Positions 1 through 64,000 of a stretch of 64,000 bases of DNA are shown here, in pieces (within the stretch, counting starts at the first letter, position 1; each line of letters opens with the position of its first letter). Source of the DNA: Oikopleura dioica (taxonomy: Eukaryota > Animalia > Chordata); the NCBI GenBank assembly GCA_907165135.1, contig OU015568.1:16503208-16567207 (forward strand), read 5' to 3'. Below the pieces are notes generated by a model, which was not told the origin of the DNA, ran no database searches, and saw nothing but the letters and a program-made list of their open reading frames with translations. Position numbers and translations under genes: made by a program.

Positions 1-165
1 TTTTCCATAAACTCGGTAAAAATCGTTCCATTTCTTATTTTTGATTTTGTTTTGAAAAGAACCGGAAAATGGGGATAATCAGCAAAATGAACATGTGAGT
101 TTCTTAGAAAAATCATGAGCGATAAGAGAGTTCTATCAAACTGATTCATCCGATTCTTAATATAA

Positions 166-560
166 TTAATAATACTTCCTTAAATAATACGAAACCTTAT
201 AATTGTCTGATAGGCCCACAAAAACCTTAATAACTTTGGATTTTTTCCAGTCCTTTTCATTTTTTGTTGCTCTTTCCACAACATAAAAAGAAAAATTCTC
301 GTTTGAGAAAAGAGATCCCAGGATTAGCATGTTGATAGCCATTTGACGTTCTTTCGGATCCGTTATGTGTTTTTCCCGATTCCGTGTCTCATATACTCGT
401 TTTTCTGGATTTTTATTGTCCTTTTTATTCTTGTCGTAGTGGATAAAAGATCGTATATTTGATTGAAAGTCTCCAACGCAGCTCATTGCACACATTGCTA
501 TAATGTTGTCGATGCAATCTTCCTTTGATTTTTCAAAATTATCCTCAAATAAATTTATAC
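166..560 (-). CDS. Uncharacterised open reading frame (possible exon of a gene extending off the left edge)
   Basis: Over 100 aa of stop-free, K/E-rich reading frame in AT-rich DNA; no recognisable motif. Confidence 0.25.
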
Positions 561-1548
561 TCTTTTCACTTGCTTAAAGCTTACATTGAATTTTTTACGA
601 AATTCTGAATCCATTTTACGCGTGTCTTTCTCGAATAAGAATTGCAACTCTATTTGACTTGCCGTATTCGAGCAGAAGAATTAGTAGACTTATGTTTACG
701 CTGACCAAATACAATACAAATACGACAGTCAAAGACCTTGAAAATTGACTAATTTTCCAACGGAAATTTCAACAGTGAAAAATTTTTGTTGATGGAAATA
801 AAAGAAATCGAAAATTGTTTTGTAAAAATATACATTTATTCATTCATAAAATAAAGTAACAGTATCAAAAATACAGAAGAATCATATTTTCAAAATCATA
901 AGGGATGAATCTTTTGGGGAGTGGCAGGGCGGAAGAAGCTGAGAAGCCGACCAGGATGGAGAAGGTTGGAGGAATCGTAGCCAGAATCCCCGTTGCTAGA
1001 AAAATTCGATTATCACAAGATTAACCCGTTACGGCGCAGAGCAGCGCCCATTAGCGAAATATTTCGCCGCAGCGAGACAACCCGGTTAGCGCGAATTTAT
1101 ACAAAGCTGTAAGATGGAAGCTGATATTTATTCTCTACACGTCAGAGCATAGAAGTCAGTAGAAGTACTGTAATGGCATTTTAAAACTAGGAAGAACGTG
1201 TGTTAACCCGCTAGGAGATGTTATTTTGAAGATAAAAGGATGTCCCGCTAAAGGGGTTAAATAAAACAAGCGCGCGAACGAGGTTAAAAAAGAAAGATAA
1301 AAAAGAGGGTTTCAGTTTCGAGGAAAAATATACCTTGGCGGTTTCCAACGGGGAGATCGGCGACGACGCCTTCGATGACGGGATCGACCCGCTCGAAGGG
1401 CGAATAGATTAATTGGAAGGCCATTGTTGATTGTTTCGTTGTTGGATTCAGCGTTGTCTTCCTGGTCGGCTTCTTCGGGGTTCGTTTCAATCTTGCTTTT
1501 AGGCTTTTCAATATATTCATCTTTTTATCAAGAATCAATAGATATTCC

Positions 1549-1757
1549 CAAAATTGCTTACTAAAGATCGAGTTTTCTTTGTCCTAAATTGTCGGTAAAA
1601 TATTCACTGTTGATCCCTAAATTGTCGATTTTCGGATGAGCTTTAGTTTGGCAGGGATTTGATTGGCCAATCGTGACTCGACAATTTAGGGCTCCATTTG
1701 GATGATTTATCAACAATTTAGGACAGAAATTCGTCGATCTTTAGCAAGCAATTTTGA
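1549..1757. mobile_element. Palindromic MITE-like element (cctaaattgtcg / cgacaatttagg family)
   Basis: caaaattgcttactaaagatcga...gtcctaaattgtcg pairs with cgacaatttaggg...tcgatctttagcaagcaattttg. Related cccaagattgtcg cores occur near 6390-6480, 12330-12370, 21490-21630 and 22750-22880. Confidence 0.65.
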
Positions 1758-2200
1758 CTAAAGACTTGCTGTTTTGACGAAAGGAATAAGGGTGTCTTCA
1801 AGAGTGCGTCAACGTGGTAAAGTGTTAAATTTCAAGCCCATCCCTTTTTCACCGCTTTTCGCTTCGACGGAATGAACGGTTTTTGCTTGATCGGTTCTTT
1901 GGGCGGAGGCGGGCGATTTCCCTAAAAGTGAAATAATTTGACGCAAAATGCCAATTAACTCGATTAAATTGGGACAAGGGGATTAGGTCAATGCGCGCGT
2001 AATTGAGTCAACTTACGTTCATGTATTCGTCGAGCTTGATTCCGTGGCTCGGAGCGTCATCAGGGTCCCATTTAGGCAGCGGTCAAGTAAAGGGCTCACA
2101 AATATTTGAAAATAGATGTCAAGTCAAATTCGCAAATCTAAATCGCCAGTTGAAAACAAGCTCTTACAGTCTTTATTCGATTCTATCTTTGTGGCTGAAT

Positions 2201-2361
2201 TCATGAGCCGGACCTGTCATATCCTTCTTTTCCTGCGAGCCAGTACGTAGTGAGTACACCCTTGCCCTTTAGCTCGACTGTACCACGTTCTTGAATCTGG
2301 AATCCTTCGTCCGATTTGAGCAGGCATTCGCGCGTTGACCAACTGATATGGATTCGTGAGG
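2201..2361 (-). CDS. Guanylyl cyclase last coding exon
   Basis: tttttag acceptor; [44 protein letters not shown]...stop. Confidence 0.92.
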
Positions 2362-5300
2362 CTAAAAAGGATGCATAATTGCTTCGCAGCGGGATTAAAC
2401 TCTTTATCTCGAGTTCCTTTCGTATCCGAGCACGTAGCGCGAGATATAGACAAAAAGACTGTCGTGGCACTTGAGTAAATCGCTAGAAACGTGATGGAAC
2501 GATCTTTTTTTGACGATTTTAAAGTTATAACTAAATGGTATCCACGAGTAAACTCATTTTTCACGCGTTGGTTTTGTTTCACTGCAAATAGCATTTCTAA
2601 TTACTCGTAACTTACGTAGCCCATTTGACTCCATTCTCGAAGCTGTGTTGATAGTGTCTCCAAAGAGACAATATCTAGGCATGGCAAGGCCGACTACTCC
2701 CGCCACAGCTGGTCCAGAATGCAACCCAATGCGGATCTTCATCGGCACCTCGGGCATATGTCTGAAATAATAGCAATTAAAAATTAGCTTAATTACTTCA
2801 TAATTGAATGGCATTGGCCTCGGAAACCTGTGTTAAATCCTGAGTCAGGGTCTGAAAAAGTTTTTAACAGTCTTTCAGAACCCTGAGTCAGGTTTTTACA
2901 CGGGTTTTTGAGCCCAGAAATATCCCGTTTTTTCTTTATCTGAAAAGAATCAGAAAGAGGCCATTCAATTAAAAGCCTATTTCGCGGTGCGACTGGATCT
3001 CCCTACCTCATAATAAAACTCCCGGTGGCGGATAGAATATCCATCGCCAGCATGCAAATTTCAGGCGCATGTCGGTCGCCAATCTTGAAAGGCACTCCAG
3101 AACTGACCATGTACGCGTCACCAATGGTTTCGACTTTGTAGACTTCGTATTCGTCGATGATGTTGTCGAACAAGGTGTAAAGGTCGTTCAGCAAATCGAC
3201 GACTTCGAAGGGGGTTGAGGCCGCTGAAAGAAGTATACGTAAGAAAGGAAGCTCTTAGGATCAATATTTTTGTTTTAAAAAATAGTCGGAGGAAGAATTA
3301 TGAAAATCAGCCTTGGTAATCATTTAAACCCGGATATAAGATTTATAATTCGAACTCAGTTGAGCTGATCTAATCATGATCCACTTTGCTTATTAGCATA
3401 AGCATGCGTCAGCGGGAGACGTATCAAAATGCTCCTAAGGTCAGTTCCTGAGCGTTGCATCAGCTCGAATTTTAAGAAAGGGTTTTGAAAGGTCAAATTT
3501 GTTTATTTCATAAGGGAAGGGGGGTTCTTACCTGAGATTGAGGTGAATCCGCAAATGTCGGAGAAGTAAATCGTCGTTTCGTCGTAACAAACTAAAATAG
3601 AAAATAATTAACACCATGTAATTTTTTGTTATAACCTGTGTAAAAAACCTGAGTCAGGGTTTGAAAGATCTCAAATGAAAAGCCGCGCTTATTGTTAAAC
3701 GAAGCCGCAAAGCAGCTTCGGTATTCAATTGTTTGGACTTGAAATTCAGGTTTCCAAAACCTGACTCAGGTTTTCTACACAGGTTTCTGAGCTCAAAAAG
3801 CGATTCCTTGAGGTCCGCTCGTCTAAACTGAACTTTTGTCTTGTTAAAAATATTTTGTATTCTGTCGGCCGCTTTGATAAGATAACTCTCTCTTTTCCAT
3901 AACTTTACATAAAAAAAAAGGCCACATACCTGGTAACACCGTCTCGCCATTTTGTAATCGCTGGGCAATCTCGACTGGCATCATTCTCGCCAGCAACTCT
4001 TGCGACTTCTTCTTTTCGACTTCCAACTCGGCTGTTCGGGCTTTGACGATGTCTTCGAGGTGGTTCGAGTATTCTTCCAACATTTTCATCATGTTGTCCA
4101 CGATGTTCGTTTTCTTGCCTTTTTGGACTTTTGACAAAGCATCGCAGATTTGAGAAAAGGTTAGGCGTCGCTCTGGTTCTTCGTCCCAGCATTCTTTGAT
4201 CATCGACTTTTTCGGGTCAAAAAAGAAAACAAAGAAAGGGGTCTTCCTTCTTCCTATTCAAAAAATTTTTAATAGGGCTACCCTTTAGCGCTCGTAACTC
4301 CGCCACGGAGTTTAAATGAAAAGCCGCGTAGCGGCTTTTTAAAAACGAAGCCGCAAAGCGGCTTCGCAAATAAACCATATAAATTTTCTTCAAACTTCTG
4401 CCGAAGCCGCTTTGCGGCTTCGTGTTTAAAAAAGCCGCTACGCGGCTTTTCATTTAGACTCTTCCAAAGCCTGACTCAGGTTTTTTACTCAGGTTGCCGA
4501 GTCCACCTGTATATAAAATATGGAAAAGCTGTTACTAAAAGCCGCTTAGCGGCTTTTTTAAAAACGAAGCCGCGGAGCGGCTTCGGCAAAAATACGAACT
4601 AAACCTTCTTTACAATTTTTCCAAAGTCGCTACGCGGCCTTAAGGGTACGGGTGTCGGCGAGGCTCTAACTAGGGCTCAATTCCTCGTGATATAGAAGTG
4701 GTGGACAAAATTCGCCTACATCAGTGCAAAGATCCATTCTAGTTCTACATTTTGTCAAGAGGAAATTTGGATTTATATAGATTTTTTGTTTTAAAAATTG
4801 GCTCGAAGTCGTGATCTCGACCAAAAAGTGTGAAAATGGGCCTAAAAGAGGCTTCAATTCCGAAGAAATGAGCCTGTAAAAATACCTTTTTTATATTTTT
4901 ATGTGAAAATTCAGACTCTTATCTTAATTTTGTCAAGAGATTTTTGAGATTGAAAAACATTTCGTATGGAATTAAATTTTTTGAAAAAAACTATCCTTGT
5001 TTTTACACCGAAAATTAGCATTTTTTGAAACTGAGCGACACATTTTCGGCTCTAAAAATGTTTTGAGACAGACTCACGTAAAACCGAGAATATCATGATG
5101 ATCATCATTCTCTAAGCTTTCTAAAAAGCCCCGGATGAAAAAAATCTGAGCCGAAAAAATTTTTTCGATAATTTTTTACGAGAGCATAACTCGTAAAACA
5201 AGAATGATAGCGGCTGACAATTAATTATGACTCGAGCTTAAATTTTCTGTAGAGTTCGATAAAATACTTTGTTTTTATCCACATTATATTATTACGGGCG

Positions 5301-8300
5301 ATAGAAAGCCGACACCCGTACCCTTAAATAAGAGCATTTATTGTACAAGAAAAATAAAATCTCTATAAACAATTACTTGGTCGTTTCTTTAGTTGACGAG
5401 AGTTCAATTACATTTCACTTGACCCAAAAAGTTTTTTTCAATCAAGATTTAAAATCCTTGAGCGTAACTTAGATCTCAGAGAAAGGAAGAAATTAGAGGC
5501 AGTCCATATTGTTCTCGATAGGCCTGATCTCAATATTCAAGTCCATCATGAGAGTATAAGTTTTGTTTGAAGATTTTATATCGAGACAGGGGCTTTTACG
5601 CGCGGAAAAAGGTTGCCCCTGTCTCATTGTCAACATTTCGGCGCTTATTGTTGTTTTTCTTTTTGAAAAATCTCTAGAACACCAGTGATTGTGGTAGTTG
5701 TTTTCGATTTTCCAATCAGTTCTGTCTTTGCATCACTTAAGGTAACAGCTTTTTTTATGTTTCTGATTTTCCAACTATTTCTCTGTAGCACTGAAGAAGC
5801 CGTAATGGCGAAAAGCTTCTGCTAAATAAATGAAATGTAATTACTTGGTCGTATAAGCTGTCGAGAAGTGGGTTTTGCTGAGAAACTCGTGCAATAATCC
5901 TTAGTTCTATAAAGTAGCTTTGTCTAATCTTGAAATGTGAGTGCTTAAAAACGCCACTTTTACCACGAAAAATGCAACATTTTCGACCTGTTCCTTGACT
6001 TGGTAGGGGCAGAGCGAGGTGGGAATCGACGGTCTAAATGAAGAAGATGAAGCGTGTTAATTCTCGAAATTCCATGGTGATCCGGGTCATTGCCAGAGGA
6101 GAATAATCAGACATGGGTTAATGAGCTGAAGCATTTCCGTGAAACAGGGCCACTCGAACGTGGGCTCAATATGTATGTACTGTTGGAGCCCTCGAGACTA
6201 GAATTAATTTGCGTACGAAAATTTTGAACCAGAACTCGAGCAACTTGAATTCGACATGACTCGTGAGTCACGACAAAGCTCAAGAAATTCAATTGTCACG
6301 TGATTCTGATCAATTTTCCCGGTTTTTGTAATTCTTGACTTTTAGGGTTAGGGTTAGAGTCCAAGATAGTCAATTAAATTTAAAGATGCCCAAGATTGTT
6401 CATTCGTGATTCAACATCCTTTATCTGCGCGATATTGACAATCTTGGGCCCGGTTTTTGAACTTTATTTGACTATCTCGGACTCAAAAAAGGAAGATTTT
6501 GAGTCAAAATGTCGACAAAACCTTTGATCAAAGGAAAACTAACCAGAAGAAAGGGACTAAACCAAAAAATGAAAGTGAATTTTTGGATTGCCAATAAGAT
6601 TGCTTTATTTGGCCTACCAGCCAATCAAAACCCTAATTCATAAAATTACTTGCATTTTTTGGTTCTGCTAGGAAAAAAATGCAGTCGAAGCATTTTCTAA
6701 GTTGGATAAAAACAGTGACTAGAAGGTTCGCTGGAAATTTCACACCTGAGGTGTCTTTGTTAACCTTTTTTCTAAATTCATCAGGCGTCAAAAAAAAAAA
6801 GACTCGGGCTAGGAAAGAGAGGGAAACCTCCACTTGGCTAATTAACGGATCCGAGGATACGTATCCTGGTGCTATAATTAGCGGTTTATTTTGATGTTTG
6901 AGGCAGTTTACGGCAGCAGGGAACGTGGATCAAAATCCTGGACAACACCCACTTTGATATTGAGCGCATTACGGGGAGTTACATGCCGAAAACGTTGTTA
7001 ACCAGTTTTGTAACGTGCCTGTAAGCTCGGTAAATAGCATCAAACACTGAATTAGCTCGTGATTAAGAGGAGACACCTCAAAGTAAACACTGAGTTTACG
7101 AGCATTTTTCCTAAGGGGAATCGAGCTTGATACTTCGTAAGAAAAATTAGGGTGTATCTTTGAAATCAGACTTGAAAATTTAACCCCTTGGCGTCTAAAG
7201 TTCACTTTCTGTGCAATATATTCTGCTTGGCTGGCTCAAATCGACAAAAAATCGCGATAATTCAGATCGAGATTTTGTTCAAATTAAAGACCAATCAGAT
7301 TTCCGCATTAGGCAGCTAGGCGAATCAGATTTCAGAAAAAGAAAATTTCGCGAAAAATCGATTTTTTGTCGAATCTTTTTGTCTCAATCTTTGATTGTCC
7401 AAAAACTTGGAAAATTATTAAGGGTATCAGCACAAAAGTCAAGTGGAATTGTCAATTATCGAAAGCCCAGAGAAATTGTCGTTTTGAAAATACGGTTATT
7501 ACCTGAGAAGCGGCGGTGGTCGTCGAATCCTGCTAATAATCGCTTTTGGCGAGTAGCCCGTGTTTGAAAAGGGTTCACCGCGGAGGACGATTTCGGAAGC
7601 AATAATCGCAAAGGCGTATACGTCTCCTTTCTAAAAGCAAATGTGAGGACGAATTTATTTTCTAATCGCTGCTCTCTCTCTAAACTAAGCCCTAAGCTCT
7701 CAACCGTATCAGATCAAAGCAAAGGAACAGCGGCCATGTAATATCCGTCGCGCTTGTTTGTTAATTACAACAACCGCTCGGAAGTTTTTTCTAAACAATG
7801 CTACTATCATTTTTCACTTTTAAAAACCTGTATAGAAAACCTGAGTCAGGCTGTGAAAAGCCGCGTAGAATAAAAAATAGATAAAGACGTCAATATTAGC
7901 GAAGCCGCAAAGCGGCTTCGTTTGAAAAAGCCGCTACGCGGCTTTTCAATTAGGCTCTTCAGAACCTGACTCAGGTTTTTACACAGGTTTCCGAGCCCAA
8001 AATGCTCAGTTCAAAAAATTTTTATCAAAGACCATAAATGGTCCGCTTCTTTGGTCAGTTGGTGCGTTTTTTGGCTATCTGGGAGCATTAAACAATCCAT
8101 AGTCTCTTTTGCTAGGCCTCGGGTGTCTCAGTCCCCGTGAACCTCGTTCCCAGAGATCTTAAATCATGAGGGGCACTCGCTATGGCCGCAACTCTGAGCG
8201 TGAGTTTAGGTCACACTGTGTCATCGACAACTTCTTCAAGAAAAACTCAAATAATGGAATGAAAATAACCCAAAGCCAATTAAAACGCTCGATCTTCGGG

Positions 8301-11300
8301 ATAACCAATCAGAAGTAAGATTTTTCATCGCTTCTATTGGTCTTTTTCTTGCTTCCTATTGGTCAAAATTTTAAGTACAACTTACAGCTATTCGTTCGTC
8401 CAATAAGAAGCCGGACGAATAAAATCGTCCATTTATGATGATTTTTGACGCGGTTTCTTATTGGTCGAGCAGAAAACTCTGTTTAACCGTTTATTTTGAC
8501 CAATGAGAAGCTTTCTGATTGGCTGATCTCGAAAATTGAGCTTTTGATTTGCTTTGAGCATCGATTTTGCTCCATCTTTAGTCCTTATGAAAAGTCAAGA
8601 TAAAAGTTCGATGCAGTTTCTAAGCAAAGCTAGATGAAAGAAAAGTAAGCCGCTAATTGGAAGCCTCTGGTCGCTGATAAGAGGGATCTCTCGGTTGGGA
8701 AGATGGATCAAAGTGGTTACTTTACCTGAGTCCCCTTGCGCCGCAACTTTTCATCTTTGAGCAGCTCAGGAGCGGTCTTATTTTAAGGATCGCCAGGGGT
8801 TTATTTCAGCCTCTCTTTTCCTCGAGAGCCGGATTAAAGTGCTTAGAATTTTTCGCAAACGTAAACAAGAAAGAAAATTTATTTTAATCCAAATGGAATT
8901 CCAGCTCAGCGCTTTAAAATCGCCGATTTCGTCAAAAAATCGACAATTTTTGGCTCAAAATGGTCGAAAAATTTGAAAAATTCGATGATTTTTGTAAAAA
9001 TTTGTCCGAAAATTGCAATTTTTCGTCCAAACGAAAATTTTTCGACCAAAATTGCCACTTTTGGACCAAAAAATCGTCGAATTTTTCAAGTTTTTGGACA
9101 ATTTTTAGCTAAAATTGGCCATTTCTTGACTAAATCAGCGATTTAAAAACCTTGAACATTTCAAAATTACAATTTCAAAAGCAATTTTTGAAGCGACATT
9201 TTTGTTTGCACAGTGTAATAATTTCCAAGCCCCCTCCAATTAGCCCTGAACTTAGCGGGGTTCTCTAAGCTCTCGCCCGATCAACCGTAAGCTCTGTATT
9301 TATCCGCCGCTGCTCCCTTAATGAGCTAACATCTGCTCTGCATAAGTGGCGACCCCGACCCCAAAGTAAATCCTCGGAGGACTCGTTTTCTTGAACCTCG
9401 TCGTACATGTTCTGCGCGTCGTAGAGCCGCGGCAAGCCGTAGTCGGTGATTTTGCATGTGAATCGACCGTCCACCACGCAGTTGGTTGATTTTAACCTGA
9501 ACGAAAAACCGCCAGTGACAAAACGATAATCAAGAGTTACGAATTAAGGGAATCCCAGTTGTACTCGAACCGCAGTGATTGATTCACTCGATTAGGGATT
9601 ATTGTTCGAAGAAAATAGAAATTTTAAGCAGAAAAACTATCCTTTTTAGGGTTAACTAAACCGGGTTCGAAATCGATTTCGGTTAGGGTTAGGGTTAGGT
9701 TAAGGATAAGGGTGAGCGTTGTATTTCAGTGTAAACCTAATTTTAGTCGAGTAGAAAACTGAATCTTGAATAAATTCTTCTTTATTTTCGAGCAGTCGAA
9801 AATTCGAGTCGAAAACTTTTTCGAAAAAGTCGAAAACCCTACTCGAAAAATTCTAAAATCAAGTCGAAACCCTAACCCTAACCCTAGCCGTTACCAAAAA
9901 ATGGAAGTGCATTTTTGATTACCAATGAGATTGCTGTATTTGGCCTACCGGCCAATCAGAACCCTGATCCATAAATTTACTTCCATAATTTTGTTAAACT
10001 CAACCCTAACCCCTTAAAAGGGTGAGCTCTAGAATATGATACCTTCCATGAAGTTTGACATCACTTCCATGCAAATATTTCATCCCTCTTGCCAAATCTT
10101 CGATCAGACTTTTTACGGATCTTTTTCCTGTATTTTCATGTCTTCACTTTCGCACCTGCCGATGAGAAGCGAAATCCTCACGTGAGAAAGAGATGCTCCC
10201 TGAAATTCAGGGCTAAACCAAATTAAGGGACCTTGGCGAGCTGGCTGAAGCGCGACTTCACGAGCGCTTCATTGATTTTCGACATAAGCTATTTTCAAAA
10301 TTCTTTTACAAACATAATCTACTGATACTCTTCTTTCTTTTCCAGTTTTTAGATTTTCTCTACCATTTGTAATTCAGTCGCTATTGTCGAAAAGAGAAGT
10401 TGAACTTCAAAAGATTCAGCACTTTCAATTTTTAAGAAATGAAATTATAATTACTTTCATCGGAAAGCCCAGAAAATTCTGCACAGAAGTTACCTAATGG
10501 GGTTTTATAAAAATCATTGATGTAGTGGTAAGAATCTGTAATCCATAGTTATTAACGCGCGCTTTGCGGGAATCGAACGCAAACAAGCCAAAATAATGCC
10601 TCGCGCAGCGAGAAAGCCCGAAGTGGAACCGATCCACTCCGGAAAAGCTCGCCTTGGACTCGGCAGGTTATTGTTATCATAACCCCATTAGGTAACTTCT
10701 GTGCAGAATTTTCTGGGCTTTTCGATGAAAGTAATTATAATTTCATATCTTAAAAATTGAAAGTGCTGAATCTTTTGAAGTTTAACTTCTCTTTTCGACA
10801 ATAGCGACTGAATTACAAATGGTAGAGAAAATCTAAAAACTGTAAAAGAAAGAAGAGTATCAGTAGATTATGTTTGCAAAAAGAATTTTGAAAATAGCTT
10901 ATGTCGAAAATCAATGAAGCGCTCGTGAAGTCGCGCTTCAGCCAGCTCGCCAAGGTCCCTTAAGGGTGTCAACAACGATTCTGGCCATATTTGTAACAAT
11001 AGTTTAAGTGACTTCCCTATTCATATTTAAATTTTTTCTTCACTTATATCTAAGATTGAACCCTTATCTACAAAGTAAATTTGACGAAAATCTAAAATAC
11101 TAATCCACTAATCCCCACCGCGGCTTCAAAGAAACTTTGAATCCATAAATTCGGTATACTTGTAACAATAGTTTTGGTATCTTCCCAAAATTCAATTTCG
11201 ATAGTTTTTGCACAGAATGAAAGCTCAAACACTTTTCTACAAAGTAAATTTGAGGGATTTTCGAAAACTGTACTGCATGCACTTTTTTCATGCATTGTTA

Positions 11301-14300
11301 TGAGTAACGATTTTTTCAAAGTTTGAACTCGATTCTAGTACTGTTCCTGTGCATCGATGTGTTTCATTTCCAGAATCATAATAGTTTGATCCTATGACAA
11401 TACCCCCGAGGGCTCAGATTGAGCACTCATTAATCCTTTAATCCCCTTTTCCGGCGCCAAAGTGCAGGTGTTTGCGACTTTTGGCGCCCTGTTTGAACAC
11501 GAAAAATAGCTTGATCTTATCGCAACGGGTATCATTGAAAAGAGAATTTCACAAGCTTTCAGAAAATATATAGATTGCTTTATAAAATATAAATTTTAAA
11601 AATATCATTTATTACAGTGCATTTCTATGGAACGTCAATGCATTAGCGCGCCCATAGAATCGGTCATATCTCGAGAACTAGATGAGATATTGAAGATCTG
11701 AAAAAGCTTTGGAATCAGCGTCTGATATGTTACAAATAAAGGCTCGATCAGCAAATCAGACATGACTTGAACCGATCGTTGTTCACACCCTTAAGGAAGT
11801 AATAAGATAGGAAGTGACAAAAAGGAAGTGATACTTTTGGAATGGGTTTTCATTGGCCGGTAGGCCAAATGCAGCGATCTTATTGGTCTTCAGAAAATGC
11901 ACTTCCTTTTTTGTCGCTTCCTATCTTTATACTTCCTGATTTTGGTTTGTGCCGAAATTCAAATCTGTCCGCTTCCTGAATTTGAAATCCCAATTTAACT
12001 GATACTCCGATTTCGTCAGCAGCTGGTTCAAACAAGCTCGCGAGCTTTTTCGGGTTCAAAGAAAATTGTTGAGTTAGAGGATTCTAAAAGTGAGGAAAGA
12101 AAAGTGCTGTGCTGAACCCGAGACAATAGCCCATAAGGAGACCGCAGCACGTCTGGCCGGAATAGAAGCCGATGAAGGTGTTGATGTTTTCGTGGCGCAA
12201 ATCGCGAAGCTCTTAATTGCTACTCTTAGAAAGATGAAACAAAGAATTTCCGCAAAAAAGGAAGAATCAATATCTAGGTGACTTGTGCTCAGGAACTTGA
12301 CGAGAGTTGATTAAACTCCAGAAAATCGGCCCAAAATTGTCGATTTTTAAAATTGACAATCTTGGGCTAAATCTCTGAAGCTACATCAACTAATTTAGGC
12401 CGAAAGCCAAGAACCTATTAAACGTTTTTGTTCCCATTTGACTATTCTTTCCTTATTCATGTGGCTTTCGTTTTTACGCGCCCACTCAACGATAAGCCCG
12501 CCACGTAACTCTGTAGAGACTCTAGCACAAGTTTTCATCTTTCCAAGTTCCCATCCTCTTTCCAAGCCCCGTTCAAGCTCTTTAGAAACATAAAATACAC
12601 CTCGCAAAATAACACGCTATTCCGTTTGCCCAGTCGTTCCATTCCGCAGAAATCTAAATTGACCGAAAAACAACACGCGCCAAAATAAACTGAGTCTTAG
12701 AAATGTACCAAGCTCCGGTCGTTCTGGATAAGACGACCGCAAATGGTATATTTTTGAACTTCAAGTTCAAGACTTGAAAACAAAGTCGTTCAGATTTCGA
12801 AAGCAGAAATTCATTAACTTAGTGCCTTATCTCTTTTAATCTGACCGCTACTGGGCTTGGCGACCCGTGTAGAATCTGTAGATGCCTGACTCAGGGTCTT
12901 CTTAGACTAGAAACTTGGGAAGTAAAGCCTTGCGCGTAACAATGAACTTCTTGGTAGGAAGTGGCTTAAGATTATTGTGAAAACATTGCTGAAAGACGTG
13001 GAAACTCGTTTTTATCGGGAGTGGGTATTACCGCTATCTTCGCAAATGTGAACAAACTCTTTCCAAGGTGTGGGCCGAGGATATATATATTTTGATGTTT
13101 TTCGGAATCGCTTTGGAAGAAATATCAAGCGCCAGAAATTCGCAACTCACGAGTGTTGTGGTTTACGTTTACGAAACGAAAAATAAGCTGGAAATTTTGG
13201 GTACCTTTTGGCTCGACACAATTTTTGGAGTTAAGAAGATTTGGAGTAAGCTAAGAGGAGCAACTTTATTTTCCGGAGATACTCCAAATCGGAGCAAAAT
13301 TTCAAAGCCGATTTTAATGGTGTTAAGGGCCTCCCGGCCCTGTCAAACCCCGGCAAAAACGCGCCTCGGGCCCGGGCTTTCTTTTGAGCTATTCAGATAC
13401 CCTTAAATATTTCTGCAACACCCTTAAAATCGGCGTTGAAATTTTGCTCCAATTTGGAGTATCTCCGGAAAATAAAGTTGCTCCTCTTAGCTTACTCCAA
13501 ATCTTCTTAACTCCTAAAATTGACCATAGCCCTACCTTTTAGTTCCCGTTTGAAGCTTTGCCTCGGTTCGAAAGTCGTCGGAAACTTCTTGATGTAAACG
13601 ATGTCGCCTTATTCTCGATTGAAAACTGTCTAAAGAGAGCTGAAATTCCAGGAGCCCGAACGTGGCCAATTTCGTTTTCTTTGGATCTGAAGCGGAATTT
13701 CGCGCTCTTTGTCTCGTTTTCAACCGGTTCCTTTGAGGAAGCACAGGTTTCCACTCGACTCGGTCATGTTAACGCCTTTTCGCGGGGGTGATCTTTTCTG
13801 ATCTTGCCATTTTTGCTTTTTCTACTGCATAGCTAAGATTTTTTTTTCCGAATTTTTAAAATATTTTTTTCTATTTTTTTTTTAAATTTCGGATTTTTAA
13901 ATTTAAGATTTCGCTTTTGATTCATTTTTTTGAAAAATGATCGTCCCGGTCCTTCATCTTCCTCCTCTTCATCCTTCTTCCTCTCTTGATCCTCCTCATC
14001 TTCTTCTCCTTGCGAAGCTTTTTGCCGTCTAAGAACAAATTTATTTATTTTGCCTCCAAGAAGACAAAACTCGAATTAATTTCTGATCAGCTATTTTCGG
14101 GATTTTCTCCTTTTGCTAAGCCGTTTCTAGGTCCTCCTCTTCTCAAACAGGTTCACAAAAAACTGCACAAAAGTAGCTTAATTGAAAGCGAAGCCAAGTG
14201 TTCTCCGATTTACCAGATTAACTTCGGATTAGTCGTCTAAAAACCGCGAAAAACGCCGCAAAATACAATTCTTGAAACTTATTTTTGAGCTCTATTTAGA

Positions 14301-17300
14301 ATTATTTCTACAACTTCCATTTCGATTAGTGAAGTTCACCATCCAGGCATCTGATTGGTGGACCAATTAATTTAAGAAATTTCATTGGTCGACTAATTTT
14401 TTCGGCTCACTCCGCTTTGTGTTGGTGCTAAAAACTCACAGTGGCCAGGTACGGGCAAGGTATCAAGCTGTGCAAATTGGATGCAAGGGGCTCACCGACA
14501 TGTGCTACCCACTGCGAAGTCCCGCAGAGACTTTTCCTAGCACCAACTCTGAGCAAGGCTCGGTGTGAGATGGATTGAGCCAATTTTTTCAAGAATTCTT
14601 ATTGGTCGACCAATCAAAAAGCCGAAAGATGGGTCAATAAGACTCTTCCTTACCTTGAAGCTTTTTTGTCCTTCTTCGATTCCTTATTATTTTTCCCGCC
14701 TTTGGAATTATCCGAATTTTCCTCAGAAAAATTGACGTCCTATTTTCTCGGGTTACACTATAATTTTCGCCCGATGCCATTTTTAGATAAGGAACACACC
14801 GTCGATGTAATACCCGTCAATTTTGACACAAGTTGAAATTTAAAATATTTCCAGCGACGAAAATTCGCTCGAAAGTGAAATTCTTCGTTTCGCGATGTTC
14901 TAACACCATCGTGATTGGTAGCTTTAGATTCGTGATAAGGGTTTCTACACGCTAATTAAGGATGCTGAGATGTTGCTCAAGAAGAGTGCTTAGGACGTTC
15001 AAGCGTTTAGATATTTCTCTCATAATGTCATTTAATGAGCTTGGCCCTCGAGATTTGCTTCTCCCCGCGTTCCGGCGAAACTAGAACTTTTAAATGGAAC
15101 TGCCCTGTCGGTGATCTGACACGTAGCAAAGAAGATATTATCGCAAGGGCGTAACCGTGTAAGTGAAAAGGAAACGGCGAAACGGATGGGATTGTCATCC
15201 CCTTGACATCGCTCTAAAAATATTGTTTTCATGAGAAAACTTCACGAAAATTTGCTTTCTCAGTTTTCTAAGTCAACATTTTAAGGGTGTCACATTCAAA
15301 TTGGATCGTTGGGTACACCCTTAATTAGTTGACTTTATTCTCTAACCCTAACCTTTATTTGACCAGTTTTTGGAGATGATTTAAGGGTGTAGGGGTCGAT
15401 TAAAAGGATAGAGAGCAAAAAAGGCCCATTTTGTTCTAAGGGGTTAATTTTTATTTTCGAAGGTATAATGAGAAGGGTTAGGGTTAATGGCAGGTAATCT
15501 TCAAAGAGGAAATTCTAGCGATAAAGACATTTTAAAATTAATTTTGCACTAAAAAGGCCTTTTGCTCTAACAGGTTAATTTTCGTATTTCCAAGATTTCG
15601 TGAATTTTTCTCGAAGAAAAACTTCTAAAACTCGAAAACTTCTGTTTCCAAAACATTCCCATCGGAAGAGCAAGGAAGAAGCTCGCTGGACTAATTAGTA
15701 TGGAATAGTTATAAATCCGATTGAGCGGGATTGGCGGCTGCGTGTAACCGTTGCCTGGTACGTCAGCATCAGCTTGTTCGGGCCCTTCATCAGTTGCTGT
15801 AGCTCGTTTTTCTTGCGATGGAGGATGGCAGCTGCGTGCAGGAAGAAGTAGATCACCAGGAAGCCGACGAGAGAGGTGAGCACCCACGAGCCTGAAAAGA
15901 GGAGGGATTGTTTGAAAAGCTGTGAGGGAGAGAAACGTAGATAAGAAGAGTTGTACCTTGGATTCCCCTCTCGTCGAGCATGCACATTAAGATGTCGCCA
16001 CTTGGACAGTTGTCGTCGGGCACCGGACAGCCCAGAGCGCCCCACTTTGCTTAGAGTCAAAAATGTGACACTTTCTAAATGCATCTGAGATTTCAATGAT
16101 CTTTCCATTTAATATCACCGAATATGTCGATTCGGCGCCATTTTGGGGGCAATTTCGTTCAAAAAATAAGTGTTCATGAAATATGCAAGCGATCCCCTTA
16201 TTTATCAATTTTGGAACCTAAATTAAGGGTAGCATCTCGAATCGGCGAAAAAGCGCAATGAATAATTGAATTTTTCAAAAAAATTTTCTGGAGCTTGATT
16301 GGCTAGCCGGCCAAATTGCGGTCTAAAAACGACCAAAATTTTGGTCAAACTCATCGCACTTTTTGTCAATTCGAGTCACTCCTAATTGGGGTCTCTAGCC
16401 CTAACCCTAGAGTTAACCCTACCCCTAACTAAAACTTAAAAAATAAGTTTCTAAGTTCAAATTTAGAATGAACTCTTCGGTTTCAAATGACAGAAAATGG
16501 GTCAATAAACTTAAATTTAAGACTCTTTCTTGAGCCCCTGATCGGTGATATTGTAGAGACTGTAGTGGCCAGTTTCTTCGCTAATCGTGTCATTTATCCG
16601 AAACGCGGCCTCGGAGCGGATAAAACGGCGGATCATCAAAAATATCGTGTCACGCCCTTACTCTAATTGAAACTCTTTTCAGAAACGTGTTCCACGTAAA
16701 ACAAGGCGCAGCGGTCAAGTTAATTCCAGAGTTCGGATCAGCGGCTAATAAGCCAAAATATCAAACCATGCAATACGAAAGATTACTGGGTCCAAAATCG
16801 CGGATCAGAAGAACACGCGTTAAATATCAACCTTTCCGGAGCGCTAGAATTGGGGCCCCGAAAATTAATAAGTATTTTCGACTCGAAAATCGGGCTTTTG
16901 AGTCGTAATTTAAAAATAAGCCGCACGCAGCTCCAAATTGCCTATTAAAAAATTGCCTATTAAATTTAACGATGAATCCGCATGGCGGCGCTTTTTGCTG
17001 AAAAGAAGTGATTTGATTGGTTCAAAGAGATAAGGCTTTATTTTTCCAATCGGTGAAGCCTCGGCTTCAAATCAACAAGAAATAAAAATAATTAAATAAA
17101 ATCCGCAAGATGGCGCTTTTTCTCAAGAAGGGTTTTGATTGGTTCAGAAATAAAGGACTGTATTTTTCCACAAAAACCGCACGCGGCTTTTTCTTGATAC
17201 AGTTGTCTTTATGAGTCGAAAACCAATTGACTCAAATAACGGATCATTTTTCGACTCAAAAATGACATTTTTTGTCATTCAAAATGGAAAAATGCCGTCT

Positions 17301-20300
17301 AATGATCAATTTATTTTCCGTTTTCGATGAAACGAGCTGGAGTTTCTAAGCGAGTTGAATATTAAAGCGGCTCATTATGTCGGAGAGCGAAAAGGGATGA
17401 TCTTGTTTGAAAGGTTCATCTAAAGTGAAATCATGTAAAACGCGAACGCGATTATGTTAAAAATTTTAAATGATCAATTTCCATTCGTTCCAGCTTATTC
17501 ACCAAACCAGCTCTTAATTACTTTTATCCGGGTTTTCCTTTGGGAAGCGGCCGATCATGTCGAACAATGTGTAGCTGACGGGGCGTTCGTAGACGCTGTC
17601 GTGCGTCAAGTTCCCCGTCCCGCCACAGATGCGAAGCCGCGGTTTTGTCCGGTAATCAGCGGCCGGCGCATCCTGTTGTCTGTCTTCAAAACAGGTTCAA
17701 ACCACGACAAGCCCAAGCGAGGTTTCAACGGCTTCTTAGAAAGAGCCTTTGGAAGAAACCAAGCTTGAAAATGAAATTTTAAAAAGCTGTGATTTTTCAT
17801 TATTTTTCTTCTTATTCAAAAAGAAGGAAACCTCCTTGAAAACCTGAGTCAGGGCTTAAAAGCTTGAATGAAAAGCCGCGTAGCGGCTTTTTCAAAATAA
17901 AGCCGCGCAGCGGCTTCGCCAAAATTACCATTTTGAAAGGGTTTACTTATTTTATATTTTGGCGAAGCCGCTGCGCGGCTTTATTTTGAAAAAGCCGCTA
18001 CGCGGCTTTTAATTCCAGCTCTTTCAAGCCCTGACTCAGGTTTTGAAAACAGGTTGCCTAGAAAAGGTGAGCGGGTCAGTCATATTTTGAACCTGTTTCC
18101 TAGAATACTTTTCGCCTCATAAAACGCGTTCTGCATTATCGCGTCTTCGATGTAAGCATGCATCGGTGAAATTCCAAACGGGAACTGGACACCTTTATCG
18201 TCATCAAAGCCAGCCTTCCGCCACGTTGATTCTTGTTGCTGACGTTCTTGATAAAAACGCGAATCGACAGATGGTCCTATCAGCAGCACATTCTCATACA
18301 CTTTCTTTCAAAGCGGTTTTTAAAATTATTAAAACAGAAAATTTTTCTCACGAAAATTTTTCTTAAGATAATCCAATCCAAATCGATATTTTTGTTTTTG
18401 GTCCAAAATTGTTAATTTTTTATCAAATTTTTTGTCCAAATTTGGGGATTTTTGGGTCAAAAGAGCATTTTTGTCAGGTTTTTGGCGAAAATTGGCCAAT
18501 CAGAGCTTAATATTTGCAATTTTTGTCCAAAATCAACAATTTTGGGCAAAAATTCTGATGTTTTTTAACAATCTTGGTCCAAAAATACAAAATTAAGAGT
18601 CAAGGCTATTTTTCTATTTTGTTTAAAACCGTTGTCGAGAGTTCCTTCCGAATCGTCATGTTGGTCGGCGGAAACATGGCTGCTTCTGTGTACTTCTCGT
18701 GGAAAGGGAGTCGGTGCTCAAGCTGGATGATCGCCACCGGATCCGGCAGGAAGTCGGTCACGTTCTTGACCGTGTACAAAATCTGCTCCGTAACGTTCGA
18801 GTCTTTTTATTTCGGGCTGAGCCGCTATTTCTTTCTTGAAGATTGCGAAAGTGCCTAATCCGCGAAAAAGGAGGAAAAATCTAATCAGCGAGTCGCTAAT
18901 AGAAATATTAGCGAACAAGGGCGTGAGCCCAAGCGGCGGGCAGCCCGAACCTGTGTACCAAGCAGGCGCGAGGAGCAAGATGCTCTGAACACAATCCAGT
19001 TAAAAAGTGACACAAGAAAACACGCGTCACGATCGAGGAAAGTTTCTTATTAGATTGGGTTCCGACAAGAAGGGCGCTTTAGAAAACAATTTTTAGGGAC
19101 AAAAGATAAAAAAAGTCGATCAAGAGAGAAATCTTAATTACAATAAAAAATTCAAATAAAAACCGATTTTTTCGTTAAAAAGCACGAAAAAGCGAAAAAT
19201 TGATCGAAATTTTTCGAAAGTTTTTCAAAAATTCTAAAAATTCGACCAATTTTTCGCTTCTTCGCGGGTTTTTGACAAAAAAATGCTTTTATATGAATTT
19301 TTATCGTAATTTAGCTTTCAGGAGTCACAAAAATGTGAAAAATTTACCACGTGATCACGTGAAAGCGAAAAACGATGATTAATTTAGAATAATTGAAATA
19401 AAAAACCAGATGGAGAAAAATAGGAAAATTTGTCAACTGCGGGAAAGCTAATTTCGCGAAAAAGCGCTGTCAGTGCGGTGATACGAATCTGGCTAATTGG
19501 TCACAATTTCAGCGCGCTGAGAATGCTTTCGAAACATCAGATGGCCATCTCGAACGCGGATTTACGAGAGTTTGAGTTCTATGAAAGTATTACGCGATTT
19601 TTCTAATTTGTGAAATCATGATTCATGAACTTGTTAATTGCTTGTAGGACAAAATTTTTTCTTATCGTTATGATAGATTCTTTATCTTGCAAAAAGACCT
19701 GTACAACCTGTGGCTCTTACCAAAGATTAATGACTAGATATCGAAAATTTAGCTCCAAGTTCTCAGATGAATTTTCAGGTTAGGATTAGGGTTGAAGTGG
19801 AACCCGCTAATTTAATGTCGATCCGTCTAGCAGACAATCTAAGAAAAAAGCGCATCTGCTTGTAATTTTTCCCAAGAGTCGCCATTTTTATGCGAACATA
19901 CCTTGACGACATGTTGAGGAAAAGAGCGCAACATTCGTGTGAACTCTTCTGGCACCGTCGCAGGATCGTGAATGTAATCGACATCGAATGCGTAGACCAA
20001 TTCCACGCTAGAAAAAACGACTTGGTAAGATTGTGGTCGGAAACGAGCGCCGATTTGCATAAGACACACTTTTACGGCTCATAACGTACCCCACCCCTAG
20101 CTCGCTCACATTTTGTGAACATTTTCCCCTTGCTCGCTTAGTTAAATTTTATCAAAGTCCCCTTGCTCGCTCTCATTCTTGTTTCAGCGCGCTCCATTAG
20201 TCGCCATCCTTCTTTTACCTCGCGCGCCCTTGTTCGCTCCTCCTCACCTATTTATCCCTTGTTCGCCGCGAGACCGCCAAAGCCTAGCTCGGCTTGGGTC

Positions 20301-23160
20301 GCTCTTATAGCTCTTACTGTACTTTCGACTCAAGCTTTTCAAAGGGAACTATATTTTTCATTTTCATGAATATTTTTAAACGCCGCGGAAATCTCCCCGA
20401 CTTATCTATTTTATTTCACTCTAGCGTTCTATGTACTGTGGATTGAGCGGGTAGTGTACCCCTGCAGTTTTCAAAAATTAGAGTAGATTTCTGGAATTTC
20501 TTTGAACAGTATTTGTCCCTTATACAAAATGACGACGTGAGAATTTCATTTCTTGTTTCAAAAACAAATAATCTCACCTGACTCGAAAGATATGAATTTT
20601 AACCTTACCCCGCCAGGGTACACCTCCTAAGACACAGAGGTCGAAAATGTAATAAATACATTTCTGTATCAATATGTGATTTTATGTCATATTTATATGA
20701 TATAAATTATATCAATTGATAACCCCTTTGAAGGGCCGATGCACCTCCTGAGGTGTTTTTGGCGGGTAAGGATAAAATGACGATTTGGCGGGGTAAGGTT
20801 AAAGGTGAAAAATAGGGATACACTAACCGCTCAATCCACTGAAACCTAGGCATGAGATTTTTAATAAAAACAGTCTCAAAGTTTCAATCCAAGTATTTCG
20901 AGTACTTATGTTTACTCGAAATGGAGTGTCCAAATTTTCTTCTTATGAAGAAGATATGAAAATTTGACAAAATGGACGTAAGAGAGCATAAAAAATAAAA
21001 GATAAGTTTGCTTGGAAAAAATCATGAAAATCAAAGTTAAAATGCCTTTTAAAAATGAAAACAAAAATGAGCTACGCGTTATAAAGCGTTCTCGCGGGGC
21101 TTCAAGAGCGAACAACGGATAAATGACGGAGAGAGGCGGGCGAGCAAAGGTGCGCCGTCGAAACCAAGGAGAGCGAACAAGGGGGCGTAGAATGCAAAAG
21201 AAGGAAAGCGACCAACGGTACATGGTAACAAAAAGCGAGCGACCAAGGGGGATCTTGTTGGAGTTTAACTTAGCGAGTAAGGGAAAAATGTTCACAAAAT
21301 GCGAGCGAGCTAGGGGTGGGGTACGTTATTTTGTAAGGTTATCGCAAAACTTTGAATTTTTCTTCGGTTTTTAGAGAGACTTTTGAAAAAGAAAGATGTG
21401 CCTTTTGAATAATCCGCTTTTTGGTCATAGAATCTTTTCAAAGCAAAAAATTTATAAGACTCCCTAAAGATAATGCCCGAAAATTGATCTTTTGGGCCCA
21501 AGATTGTCGGTAAAACTCCAGAAATTGCGCCCAAGATTGTCGATTTGACTTCAAAACCAGTTCCTCCGTATGGCTCATACAGTATGAGTCATATTTTATG
21601 AGGAATATCGACAATTTAGGGCGAAATCACGGGGTTTTACCGACAATTTTATACCACATTTTCGAAATTGTCTAGTAGACAGTCTCGGAGAAAATGCAGA
21701 AGGGGCATTTTTGTTGGTGTTATAAAATCATAACGCCAACAAACTCCGGTTGCCTCCTTAGTATCTCTATTTTTCGAACCGATAAAGAACTGATAAGCTA
21801 TCAGCTCGACCCGTCGAATTTAGACAACGCAGAAGCGAGGATAACACCCAAACATTGGTGAATTGACGAATTCAGCGGATGCCAAGATCGTCGCCAATGA
21901 ATTTACTCGGTCAGTTCATCGCGGTTACACCTGCGTAAACCGAAATGAACGGTCACAAGCAGCTCATTCTCTTCGCTTCAGCTCAAGCTAATTGCTAATC
22001 TGCTCTTTTGCGGGCTCTTTGATCCAGAGACATTATTTTCAAATGTCAGAAGCTTGTTTTTTTGGCTCGAAAGCCTGTGGAGAAAACCTGAGTCAGGATT
22101 TGAAAGGGCTTCAAAGAAAAGCCGCATAGCGGCTTCGGGAAAATCTGAGCTGTCTGAAAACCTGACTCAGTTTTTAGTACAGGTTTCCGAGCCCTGTAAC
22201 TCACCTTTTGTGCATCCTATTGAGTCGAAATTCCATCTCTTTCGCCAATTTCCACCACTGTGGTTCGTGGATCGTAACTTTTAGCGGATCTTAATTATGC
22301 GCTCTTATGCGCCAGGCAACGTACCTGGGAACTGACTGACTGATATCAAAAGTTAATTAAACCCGCTCCCTATCATAATCCTGTTCCAGTTGAAATGAGA
22401 TAAAACTGAGGAAGACAGAAGGGCTATTTTGTGATAGCTCGGCAAAATCCTAAAAAATATTAATAAAAAGTCGCGTGGTGGCGCTATTTCAAGCCTTCTG
22501 ATTGGCTGATAGATTTTATTTTTTCATGAATTTTCGCTAAGCGTTTCATACTCAAAAGCTGTAGATGCTAGGTTAGAGGCGTATATTATTAGAATTATGA
22601 TGATATGTTTACTCAAAAGACGCATCTAGAGTGGACCATGCGGTTCTTAAATCACTGCGTAGATGAAGAGTCTCGCGATTTTTTAGAACTTATCTTTTTA
22701 GAGACTCCGCTTTTTTGGAGATTCTGGATCAAAAATTGGATTGATGGTCCAAGATTGTCAATTTTACTTCAAAATTCGTGCCTAAGATAATTTCAAAATG
22801 AAATCATTTTAGGGCTGTATAAGCCAATCAAGGGCTATCTTAGGCCGAAAATTTGAATAAAATTGACAATCTTGGGCGGCCAAAATGCCCACAAAAACCT
22901 TGTTTCTTTGATAAGCAATAACTGTACCTGGAAACCCAAAAATTCGCCTCTTCGCCTAAATTATCAAAATCGTATCCACTGCATCCCCACAGCGTCGTGG
23001 TAATGTTATGCTCCACGCAGAATTTGATCAAGTATCTTTAAAGGATAATACTTTGTCATTTGAAAAACAAAATGACAAAGATATTGCCCCTTAGCTGCAC
23101 GATTCTTCGGGGAAGGTGCCGACCGCCGAGGTGAAATTCAACGCGTAGTAGTGTCGAACA
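2201..23160 (-). CDS. Receptor (single-pass membrane) guanylyl cyclase, sensory/retGC-like; multi-exon gene, 5' end not resolved (may extend to ~24000)
   Basis: Spliced exons give an extracellular domain ([28 protein letters not shown]), a TM helix followed by [13 protein letters not shown], a kinase-homology domain ([50 protein letters not shown]), a coiled-coil hinge and a cyclase domain ([45 protein letters not shown]). Confidence 0.93.
2616..2761 (-). CDS. Guanylyl cyclase catalytic exon
   Basis: [40 protein letters not shown]; tttcag acceptor and gtaagt donor. Confidence 0.95.
2815..2915. mobile_element. Family A MITE (short derivative)
   Basis: cggaaacctgtgttaaatcctgagtcaggg ... ggtttttacacgggtttttgagccc. 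Confidence 0.7.
3007..3223 (-). CDS. Guanylyl cyclase catalytic exon
   Basis: [41 protein letters not shown]; canonical splice sites in matching phase. Confidence 0.95.
3532..3591 (-). CDS. Guanylyl cyclase catalytic exon
   Basis: [19 protein letters not shown]; ttttag acceptor and gtaag donor. Confidence 0.93.
3633..3795. mobile_element. Family A MITE
   Basis: aacctgtgtaaaaaacctgagtcaggg ... cctgactcaggttttctacacaggtt, with internal aagccgc/gcggctt hairpins. Confidence 0.8.
3930..4206 (-). CDS. Guanylyl cyclase exon: end of kinase-homology domain plus signalling helix
   Basis: [16 protein letters not shown]...[44 protein letters not shown]. Confidence 0.93.
4305..4640. mobile_element. Family A MITE plus an adjacent truncated second copy
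   Basis: Four gccgc-NNN-gcggc hairpins and right end cctgactcagg...caggttgccga; a second partial copy at 4545-4640 is cut by the TTAA element at 4644. Confidence 0.75.
4644..5323. mobile_element. Non-autonomous TTAA-target DNA transposon (Kolobok-like GG...CC termini)
   Basis: TTAA at 4640-4643 and 5324-5327; perfect 16-bp TIR GGGTACGGGTGTCGGC. Confidence 0.8.
5994..6033 (-). CDS. Guanylyl cyclase kinase-homology micro-exon
   Basis: [14 protein letters not shown]; catttag acceptor in phase with the upstream exon. The donor is GA (5993) or GT (5987). Confidence 0.8.
6555..6665. repeat. Family B ~110-bp dispersed repeat with two CCAAT motifs (also ~9895-9990, 11795-11936 reversed, 30745-30850)
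   Basis: Shared core ccaataagattgctgtatttggcctaccggccaatca inside imperfect gaagtg...cacttcc inverted ends. Confidence 0.7.
7503..7630 (-). CDS. Guanylyl cyclase kinase-homology exon
   Basis: [42 protein letters not shown]; canonical sites. Confidence 0.9.
7823..7998. mobile_element. Family A MITE
   Basis: aaacctgtatagaaaacctgagtcagg ... cctgactcaggtttttacacaggtttccgagccc. Confidence 0.8.
8726..8776 (-). CDS. Guanylyl cyclase kinase-homology micro-exon
   Basis: [17 protein letters not shown]; gtaaag donor. Confidence 0.88.
9361..9496 (-). CDS. Guanylyl cyclase kinase-homology exon
   Basis: [25 protein letters not shown]...EDLLW; ttcag acceptor. Confidence 0.92.
10043..10155 (-). CDS. Guanylyl cyclase kinase-homology exon (5' boundary uncertain, apparent homopolymer frameshift)
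   Basis: [23 protein letters not shown]; the upstream EDMKIQE lies in another frame across two A-runs. Confidence 0.7.
10227..10959. mobile_element. Foldback-type TTAA-target element with ~278-bp arms (Kolobok-like termini)
   Basis: TTAA|GGGACCTTGGCGAGCTGGCTG... and ...CAGCCAGCTCGCCAAGGTCCC|TTAA; arms 10227-10504 and 10681-10959 are near-identical. Confidence 0.9.
10964..11790. mobile_element. TTAA-target element sharing its left TTAA with the preceding element
   Basis: TTAA|GGGTGTCAACAACGAT ... ATCGTTGTTCACACCC|TTAA (15/16 TIR match). Confidence 0.8.
12119..12211 (-). CDS. Guanylyl cyclase kinase-homology exon
   Basis: [30 protein letters not shown]; the acceptor phase fits the 13536 donor. 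Confidence 0.85.
13219..13522. mobile_element. Foldback element with ~100-bp arms containing a small nested TTAA-GGG...CCC-TTAA insert
   Basis: The arm ttaagaagatttggagtaagctaagaggagcaactttattttccggagatactcc recurs inverted at ~13415-13522; inner ttaagggcc...atacccttaa at ~13323-13406. Confidence 0.8.
13536..13607 (-). CDS. Guanylyl cyclase kinase-homology exon
   Basis: [24 protein letters not shown]; gtaggg donor. Confidence 0.8.
14654..14739 (-). CDS. Guanylyl cyclase juxtamembrane exon
   Basis: [28 protein letters not shown]; aatag acceptor and gtaagg donor. Confidence 0.75.
15285..15320. mobile_element. 36-bp minimal TTAA element
   Basis: TTAA|GGGTGT...GATCGTTGGGTACACCC|TTAA; the ends match the 10964-11790 element. 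Confidence 0.6.
15755..15891 (-). CDS. Guanylyl cyclase transmembrane exon
   Basis: [45 protein letters not shown]; the GPN-x-x-L motif resembles the juxtamembrane segment of sensory GCs. Confidence 0.85.
15957..16050 (-). CDS. Guanylyl cyclase extracellular juxtamembrane Cys exon
   Basis: [30 protein letters not shown]; gtacaa donor in phase with the TM exon. Confidence 0.7.
17520..18980 (-). CDS. Guanylyl cyclase extracellular-domain exons (approx. 17520-17690, 18100-18280, 18630-18810, 18860-18980)
   Basis: [23 protein letters not shown]; [18 protein letters not shown]; [24 protein letters not shown]. Boundaries are approximate. Confidence 0.6.
17839..18060. mobile_element. Family A MITE (complete four-hairpin form)
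   Basis: cctgagtcagg; hairpins with loops gta, gca, tgc, tac; cctgactcagg. Confidence 0.85.
20436..20841. mobile_element. Nested Tc1/mariner-like MITE
   Basis: c(t)gtggattgagcgggtagtgtacccct pairs with agggatacactaaccgctcaatccactg; related to the palindrome at 32787-32891. Confidence 0.65.
20603..20798. mobile_element. Innermost piggyBac-like MITE
   Basis: TTAA|CCTTACCCCGCCA ... TGGCGGGGTAAGG|TTAA; perfect 13-bp TIR with CC...GG termini. Confidence 0.7.
22065..22196. mobile_element. Family A MITE
   Basis: ggctcgaaagcctgtggagaaaacctgagtcagg ... cctgactcag...caggtttccgagccctg. Confidence 0.75.
22930..23160 (-). CDS. Guanylyl cyclase N-terminal extracellular exons
   Basis: [24 protein letters not shown] and [21 protein letters not shown] resemble the GP-x-x-x-x-C and W-x-C motifs of receptor GC ectodomains. 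Confidence 0.55.
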
Positions 23161-24131
23161 AAATCGCCAAATGCTGATTGAAAAGATGGAAAAACGAGCG
23201 AGAATTTTGCTTTCAAAGCAAGTTTTTTCGCGATTAATTTTGGGCTACGGAGGAAAAACGCGTGTATTGCATGATAACGAGCAGCTAGGACGGAATTGCA
23301 CGGAAAGACACTTTGAGTTCACTTTGTAGCGAAGTAAGAGGTACCTTTGAAGGGATTAATTTGTATTTCGTAAACAAGGGGTTGAAAACTCGAGTTTTTA
23401 CGAATTTTCGTTGCTGTTTTTCTCGGGAAAATGTCAAAAGAAAATGATGCTCGCTTGGTGGCGTTTTTCTTCAAAAATGGAGCTCTCTTATTGGCTCAAT
23501 AAGAAATTTTCTAATTTCTGTTTTTCGAGTCAAAAATTAAGCAAAATTAAAAGGCGCAGGTTTTTCTTGAGGTCTTTTGAGCCGAAAAAATTTTTTTACA
23601 AAAAAGTTATAAAATCATTTGTCAAAAAGAATCATTCTCGTAATTTGTTTTCCTTGTGAACCCATCTTCAAGCACTTGAGGCGAGAATTTTCGCGTTCTT
23701 CGTGGCCTCGTTAGTAACATTTTTCGCTGGGCGCCAAAAGACTTACTGTGCTTATAAATGTTAGTAATTAGGCTAGCGAGTTGAACATAACAAGTCTTGC
23801 TGGTATTTCTGAGCTTTCACCGTTTCTGGGGAGATTATGGAGAATCCCAAGAATCTTGGCTCTTATCTCTATGCGGCGACATGGAAAAAGATTTCCTTCT
23901 TGAATTTTTCGCGCAAAAACTGCTGAATTACGTTGTTGACCGAAATTTTAAGCGATATTTTGGGGAGTCTTTCGAATTGGCAAAAAAAGAAAGAAAAATC
24001 CATTTTTCGACAGTTATTTTTTCTGACATCTGATTGGCTTACCGTCCGAAGGCGGAAATCTGATTGGTCTAAAATTGAACCAAAATTTGGTTCGAAAGTT
24101 TCATAATTCGTTAGAGATTTTGGCTTCCTGT

Positions 24132-24212
24132 GTTCAGCAACCTGTGTTAAAACCTGAGTCAGGGTAATATTTGAAAAGACCCTGACTCAGGTTTTTACAC
24201 AGACTGCTGAAC
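24132..24212. mobile_element. Family A MITE (ends only)
   Basis: gttcagcaacctgtgttaaaacctgagtcaggg ... ccctgactcaggtttttacacagactgctgaac. Confidence 0.75.
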
Positions 24213-25123
24213 CCACCTTCTCTCAAAGAACTAGAACTTGAGAAAAATTTTCGGAACTTTGGACCACCAAACTCTCGAGCGCGTGCATTTGCGCTCGATT
24301 AGTGAGTTTATGAGCAATTTGGCGGTCTTTTAGAATCGCGGGCTGTGGCACACGTTGCCAGCTCCTCGTTCCGTGGTTTTCCGAACCGGCGAAAGAAAGC
24401 CGGATGACCTTACTCCAGAATGTGAAAGAACATGACACGCGGAAGCGAACTTCCCACAAGTTTGAAGTTACGCGGGGAATGCGCAATTTAGAGTTTTTGC
24501 GATAATGGGATGAGATTTTACACCTTTTCCTTGGAGAGGGTCGCAGGAAACTGTTCGCTCGTACCACCAATTTGATCTTTTTAGCGGTTTTCAAGAGTTT
24601 TTGAAACTTTTTCTGAAATCTTATTGGCCAAGCGGCCGAATGCTTTAATCTGATTGGTCTAAAATGGGGAGGCCTCACAAATGGGAAATTTTTAGCCGAT
24701 AATTTTGACCAAAATTTAAGGAAAATTTTTGACCAATCAGATAAATGTATTTGGCCGTTGGGCCAATCAGATTTCTGAAAAAAATGGCGAACAAATAATT
24801 TTTTTTTCAATTTTTTGTGAACTTGAAAAACCTTTGCCTTTCGAGTTTCTTCATATCCCGCTTGTCGAATCGTGGATCTTGTAAGCCCCTTGGGCATCTG
24901 CTGGACTGCAATTTTCCGGCAAGTTTTAACTTCACCGCCTATCGTGGTTAATTAGACTCCTAGTTGTCGCTTAGCATGTCCCACCAATGGATGGAACTGC
25001 CAAAAATTCAATCAAAAGATTTAAATTGCAATTATTACGGACGCCCTTTTAGCCCTAAATCTGAAGGCTTTTGCCGACCCGAAAATTTTGATTTAGGTTC
25101 CTCGCATTTTTAATTACCCTCTC

Positions 25124-25365
25124 CTGGGCTCAAAAACATATAAAGAAAACCTGAGTCAGGGTCAGATAAGGCTAAAATGAAAAGCCGCATAGCGGCTTCT
25201 TTCAAATTAAAGCCGCGAAGCGGCTTTGGAAATAAAACTTTACAATCTTTTTGAAAATTCTGGCGAAGCCGCTATGCGGCTTCGTATTTCAAAAAGCCGC
25301 TGCGCGGCTTTGCATTTTAGCCTTTTCAGAACCTGACTCAGGATTTCTACACAGGCTGCCGACCT
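25124..25365. mobile_element. Family A MITE (four-hairpin form)
   Basis: ctgggctc...cctgagtcagg, four gccgc/gcggc hairpins, cctgactcagg...acaggctgccga. Confidence 0.8.
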
Positions 25366-25792
25366 ACTAGTAGACCCTAACCCTTTTTAGACAAGATCTT
25401 TATTTTACCTCTCCAGCTGCACTTGGCCAAGTATTAAGGCTCTCCACCGAGTAATCAGAACAATTCGGATAAAAAAGCAATAAGGAAGCATCGGCAACAA
25501 TCTCTAACAAAATCAGAGTCGACAAAAAACGCATCTTTTCTTCATTCAACTAGAATTTTTCAACTTGTTTCTTTTCTTCGCTATTTTTTGAGACTGAACT
25601 TTCCAGTAAGAAAACAGAAGCTTGGGGGATTGGAGATCGATTGGGCCATCCGGAGAGACGAGCGCCGGAAGATTATCGGATCTGGGGCGTTTTTAAGCCA
25701 CTTTATCCGGCAACGGACACAACATTTTTATTCGGCGCAGTCTTTTGAACACACGAAAAATTGGGAATCAATCAGAACCCTTAACGTTTCAA

Positions 25793-25895
25793 CTGGGCTC
25801 AGCAACCTGTGAACAAAACCTGTGTCAGGCTTTGCGCTATCATTTTAGTTCGTTAAAGCCTGTCTCAGGGTTTCCACACAGGTTTCCTAGCCCAG
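25793..25895. mobile_element. Family A MITE (ends only, degenerate)
   Basis: ctgggctcagcaacctgtg ... cacaggtttcctagcccag. Confidence 0.65.
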
Positions 25896-26344
25896 AGTTA
25901 AAACCTACTAAGATAACTCTGCTTTTTTCTTTGTCTCATAGGCTTTGTTCTTATTATTTTTTTCTAAAATGATAAATTTTAAAAATTTTCAAAATTTGGT
26001 CAAACTTTATTTTATACCTTTTTGAGAATCTGACCAAAAAAATCAAATTAATCAGCTTCTTATAAAAATCATCAAAACCCACTAATTGTGATGGCGTACG
26101 CCGTAAAAATAAATCAAATGAGCTGCCCACCGGAAATAGATTAATTTCATTATCAAGAATCTCGGAAGGTCTAAGAACCAAAGAATCTTTTTATCGGTTC
26201 ATGCTATCATAGCATTTCTATGAGTCTGCTGTCTAATCATCAGAATTCAATCATTAGGTCATAAAATTAAGGCTTTTAAGAAGTTCTCCCGCTGCTTTTT
26301 CAAATTAAATACAAAGAGACGTTTTTACGGAGAAAAAATCAGAC

Positions 26345-29300
26345 ATGTCAAAGTGCTTTTGTGGGTTGTTTGAAAAGAAGCCAGCTATAAAGCCTTGTAA
26401 GCGAATAATATTTCCAATGGCCTTGTTCATTTAAAAATTTTCTATTTAGCGAAGCCTCTGGAGCTGAAGGTCGCGGAGCCTTTTGTAAATGAGCTTGGCG
26501 AACCAACAAATGGAGCCTCGGAAGGTAACTTCAAAGATCCAGTCGACTGGTTGGTCGACGAGAATGGGAAAAGGCACCGGACCAACATGTACGATCAGAA
26601 AAACCTGATCGTGCGCCGCGCTGGAACGATAAAACTGAAGGTCGCGTTCATGCGCGAATTCAACTCGGCAGGAGACACGCTTAGACTCGAGTTTTCGACT
26701 GGCAAAGCGCCGGCTATTCAGTTCGGAACGATGGCCATTGTCGATTGCAAGGAAGACGGGAAGTTGGATAAGCTCGGCTGGTCAGGCACGCTTGAAGTGA
26801 ACGATAAAATGATCGAGGTCGTTGTCAATGTTCCTCCAACAGCGGCTATTGGAAAATACTCTGTCAAGGTTTCCGCGAATTCTCAACTTCTTATTCGTCA
26901 ATTTTCATTTTCAGTTGTCGCTGAGAACACTTCTCATCGACGGTTCAATCAGCGTTTCTTCCTCCAACCAGCCAAGTATCTACATCATCGCGAATCCAAT
27001 GTCCGAGCTGGACGGATGCTATTATGAAAACGACAACAGCGAGGAGTTCCTCGATGAGTACGTCTTCAACGACGTCGGAGCCATTTGGTCAGAAGACCGC
27101 GATTATGGCAGATTCAAATGGCTCTACGGACAATTTCAAGAGCCCGTTCTCGACCTTGCCTGCCATCTACTCGCGAATGATGATCGAACCAAAAAACCGT
27201 CTGGGGAGTGTGGCTTCGAGATCTCATTAAAATCGTCCGTTTGTTGAGCTCTAAGGCCAACTCCAACGACAACCGTGGCATTCTTGTAGGAAAATGGGAA
27301 GAACCCTACGACGATGGAAAAAGGCCGACTTCTTGGAGCGGATCCGTCAATATTTGCCGGCAATACATCAAGAATGGATACAGACCGGTCAAATACGGAC
27401 AGTGCTGGGTCTTTTCCGGACTTTTGACGAGCTTGCTGAGGTCGATCGGGATCCCGACTAGATCTGTCACCAATTTCTCTTCCGCCCACGACGGGGACGA
27501 CACGATGACAATCGACATCTACAAGGACAAAGATAACAATGAAGTTCGGCTGAATAGAAGCAGAGATTCCGTCTGGAACTTCCACGTCTGGAACGAGTGC
27601 TGGCTCCAGCGCCCTGACTTCCCGAAAAATATGGGTCTCGACGGCTGGCAGGCTGTTGATGCCACGCCGCAAGAATACTCGAATGGAATCTATCAGTGCG
27701 GCCCAGCGCCAGTAATAGCTGTTCGCCAAGGACAAACGTTTTTGAACTTCGACACCAACTTTGTCTATGGCGAGGTCAACGCGGACAGATGCACCTGGCG
27801 GCTGAACGAAAACTACGAAATTGTTGAGCTGACGGAAAGGAAAACGGACGGGATTGGACGCTTCATTTCGACGAAAGCGGAAGGAAGAAATAATTTTGCG
27901 CGGAGGGATTTGACAGATCAGTACAAATTCCGGTAAATGAGGAATTTAAAAGGTGTAGCGGGGTTATCAGTTGGGCGCCCTGACTGTCCTTTATTGGCCC
28001 TTATCTCGGTTAGGGTCAGAGTTGCAAATTTTGGTTCATTTTTGCTGAGCTGAGCTGACCTGATATTTGTGAAAAATTCTATGAGCTGCCCTTTTTCATA
28101 GGTCATTGAGCTGAGCTGAGCTGAGCAGACCCTAATTAGAGCTGAGCTGAGCTAAGTGAGCTGAACTGAGCTGTTTTTTTTGTATTTTTAGTAGTAAAAT
28201 TGTGTTAAAATCATTGAGCTGGGCTGAGCTGAGCAGAACTGATCATGTTCAAAAATTATTGAGCTGAGCTGAGTGATAATTGTATGAGCTGAGCTGAGCA
28301 GATCAGATCATTTTAGAAAATTACTGAGCGACTGCTCAGCTCACTCAGCTCAACAAATTTCCAACTCTGGTTAGGGTTAGGGACAACCGACTGGGGGTTC
28401 CTATTGGGGGTTCCGGGGGCGAAGCCTCCTGCGTTAGGCGTAAGGGGGTCCTGAAGGCGTACCCTTTGGGTACGGTTTAGGGGTGCTGACTTTTGACACC
28501 CTTCTATCGTTAAAAATATATAATATTTTATAATTATAATATAATATTTAATATTTTCGTTCAGGGAAGGGTCAAAAGAAGAACGAGAGGCATTCGACCG
28601 GGCTGTGGCTTACGCCGGAAACAGCAGGAGAGAAAGACGAGAATTCATGTTGAGAAACTACTCGAAAATCCAACGCGAGCTTCTGAACAAGACTCGCTCG
28701 ATGCTAAAATTAGAAATCGTCACGGGAGAATTTTCGATCGGCGACGACCTTGAAATCAAGCTCTTGGTTGTTTCTGCGGACAACAAAGTCGTTGAACTCG
28801 TTGAAAAGCCTAAGTTGACACTTTACTCAACTTACTACAGTTTCGGTTCCATAAAAGCTGAAGATATTTTTCGAGAAAACTTTTTTCTCGAATATTTTCT
28901 AGAATTTTTTTCGAGAAAATTGTTTTCTCGAATTTTTTTGAAAAATTTTCGAGAGAATTATTTTTTCGAATATTTTCAAAAAAAAAATTCGAGACAATAA
29001 TTTTCTCGATTTTTTTTTCTTTTTTCGAGAAAATTATTTCTCGATTTTTTTCTTTTTTCGAGAAAATTATTTCTCGAATATTTTTAGAAAATATTTTTCG
29101 AACCCAAAAACAGAGGAGGAGTAAGCCAGGTTATCGGCCAGCGCGCTTTGAAGCAAAGTTCCATCCAGAAGCGCTTCGACTCTTCAGTCGTTTTCTCCCA
29201 CAAGGAATACGAAGGGCGACTCGCTCGCGATGGCCAGAGTCACATGAGAGCAGATGCGATGATCAAGGTCAAAAATCCGACAACTGGCGAGATCGAGACG

Positions 29301-29938
29301 CACACGACCAGACACGACTTTACTCTCAGAGTTCCTCCTATGGTTACCATTGCTGTGAGTCGATTTTCTCGATGAGTTTTGTTTTTCATAAGAATTTTAG
29401 TTCAATCGGAAGAAAGCCTACGCGAGTGATCCTTGCAGCTGCGAGATCAAGATTCAAACCCCTTGACATATCCGCTTCAAAATGCTTCCCTCACGGTCGA
29501 AGCTAATGGTCTTTTTGCTGACAGAAGCTTCAATGAGAATGTTTTATTTATTCCTCAATTTGAGAGTGAAAACTTAAGGGTATCCCCGAATAATCCATTT
29601 TTTGCACTAGAACTCTTTCTGAGCTACAATTTGATACCAAAATCATTCGATTTCTTAAGAGTCTAGAGGTAGAAATCGCTGTTTGAAAATATCGTCAAAC
29701 TCGACGGGGGGATCCTTAAGAAGACATTTTTATAATTTTTTTCTTTAGACTCACACTTGAGCCAAGAACACCCTACACGTTGAATTTTGATTTCACTCCT
29801 GAAAAGGCGGGAAATTTCACGATTGTCGTCGATCTCGACAGTCGAGAAGTTCAAGTAAGTGTATTCACCCTCGACTTTTTCTATCAATCAATTTTTTAGA
29901 ATATCAAAGCTGATGCCACCTTCGAAGTCCTGGAATAA
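26345..29938 (+). CDS. Protein-glutamine gamma-glutamyltransferase (transglutaminase); exons approx. 26345-26396, 26450-26868, 26915-27932, 28565-28839, 29116-29354, 29401-~29540, ~29760-29854, 29900-29938
   Basis: Catalytic triad motifs VKYGQCWVFSG (Cys), WNFHVWNECW (His) and GWQAVDATPQE (Asp); N-terminal LIVRR; YKFREGSKEER; C-terminal beta-barrel NPLTYPLQNASLTVE. One-base frameshifts near 27190-27210 and ~29457. Confidence 0.93.
27952..28500 (+). repeat. Family E dispersed repeat (also 46980-47315), interrupted by a MITE in both copies
   Basis: Shared ggtgtagcggggttatc...gggcgccc...tgactgtcct...ggttagggtt...gcgaagcc block. Confidence 0.65.
28017..28369. mobile_element. hAT-like MITE filled with (GAGCT)n pentamers
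   Basis: TIR CAGAGTTG(C/G)AAATTT; 8-bp direct repeat GTTAGGGT at 28009-28016 and 28370-28377; internal gagctgagctgagct runs. Confidence 0.85.
28865..29100. repeat. Intronic low-complexity array of ttttcgagaaaa / ttttctcgaa palindromic units
   Basis: Alternating tcgagaaaa and ttttctcga units repeated more than 10 times. Confidence 0.8.
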
Positions 29939-30374
29939 GCCGCCTTGAAATCTGCCCGCGCTTTGAACTCGAATATCTAATTTATAATTTTTCTGCTGAA
30001 ATTTTTTATTGCCACAATGTAAATAAACAAAAAATATGTTAAATCGAAGTGGAAGAATTTCAAGGGGGAAGACATCAAGAATGATGATTTTCGAAACGAA
30101 AATGAATATGAACAGTATCAAGAAAGTGAGCTGAAATCTTTCTTTTTGTTGCCACAAGTAGTTTTATCAAGTTTGTGGTGCTCAAGGTTTCTTTATATAT
30201 TTTTATTAGATCAAATATAGGAAATAATTTCTCTCTTATTTCTTAGCAATATCGTTTTCAAAAAGGTTGTTCCACTGACATAATTTTATGGCTCATAAAA
30301 AATGTATTCAAATATAAATTCTTCTTCACACAAATGGATCATATCAAAGATTCGATTTTTCGGGGACGAGAGAA

Positions 30375-32687
30375 ATGAAAAATCTAATAATTGGTTTAAC
30401 AGTTTTTTTCGTCTTTCTCATTTCTTCGGGCGTTCTACTTTATGTCTTTATTGATTTTGGGAATGACGAATTTACCATCAACGAAGATTTGGATCTTGAC
30501 TTTGACAATTTCACGAAGAGTAAAATTGTCACTGTTGAATTAGACGACAAAGGTTATAAAAAGGCGAAATATAAACTAAAAGAATAATCAGAGATGACTG
30601 CGATTTTCACTTCTGATGCATCATTCTCAGATTCAATGGACTTTTGCAGTGAAAAGAATGGAACCCTTGCCTGGAATAGGAAATTGTAAAATTTTTCTAT
30701 TACGGAGACAGACTCCCTTATTTTAAAATTTGCTGATATTCTGGACTAAACCAAAAAATAGAAGTGAATTTCGGATAACCAATAAGATTGCTGTATTTGG
30801 CCTACCGGCCAATCAAAACCATGATCCATTAAATCACTTCCATTTTTCGGTTTTGCCCGATAAATTCTTGAGTTAGGGTTAGAGTGGTCTCCGTTTGCCC
30901 AAGTCGCCGTTTGCCCAAGTCGCCGTCTACCCAAGATCGCCGTTTGCCCAACTTGGGCAGACGGAGACTTGGGCAAACGGCGATCTTAGGCAGACGGCGA
31001 TCAAATTGAAAATATAATCATAATTCAATTCAAAGAAATTAATTATGAAATCAAAATTAGCAGGATAGGATAGATTTTAAGTGGTAAAGTTAAATCGCTA
31101 GTTTTACGTCCGAGGCCTACACATTGAGGAAACGATGGATGCGCCGAGTCCTCACAAGCGCTAATCCCCAACTTGGTTGAATTGATGGTTTCCCATATTG
31201 CTGTTTCTTGTGATTCATTTTCGGTCCGTTCTATTTTTGGAATTGCTTCTGATTGAAACTGAGGGAAAACAGTCATTGTGAGAAGTGAGAAAAAGGGAAA
31301 AACTGATGAAACACTTCCCAAAACCTCCGGGAGACGGACGGTGCCGGAACCAAATTGGTACCCGGTACCAAAGTCAAGCATATTTTCTGGCTCATCTAAA
31401 AACTAATGTCCGCTCCGCGGCTGCAGTGTGAGGAAACTCTATTTATGGAACGAATATGGAGACATGTTTGAAATCCCGGGTAAAGGCTCGCTTTCACCGG
31501 TACCTAATGACCGACCGAATATACTTCAAGTATAATGAATGATTAACTCTTCCGGGAATAGTTTATTAGGACTTTTATTGAGAATTTAGCGACTTTCATA
31601 ATTAAACCATCCATTACGAAGGCTCTTCGTTAACAATGTAAACGATGTCATAATTCGGAAAGCTTCCGTAGAGTCCACGATACTGTTTTTTCATTTCGTC
31701 TCTTATTTATGTGTTTATGCTCAAGAATTTATTCGAAAATCGGATACAACTATTGAAAAACAATATAAGAAAATTGTGGTGGTCTTGTCAAGGATCCACG
31801 GTTAATAACCGTTCAAAAGACATCACAGGACAACCTTTGTTTTCACCTGAAAGTCTCTGCAAATCAGAGCGCAACCAGCAGACTAAGTGATGATAATGAA
31901 ATTGTCGCCTTACTTCTATCATTTTATGATCAATTAAAAAAATTCACATCGCCGTTTGCCTAAGATCTCCGTCTGCCCAAGTTGGGCAAACGGCGACTTG
32001 GGCAGACGGCGACTTGGGCAAACGGCGACTTGGGCAAACGGAGACCACTCTTAGGGTTAGGTTCGTAGTGATGGTTTTACATGATGAAAAAAGAGTCACG
32101 AAAATCTCTGACTTTTCTGAAGAAGATATTCCCTATTGGATCAATATTAGTGCGAGAACAAACTTTTCGGACAAGAATCTTGAACCTGAATATAAAAAGG
32201 TAAGCTTTTTGTTTGATTTTTAATTGAATTTTTAATAATAAAGCATCAAAATTTGGTCTCTCAAACTGGGGGACATGTTGGTCTGGCAATTTATTCACCA
32301 ACTGAGTCCTGCATTTTTATATTCGCCGATATCTGGACAAATATTGGAGCCAACTACCAATTCGTCTGCCAGAACCAAATATTCGACGAGGAAGGGAGGG
32401 TGATAATAATAAACGACAGCTCAATCAGCTGCGAAATGCTGAAAATCAACAAGACCTTCTTCGACGAGTTCAATTTGTGGAACAAAGACTTCTTGAACAT
32501 TTCCTGGATAATCGATAATAAAGAAAAGCAGCCTTATTCGTACAGACTGCTCCTTGGATTTAAAACAGCCCTGATGTCGAAGAACAGACCGGCTTTCTGC
32601 AGTGCTCACCAAAAATCATTCCTCAAGGAATCCTTTGGGTGTCTTCAAGAGATTCTTATGTCTCGGCTGAAAATAATTATGAGTTAG
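30375..32687 (+). CDS. Probable type II membrane protein with a divergent C-type-lectin-like domain
   Basis: N-terminal hydrophobic anchor LIIGLTVFFVFLISSGVLLYVFI; 40-nt intron; FSDSMDFCSEKNGTLA; then, after the MULE-containing intron, IPYWINIS...ESCIFIFADIW...YQFVCQ. Confidence 0.45.
30882..32050. mobile_element. MULE/Foldback-like non-autonomous element, 1169 bp
   Basis: TIR GAGTGGTCTCCGTTTGCCCAAGTCGCC with arms built of ~17-bp cgccgtttgcccaagt subrepeats; 9-bp direct repeat TTAGGGTTA at 30873-30881 and 32051-32059. Confidence 0.88.
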
Positions 32688-32786
32688 TAGATAATTTTAC
32701 GGAATGAAAATTACCATAGGACCCCCTTAAGTTGTTGTTAAATCATGCCCCATTTGCTCCTTAGCTTTTGATACAATTGTAAAGCG

Positions 32787-32891
32787 TACCCCTGTATTCT
32801 CAAAATGGTGAAAATGACGACGTGACAAAGTAAAGATGACTCATTTGCAATGTCACGTCGTCATTTTCAACACTTTGAAAATATAGGGGTA
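32787..32891. mobile_element. Short palindromic MITE
   Basis: tacccctg...gaaaatgacgacgtgaca pairs with tgtcacgtcgtcattttc...taggggta. Confidence 0.7.
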
Positions 32892-32908
32892 TGTTATATC
32901 AAAAATAA

Positions 32909-33065
32909 GGGATGGTGTCTGGAACCGACAAAAAATTTCGACAAAATTTGCGTAGGCGGCTACTCGGCTGCTGATTGGCCGGTTTGCTGAATCTAGGCTT
33001 CTGATTGGTTGAAAATTTCCACGCAAAATTTGTCGAAATTTTTTTGTCGGTTCCAGAGACCTCCC
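32909..33065. mobile_element. Family D MULE-like MITE (157 bp)
   Basis: TIR ggtgtctggaaccgacaaaaaatttcgacaaaatttg; 9-bp TSD CAAAAATAA at 32900-32908 and 33066-33074. Confidence 0.88.
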
Positions 33066-33914
33066 CAAAAATAAGGGGGCAAATGGGAAAAGATTAAACA
33101 ATAATGTTATGGAAAAATCGTTGATGACACCCTTAAAGGGGGCCCTCTGGTAGTAGACCATTTAGTTCTCCAGCCATCTGCATTATTGATTCCTGAAAAA
33201 TTCGACTGTTCTTGTTTCTGAAAAATAAAATCTTTAATTTTCGACGTGTACTCCAGCTACAGTAATAAAGTCTTCCAGGTAGAGCCGAGGATTTGCAATC
33301 TTCCCCGGCGGTCAATATCTAATTAAAACTTCACCTTTGAGAACCACCGAAATGAATTAATCCGGCCTCAATTTCTCCGCGATGCGTCGTTGTTTATACA
33401 GAACTAAACAACTCGAGAAGGCGCAAACGGCAACAAGCAAAAAAAGACGACTGAGATTGAACAGAGATTGAGTCACGTGAGTCACGTTGGAGCAGCTTGT
33501 TGTGAAACGTAGCGACGATTTCGCTAAGTAGGGCCGCAGAGCACTAAGTGCTTATTTTTAATATCTTTTGAGCTCTTATAAATATCAATGATCAATCCTC
33601 CCAATTTGGGTCACAATCGGACTCAACCAAAAAATATCAACTTGCTGAAATTCAAGAAGGTTAAAAGACATGAGCTAAGGTCTACGGATTCTCTTTTTTA
33701 AGCTGACAACGCGAAAAGGACAACTGATTGAAAACAATATTTGAGCAAATAATTGATAAAAAGATTCGTTTCATGAGGGGTCAATTGAAATCCTTTAGTA
33801 CGGCTTAAAGTTTTTGGTTAGTCCAAAGCCCGGGCCGAAGGGTTAGGGTTGGCCTTCAAAAGCTTAACCCTAACCCTACCTGCCGACTGAAAAATTAGAG
33901 AGGCTGCAGAAATC

Positions 33915-34603
33915 GGTTACACGACGTTTTCAGCATACCGACGTTTTCAGCAACCGACGTTTTCAGCAAACCGACGAATTCAGCAGCGCTGAAAATGTCG
34001 GTATGCTGAAAACGTCGGTTTGCTGAAAACGTCGTTTTCACCTGAAAACGCGTGGGCGTTTGCAGTGGCGAAATTTTCAAACAAACGGATCTAAAGATGA
34101 CGTTCTCGGAATTTAATTGGCTAATTAAAAGTTTAAAGCATTTCTAAATGAGTCATTAAAAATTCATTATTTTGAAAAAGTAATAAGAATAAGCCAAATA
34201 TCTTTTTAATACATAATTATCATAATAATCATAGTCACCAGTTAATTAACAATATTAACGTATTATTCAGTTTCGTGAATATGCTTTTAAAACATTGAAA
34301 ATAATGATAAATCAATATTTTAAAGGATAAGAATAATAATTTTATTAAATATAATCTTTTGTAACTGATTCATTAATATTACATCGATTTTATGTTATTT
34401 AACGATTTACGGAAACATCTTTTCAGATGAAGTTTGATAAAATGGTTGCCTCTCTAAACGCCTACGCGTTTTCAGGTGAAAAACGACGTTTTCAGCAAAC
34501 CGACGTTTTCAGCAAACCGACGAATTCAGCAGCGCTGAAAATGTCGGTATGCTGAAAACGTCGGTTGCTGAAAACGTCGGTATGCTGAAAACGTCGTGTA
34601 ACC
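33915..34603. mobile_element. MULE/Foldback-like element, 689 bp, with modular arms and an AT-rich core
   Basis: GGTTACACGACGTTTTCAGC ... GCTGAAAACGTCGTGTAACC; 9-bp TSD GCAGAAATC at 33906-33914 and 34604-34612; arms of ccgacgttttcagc subrepeats. Confidence 0.9.
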
Positions 34604-35480
34604 GCAGAAATCGACAATTTTCGGCCAAAAGTAAACCGAAAATTTTGGACCAATAAGATTTAAGTATTCGTCGTGTTGGCGAATCAGATTTCAGAAAAAG
34701 GTCTTTTTGAATAATGCCTACTGTAAAGGACTTACAGTTAGGGGTTAGAGTTGGCGTTAAAAAGCTTAACCCTAACCCTAACCGAAAGCCCTACACGGTA
34801 GGCATTTTTCAAAAAACCTATTTTTTGCAAAATTATTTCTGAAGTCTGATTGGCCATCTGGCCGTTTGTTGAAATCTTATTGGTCAAAAATTTTCTGAAG
34901 ACTTTTGGCCGAAACTTGCCGATTTCCGCACCCTCCCTAATTTTCCAGTCGGCTTTTGATGTGAAATCAACTTTCTGAAAGAGAATAAGGGTGTCACTAT
35001 GTTTATTTTTTATCGGGAGAGTATTCCCTGAAAAAGGTCCTCTTCTGACCTTATAGATTCTCTACAATAAATTTTGATGATGAATATCAACCATGGTCAA
35101 AAGCGGCTATTTTTATTGTGTACTTTTCGATTTCTATTTTTGACACGATGATTTATGGATGTAACCATTAGCGCGTTAAGAGTTAACGATGGGAAGCACC
35201 AATTCAAATTGCAAAGCCTATTTTTATACCAAACTCGAAGGCGATCAGAAAAATTAAAAGCAGCGTAGAAAGATGAATTCTCGGAGAAACAACGTTTTCA
35301 AGGGGCGGCTGAATTTTTGAAAAACTCGGAGAAAAGAAACGGTTTTGCGAAAAAATGTGAAAAATAATTATTGGTAAAAATCATTTTTATGAGCTCCAGT
35401 CAAAAACTATAAAATCCTTTCTCACTTGTTGAAAAGGAACCTAGTCATTTTCGATAGCTAAAAGTAGAAAAAGGAAGAAA

Positions 35481-36945
35481 ATGACGAATTCCAGAGCAAA
35501 ACCGAGAATAAGACATAGCAAGACCGGGAAGAGCGAGAATCAAAATCCAATTCATATTACAATAGTTGGAGCTCCAAAAGTGGGGAAATCGGCACTAGCG
35601 GTTCGACTTTTGACAAACAGATTTATCGGGTAAGAATTGAATTTCTTGAGTTTTTCTTTGGGAAGCTCCTTCCTGGGCTTGGTAACCTGTGGACGAAACC
35701 TAAGTCAGGGCCTAAAAGAGCTTGGATGAAAAGCCGCAAAGCGGTTTTTTGAAAGACAAAGCCGCAGAGCGGCTTCGCCAAAACAAAGAATTGATAAATA
35801 TTGATCAAAAATAATTTAATACGAATGATCAATTTTTATCAATTTTATTCTTTGCGGCTTCGTTTTTAAAAGCCGCTTCGCGGCTTTTCATTCAAGCTCT
35901 TTCGGATCCTGAGTCACACTCTTAGACTCGAGTACAAGTAGGTTATTGTCAATAACCTCTTGTTTTCAGGGAATACGCGTCGAATGTCACAGGCGTCTAC
36001 GAAAAACTATGGGAAAAGTTTAATAAAAACACGTACTATTCATTAAGGTAAGGTCCAACAATGAGAAATAGCTTAATTTGGGCAAAAATTAAGGACCTGC
36101 GATCTTGGGTCGTAGGATTTTTGTATTCGAAAATTCCACACTCGATTTTTTCAATTATTTCAAGCGCCTTTTAATTAGGCCTTTTATTGAAGTTTTGCAG
36201 AACTAAAATCGACGTGGAAAAGGGTGTAAATATTTGAAGAATGATTTCTCGTTCAGGATCTAAATATCTACACGCCAGGCGACATTTCTTACAATACCAT
36301 GTGGTCCGACGCAGTGTTGTTGGTTTATTCACACAGCGACGCCACTTCGTTGAAAATCGCCACTTGTTTCAGCGAACAAATTGAACGCGCCGCCATCAGC
36401 ATGCGCATTCGCCCGCCGATTATTTGGCTTGTTGGTGAGTTTTTTCCTTAGGTTGACAAAATACAGCTGAAAATGAAAAAGATATGTAAAAATGCAGTAA
36501 TTGAGCTGACACACGTATGCTCCGACAAATTTTCGAAAGCTTATATCGCGTAATTTCGCCGTGGCTTTTTGTGATAAGCCCCAACAAGTGCTAGAATTTC
36601 GCCCAGTGTGTCAACTTTCACATCTTTTCTCGAAAGCGAAATGCGGCAATTTGGGTTCTTTTCAATTTTTCAGGAAACAAATCAGATCGCGGAAACCTTA
36701 AAAATCACATCGACCACCACAGCCTTCAGCACGAATGCGACGGTTTCAGCGACATCAGCGTCAAAGAAGACGCCCCGACTGAAATTCTGAAAATGATCGA
36801 CGACATCGTTTCTATCACAATCAAGCGAAAAATCCAGTGCCAGTACAAATCCTCCAACACGAATCTGAGCTCGCCGGTGCCGATGCCCAGGAGATCAAAA
36901 GTTTTGACGCTTTGCACACCATTGAGAGGCAGTTTCCGGCGCTAA
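35481..36945 (+). CDS. Ras-family small GTPase, RERG/RERGL/RASL11-12-like; exons approx. 35481-35629, 35970-36047, 36257-36434, 36674-36945
   Basis: G1 IVGAPKVGKSALAVRLLTNRFIGEYASN; WSDAVLLVYS; G4 LVGNKSD; no CAAX seen. The phase between exons 2 and 3 is inconsistent by one base. Confidence 0.82.
35674..35917. mobile_element. Family A MITE in GTPase intron 1
   Basis: ctgggcttggtaacctgtggacgaaacctaagtcaggg; gccgc/gcggc hairpins; cctgagtca. Confidence 0.7.
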
Positions 36946-37040
36946 AAGGTAACCCAAAATATAATTGATTTTTTAAAAATATATTCAGGCGCAAAAAGAA
37001 CAGAGGCTCCTTTTCAAAGTTGTTTTGGAAGTAAAAATCT

Positions 37041-40000
37041 TCATTTCGCCGACACCGGACTTTTCGCTTTTTGCATAAATGGAATCACTCGTCTCTTCGC
37101 TGTTGTTTTCTTCTCCGACAAAACTGTTAAAATAAATATTAATTAATTAGAAAAAATAAGTTTACTTTTCAAATGGACGCCAAAAACGATCAGCGCGAGA
37201 ATAAAAATTCCGATAAAAATGGCCGTCGGAATTGCGATCATTTTCTCTTCAAAACTAAATTGTAGAAAAAGTCGATGAATTCGTGTTTGTCCATTTTCAG
37301 AGGAAAGTTGAAGGTTTTTGACGCGCTGTTTTTATGCATTGATGGCAGATGCGACGAGATCAAGATATTTTTGTAGTTTTAATGAAATCATGGAGGAGAA
37401 TTATTGTATTTTTAAACTGCGGATTCCAATTTTAACGCTTGAACGCACGTTTGAAAAGTTTCGCTGAACGCATATTGCGCAGATTTCTGCGCAGTGCCTT
37501 TGAAGGGTTCTAGCGTCGACTTATTAAAAGATTTTAGAATATTGAACATACCTGATTAAAGTTGAGACGCTTGGCGACAAGAAAAATATAGTTTTGAGTC
37601 CTAACCCTAACCTTAACCTAGCTTAAACAGGTGATTTCGAGTACTACCCAAAAATATGCCATTTTCTCAAGTTTGATCGAATCAAATGCAAAAGAAGGTA
37701 TTATTTTAAGAATAAGTCGTCATTTTGATCTTTTTAAGAGGTAAGCTTTTACTAAAATTTAAATAAACCATGAAAAAATAACTGATTTCGTCAAAAAGAG
37801 TCAGTTTACTTGTAAAATTTTGAGGATTTGAAATCGACGGAAATTTTCGCTCTGAAGCCAAAATTTTTACCTGAGGTAAAAAATTTTTTGATGTTCTTCT
37901 TGGTTTTTTATTGTCGAAGGCAAGTGATAATTGTATATCTGCAAGAACCGCGGAAACAAGTGCGGGACCATGTGGTCCAACAAAAGGTAGACATAAACCT
38001 TTGTCCACAGCAAGGATTCCACGCTAGAAATGAATTCTGGCTTGGCAAATACCAATCGAATGTCAGTCTTTGGCGAGTTGAAGCGTCGATCTTGGTGGTG
38101 CCAAATTTCTAGTTCTTGTCGATCGAGAACGAGATTAGGCGTTTCAGAAAGATCGTCTTCGTGATCATATTCGGTTTCGATGGAAAAATCGCTTGGGAAA
38201 AATATGTTCTCTTCTGGAAATCCGAAATCTTCGTTGATTTCTGGCTCAGAAAGTCTTTGGTAAAGCTCGGAATCAATGTCTGAAACTTGGTACAGTGGGT
38301 TGCGCAGGTAGTTGCCCCTTTGCGATTGCCGCTTTGGTTGCCCCTTCGCCCGCGCTTTTTCTATTGGTCGAGAAAATATAATTTTCACCAAAATTTCCAA
38401 ACTTTTTTTGTTTTCTCTATACTCTAGATGCGTTCTAGAGGTCCTAAAACTCCCCTTTCGCCAGAAAAACCACGTGAAGCAAAGAAAAAATCGAGAGTAT
38501 AGAGAAAACAAAAAAAGTTTGGAAATTTTGGTGAAAATTATATTTTTCTCGACCATTGTTTCTTTCTAGACTTGCTCAAAGTGATTGCAGGATTGGTTGA
38601 CCCTTCACCCGCACTTTAGGGGGCAACTACCTGCGCAACCCACTGTAGTTAGTTTGGCTTTTTCGTCGAAACGATCTGTTTGGCCTTTGAAAGTTTTGAA
38701 ATGATCGAAATCAGAAGATTTCTTGGGTGAAGTTCTTGAATAAGCTTCTTGAGCAGTTTCCTGTCGAATTTGTCATTTTCCGAAGGTCCCGAAAGAAGAA
38801 AACTTGGATTTTTCCATCAAAAGATCTTCAACAATTCCTCTCGCAAAACTAACATCGCTCACGTGTTCTTTGCTGTGGTATTTTAATTTTTCGCGGAGGA
38901 CGATTTCATTCCAATATCGCGATGAAGGTGGGTTTCTTTTCAGCATTTCGATGTATTCAAATGTCAATGCAAGAACATCTTCCCAGAAATCCAAGCCTTT
39001 GTCAGTAAATCTCAAATCAATAAGGAGAAAAGCTATTCCAGGAGCATAATCTTTAGTGTTTGCTTTCAGTCCATCAATGAAACCTTCTGTTTCTAATTTT
39101 TGAAACAAGGATTTTGGCCCTTTCTCATTGATAAGGCTCGTTATATAAGTTCGAGGACTGATCTTTTTATCTGTTTCTCGCGGTTGCACTTGAAAAATGA
39201 GGCTCATTTTATGTTCACTGGATATTCTTTCAATTCTCGCAATTTTTCCAAGATCTCGTTTTCTGAAAGCCAGATAGAAAATTGGATCCGGCAAGTTCAA
39301 GTCCGGTAAATCGGCAAAAGAATGAAGAACTGCGTTTTCCATCGTGTCGAGAGAGATATTTTTGCTCGAAATGACAAGAGCCATGCCGTTGGAGGAGTAA
39401 TAGCTTTCGTGGAATTTTCGCAGCTTTTGGGCGATTTCAGCGTCTGTCTGATTTTGGCGTAAAGATTCTTCATTTCCAATGAAAACGGAGCTGAGTTGAT
39501 GTTTCGGATTTGAAAGCTTGAAGAAAACTGCGTATTCTTTGAAGCGATCAGCTTGTCGTCTACCAAGCCATTCGGAATTCACCGCTTAATTTTAGTTAAA
39601 AAAATTGCAAAAACGAGTTCTACCGTCTATTTCTTGAGTAATCAGACTTTCATCAAGTTTTGGCGATTTTATAAAATCTGCTAGTCTATCTGCTCCTTCA
39701 AGCACTGCTTCTCCAGGAAGAACATCAAAGAAAAACAGAGTCCGCTTCAAACTAGTCAACGCATTGTTTCTTCCGCCATTTGAATAAACGAAATTCTTGT
39801 AACCAAGTATTTCTGGATAATTTTGGAGGAACGACTCACCATGTGCTCGAGAAAATGAGCCATTCCTTTCATATCACTACGGAAAAATCGACTCGTTAAT
39901 TGAATAAAAGAACTTACGGAGGATCCTCTAGCATTCCAACGGAAATGCCAAGAGAGACGGAATCTTTGACAGCTAAATCATCTTTTACCAGGACCACTTT

Positions 40001-40157
40001 CATCCTGTTCTTGAGCTGTAAGTATCGAAATTCTTTCTTATCATTTTCCGCTTTTCCAACATCATCTTTTATCTCAAGAAAAGAAGCGACTCTTTCACGG
40101 TAATTTTCTTCCACCGCTTGTGATAGAACATCGAAAAATAACTGAAGAAGAGTCCAT
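37041..40157 (-). CDS. Insulysin/nardilysin-like M16A metallopeptidase (copy 1), probably ending in a TM helix and basic tail
   Basis: DKKEFRYLQLKNRMKVVLVKD; GMAHFLEHM (HXXEH); NGGRNNALTS; LRKFHESYYSSNGMALVI; FPEENIFFPSDF. Terminal exons 37166-37324 and 37041-37123 are linked by inference. Homopolymer frameshifts near 39820 and 38815. Confidence 0.8.
38293..38645. mobile_element. Tc1/mariner-like MITE, 353 bp, inside the M16 gene
   Basis: TA|CAGTGGGTTGCGCAGGTAGTTGCCCC ... GGGGCAACTACCTGCGCAACCCACTG|TA; perfect 26-bp TIR. Confidence 0.9.
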
Positions 40158-40663
40158 ATTTTGGGGTAAGAGGGATTCGCCTGCCCCCAATCCGGCGGGT
40201 GACAAAAATGACCGGACCAAGCGGGTGACAAGCCCAACACGGCCTAACTGCCCAGCTCTGCGGGGAACAGCGAGGCTAAGTGGGAAATCGCTAATTTATC
40301 GAGGAAAATCATGATCAGAGGGTTGTTGCGACGGTCTAGCTTATCTGCACAAGGTTCACTTTTCGGAGGATCATGAGCATTTTCTGCTTGCTGAATTTTT
40401 ATGCACGAATTTTATACAACAGACCTTTATTGAACCCTGTCGGACATCCTTAATGAATAATTAATCATAATTTATGAACTAAAGACTCAAAATCGTTTAC
40501 TTTAGGAAAACATTCCGATCTCATAATGGCAGACGAAATATAATCCCGTCTTTTACGAATCCTGTGTCGAGGAATAATGGAACAAAGACTTTGGAAGGTC
40601 GTGCTGTTTTCTTAGTCAAAGAAAGTTTAGTCGACTGAGAATGAGAGAGAACGACGATTACGA

Positions 40664-42584
40664 AGAAAGTCTTTGGTAAAGCTCGGAATCAATGTCTGAA
40701 ACTTGGTACAGTGGGTTGCGCAGGTAGTTGCCCCTTTGCGATTGCCGCTTTGGTTGCCCCTTCGCCCGCGCTTTTTCTATTGGTCGAGAAAAATATAATT
40801 TTCACCAAAATTTCCAAACTTTTTTGTTTTCTCTATACTCTAGATGCGTTCTAGAGCTCCTAAAACTCCCCTTTCGCCAGAAAAAACCACGTGAAGCAAA
40901 GAAAAAAAATCGAGAGTATAGAGAAAACAAAAAAAAAAGTTTGGAAATTTTGGTGAAAATTATATTTTTCTCGACCATTGTTTCTTTCTAGACTTGCTCA
41001 AAGTGATTGCAGGATTGGTTGACCCTTCACCCGCACTTTAGGGGGCAACTACCTGCGCAACCCACTGTAGTTAGTTTGGCTTTTTTCGTCGAAACGATCT
41101 GTTTGGCCTTTGAAAGTTTTGAAATGATCGAAATCAGAAGATTTCTTGGGTGAAGTTCTTGAATAAGCTTCTTGAGCAGTTTCCTGTCGAATTTGTCATT
41201 TTCCGAAGGTCCCGAAAGAAGAAAACTTGGATTTTTTCCATCAAAAAGATCTTCAACAATTCCTCTCGCAAAACTAACATCGCTCACGTGTTCTTTGCTG
41301 TGGTATTTTAATTTTTCGCGGAGGACGATTTCATTCCAATATCGCGATGAAGGTGGGTTTCTTTTCAGCATTTCGATGTATTCAAATGTCAATGCAAGAA
41401 CATCTTCCCAGAAATCCAAGCCTTTGTCAGTAAATCTCAAATCAATAAGGAGAAAAGCTATTCCAGGAGCATAATCTTTAGTGTTTGCTTTCAGTCCATC
41501 AATGAAACCTTCTGTTTCTAATTTTTGAAACAAGGATTTTGGCCCTTTCTCATTGATAAGGCTCGTTATATAAGTTCGAGGACTGATCTTTTTATCTGTT
41601 TCTCGCGGTTGCACTTGAAAAATGAGGCTCATTTTATGTTCACTGGATATTCTTTCAATTCTCGCAATTTTTCCAAGATCTCGTTTTCTGAAAGCCAGAT
41701 AGAAAATTGGATCCGGCAAGTTCAAGTCCGGTAAATCGGCAAAAGAATGAAGAACTGCGTTTTCCATCGTGTCGAGAGAGATATTTTTGCTCGAAATGAC
41801 AAGAGCCATGCCGTTGGAGGAGTAATAGCTTTCGTGGAATTTTCGCAGCTTTTGGGCGATTTCAGCGTCTGTCTGATTTTGGCGTAAAGATTCTTCATTT
41901 CCAATGAAAACGGAGCTGAGTTGATGTTTCGGATTTGAAAGCTTGAAGAAAACTGCGTATTCTTTGAAGCGATCAGCTTGTCGTCTACCAAGCCATTCGG
42001 AATTCACCGCTTAATTTTAGTTAAAAAAATTGCAAAAAACGAGTTCTACCGTCTATTTCTTGAGTAATCAGACTTTCATCAAGTTTTGGCGATTTTATAA
42101 AATCTGCTAGTCTATCTGCTCCTTCAAGCACTGCTTCTCCAGGAAGAACATCAAAGAAAAACAGAGTCCGCTTCAAACTAGTCAACGCATTGTTTCTTCC
42201 GCCATTTGAATAAACGAAATTCTTGTAACCAAGTATTTCTGGATAATTTTTGGAGGAACGACTCACCATGTGCTCGAGAAAATGAGCCATTCCTTTCATA
42301 TCACTACGGAAAAATCGACTCGTTAATTGAATAAAAGAACTTACGGAGGATCCTCTAGCATTCCAACGGAAATGCCAAGAGAGACGGAATCTTTGACAGC
42401 TAAATCATCTTTTACCAGGACCACTTTCATCCTGTTCTTGAGCTGTAAGTATCGAAATTCTTTCTTATCATTTTCCGCTTTTCCAACATCATCTTTTATC
42501 TCAAGAAAAGAAGCGACTCTTTCACGGTAATTTTCTTCCACCGCTTGTGATAGAACATCGAAAAATAACTGAAGAAGAGTCCAT
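40664..42584 (-). pseudogene. 3'-truncated second copy of the M16A peptidase (5' exons only)
   Basis: Same HFLEH exon and 326-aa ORF (41027-42007); truncated at the duplication junction. Confidence 0.75.
40709..41067. mobile_element. Duplicated copy of the Tc1/mariner-like MITE
   Basis: Same TIRs and TA flanks as 38293-38645. Confidence 0.9.
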
Positions 42585-43829
42585 ATTTTGGGGTAAGAGG
42601 GATTCGCCTGCCCCCAATCCGGCGGGTGACAAAAATGACCGGACCAAGCGGGTGACAAGCCCAACACGGCCTAACTGCCCAGCTCTGCGGGGAACAGCGA
42701 GGCTAAGTGGGAAATCGCTAATTTATCGAGGAAAATCATGATCAGAGGGTTGTTGCGACGGTCTAGCTTATCTGCACAAGGTTCACTTTTCGGAGGATCA
42801 TGAGCATTTTCTGCTTGCTGAATTTTTATGCACGAATTTTATACAACAGACCTTTATTGAACCCTGTCGGACATCCTTAATGAATAATTAATCATAATTT
42901 ATGAACTAAAGACTCAAAATCGTTTACTTTAGGAAAACATTCCCATCTCATAATGGCAGACGAAATATAATCCCGTCTTTTACGAATCCTGTGTCGAGGA
43001 ATAATGGAACAAAGACTTTGGAAGGTCGTGCTGTTTTCTTAGTCAAAGAAAGTTTAGTCGACTGAGAATGAGAGAGAACGACGATTACGAAGAGTACGAC
43101 AGATATCCTAATGCTCCTCCTGAAGAACCAGTTGTTAGGAGCCGGTTTTTTCACCACAATCATCATCGAGATAAATCTCCGAGTAACGTTTGTTATTAAA
43201 ATCGCCAAAAAGAACTCAGCCAGATAAGAGAAAATCAAAGATAAATCCATACGCGCAGAAAGTCATCCTCGGGTAACAAATATTTTCATTTTTCACTTCT
43301 TATTCGAATAAAGCCAGTGGCAGGCAGAACTGACTGCTTGCAAACCGTGCTGTGGCCATTCGCCGCTCAACTGCTGCGTCAACTTTTGGTTTCCCTGCTT
43401 TGGCGTAACAGATGTAGCTCAAAAATACGGCCATGGTTGGATAATGTCTGTGGCGCTAGGATCCGCGGTCGCTTGCTGTTTTGGACTTTCCTGGTCATTT
43501 TGTCCGCTTCCTTGCGCGCTATCGCCTTGCAGCTCGTGTTTTCTCTGCTGCTTGAGGACAGAAGTACGAGAAAAACATGGAGTGAAGGGAGGCTGTTGCT
43601 TGGGTAGGTACAAATTTTAAATCTGGGAAAAATGATTTTAGATTGGTTCGCTGCACTCTGCTGCTCAGCTTGTGTGATAAGTCAGATGCAGTTGCAAGCC
43701 AAACTCAATGAAAGAAATTAAACAGTTTTCTAAGCAAATTTTGCTTGAAAATTTGGCTTTGCTTCATTATTTGATTTCAAGAAATAAAAGAAACACTTGA
43801 AATATTTATTAAACTTAAAATTTTTAAGC

Positions 43830-44249
43830 ATCGGCAATGCTCCTGTTTACCAAGTTAACTTAATTTTGTTTTTCATGAAATATTTTCGAGATAAATTACT
43901 TATATTCAGCTCCAACTTTATTGACGACGATGCTCGGCCCAGGAATTTGGCCATTGATTGTTATTACTTTTCGCATTTCTTGGCCGTCGACGAGAAATAG
44001 ATTCTCAAGCTCGTCTAACGGATATTTTACATTTCCGTCCTTGTCGAATATCTCGTTCACGCCCTTGTTGATGTCTTCTTGAATGATATCAAAATTCCGC
44101 TTCGTATTGTTCCAGCTGATCGGGAAGTCTCAATGTTCCAGAGATACTAGCAAACGGAGTCAGTACAAGCCTTCATACAAGCTTCATCGTAATTGCAGAT
44201 GATCTCTGCGCGAACGAAGTTGAAACAAAAAAAATACATAGAGAAACAT
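43830..44249 (-). pseudogene. Laccase-like multicopper oxidase 5' fragment, disrupted
   Basis: Signal-like start; CNYDEACMKACTDSVC*YLWNIE (in-frame TAG at 44147-44149); after a frameshift LVDGQEMRKVITINGQIPGPSIVV. No downstream HWHG found. Confidence 0.5.
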
Positions 44250-44549
44250 CTGATTCCGAAACAGACTTTCTCAAAATGAAAGTGCTTTTTCAGGACAACA
44301 CTTGATTTTATTTATGTCAAAGTTTGATTTTCCACTTTCATGATGTAGTCTTACCTGTCTTTTACGTTTAAATAGGCAGTGAAAACACTGTAAAACTGAA
44401 TAACACTCCATTCAAAATTAGGGCAATTCAGATGACTTTTGAAATTGCTTACTCTGGCGAAGCTCGGCGTTTTACAAATACGAAACTATCTGCAGTTTTT
44501 CAACAATTAATGAATTTTTCAGAAGACTTTGCTCATTTATCTTGCTTAA

Positions 44550-45301
44550 GGATATAGCCTATGAAATTGAACTTTCATAGCGCCTAAATGCGACGTCGGA
44601 TCATCTTATTTCAAAAGTATTCCTATTAAAAAATGTATGCAGAACTCGATTCTGGTACTTTTTTAAAACTTTTCATTCGAATTTTTCTCTGTAGAGCGTT
44701 TTGAAATCTTACGATCGCGATTTCTCGAAATATTTACATTAAATTGCTAAAACTAAACCAATGACTGCATTAGCAAAATGCTTTAATAAAATATTGTGGC
44801 TGAAAAATCCTCAAACTTGGCCAAATTTTCATTCTAGTGTTTTCCTCTTTCTTGCTCCTGTTTTTCTTCCATGCGCGCTTTTTTGGATCCAACCAATCAG
44901 AGCGCTCTTTCAAACGCGCAGACTTTCTCGGGAAAGAGGAGTCGAGAGATCGAGCACCCAGCGCAGCGCTTTTTACACTATTCACGCGCTGGGGAAGTCT
45001 CATGGAAATGGCTCTAAAATCGGTTTTTGTCGGGATAAGAGAAAACCGAACCCACAATATTGTAGATAAGGGTCTAGATTACTTTTTTATCAAAAAAACT
45101 CGACCGATTTAATGTAAATATTTCGAGAAATCGCGATCGTAAGATTTCAAAACGCTCTACAGAGAAAAATTCGAATGAAAAGTTTTAAAAAAGTACCAGA
45201 ATCGAGTTCTGCATACATTTTTTAATAGGAATACTTTTGAAATAAGATGATCCGACGTCGCATTTAGGCGCTATGAAAGTTCAATTTCATAGGCTATATC
45301 C
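44550..45301. mobile_element. Young foldback TTAA-target element (Kolobok-like termini), 752 bp
   Basis: TTAA|GGATATAGCCTATGAAATTG ... CAATTTCATAGGCTATATCC|TTAA; ~195-bp arms with no mismatch I could see. Confidence 0.92.
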
Positions 45302-45498
45302 TTAAATAATTTATCGATGTAGGTTTTATTGCTCATGCACGGCATCGCGAGTAAACAGAATCGAACATTTCATAGATTTTGATCAATGCAGGTAACGCCC
45401 ATGAGAAAAATATTATTTTACGGTTTTTGGGTTTGTGTTGTGGCTCGTGAGTCGTCCTTGTCTTCAGGCAATCGTAATAATAGTAGTTCCAATTTTCT

Positions 45499-48400
45499 TC
45501 AGTTCTTCGACCTACTGGAGTTCCTCTCGGCTGGTCGTTTTTCGTTTTCAATGTCTAGCTTTCTTGCTTCCGTGAAGTTCTTGATTTCGACGCCCGATTC
45601 GCTGGTTTTCGAGTCCATCGCCGCGAGCAGTCCTTCTTTTCCCGTCGTGAGACAGCCTGAACAAGCAGCAACAGTAATCATCTGTCAGTAGAAAGCTGCC
45701 AACTGACCTGTAGGTAATTTGCCATTTGTAAGTCCCTTGAGGCGGACAACAGTTTCAGACTCCTCTCTCAACACTGAGAAAACTCGCGCCATCTACAAAT
45801 TAATAATTTATAAAATTATAAAGAGCGCCTCGGGCGTGAGCACGCACAGCGGCGTTCCACTACTGTTTACCTTTCCAACTGCTCGGATCTTGTTCCGGAT
45901 AACTTCGCGACGCGCCTTTTGAGCTTCGAGGGCTTCTTGGTCGTCGGCGGGGACGGGCGAGCCGATCGAACTGTCGTCGTCGGTGTCCACGGTACAGACG
46001 TTCAGCAGGGCCACGAGCATTTCCGTCGCTTAATTTCAGAATAATTTAATTCTGATGACGAATAATAATGTACCTTTTTCCGCGACGAATGGAAGGGACC
46101 ACTTGAAGACGTCCATAAAGTTGGGAAGCCAGTAAGGATGAGGGGAAGCGTTGAATTGTCGGATATTCATAACTTGGTTCTCGTATTTCTGAAATTTCTT
46201 GGATGAAGCGGAATGATAAGAAAAACGAACCAGAATAGCAGCTTTGTTATTATACACATCGAGGTAGTTTGGGGCTGAGAAAATCGTAATAAGGCTTGGG
46301 AATCCGGTAGATGAGGCGCGTCGATACATCTAGCAAGAAAGAAGTAAGTCGGGGATAAAAGACTTTTAGCCCTACTTTGTATCCAGCATCCTGTGCTTCG
46401 TGCGCACGAATCACGGACAGAAGTGAATTGGTTTGAAGAAAATCGCAAACAGCAGCAAAACTAGGAAAGTATAGATTGACTCCAATTTTGTGTGGTAGAT
46501 TCACGGGTGAATGGTTTAGTACCTGAAGAAGTAGCTACAGCCGCGGACTTGGTTTTGCGAGAATTTCTCAACAGTGGAGTTTTCTTTTCCGTATTCTTCA
46601 AAGGGGTCGGACCACAGGAGGTCACACATCGGCCCGAATGGGGGAGGCTCTTTGAATCGATCGATCTGTCGAATGTCGTCTTAGAAAGGCTAATGATTTA
46701 ACTATCCCGTAATCTGCTTATCGCATCTTCTACTTTGTATGAGTTTGAACACAAAGATCAATTTATTTCTGTTCTTCTTTCAAAAGCCCTGCCCAATGTC
46801 CGGATTTCTGGCGAAAGTCCTCCGTGAACGCACAAAAATTGACCATTCAAGAGGGCGGCGAGGGGCAAGGCGTCGAATGCTTCCATGCAAGTTTCCCAAA
46901 TATCCGTCGAATATTTGATCTGGCATTCTTGCTTGAAGGTGAAGTACTCTGTTAGATGCCGGCACTGAAGGAAAATTAAGGGGGTGTAGCGGGGTTATCG
47001 GTCGGGCGCCCTTAAGTGACTGTCCTCTATTAGCCCTCATCTTGGTTAGGGTTCGGGTAAGGGGACTGAGGGTACCTACTGGGGGCCCCGGAGAGCGAAG
47101 CCCCCTGGATAAGGGGGTGGTGTCTGGAACCGACAAAAATTTCGACAAATTTTGCCGACTCCAGGCTTCTGATTGGTTGAAAATTTCCACGCAAAATTTG
47201 TCGAATTTTTTTCGTCGGTTCCAGAGACCTCCCTGGATTAGGCCTAAGGGGGGCGAGGGTCGTAGCCCCTGGGTTAGGCTTAGGGTTAGGGGTTGCCCGA
47301 TTTTCGACCCCCTACTAGTAGGCTACTACAAGTTGGGGAAAGATGCAAGTTCACTTCGAGGAAAAGAAGAATGTCACCCGCAAAGCTGTAAATCTTCATC
47401 TACTTTAAGCGAAGTGGACTTAGCCGCGTTTTGAAATGATAAATTCTCTGTGAAGTGTCCTCACCTCATGATTGCCACGGAGAAGGTGAAGCCCATTTGG
47501 ATACGTTTTCTTGAGCGCCCACAGTAAAAGCACGCACTCGATACTGAAGTAGCCACGGTCCACGTAATCCCCCATAAATAAATATTTCGTCTTTGCCTAA
47601 AACACAGACTTGAGTTTAATTTCGAATGACAAGTTGTCAAAAAAATGGCGATTTGGAGACTCAAAGTTCAAATGCATTAAAAAGTCGTATATGAATATTA
47701 AAACCGCAATGATCGGCCTTGGTTCGGGAACCTGTGTAAAAACCTGAGTCAGGGTTTTGAAAAAACTTTCATAAAAACCCGAGAGCGGCTTTTATTTTTA
47801 CTTTTTCAAATCCTGACTCAGGTTTTCAACACAGCTTGTCATCAGAAAATCGACGATATGGAGGGTAGATTCTCCTGTATCAAAACTTACAGGATCTCCC
47901 CCAACTTCAAACAGCTTGAGCAAATCGTAGAACTGTCCGTGTATGTCTCCGCAAATGGTGATGGGCGAGTCGACATCGAGCAGTGTCTTTTCGGCTTTCT
48001 TTAGAAGGGGATGAGATTGAAATTTAATTATTTATGACGGCTGAACAGATCCATGTCTCAGGGCTGTTGTTTCTCAGGTGATAGCCATGTCTCTGATCCC
48101 GTCACAAAATGGCAGTTCCTTCTTTGATGATACGTCGGCAGCATTTTTCTGTCAGGCGGCCCTCTTTACGCAGGTGCTCCCTCAGCAGTGAAATATTGAT
48201 ATCGCCATTCTAAATGTAAAGTTCAATCGTTTTTCTTTCATTCATAAACATTAAACAAAATAAATTTAACAATCATGACGTGACTATCTTTGAAGAGTGC
48301 ATCTTTGAAGATGTACTTGAAAGTTCTAAAGGGGATATTTCGTCAAAGAAATATATTTTTTTACTATGAAAAAAATTTGACTTTACTGGGTAAGGGTTAG

Positions 48401-49031
48401 GGTTAGCCTTTAAAAAAAATCCAAGAAAGAATTTCCTAAAAATAGCTCAAATCGACAGAAAAATGGGACGGTGTCTGGAACCGACAAAAAAATTTCGACA
48501 AATTTTGCGTAGGCCGCGACTCGGCTGCTGATTGGCCGGTTTGCCGAATCCAGGCTTCTGATTGGCTGAAAATTTCCACGCAAAATTTGTCAAAATTTTT
48601 TGTCGGTTCCAGACACCTCCCCAGAAAAATTGCGATTATTTTGACCAAAATTATGGATAAATTTCTGACCAATCAGATTTCTGAATTCGACCGATGTCGA
48701 ATCAGATTCAAGAAAAATAAATACAAAGAAAATTCGAATAATAGGCATGGATAGAGGGTTGAACTTGGATGAGAAAATGTTTGATTTTCATGTACCACCC
48801 TTATTCTAACCCCAACCCTAACTCTTAGACTTTACTTTAGCGACTTCTTAGGAAACTTCAACAAAAAATAGTTCCATCATACAACATGAAAGGCGCAACG
48901 ATAATTCTGAGGTTATAAAAGCAACTACACGCGCCATTAAAAATTGACGATTCTAACCTTATGGAAGATTTGCTCTTCACAAAGTCTTTCGTGGGGAGAT
49001 GCTCGACGGATGTCACACGGCGACATTCCAT
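45499..49031 (-). CDS. PPP3CA: Calcineurin A (protein phosphatase 2B catalytic subunit); 5' end uncertain
   Basis: [74 protein letters not shown]; CnB-binding [19 protein letters not shown]; calmodulin-binding [24 protein letters not shown]; autoinhibitory [15 protein letters not shown]. Paralog-level name is nominal. Confidence 0.95.
47114..47232. mobile_element. Family D MULE-like MITE (internally shortened)
   Basis: Same TIRs; flanks CTGGATAAG and CTGGATTAG (8/9 match). Confidence 0.8.
47725..47837. mobile_element. Family A MITE in a calcineurin intron
   Basis: aacctgtgtaaaaacctgagtcaggg ... cctgactcaggttttcaacacagc. Confidence 0.75.
48465..48621. mobile_element. Family D MULE-like MITE (157 bp)
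   Basis: Same TIRs; 9-bp TSD CAGAAAAAT at 48456-48464 and 48622-48630. Confidence 0.88.
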
Positions 49032-49480
49032 GTGTGGTTCTTGTCACCGTGAAATGCTGCGTTTTTTCTTCTGATAAAAAATCTCTCTTTTTTCAAATTA
49101 TCTTTTCTCTTGTTTCTGTTTCTTTCTTTATGATGTTCTGCTTCGTCTTCTTTCTCGTTTCGATTTAACACGTGTTTTTATTCTGAAAATAAACTCGTTA
49201 AAATATTTTTATAATGACTTTTCGTAGTTACAGTTTGACGAAATTTTTTGACGAAAAGAGGATAAAAAAATGACCAAAATTTTGGCCCTAAATTTTCGAA
49301 AATGGTGATTTTTTTTCCGGAAAATTTTGGAAAAAAAGATTTTATTTTTGTGACCAAATTTTGGCCAAAATATTTTTCGGCCAAATGGGGATTTTCACTG
49401 TTTATTCCAAAAAAATTTGCTTTGTTAAACAAAATCGTAAGTTGTGGGAATTTTCTGACTTGACTTTTCAACGCGGCAAC

Positions 49481-51393
49481 CAGGGATGTGGATCAGCAAA
49501 AATTTTCCTTTGTTTTGCGCTGCGATTGCGGAAATTTTTCGAACTTATTTTGCGCTGTTTTGCGCTGCGGAATCCGAAAATCACGCAATTTGCGGAATTT
49601 TGCATTGTTTTGCGGATAATCAAAATTTGTTAATTTTGCGAAAATTTTGCGGATTTTGCGCTTTTTGCGGAATTGCGGATTGCGCGATGACACGCAATTT
49701 GCGTTATTTTGCGAATTTTGCGGGATTTTCGCGCATTTTGCGGAAATTTGCGGATTTTGCGGAATTTTCGCGCATTTTGCGAAAATCTGCGAATTTTGTG
49801 GTATTTTTGGCCCTATTTATTTCTACTTGAAATGGAGAAATTTTGGGGACATTATTCCGAGGTTACAAAAAGTAATTTTCAAGGTTTTCAAAAAGAACCA
49901 TAATTAAGCTAAAAATAATGATAAAAAAGATTTTTTAAATGCTGGGTGTGGGTGGGGTTGGGGACAGAACTGAGATTGATCAACTCAGAGTTCAAAGCCA
50001 TTGTCAAGCCCCTTAAATTTAGAAATCAAGGAACGGGGCTGAAACGGCCCGAAGGGCCGTCAAGCCCCTTAAATTTAGAAATCAAGGAACGGGGCTGAAA
50101 CGGCCCGAAGGGCCGTCAAGCCCCTTAAATTTAGAAATCAAGGAACGGGGCTGAAACGGCCCGAAGGGCCGTCAAGCCCCTTAAATTTAGAAATCAAGGA
50201 ACGGGGCTGAAACGGCCCGAAGGGCCGTCAAGCCCCTTAAATTTAGAAATCAAGGAACGGGGCTGAAACGGCCCGAAGGGCCGTCAAGCCCCTTAAATTT
50301 AGAAATCAAGGAACGGGGCTGAAACGGCCCGAAGGGCCGTCAAGCCCCTTAAATTTAGAAATCAAGGAACGGGGCTGAAACGGCCCGAAGGGCCGTCAAG
50401 CCCTTAATTTTAGAAATCAAGGAACGGGGCTGAAACGGCCCGAAGGGCCGTCAAGCCCCTTAAATTTAGAAATCAAGGAACGGGGCTGAAACGGCCCGAA
50501 GGGCCGTCAAGCCCCTTAAATTTAGAAATCAAGGAACGGGGCTGAAACGGCCCGAAGGGCCGTCAAGCCCCTTAAATTTAGAAATCAAGGAACGGGGCTG
50601 AAACGGCCCGAAGGGCCGTCAAGCCCTTAAATTTAGAAATCAAGGAACGGGGCTGAAACGGCCCGAAGGGCCGTCAAGCCCCTTAAATTTAGAAATCAAG
50701 GAACGGGGCTGAAACGGCCCGAAGGGCCGTCAAACCCCTTAAATTTAGAAATCAAGGAACGGGGCTGAAACGGCCCGAAGGGCCGTCAAGCCCTTAAATT
50801 TAGAAATCAAGGAACGGGGCTGAAACGGCCCGAAGGGCCGTCAAGTCCCTTAAATTTAGAAATCAAGGAACGGGGCTGAAACGGCCCGAAGGGCCGTCAA
50901 GCCCCTTAAATTTAGAAATCAAGGAACGGGGCTGAAACGGCCCGAAGGGCCGTCAAGCCCTTAAATTTAGAAATCAAGGAATCCAGCAAAATTCCATTGA
51001 ACCGTCCGGTTTTATTTTTGCCGGCAAAATGACCGGTCGGTTAACTACGAGTTCGGACGGTTTTTTGTCGGCCGATTTTTCAGTTTTTCTTCTGCAAATT
51101 ACCGCCGAAGTTGTAAATGCGATGATGAATGAGGATTTGATTCGGAAATCTTCACAATTAACATCAAAAAAAATGTAGAAATTCTACGCCAAATCCCGCA
51201 AACTTGCATTTTGCGGACTGCAAATGTATTGAGATTTTGTGGAATTTACGCGCAAAATGCGCTTTTGCGCGCAATTTTGCGGAAAAATTGCGGAAATTTT
51301 TGGGGCTGATTTTGCGTTGTTTTGCGCTGCAGAATGAAAAATCCCGCATTTTGCGCTGTTTTGCGGATTTTGCGCTGCGGATCCACATCCCTG
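49481..51393. mobile_element. hAT-like non-autonomous element, 1913 bp, containing a satellite array
   Basis: Perfect 14-bp TIR CAGGGATGTGGATC / GATCCACATCCCTG; 8-bp TSD GCGGCAAC at 49473-49480 and 51394-51401; ttttgcg-rich subterminal regions. Confidence 0.9.
50003..50981 (+). repeat. 56-bp tandem satellite, ~17.5 copies
   Basis: Unit aagccccttaaatttagaaatcaaggaacggggctgaaacggcccgaagggccgtc; copies nearly identical. Confidence 0.98.
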
Positions 51394-52317
51394 GCGGCAA
51401 CTATTCAAATAGTCTATTAGTCACAACAAGCTATTTTGTTCCCTCTGGTTCATAGATGACTGATCATAGGTGTACTTTTGTGTGCTCCCCGAAGAGCTAA
51501 CACAACTCGCCAGGACGACCCTGATAATGACCCTGGGCGCGTGTGACAGCTTGAAACCAAAAGAGTGTCGATAAGGGTGTCGACATAATTATTATTGCCT
51601 TTTCCAGCGGAAAAACGAGCGCGTTTCCAAACAACGAGTGCAAGTATCAATATTGACCGGCGGAAGAGATTTGGACCACCGTGCGTGTCAACGCGCCCCA
51701 GGGCAAGTTACGAGGAATTTCATTGTGGCGTTTTTTTCTGACAGTTGTGGAAAAATAGCTTCTCTGGATTTCGGAAAAAAAATGAAACTCAACTCGGAGC
51801 TTTGTGAGAATATGTTACGCCATCATGCCGCACCAGTCACGAGCGCCACAATACTGAACAAAATCGATTTTTACTATTTGTTCAGCCACAATGCTTAAGT
51901 TAACTCGCCCTCAGCGCCCCGTGATCACTCACTTCGGTAATTATTTTAATGAGAAATGATCTACTGTCAGAGAAAAATTAAGACTCGATAAAAAAAACCT
52001 GCTCTTCCTTGTTTTCACTTAATTTTTTCATCAATCAAGGTCGAGGAAATGGTCCGGCAATGGGAGGCGTTTTGCCGTTTCCAGATTGATCGTAAATTTA
52101 TATGAAAAAAGAAAGAAGACTTCTCTCTTAGGGGTGCGAAGTGAGTGATTAAGAATCGTGGAAAATGAATCGTAAAGAAAATAAAATCGATGTTATTTGA
52201 TACACTGGTAAGAGAAACACTAGAGTCAGGAATAGCTGGGGAGAATTTTTGCAGATGTGCGTTTACTTGGAGATGGTGAGAGAATTTGGGTTCGTTTTTA
52301 TGGGAGAAAAGGGGTGG

Positions 52318-52552
52318 TGTGAGGTCTAAGTGCTGAAAGTCGGTTAGAGATCTGATAGGGATCTCGCGCCGCGCTCTTCTCTGCCACTTTTTACGAACAC
52401 TGCTTCAGTCCGCGCACAGTAAAAGTGCAGAATACACGTTTTATCGGAAACTACCTTTCCCGTGTTTTATTGAAGAATACAGTAGAGGCTACGACTAGCT
52501 GCAAGAGAACCGTCTAGTATAGAGAGCATACAGCAGTACTTAGACGCTTACA
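52318..52552 (+). repeat. 5' LTR
   Basis: tgtgaggtctaag...tagacgcttaca; identical by eye to 55220-55454. Confidence 0.95.
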
Positions 52553-52554
52553 TC

Positions 52555-52581
52555 TGGTGACAAGAGTGGGATTCGAACCCA
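52555..52581 (+). other. Primer-binding site complementary to a tRNA 3' end (Leu-like)
   Basis: tggtgacaagagtgggattcgaaccca; reverse complement TGGGTTCGAATCCCACTCTTGTCACCA comprises T-arm, acceptor strand and CCA. Confidence 0.85.
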
Positions 52582-52781
52582 ATGAATGATGAAAAAGTCG
52601 CCACGTGCGCCGCTCAAGGAAATTTCCAGTTACTTGAGCGCCTTGTAAAGGTACAATATCTTGTTGTGAACCTCTTACCGCCAATTCCGTTATGCCGCGC
52701 CGCCGATTTTGATCAATTCCGCCAACGAAACCCCGTGAACTTCGCCGATCCCAATCTCCAACGACAGTTTGGCCCGCCAAA

Positions 52782-55238
52782 ATGTCTTCTTCCAGCGCCT
52801 GTTACGCGCTCAACCTCTCCGAAGATCGTATCAACTCGTGCATCTGCGTCAGCATGTTGACCAACTTCATGTCCGAGATCTCGGATTATGTTATGAAGCT
52901 TGCATCGGTCAACCCTGCGCTACTCAAAGCCTCTTTAGAAGCGATCAAAACTCGCCATAAGCTAATAAAGGCCCGAATTAAGGCTTTATTGGAGTTCGAA
53001 CATTCACCTGGAGCCTCTCGCACTGATCCAATCGAGACCCAGAGTTCTGACGACTCAGCTGACGTCCGTGACTCCGCTACTGGCACCAATTCCGCTTCTC
53101 CCGTTGACAACGATCAGGTTTCTTCGGATCGAGAGTTAGATCGACGCACCTCTAACTCTCCACCCACTTCCTCCGCGCAACTCACCTTCTCGGAACCTTC
53201 CAGACCTGACTTCACAGTCACTCTCGCCGAACACACCTTCACCGTCAAAAACGGCATGTTCGACACTGGCGCCGACGATGTTATCCTGCCAAAATGGCTG
53301 CCGAAATGGCACATCCCTGACGAACTTTTGAAGCACCTGCAGAGCTCCAAGTTCACTGTCACTGGCGTCAACCCCGAGACTGAGGCCCGAGGCAAGTCCC
53401 GAACTACCATCAAATTCAGCGGCTCAAAATTCGCTGGAACCCGCATTCTAGTGACAGATGGCCACAAAGCGCCGCCACTCATCGGCAGTACTGTCACCCA
53501 TCACGCCGCGAATGTCTCCTTTGGTGGAACTGGTACCAAGGACATTCTTCAACGACGAGATAGCCCTGGAGCAGGAATCTACACACAGGCTCTCAAAATC
53601 AAGTCGTACGCTCGTGATCCCTGGAATGCGCCCGTGATCGACTCTGGCAACCCCAGTAGCGCAGATTTTCATATTTCTGACGCTCGTCGATCTCAACCCT
53701 CTCAAGCTGCCAAAATTCAGCTTAATCCTCCTGCTCCAGGCCCCAACACCTCTACTTCGGACCTTCTGAGCTACTTGCAAAGCCAGAAAGAGCTCGTTCT
53801 TCCATCTTATTACCACAATAGAAGCGAACTTCATGAACTCGCCCTTCTTTGTGTCCAGTATGAAGACGTCTCTGGAAGTTCTACTGACGAGCTTGGCCTG
53901 TTCTACAGACCCGTCCGAATCCCGACAAACGGCGAATTCCCCAACTGTGCTGGCAAGCGCTTGTGCTGCACTAAACTCGACACATCCACGCGATTTTCCG
54001 TCGCTCGAGTTACCACTGGGGAGCGAGCAAATGTTGCTGCTCGCACGATTGTCGAAGTGGTGGTTTTCTTCACATTGCCTGAGACTCTACACGACCCCGA
54101 TGTACGCTACGATTCGCCTGAAACTTATGGCAAGCGGATTCAAATGCTCTCGAAGCTAGCGAAAATCGCCAATCGCTCCGCTGATCTAGCTCTGGAACGC
54201 CAACATAGGCGTCTACATCGTGATCGCCTTCTCAAATACGGCGATATGGTCCATCTCTATCAACCCGTCACTAAGGTAGCCAAAGATTCCAACTGTCACT
54301 GGATAGGCCCTTATGAAATCGCCTCAGAAAATGTCGTTAAAATCGTCGACGGAGCCGACTTTCGTGACTGGGCTCACCGATCTCATCTGCGTTTGGTCCC
54401 ACCGCGCAATGATCAACTCAAATCTCCCTCCGACCTGGCTCTAGTACGTGAGCTCATTTGTGGCGATGATCTCAATTCGCCTCAAAATCTACTGGTCGGC
54501 GCTTCTGGTTCGTATCCTGAACCTCTAGCAAAAATACCAAAGGTTGGGAGGCCGGCTGCTGAAAAGCAATTGTTAACCTCTGGCATCTCTACTAGAAAAA
54601 AGAGGAAAAGGGCGAGACCCGACTCGTTGCCTGATCCGAAGCGTCAAAATGCAGCTTCACTTCCTCTCTCGACTGCTGGAAATTCAACCGCTCCCGCCCC
54701 TTCAACGTCAACTTCAACTACGCCTCGCTCGACTGACTTGGTGGAAAATGATGTTCAAGATTTACCTGATTGGGCGACTTCTGCTCCTCGTGGATGTGCG
54801 GCAGACTCTCTACATGGACATCATTTGTATTCACCTTCTTCGTCAGCTGATCTTTCTTCCTTCATCGGAAATCCGAGCGTCTTTGGCGGAAGAATCAGGA
54901 AAAAAACTTCCTTGATTCGAGTTGACCACACTCGCAAGAGTACTCGTAGAACAAGGGAAGTTTTCTGCAAAAGAAAACTCGTCTGTTGTGAGTCTGCTTC
55001 TTCTCCCGCTCTGATTGGCTCCCGCTGTCCGGAAATGGTGCGATCTCCGTCCGACATTTCTCGACTTTTCGTCTCTACGCTGGTGCAATTCCGACGCCGC
55101 GCCGAGCTGATTGGCCGCCTTTCCCTTCACCTTTCCCTCCTGCACTTCTACGATGACTCATCTCACCGACTTCAACTCTTCAACCGAAGATTCTCGATCG
55201 TCTCTAGAATCTGGGGAGCTGTGAGGTCTAAGTGCTGA
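52782..55238 (+). CDS. Fused, internally deleted gag-pol ORF (818 aa): gag-like helix, aspartic protease, integrase remnants
   Basis: FDTGADDVILP protease motif; pre-RT segment YEDV...DELG...IPT; integrase piece LDTSTRFSVA...LPETLH; GPY/F module YGDMVHL...WIGPYEI. No YXDD or RNase H motifs. Confidence 0.85.
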   Translation: MSSSSACYALNLSEDRINSCICVSMLTNFMSEISDYVMKLASVNPALLKASLEAIKTRHKLIKARIKALLEFEHSPGASRTDPIETQSSDDSADVRDSATGTNSASPVDNDQVSSDRELDRRTSNSPPTSSAQLTFSEPSRPDFTVTLAEHTFTVKNGMFDTGADDVILPKWLPKWHIPDELLKHLQSSKFTVTGVNPETEARGKSRTTIKFSGSKFAGTRILVTDGHKAPPLIGSTVTHHAANVSFGGTGTKDILQRRDSPGAGIYTQALKIKSYARDPWNAPVIDSGNPSSADFHISDARRSQPSQAAKIQLNPPAPGPNTSTSDLLSYLQSQKELVLPSYYHNRSELHELALLCVQYEDVSGSSTDELGLFYRPVRIPTNGEFPNCAGKRLCCTKLDTSTRFSVARVTTGERANVAARTIVEVVVFFTLPETLHDPDVRYDSPETYGKRIQMLSKLAKIANRSADLALERQHRRLHRDRLLKYGDMVHLYQPVTKVAKDSNCHWIGPYEIASENVVKIVDGADFRDWAHRSHLRLVPPRNDQLKSPSDLALVRELICGDDLNSPQNLLVGASGSYPEPLAKIPKVGRPAAEKQLLTSGISTRKKRKRARPDSLPDPKRQNAASLPLSTAGNSTAPAPSTSTSTTPRSTDLVENDVQDLPDWATSAPRGCAADSLHGHHLYSPSSSADLSSFIGNPSVFGGRIRKKTSLIRVDHTRKSTRRTREVFCKRKLVCCESASSPALIGSRCPEMVRSPSDISRLFVSTLVQFRRRAELIGRLSLHLSLLHFYDDSSHRLQLFNRRFSIVSRIWGAVRSKC

Positions 55239-55454
55239 AAGTCGGTTAGAGATCTGATAGGGATCTCGCGCCGCGCTCTTCTCTGCCACTTTTTACGAAC
55301 ACTGCTTCAGTCCGCGCACAGTAAAAGTGCAGAATACACGTTTTATCGGAAACTACCTTTCCCGTGTTTTATTGAAGAATACAGTAGAGGCTACGACTAG
55401 CTGCAAGAGAACCGTCTAGTATAGAGAGCATACAGCAGTACTTAGACGCTTACA
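55220..55454 (+). repeat. 3' LTR
   Basis: Direct repeat of 52318-52552. Confidence 0.95.
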
Positions 55455-55827
55455 GGTGGTAACAAGTTTCGCTCTGAATATTTAAGATCGTATTGCTTCT
55501 TAAATTCTTCATGTGGAGAAAATCGATTTATTTTATATATAGAATGTAGCTAGGATTATATAGGAGAGTGTTTTCAAAATCTATTAATGACGAATTCCTG
55601 AAAAATATAATCGGGATTGGGCTCAAATCAACGAAAAAAAAATCCGACAGTTTTGGCCAAAATTTTGGTCAAATTGTCGACCAATCATATTTCTGTATTC
55701 GACCGGTAGGCCAATCAGAGGCGCAAAAGAAAATTTTTATTTTGTCGAAGAACCGCGAAAAACTACTGTTTTTTGACATGTTCGATCTCCAATTTTTCCT
55801 TTTATAAAAATTATTTAATCACTTTAA

Positions 55828-56850
55828 TCAACCTGTAAATCTTCTGAGAGTGATATTCAGTTCAGCTTCAATTATATCTAACAGTGTCTCTCTTTTCTTT
55901 CTGAGCTGGTATGTGATGGGCGATTTTCTGAAACTCGGGAGAGGATGCTCTTCTCGCGAGGGGATAAAGGGTACCATTACGCGTTGACAAGGCGGGTTAC
56001 GTGCAAAGTCTGAGACCTTTAACACTTTGGGAAACTGTATCTACCGCGTCATTTGTAGTAAAGCCCTTGCGGTTGATCAAATAAAACAGCCACTGTAAAT
56101 TTAAAAATGGTAATTTACGAGTTTTTTATAGTAAAGTAGCTTCTGGATTTCAAAATGTTACTGTAATCGGGGTAAAACGAGTTCAAATTACTGACTCAGT
56201 TCAAATGTTGACTCGGCATTTCAGTCATATCTACCGTTTCTTCTTGGCATTTGAATATCTCAGAAACTGGCTCCAAAATGTTAAGTCTTTAATTTGGCCT
56301 TAGGGCTCTAATGCCTTGTTGGACACTGGTGTTAGGCACGCAATACGTCGCTGCTTCACGCTGGCTCATGAAATATTCATTAATTGTACCATATAATATG
56401 CTATCAATACGGTGTGATTTGTTCACCGTGGAAGGCGCTATTCAAGACAAAAAGGAGAAAGAGGAATACTCACAAATGATATGGTCAAGCTTGAGGAAAA
56501 TTGATGGAAAACCTGTTTTAAAATCTGAGTCAGGTTTTTGAAAGAGGTTAAATAATAAGCCGCTTTTTTAATGAATCAATTTGAGCGCCCTGGAAAAGTC
56601 GCTAAATGTCGCTGAATGTCGCCGAAAGTCGCTGAATGTCGCCGAATGTCAACCAAGTTTCTTTCGAAAATTCTGTTTTCAAAAATGAGTGGCGACATTC
56701 GACGACTTTTTCAGTGTCGCCCAATTCATTAATAAATATTTCAGTTCTCGGGTTTTTTGATCCTGCGTGACAAGATCGCGCATTGTACCTTAACTTGACC
56801 ACCAGTACAGGTAACGAACGACGTGCAAAAATATTCCCTGTCTTTTGCTC
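55828..56850 (-). CDS. Possible uncharacterised multi-exon gene
   Basis: Several short coding-like frames bounded by ag/gt (e.g. PSTVNKSHRIDSILYGTINEYFMSQREAATYC; SPITYQLRKKRETLLDIIEAEL); no motif recognised. Confidence 0.25.
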
Positions 56851-57246
56851 TCCCGTTGACAAGGAACAATTTTATAGCCGCACTATAAATTGAGAAAAGA
56901 GACTTACTTTTCGAGTGAAATCAAGGAAGAGTCGCGGAAGGGGCTCTCGACTGATTTATTTAATTCTTTTGACCTCTGAAATTGGCCCGAGTGGAAGTGA
57001 CTTTAAAACTCTGAGTCCTGCTCGAGATTTGTTGCATCAGTTCATTAGCTCAAGTGCATTCCGTTAATTCCGACACCACAGAAGACGACAAAGGGGGCCT
57101 AATTAACCCCTGAGGAGGTCACGCCTTTGTTTTTTTAAACTCCGATCATGCGCCACTCATTCTTGTTTGTGAATCTTCCTGTCAAACTTTGAAAACCAAT
57201 CTATTTTTCTCTGATTTTTACAGTAACTTTCTCTCTTCGATTTATT

Positions 57247-60200
57247 TTACAAGCTACAGAAATCAACAGGAGTGACGAAAACAATTGGATTCATGGTTCT
57301 TCTTCCTTGGTCCGCAACAATGTCGCTTGACAGAAAATTTTCGTAAGAATCTCATTCTGGTTTTCACAATTCATTCAAAAAATAATTAAACGATGATCAA
57401 CCTATGCCTAGATTAATTCTTTGAATGGAGTAAGTATAGCCATTCTGATAGAATCCTGGAAAAACAAAGATGGTGTCGTCGACCAAAATGGCTGATGCGA
57501 AGAAAGTGGCCTACAAGATTGAGTCTAAGCCGGAGAATATTATGTTTTTTCGAGTTACTTTTGCTAGTTTTCCAATCATAGCCCATTTGTTGTCCATCAA
57601 TCGCCAGATTTCATCCAGCTCTCCGAAAAAATTCTTATCATCATACCCTCCAATCGTCAGCAAGCTTCCTGAACTAACTCCGACAAGAGCAGAACTGCCA
57701 ATCCATCTTAAATTTTGGTCATAATTCAAAAAGTAGTATCGTTTGAACCTTGGATGGGAGGCAACAGGGATCCAAATTCTCCTGAGTGTTTCTGTTGATC
57801 CTTGCGCATCTTTTCCTCCACCTACTGTCACTGGTCGACCGTAATACAGGCCCAGACCACTGTGAGAGCGAGGTTTGTTCGTCATCGACATAACCCAAGT
57901 CACCCTCGATCCGTCAAATTCTTCACAGCGCATCTTGGTCACAAGATCGAAGCAGACCATTGCTTTGTCGCCATTTTTAAGAGTTAGTGCTGCATGCGAG
58001 TAGTAGTACTCCCCGGCAAGCTGCACTGAAAGCTGTCTAAATTTGCAACCATCCAACATTGCGATCTACCAGAGTTTAATTTTCCTTTGTTGTTTTGTTA
58101 TTATTTACCCTCTGATTTTGATTTTCAAATCCTCCGAAGATGTAAAGATCATCATTAATAATCGCATGCTTTGAGCCGAATGTATATCTTGAAATAGTTT
58201 CGCTGTAATAATCCTGTAATTCCTCAGTCGGGGGTTCGATAGAAATCATTTTACTGATTGAGCCATCGCCGAAAAACGCGTAGGGTTGATGGGAACGGGC
58301 AGTATCAGAGAGAATGACGGCTATCTGAGTCGGTTCGTCGGTAGAATAAATAAAATTCATGATTTCTGTGACGCGATCAAATTTATAAACTCTTGTTCTT
58401 CTGTCTTTAATTGTTTCAAGCCCAATCATCTGCTTTTTCTCCTCGTTGATTTCGATGGTAGTTGATTGTGGTGAATTCTTTGAAAAGAATTTAAGCTCGA
58501 TTTCTGTGAACCCTGATGAATTCGAATTGACAAGAAAAGGTTCACTCAGGAAGTCAGAATCAATCCACAAAGATTTGTTGACAGAAGTTCCAAGGCTGAA
58601 GAACGAGCTTTTATCGAAAAACTGCAATTCGATGATTTTCACAGCCGAGTCGATTTCACCTAATTTCAATTGAAAATTGATGGTCTCTGTCTCTTGATCC
58701 AGCTTCAATTCAAGACTTGAAATGTGTGTGAATTCTTCGAGTGAAGAAAAGCGATTTCCAGGGACAATAGTTTTTGGGTAAGGTGGAGAAATAGAGTTTG
58801 CGCCTCGAGGAAATCGTGGCTGAAGACCCTGATTTTTTGAAAAAGCTGGGAAAACGTCATCGTGGAAAATGAAAAACGGATTGCTTGTCACGTGCATTCT
58901 TTTTGTGGCATTTTGCTGGACAAAATCGAGTTCGATTAGGTCGAAATCAAATTTAATCTCAAACGTCGCATCAAACACATAGTTTTGAATATAGATCTTG
59001 TCATTGTTGATGACCCCATTTCCAAAGTACTCGCACTCATCGTTGTTGTTTCCAAGCAGATCTGTGTAGTTCGGGTCATACTCCACAAACAACCTGGAGT
59101 AGCATCGGGATTTTTGATCGTATCTGACGAGAGAGCCAATCCATTCACTAGCAAGAGTGAGGAATTTTCCATCTGCTTCGAGTAACAATGAATACAGCGT
59201 GTTTGAAAGAACGATACTCCTAGTCACTAGAATCAGCAGAAGACGACCCAGATCTATTTACTGAGGGTTGAGGAAGCATTTTACAAGAGCAATAGATTCA
59301 TTCTTTTCAACCCTTTTCAACGGAACAACATGAACAAGGTCTAGATCCCTAAATTCTGCCGGCAAAGCGATCTCGTTCTTTTTCCAGCCTTTTTCCATTT
59401 CCTCGTTTTTTCGAATCCTATTCAGCGCAGTAGTGGTTGATAATTTGATGAACCGTTCACCAAGTCTGGCACTCATCAGATAGAAAATACCTTTGAAGCT
59501 AGCAGAAGATAACTTTGCGTTGAAATGGTTGCTGGCGATGAAGCCTTGGGCCTCTTCGAAGCGATTCAAATTATAATCTGGGGCGTAATAGAAGCACTTG
59601 TCCGACCTTCCTGTTGGAGAGCAAATGACGACCACGGGGAATATCTTCTTGTCGTTGTCCTTTCGGCGGATTTCGATTTGATGAGTTCCAATAGACGATC
59701 CAAAGTGGAAAACAAAGAACCCACTGAAAAACATTTAATCAACTCGAAACTAGATGTCTATCTAACAGTCCCTGCTTTCGGTTTTGAATAAACATCGACG
59801 ATTTTCTGGTCTCTCTTATTTTCATCAGACTCCCTCTCGCATCGACCAAAAAGTGCTCGCCATTGAGAAAAGTGGCACCGGTTGACTTTTCCGTTTTTTG
59901 CCAATTATTTCAAAAAATAACAAAAATACCTTAACTCTAAGGCTTTAAAAAACTTTCATAAGGAAAAAAGCGTGGATTGACATCTATCTTGACATCAGCA
60001 ATTTCTCTGCCGGGGCTAGTGAAGTCCGTTAGCGCAAAATTAAAGTTCTTTATTGGAATTTTGTTTGACTCGCGATCCCCCCAGCGACTAGTGATCAACT
60101 CATCATTATAATCGTCTGCTTTCGATCCCGTTTTGATGTTTCCCGCAACTGACTTTCGTAAATCAAGAATTGGAATCAATTTCTGATGCGACTCATCCAA

Positions 60201-60750
60201 CTTTTCACATTTGTAAAACAGACAAGGGCATCCATTCTCGCAGTATTTTTCACCCGGGCAAACTTCTCCCGCAGAATCAAAGGATCGAGAAAGCTCGAAA
60301 CAAATCGACTCGCAGGGCGAGGTCGGGTTAGTCCTCGTTGTCTCCAAAACGAGCGTTTTCGAACAAAGATGGCGGCAGATTTTTGCATCATAGAACCTTT
60401 TCTTCTTGCAGCGGCGCAGATTCACTTCATTTTCTTCCTCAGAGAAAATCATCGCTTCAACTCGCTCTGTCTTGATTTCAGAAATTCGCTTAGGAAGGAT
60501 GAATCTTTGTGTTTCTTTGCATCGTTTCATCAAATAACCGCAATAGTCTGTCGATTCTATTTGCACGCATTTCTTGTAATTTCTATGGCAAGTCGAGGTC
60601 AAAAAAGTGGTCACAGCTCTTGATCTTTCCAAAGAAAACCAATTTGCTGAGGTAATTTTTAGAGAAATTATTGTGATAAAAGTTACCTAAAAGCATGACT
60701 GAAATCCAGAAAATAGAACCGACGACAACATAACCAGCTTTTTGTTTCAT
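57247..60750 (-). CDS. Large membrane-anchored or secreted protein with a Cys-rich N-terminus and Kelch-like beta-propeller repeats
   Basis: N-terminal hydrophobic GYVVVGSIFWISVMLLG; VCPGEKYCENGCPCLFYKC; PVTVGG...W, LLTIGGYDD...W, LYIFGG repeats; terminal exon NPIVFVTPVDFCSL*. ORFs 59937-60632, 59258-59734, 58076-59227 and 57511-58059 are joined by short introns or indels. Confidence 0.7.
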
Positions 60751-62492
60751 TGTTGAGTTGCCATGCTTTTTCAACCCATAAGATGTCACTTTTTTATACT
60801 TTTTGTCGGAAGAAAGGTCAATTCCCCGACACACACTTTTCGCGGGCCACCACGACGCGATTCAGAAAGCTACTAGCCAAAAAAAGTAGCGCTATGGAGC
60901 ACAACGCGCCAGTTTCAAAGCTCTCCAGTGGAGAGGGTCTCCACAATTTTCGATTCACCCTCCTTGAAATTTCTTCTGATTCTTAATTTTTAAATGATAA
61001 GCTTTCATTATCCTTCTCCCCGCTAGTGCTTTTCATATGAGCGCGTGCGCTCCGTTGCGCCCCAACATCTAGGCTAGTAGAGCGGTGTGGTTGGCTCTGC
61101 TAAAAGTGTATGTCGGGGAATTGTCCTTCTATCCCTTTTTGTCTTTCAGATCATGTTTCTGAGTGTGGATGCTGCGAGAATTCAAAACTTCTTCAGGATA
61201 AAGGTAAATTTTCTTTCCTTTTTGCTTCAAAACGCCAATGCAGTGACAATCCAAGCACTTCATAGAATGAAAAATTAAATAAATTTTTAAGTCATAAAAC
61301 CTCTATTTTTCGCCCGGCCAACCAATTTGAATAATCGCGCTGCGCTTTTTCAGCAACCATTTTTGATTTTCTCTCTCTAAGAAAAAGAGCTTTGCTGTCT
61401 TCTTCAAAAAAGTGTGGTACGAAACAAAATTGCTTGTTCCTTTTAACATTTAAATTTTGTCATTTTAATTCCGCTTCAGTTGGATTTCAGTCGCTTTGAC
61501 GTGCTTTTTAAGGTCGGCGAAGTTTTTTCCCGCTAAACTCATTTAAACTGATTTTGGATAAGTCACGGTTATTTCAGTTAAACTCTTATCGTTTTAAATT
61601 GTAAGAATTCGTTAAAGACAGGATTATATTTCATCTGCTTTTATGCGAGGCCCTGAAAAAAACCGTGAAAGTCATTAATCGATAGCGAATTTTGAAAGTA
61701 ACATTTTTATATCGATTTTACTGTACTAGCATCCGTATGGCCGATAAAAATTTTATTCAAAATCTTGCGATTCGCGAAATTTGCATCAATTCAAAAAAGC
61801 TGTTTTTGGCAATTTATTTTCGAATGCAAGGAGTTTGGAGATAAAAGATTGCATTTCAAACATTGTGTGGAGCTAAATAAATTTAAGCTAACTTGTAAAG
61901 CGTTAGTTATTTGCGGTCTGATAAAGGATTCGACTATATTTTAGAGCAAAATTAAGAGAAGTAATAAGAGTTAGTAAGAGAACTAGCAAATTTAATTAGG
62001 TATGAATTATTCGGAATAATTGAAACCTCGATGATCATTATCTAATTGTTCGGAATATAAGGGGGAGGTGGTCGGTTTAAAGACTTCTTTTTAAAAGCAT
62101 AACTGCATGAATTCATTATAAGAAGTTTTTTATTCGCTTTTTTTTATTTCGACTTATGGAGAAATTTTTGGTCAAAGTGGACCCTATTCTTAACAAGGAT
62201 TCCGGCCAAATCCTCGCAAATTTTGAAAATTGAACCGGTAAAATATATTTTCGAGACAAAAAGAAGAAGGCAAACCTTGAGAAAAATAAGCGATAAACAG
62301 CCGATTTTTGGAATGCTCTCTTGATAAAATTATCGTAATTTTAAGATGGAATCGAAAATTTTCATAAATTAAGTTTCTCCAATAAAAATAGGCTTGAAAC
62401 CTAAAATACTCCTTTTTTATCGAGGAATCTTGAGAAGAAATCAAAATTTTAAGAAGTCGAAAAAAATCCTGACCACCTCTCTCTAAGGTAGT

Positions 62493-63573
62493 TTAAATTT
62501 CGGCAAACGTTTGATAGAAGAAATTCTTTACGGTATAAGGAGTTGCTGGAACGAGCCAATCACTAGCTACGAAGAATTGAAGATCCCCAGAGCTTTTGCC
62601 GCCGCTTGCAGGATAGCTGCCTGTCCGCATTGTAATCCCATCAACTTGTATTTCGAAGTTCAATTTTGACAAATTGGCATCTTTTCGAACCTCGACGGAA
62701 AATGTATACCATTTATCGATGGTGCAGCTTCTAAATTGAGTCCCGTCAGAATGATTCAAATGATCTCCTTCTGGATTATTCGTTTGGATAGTCAATATAT
62801 TCTGGTTCGGATTTCGATAAATTGCGAAAGTTTGACTTCCAGGCGTGTTTAGCTCGTTCCCATCAGTCACATGAAGCACATTTCTCGTATTGTCATAGGG
62901 CGAATATGGAGCGCAGTATACGTCGGCGGAGATTTTGTAGTTCAACGAAGCAGGTGCGGTTGCTATTTTATTGTTTCTCGATGGAGAGATACCACAAGCG
63001 TCAACGATTACGCTGCAGTTATCAAGTCCATCGCAAGGATCGTAGCCACAAGGCGCCGGAGTTGTCGTTGTTGTTGTAGTTGTTGTTGTTGTTGTTGTTG
63101 TAGTTGAAGTTGTTGTTGTTGTTGTTGAGGTTGTTGTTGTAAATGTAGTTGTCGTTGTCGTTGTTGTCGTTGTTGTTGTCGTTGATGAAAGTGCAGTTAT
63201 AGGTGAGCAGGTCAAAGTCGATCCCATTAAAAGATTTCTAGATTTGTTTAGATTCGAAAATGTGGAAAATTTACCTGTTGATGATGGTAGCCTTGTCATT
63301 ACATCGAGTAACGAATTGCGGTTGGTCAGTCCAGGTAGGCGTGTAGCCAATATCGCACATCGGATTGCAACGGACTTTGGGACGGACCCGATCTGGTTCA
63401 AGATTCGGGCAATGCCAAGATCCATTCTTGATGACGAAAAAGGCTCTGGTCTCTTCAGTCTTAGCATCGCAGATGATTTTCCGCTCAGTTTTTTCCTCGG
63501 CAGTAAGGGATGGCCATTTCGGATTGTTTCTGGCAGAAACCTGTATCGCAAATAAAAATGCAACTAACTTCAT
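62493..63573 (-). CDS. Secreted protein: signal peptide, Cys-rich (sushi-like) module, poly-Thr mucin stalk, C-terminal ConA/LamG-like beta domain; exons approx. 63275-63573 and 62493-63239
   Basis: MKLVAFLFAIQVSA; C...CNPMCDIGY; short gtaaat...ctag intron; about 40 Thr in a run; DKWYTFSVEV...FEIQVDG...LQFFVASDW. Confidence 0.7.
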
Positions 63574-64000
63574 TTTCGTTCTGTATTCAAATTGAGCAGT
63601 TTCTTTTGAATTCAGAATGCCGAGTTCTATCTTTTGGCGTCTTTTTATATAGGATTTTCGACCGAAATGTCAAGACCTTTCTTGTAAGGTGCTTGGTTTT
63701 CTTGAAAAGACGACAATAGTCGAGCTAGAACGCTTTTTTTAAATAAAACGGCAAGAAAAACCGGGTACAATTCGCTAGATTTCTAAAAAAACAAGACAGA
63801 CCGAGGCTTACAACATGTAAACTAGGGCTTAAGTGTCAAAATGTCACGAGAGCCGGCGACAATTTAAGCTCTTTTTAACAAAAACTAAAAATTTTTTAAA
63901 AAGGAATTATAAAATACGACTTATTCGCCTTGAGAAGAGAAAAAAATTGTCCAGATTTTTTTTTAAACAAATCTGATTCTCGATCACCACCCATTTGCAA

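Follow-up and report, generated by a model that had tools for sequence, protein, structure and literature searches.

A 1,913-bp element of the Oikopleura dioica genome holds an array of 56-bp repeats in its interior. With a probability of roughly 0.8 we read it as a copy of a low-copy, non-autonomous hAT-type family which acquired a pre-existing cassette once; this copy would have arrived at its site with a multi-unit array inside, and its family would be one among many carriers of the cassette. The window analysed, a stretch of 64 kb (C1:16503208-16567207), belongs to the OKI2018_I69 assembly of 64,281,565 bases in 19 contigs, and positions given below without a contig name are those of the window. 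The left arm, the right arm and the inner parts of the element were queried separately against this genome and 16 loci were retrieved. All genome-wide pattern counts are lower bounds.

The window element and its family

The element has no coding capacity (longest ORF 114 aa or less). It is built up as follows between the two target-site duplications (TSDs) and the terminal inverted repeats (TIRs) directly inside them; its relatives with the same type of termini are called the window family here.

49473..49480 (no strand): left TSD GCGGCAAC, identical to 51394-51401
49481..49498 (+): left TIR with the CAGGG terminus, perfect over 14 nt and with 1 mismatch over 18 nt
49499..49800 (+): left subterminal arm, rich in short repeats of TTTTGCGG type, where the transposase presumably binds
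49801..49875 (+): family-specific spacer from arm to cassette, with matches restricted to copies of the window family
49876..50002 (+): cassette leader, with an A/T-rich start, four G-runs, a hairpin and a short spacer
50003..50981 (+): 56-bp repeat array, 17 full units and one partial unit of 30 nt
50395..50449 (+): 8th unit, the double variant (A15T and a missing C) also present in the copy at C2:12244562-12246001
50982..51090 (+): right inner segment, with homology to the central part of another foldback MITE family (~590 bp)
51091..51375 (+): right subterminal arm with TTTTGCG-type repeats
51376..51393 (-): right TIR, pairing with the left TIR
51394..51401 (no strand): right TSD GCGGCAAC, directly outside the right TIR

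The terminal sequence CAGGGATGTGGATC was present at 49481-49494 (+) and 51380-51393 (-), and the 64-kb window contained no further match to it with up to 2 mismatches allowed. Similarly, a blind scan for a 10-nt TIR with a perfect 8-bp TSD around the array returned a single solution, the element itself. TRF delimited the array at 50003-50981 (period 56, 17.6 copies, 98% matches, score 1909) and detected arrays of periods 9/10/19/39 in the left arm at 49643-49807. The left arm aligned to 12 other loci with 82-97% identity, and a block at 49525-49603 was repeated in direct orientation at 51287-51364. The left flank of the element is single-copy in the genome and offers no paralogous empty site.

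Termini of the window family's TIR type numbered ~41 genome-wide, corresponding to about 20 elements, with 0 in the reversed-pattern control. Eleven complete copies, from 349 to 3,011 bp, could be delimited, and their flanks beyond the TSD all differ from one another. Chance does not explain the termini and the TSD, since the same termini recur in 11/11 complete copies, each with its own perfect 8-bp duplication, different from all the others. Three TIR subfamilies were distinguished, and the arm tree placed the window copy in the GGATC subfamily with a clade support of 100/99. With 41 termini genome-wide, this is a low-copy non-autonomous family and not a classical high-copy MITE. The strict definition of a MITE (under ~800 bp, high copy number) does not fit a window copy of 1,913 bp among ~20 elements either; the only copies of MITE size are L008 (349 bp), which lacks the cassette, and L012 (705 bp).

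The evidence supports the assignment of the window element to the non-autonomous hAT-like elements, in a low-copy family. hAT elements are recognised by an 8-bp TSD, here present in 11/11 complete copies, and by a short TIR (about 10-25 bp) with a YARNG-type start, here CAGGG. The target consensus nTnnnnAn appeared as a weak trend: 7/11 TSDs have the T of position 2, and 5/11 the A of position 7. An earlier note on this DNA had reported a 14-bp TIR pair, an exact 8-bp TSD and about 17.5 units of 56 bp, and had read the element as hAT-like; each of these features was recovered where it had been placed, and the hAT-like reading agrees with the CAGGG termini, the short TIR, the TSD length and the TTTTGCGG-type subterminal repeats. 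By analogy with the hAT pattern, a hAT transposase acting in trans would recognise the CAGGG-type TIRs and the TTTTGCGG-rich arms, excise the element and reinsert it, duplicating 8 bp of target.

Remnants or genes of a hAT transposase (Dimer_Tnp_hAT) occur in this genome, in a 6-kb element that ends in CAGGG and has an 8-bp TSD; its TIR has the first 5 nt (CAGGG) alone in common with that of the window family. No autonomous element with the window family's own TIR was found, nor any coding region beside those of the 41 termini that were examined. Two candidates for an autonomous partner were rejected: the L038 region on contig C3 holds a decayed hAT domain alone, among many MITEs, and the 2-kb insert of L009 has no ORF longer than 123 aa. 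A Helitron or Helentron origin was rejected on the grounds of the perfect TSDs and the TIRs. A search of the genome for Helitron_like_N gave no match, a result of little weight as the same search matched no control genome either.

Transmission and length drift of the array

The 11 complete copies of the window family differ widely in their arrays, with 0, 0.75, 0.75, 1.5, 1.5, 2.7, 12.5, 12.7, 17.6, 25.9 and 34.8 units; one truncated copy holds 5.8 units, and the 1.5 units of copy L001 are interrupted by a nested element. The history of these arrays can be followed by two markers. The first is the double-variant unit. An exact search of the 64 Mb genome returned it twice, each time as the 8th complete unit of an array: that of the window and that of copy L003 (C2:12244562-12246001). 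L003 lies on a different chromosome and has a different TSD. Its array begins with a partial unit before seven consensus units, and its register is offset from that of the window array by a fraction of a unit. The distal array junction is identical in four young copies, and the window copy and L003 have theirs in common.

The second marker is a G at unit position 20, which was fixed in 99/99 units from five arrays of the window family and was already present in the single unit of the old family copies of 82-85% identity. It was carried by 0 of 380 units in the host families F2-F5 described below. Units of a further host family, F9, also carry it, together with a G at position 41.

Because a rare variant of the 8th unit is common to copies on different chromosomes with different TSDs, movement of the array inside the element is supported and appears probable, on the basis of one shared variant unit and one fixed family marker, read from an assembly with unreliable homopolymer calls. 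The earlier note had proposed that the element moved with its array or that the array expanded after insertion, and had stated that absence of the repeat from all other TIR-bounded copies would count against its reading. The co-mobility it proposed gains from the recurrence of the same rare variant at the same array position in a copy elsewhere with a different TSD; the spread from 0 to 34.8 units among copies agrees with array change after insertion; and at least a partial unit was found in 10/11 complete copies.

A different history would have the element insert with about 1.5 units and the array expand in place, the likeness to L003 being then a product of gene conversion. Such growth finds some encouragement in L001 and L002, the two copies closest to the window copy by arm sequence, which hold 1.5 units each, and in array lengths that clearly change over time. 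However, independent expansion would not recreate the array pattern that the window copy and L003 have in common, that is the unique 8th-unit variant, the same run of consensus units and the shared distal junction. Interchromosomal conversion of a whole 0.7-kb array is also less parsimonious than transposition of an array-bearing master copy, and L001 and L002 form a pair of their own (support 89/87), consistent with one collapse event. Growth from a short array after insertion is accordingly judged improbable. In the arm tree array-bearing copies are scattered, while the short-array copies fall into two nested pairs, which fits two collapse events each followed by transposition.

Under the preferred reading, the window copy would thus have arrived with a multi-unit array, and array length drifts by gain and loss of units, in master copies as well as after insertion. 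Likely drivers of the drift would be replication slippage or unequal exchange at the very stable C-GAA-G hairpins, or out-of-register gap repair after excision, and the same processes may erode the distal array junction. The window array is five units longer than that of L003; older copies have each their own distal junction, with deletions that extend into the right inner segment.

The OKI2018_I69 assembly is Nanopore-based, was polished by Pilon with Illumina reads and has a median read length of 840 bp (PMC8008620). Homopolymer-length variants of the unit may therefore be errors. Most variants within the window array are of this type (CCCC to CCC), as are most variants of the F2 arrays (33-58 units), whose variant strings, compared as a second test of co-mobility, failed to align between copies and carry no information on it. 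The same short median read length and the many homopolymer-length changes could be taken to indicate that the array, or its length, is itself a product of Nanopore collapse or expansion. This is scarcely credible: the array measures only about 1 kb, well under the longest reads, more than 10 independent loci present the same architecture with clean TIRs and TSDs, and the substitution variants are locus-specific.

The cassette across host families

The 56-mer invariably follows a conserved leader, which measures about 110-130 bp. In the window this leader includes AACCATAA at 49896, four G-runs at 49944-49963 and a hairpin CTGAG..CTCAG at 49970-49988. The 3′ half of the leader was considered as a degenerate unit and rejected, the local alignment score being below the shuffle mean. 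Genome-wide, the leader core was recovered at 188 or more loci, and the control gave 0. The exact 31-mer of the unit occurs at least 560 times, about 31 kb genome-wide dispersed over these 188 or more loci, and 99 of the occurrences carry the position-20 G (92 in the window family and 7 in one element of another family). Exact-pattern scans of metagenome contigs from other samples gave no match.

The window family accounts for 92/560 exact units (16%) and under about 10% of the leader loci. The earlier note had presented the element as a candidate vehicle for a satellite family, on the understanding that the 56-mer does not occur mostly outside these TIRs. In fact 84% of the exact units and more than 90% of the leader loci lie outside the family; as one of many carriers the element keeps its part in that proposal, but it is neither the source nor the main vehicle. 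The term satellite DNA in its strict sense (arrays of tens of kb or more, heterochromatic blocks) is not appropriate either, as the largest array observed counts 58 units (3.3 kb).

The same figures bear on the possibility that the 56-bp repeat was born in the window element or its family and that the other arrays descend from there. The array is very homogeneous (98%), and the single partial unit of the old copies can be read as a proto-repeat. But this single unit cannot have seeded full units, since its GAA-triloop part is missing. Moreover, no unit of the other host types examined carries the position-20 G without the position-41 G, and the leaders of the other host families, 53-93% identical to one another, form separate deep clades. 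With most units and leaders outside the family in addition, such an origin is very improbable.

Host elements were typed for ~30 of the 188 or more leader loci. In this sample the cassette was present in at least 12 other host-arm types, which brings the number of unrelated types to at least 13. Alignment of 16 leaders from 13 host types showed homology beginning at or just before AACCATAA. The leader tree clustered perfectly by host family (12 changes, as few as 13 groups allow; 0/200 shuffles gave as low a number), and therefore each family acquired the cassette once and then passes it on. Some leader clades unite hosts of different superfamilies: F4 groups with F5 and F7, and F3 with F9.

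Several of these hosts could be characterised by their ends. F2 has CAGGGTGGGG ends with perfect 8-bp TSDs in 6/6 and is a second hAT-like host family. F5, with TAGGGTTCCG ends and an 8-bp TSD, is a TAGGG-ended hAT-like host. F6 is a sister family, the first 19 nt of its TIR being common with the ACATT subfamily of the window family. F3 and F4 are not hAT elements, because their ends are of CACTG/CAGTG type, their inverted arms are long and their TSDs are apparently of 3 bp.

Folded as DNA, each unit boundary gives an interrupted hairpin of 13 bp that a C-GAA-G triloop closes (z = -6.2 against shuffles). The C-GAA-G triloop is a very stable type of DNA hairpin, and a role of this hairpin in driving slippage is plausible. 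Five unit changes fixed in one or another family (positions 16, 18, 20, 27 and 41) are all located in the linker or the internal loop, with 0 in the 29 stem/triloop positions, for which a chance probability of about 0.02 was calculated. F2-F5 have an identical 56-nt consensus, beside leaders whose identity is 53-74% over the 5′ half and 77-93% over the 3′ half. This identity of the unit next to diverged leaders would be expected either from a constrained hairpin or from sequence exchange between arrays. A structured RNA or ribozyme was rejected: an Rfam scan of the element remained at chance level (best 19.8 bits for a gathering score of 150), and a hammerhead-like GAAAC-helix-GUC half-core noticed by eye has no CUGANGA box.

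The window element has a mosaic interior, as the homology between its right inner segment and the central part of another foldback MITE family shows. Outside the window family, this segment aligned at 87-90% identity with the middle of L027-L030, foldback elements that possess ends of their own. Similarly, F6 contains a piece of the 16-bp repeat of a third MITE, a repeat that the window also contains near 30.9-32.0 kb. Short microhomology was seen at deletion junctions in two families. Template switching in excision-gap repair is known for cut-and-paste elements, and the mosaic structure together with the microhomology fits capture of the cassette by this route. The leader with its hairpin units existed before the family; the family ancestor acquired it once, and transposition has transmitted it since.

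Alternatively, the cassette could be a small, now decayed mobile element that inserted independently into the ancestor of the window family and into other transposons. It is suggestive in this respect that all 13 host types have one sharply conserved boundary, at AACCATAA or just before, that a single acquisition per host family is apparent and that superfamily boundaries are crossed. Yet no host showed a second terminus, a TSD proper to the cassette or a conserved trailer after the array, nearly all sampled cassettes lie within some TIR element and not in plain DNA, and the host interiors are patchworks of other repeats, which fits capture. The Helitron Rep domain was also not found in the genome, which counts for little. 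We regard independent insertion of such an element as unlikely. Capture by the family ancestor would be the likelier route of entry.

Significance and comparison with known systems

The window family is a clean and datable example of how a cut-and-paste transposon carries a tandem array between chromosomes, in a chordate with a very compact genome, and its family-specific markers separate inheritance through transposition from later drift in length. More interesting than the single copy is the pattern across families, in which the repeat units are far better conserved than the adjoining leader. We suggest, very tentatively and as a rather doubtful proposition, that the cassette may hitch-hike as a module with a constraint of its own, passed between unrelated families and superfamilies (hAT-like; CACTG-ended with 3-bp TSDs). 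If so, there would be selection on the hairpin, for example because it aids host transposition, replication or escape from silencing, or continual exchange between dispersed arrays. Is it selection, exchange or mere ease of capture that lies behind such modules? In the case of exchange, the arrays would be substrates for ectopic recombination and may feed the extreme genome scrambling of O. dioica, whose lineages are reported to show unusually frequent rearrangements (PMC11067885). Do hundreds of near-identical dispersed arrays contribute to these rearrangements?

Our literature search returned no paper describing the cassette in O. dioica, and comparison was made with related systems. Classical non-autonomous hAT elements, such as Ds of maize and hAT MITEs (e.g. 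Mar in Drosophila), have an 8-bp TSD, short CAG/TAG TIRs, subterminal short repeats and a structure of internal deletion and filler, and depend on a trans-acting transposase. They do not typically contain a long internal tandem array. The window family has the same TSD, TIR and subterminal traits as Ds and Mar and differs by its long internal array.

Close parallels in structure come from DTC84 of Donax trunculus and its pearl/CvA relatives, which are likewise non-autonomous and have a central array of core repeats, variable in number and bearing palindromes (PMC3879986). The palindrome in each repeat of DTC84/pearl is proposed as a hotspot of length change, the flanks are interchangeable modules that vary around the same core repeats, and ordered variants show that arrays are inherited as arrays (PMC3879986); the module variation and the inheritance of ordered variants have their counterpart here. 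The two systems differ in that DTC84/pearl elements have putative TSDs of AA type and arrays of no more than about 5 repeats, bordered on one side by a microsatellite (PMC3879986), whereas the window family has 8-bp TSDs, CAGGG TIRs, a constant, non-repetitive leader and arrays that reach 35 units, or 58 in a sister host family.

Other non-autonomous DNA elements carry dispersed satellite-like arrays, among them the CgHINE Helentrons of Crassostrea gigas and Drosophila DINE-TR1, which are described as rolling-circle elements without TSDs (PMC7492417, via PMC9659126); the window family, on the contrary, is of the cut-and-paste type with perfect 8-bp TSDs and TIRs. For miDNA4 of Xenopus tropicalis and Xstir/Xmix of X. 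laevis, PMC9659126 reports a MITE-borne monomer that gives rise to tandem arrays and a dispersal of array seeds by transposition, features that have their parallel here. Each of these satellites is tied to one MITE family (of Tc1/mariner type for miDNA4), whereas the O. dioica cassette is common to at least 13 host-arm types from at least two transposon superfamilies. The Tetris foldback transposon of Drosophila virilis similarly supplies and spreads building blocks for tandem repeats (PMC4079207). Its repeats lie within long TIRs and seeded a true heterochromatic satellite (PMC4079207), while those described here are internal, form arrays of 3.3 kb at most among those observed and gave no large satellite block in our sample.

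Non-autonomous DNA elements with tandem repeats are thus already well documented. What is particular to the present case is the hAT-type mobility with its 8-bp TSDs, the constant leader and the presence of one cassette common across superfamilies.

Families hosting the cassette

The cassette, a conserved leader followed by an array of 56-bp hairpin units, occurs in several element families. Two elements of the hAT-like family F2, L021 (contig C4) and L022 (contig C2), lie on different chromosomes, measure 3,809 and 3,808 bp respectively and carry exactly 58 units each; comparison of these two arrays revealed no substitution variants in common. Hosts of family F3 are foldback-like, non-hAT elements:

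L017 and L026: inverted arms of ~450 bp with 80% complementarity; termini AACACTG...CAGTGTT; flanks TTT/TTT or AAA/AAA

F6 cassettes were also observed as an inverted pair at L031:1-1584 (C3:1358000-1359584), left-arm sides face to face, with 504 bp between the leaders and the arrays directed outwards in a palindromic arrangement. Telomere-type sequence was seen adjoining the cassette at L046:~1090-1170 and in F2 copies (e.g. L020:4884-4905). CCCTAA is found at the distal array junction in F2, and the single unit of F8 is followed by degenerate TTAGGG-like repeats. Of the 62 leader cores with a perfect match, 19 lie on contig C3 (2.9 Mb, 4.5% of the genome), which may be the Y-specific region.

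Transposase-domain element and nested insertions

A Dimer_Tnp_hAT domain, with 7 near-identical matches genome-wide, was located within the following element:

L036:1492-7567 (C5:13843991-13850066), also L035:2559-8571: 6-kb hAT element; 23-nt TIR starting CAGGGTGTCAAATCG; 8-bp TSD GTGTTAGC

Both copies lack the cassette. The CAGGG-ended families, among them that of the window element (49481-51393), may draw their transposase from this element.

Other copies of the window-element family carry insertions. In L001 (C5:12605073-12606671), an element of ~790 bp (L001:~925-1716) with 16-17-nt TIRs of GGGACCCCCCCGTCAGC type interrupts a 56-bp unit at a TTA(A). It has the appearance of a non-autonomous, piggyBac-like element that targets TTAA. 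The old copy L009 (C1:4331621-4334631) has a ~2-kb insertion in its spacer (L009:832-2877), in which no ORF longer than 123 aa was found.

Relatives of the window-element interior and of other tandem blocks

The centre of one foldback MITE family is the source, or a relative, of the window element's right inner segment (50982..51090):

L027-L030, e.g. C1:5900381-5900975: family of ~590 bp; arms 75% self-complementary; ends TTACCATAAG...

Elsewhere in the window, short-period tandem blocks are present:

28864-29101, 30887-32045 and 33922-34596: units of 16-17 bp and 33-40 bp

The 16-mer GTCGCCGTTTGCCCAA recurs within the arm of cassette host family F6, and blocks of this type are typical of MITE subterminal arms.
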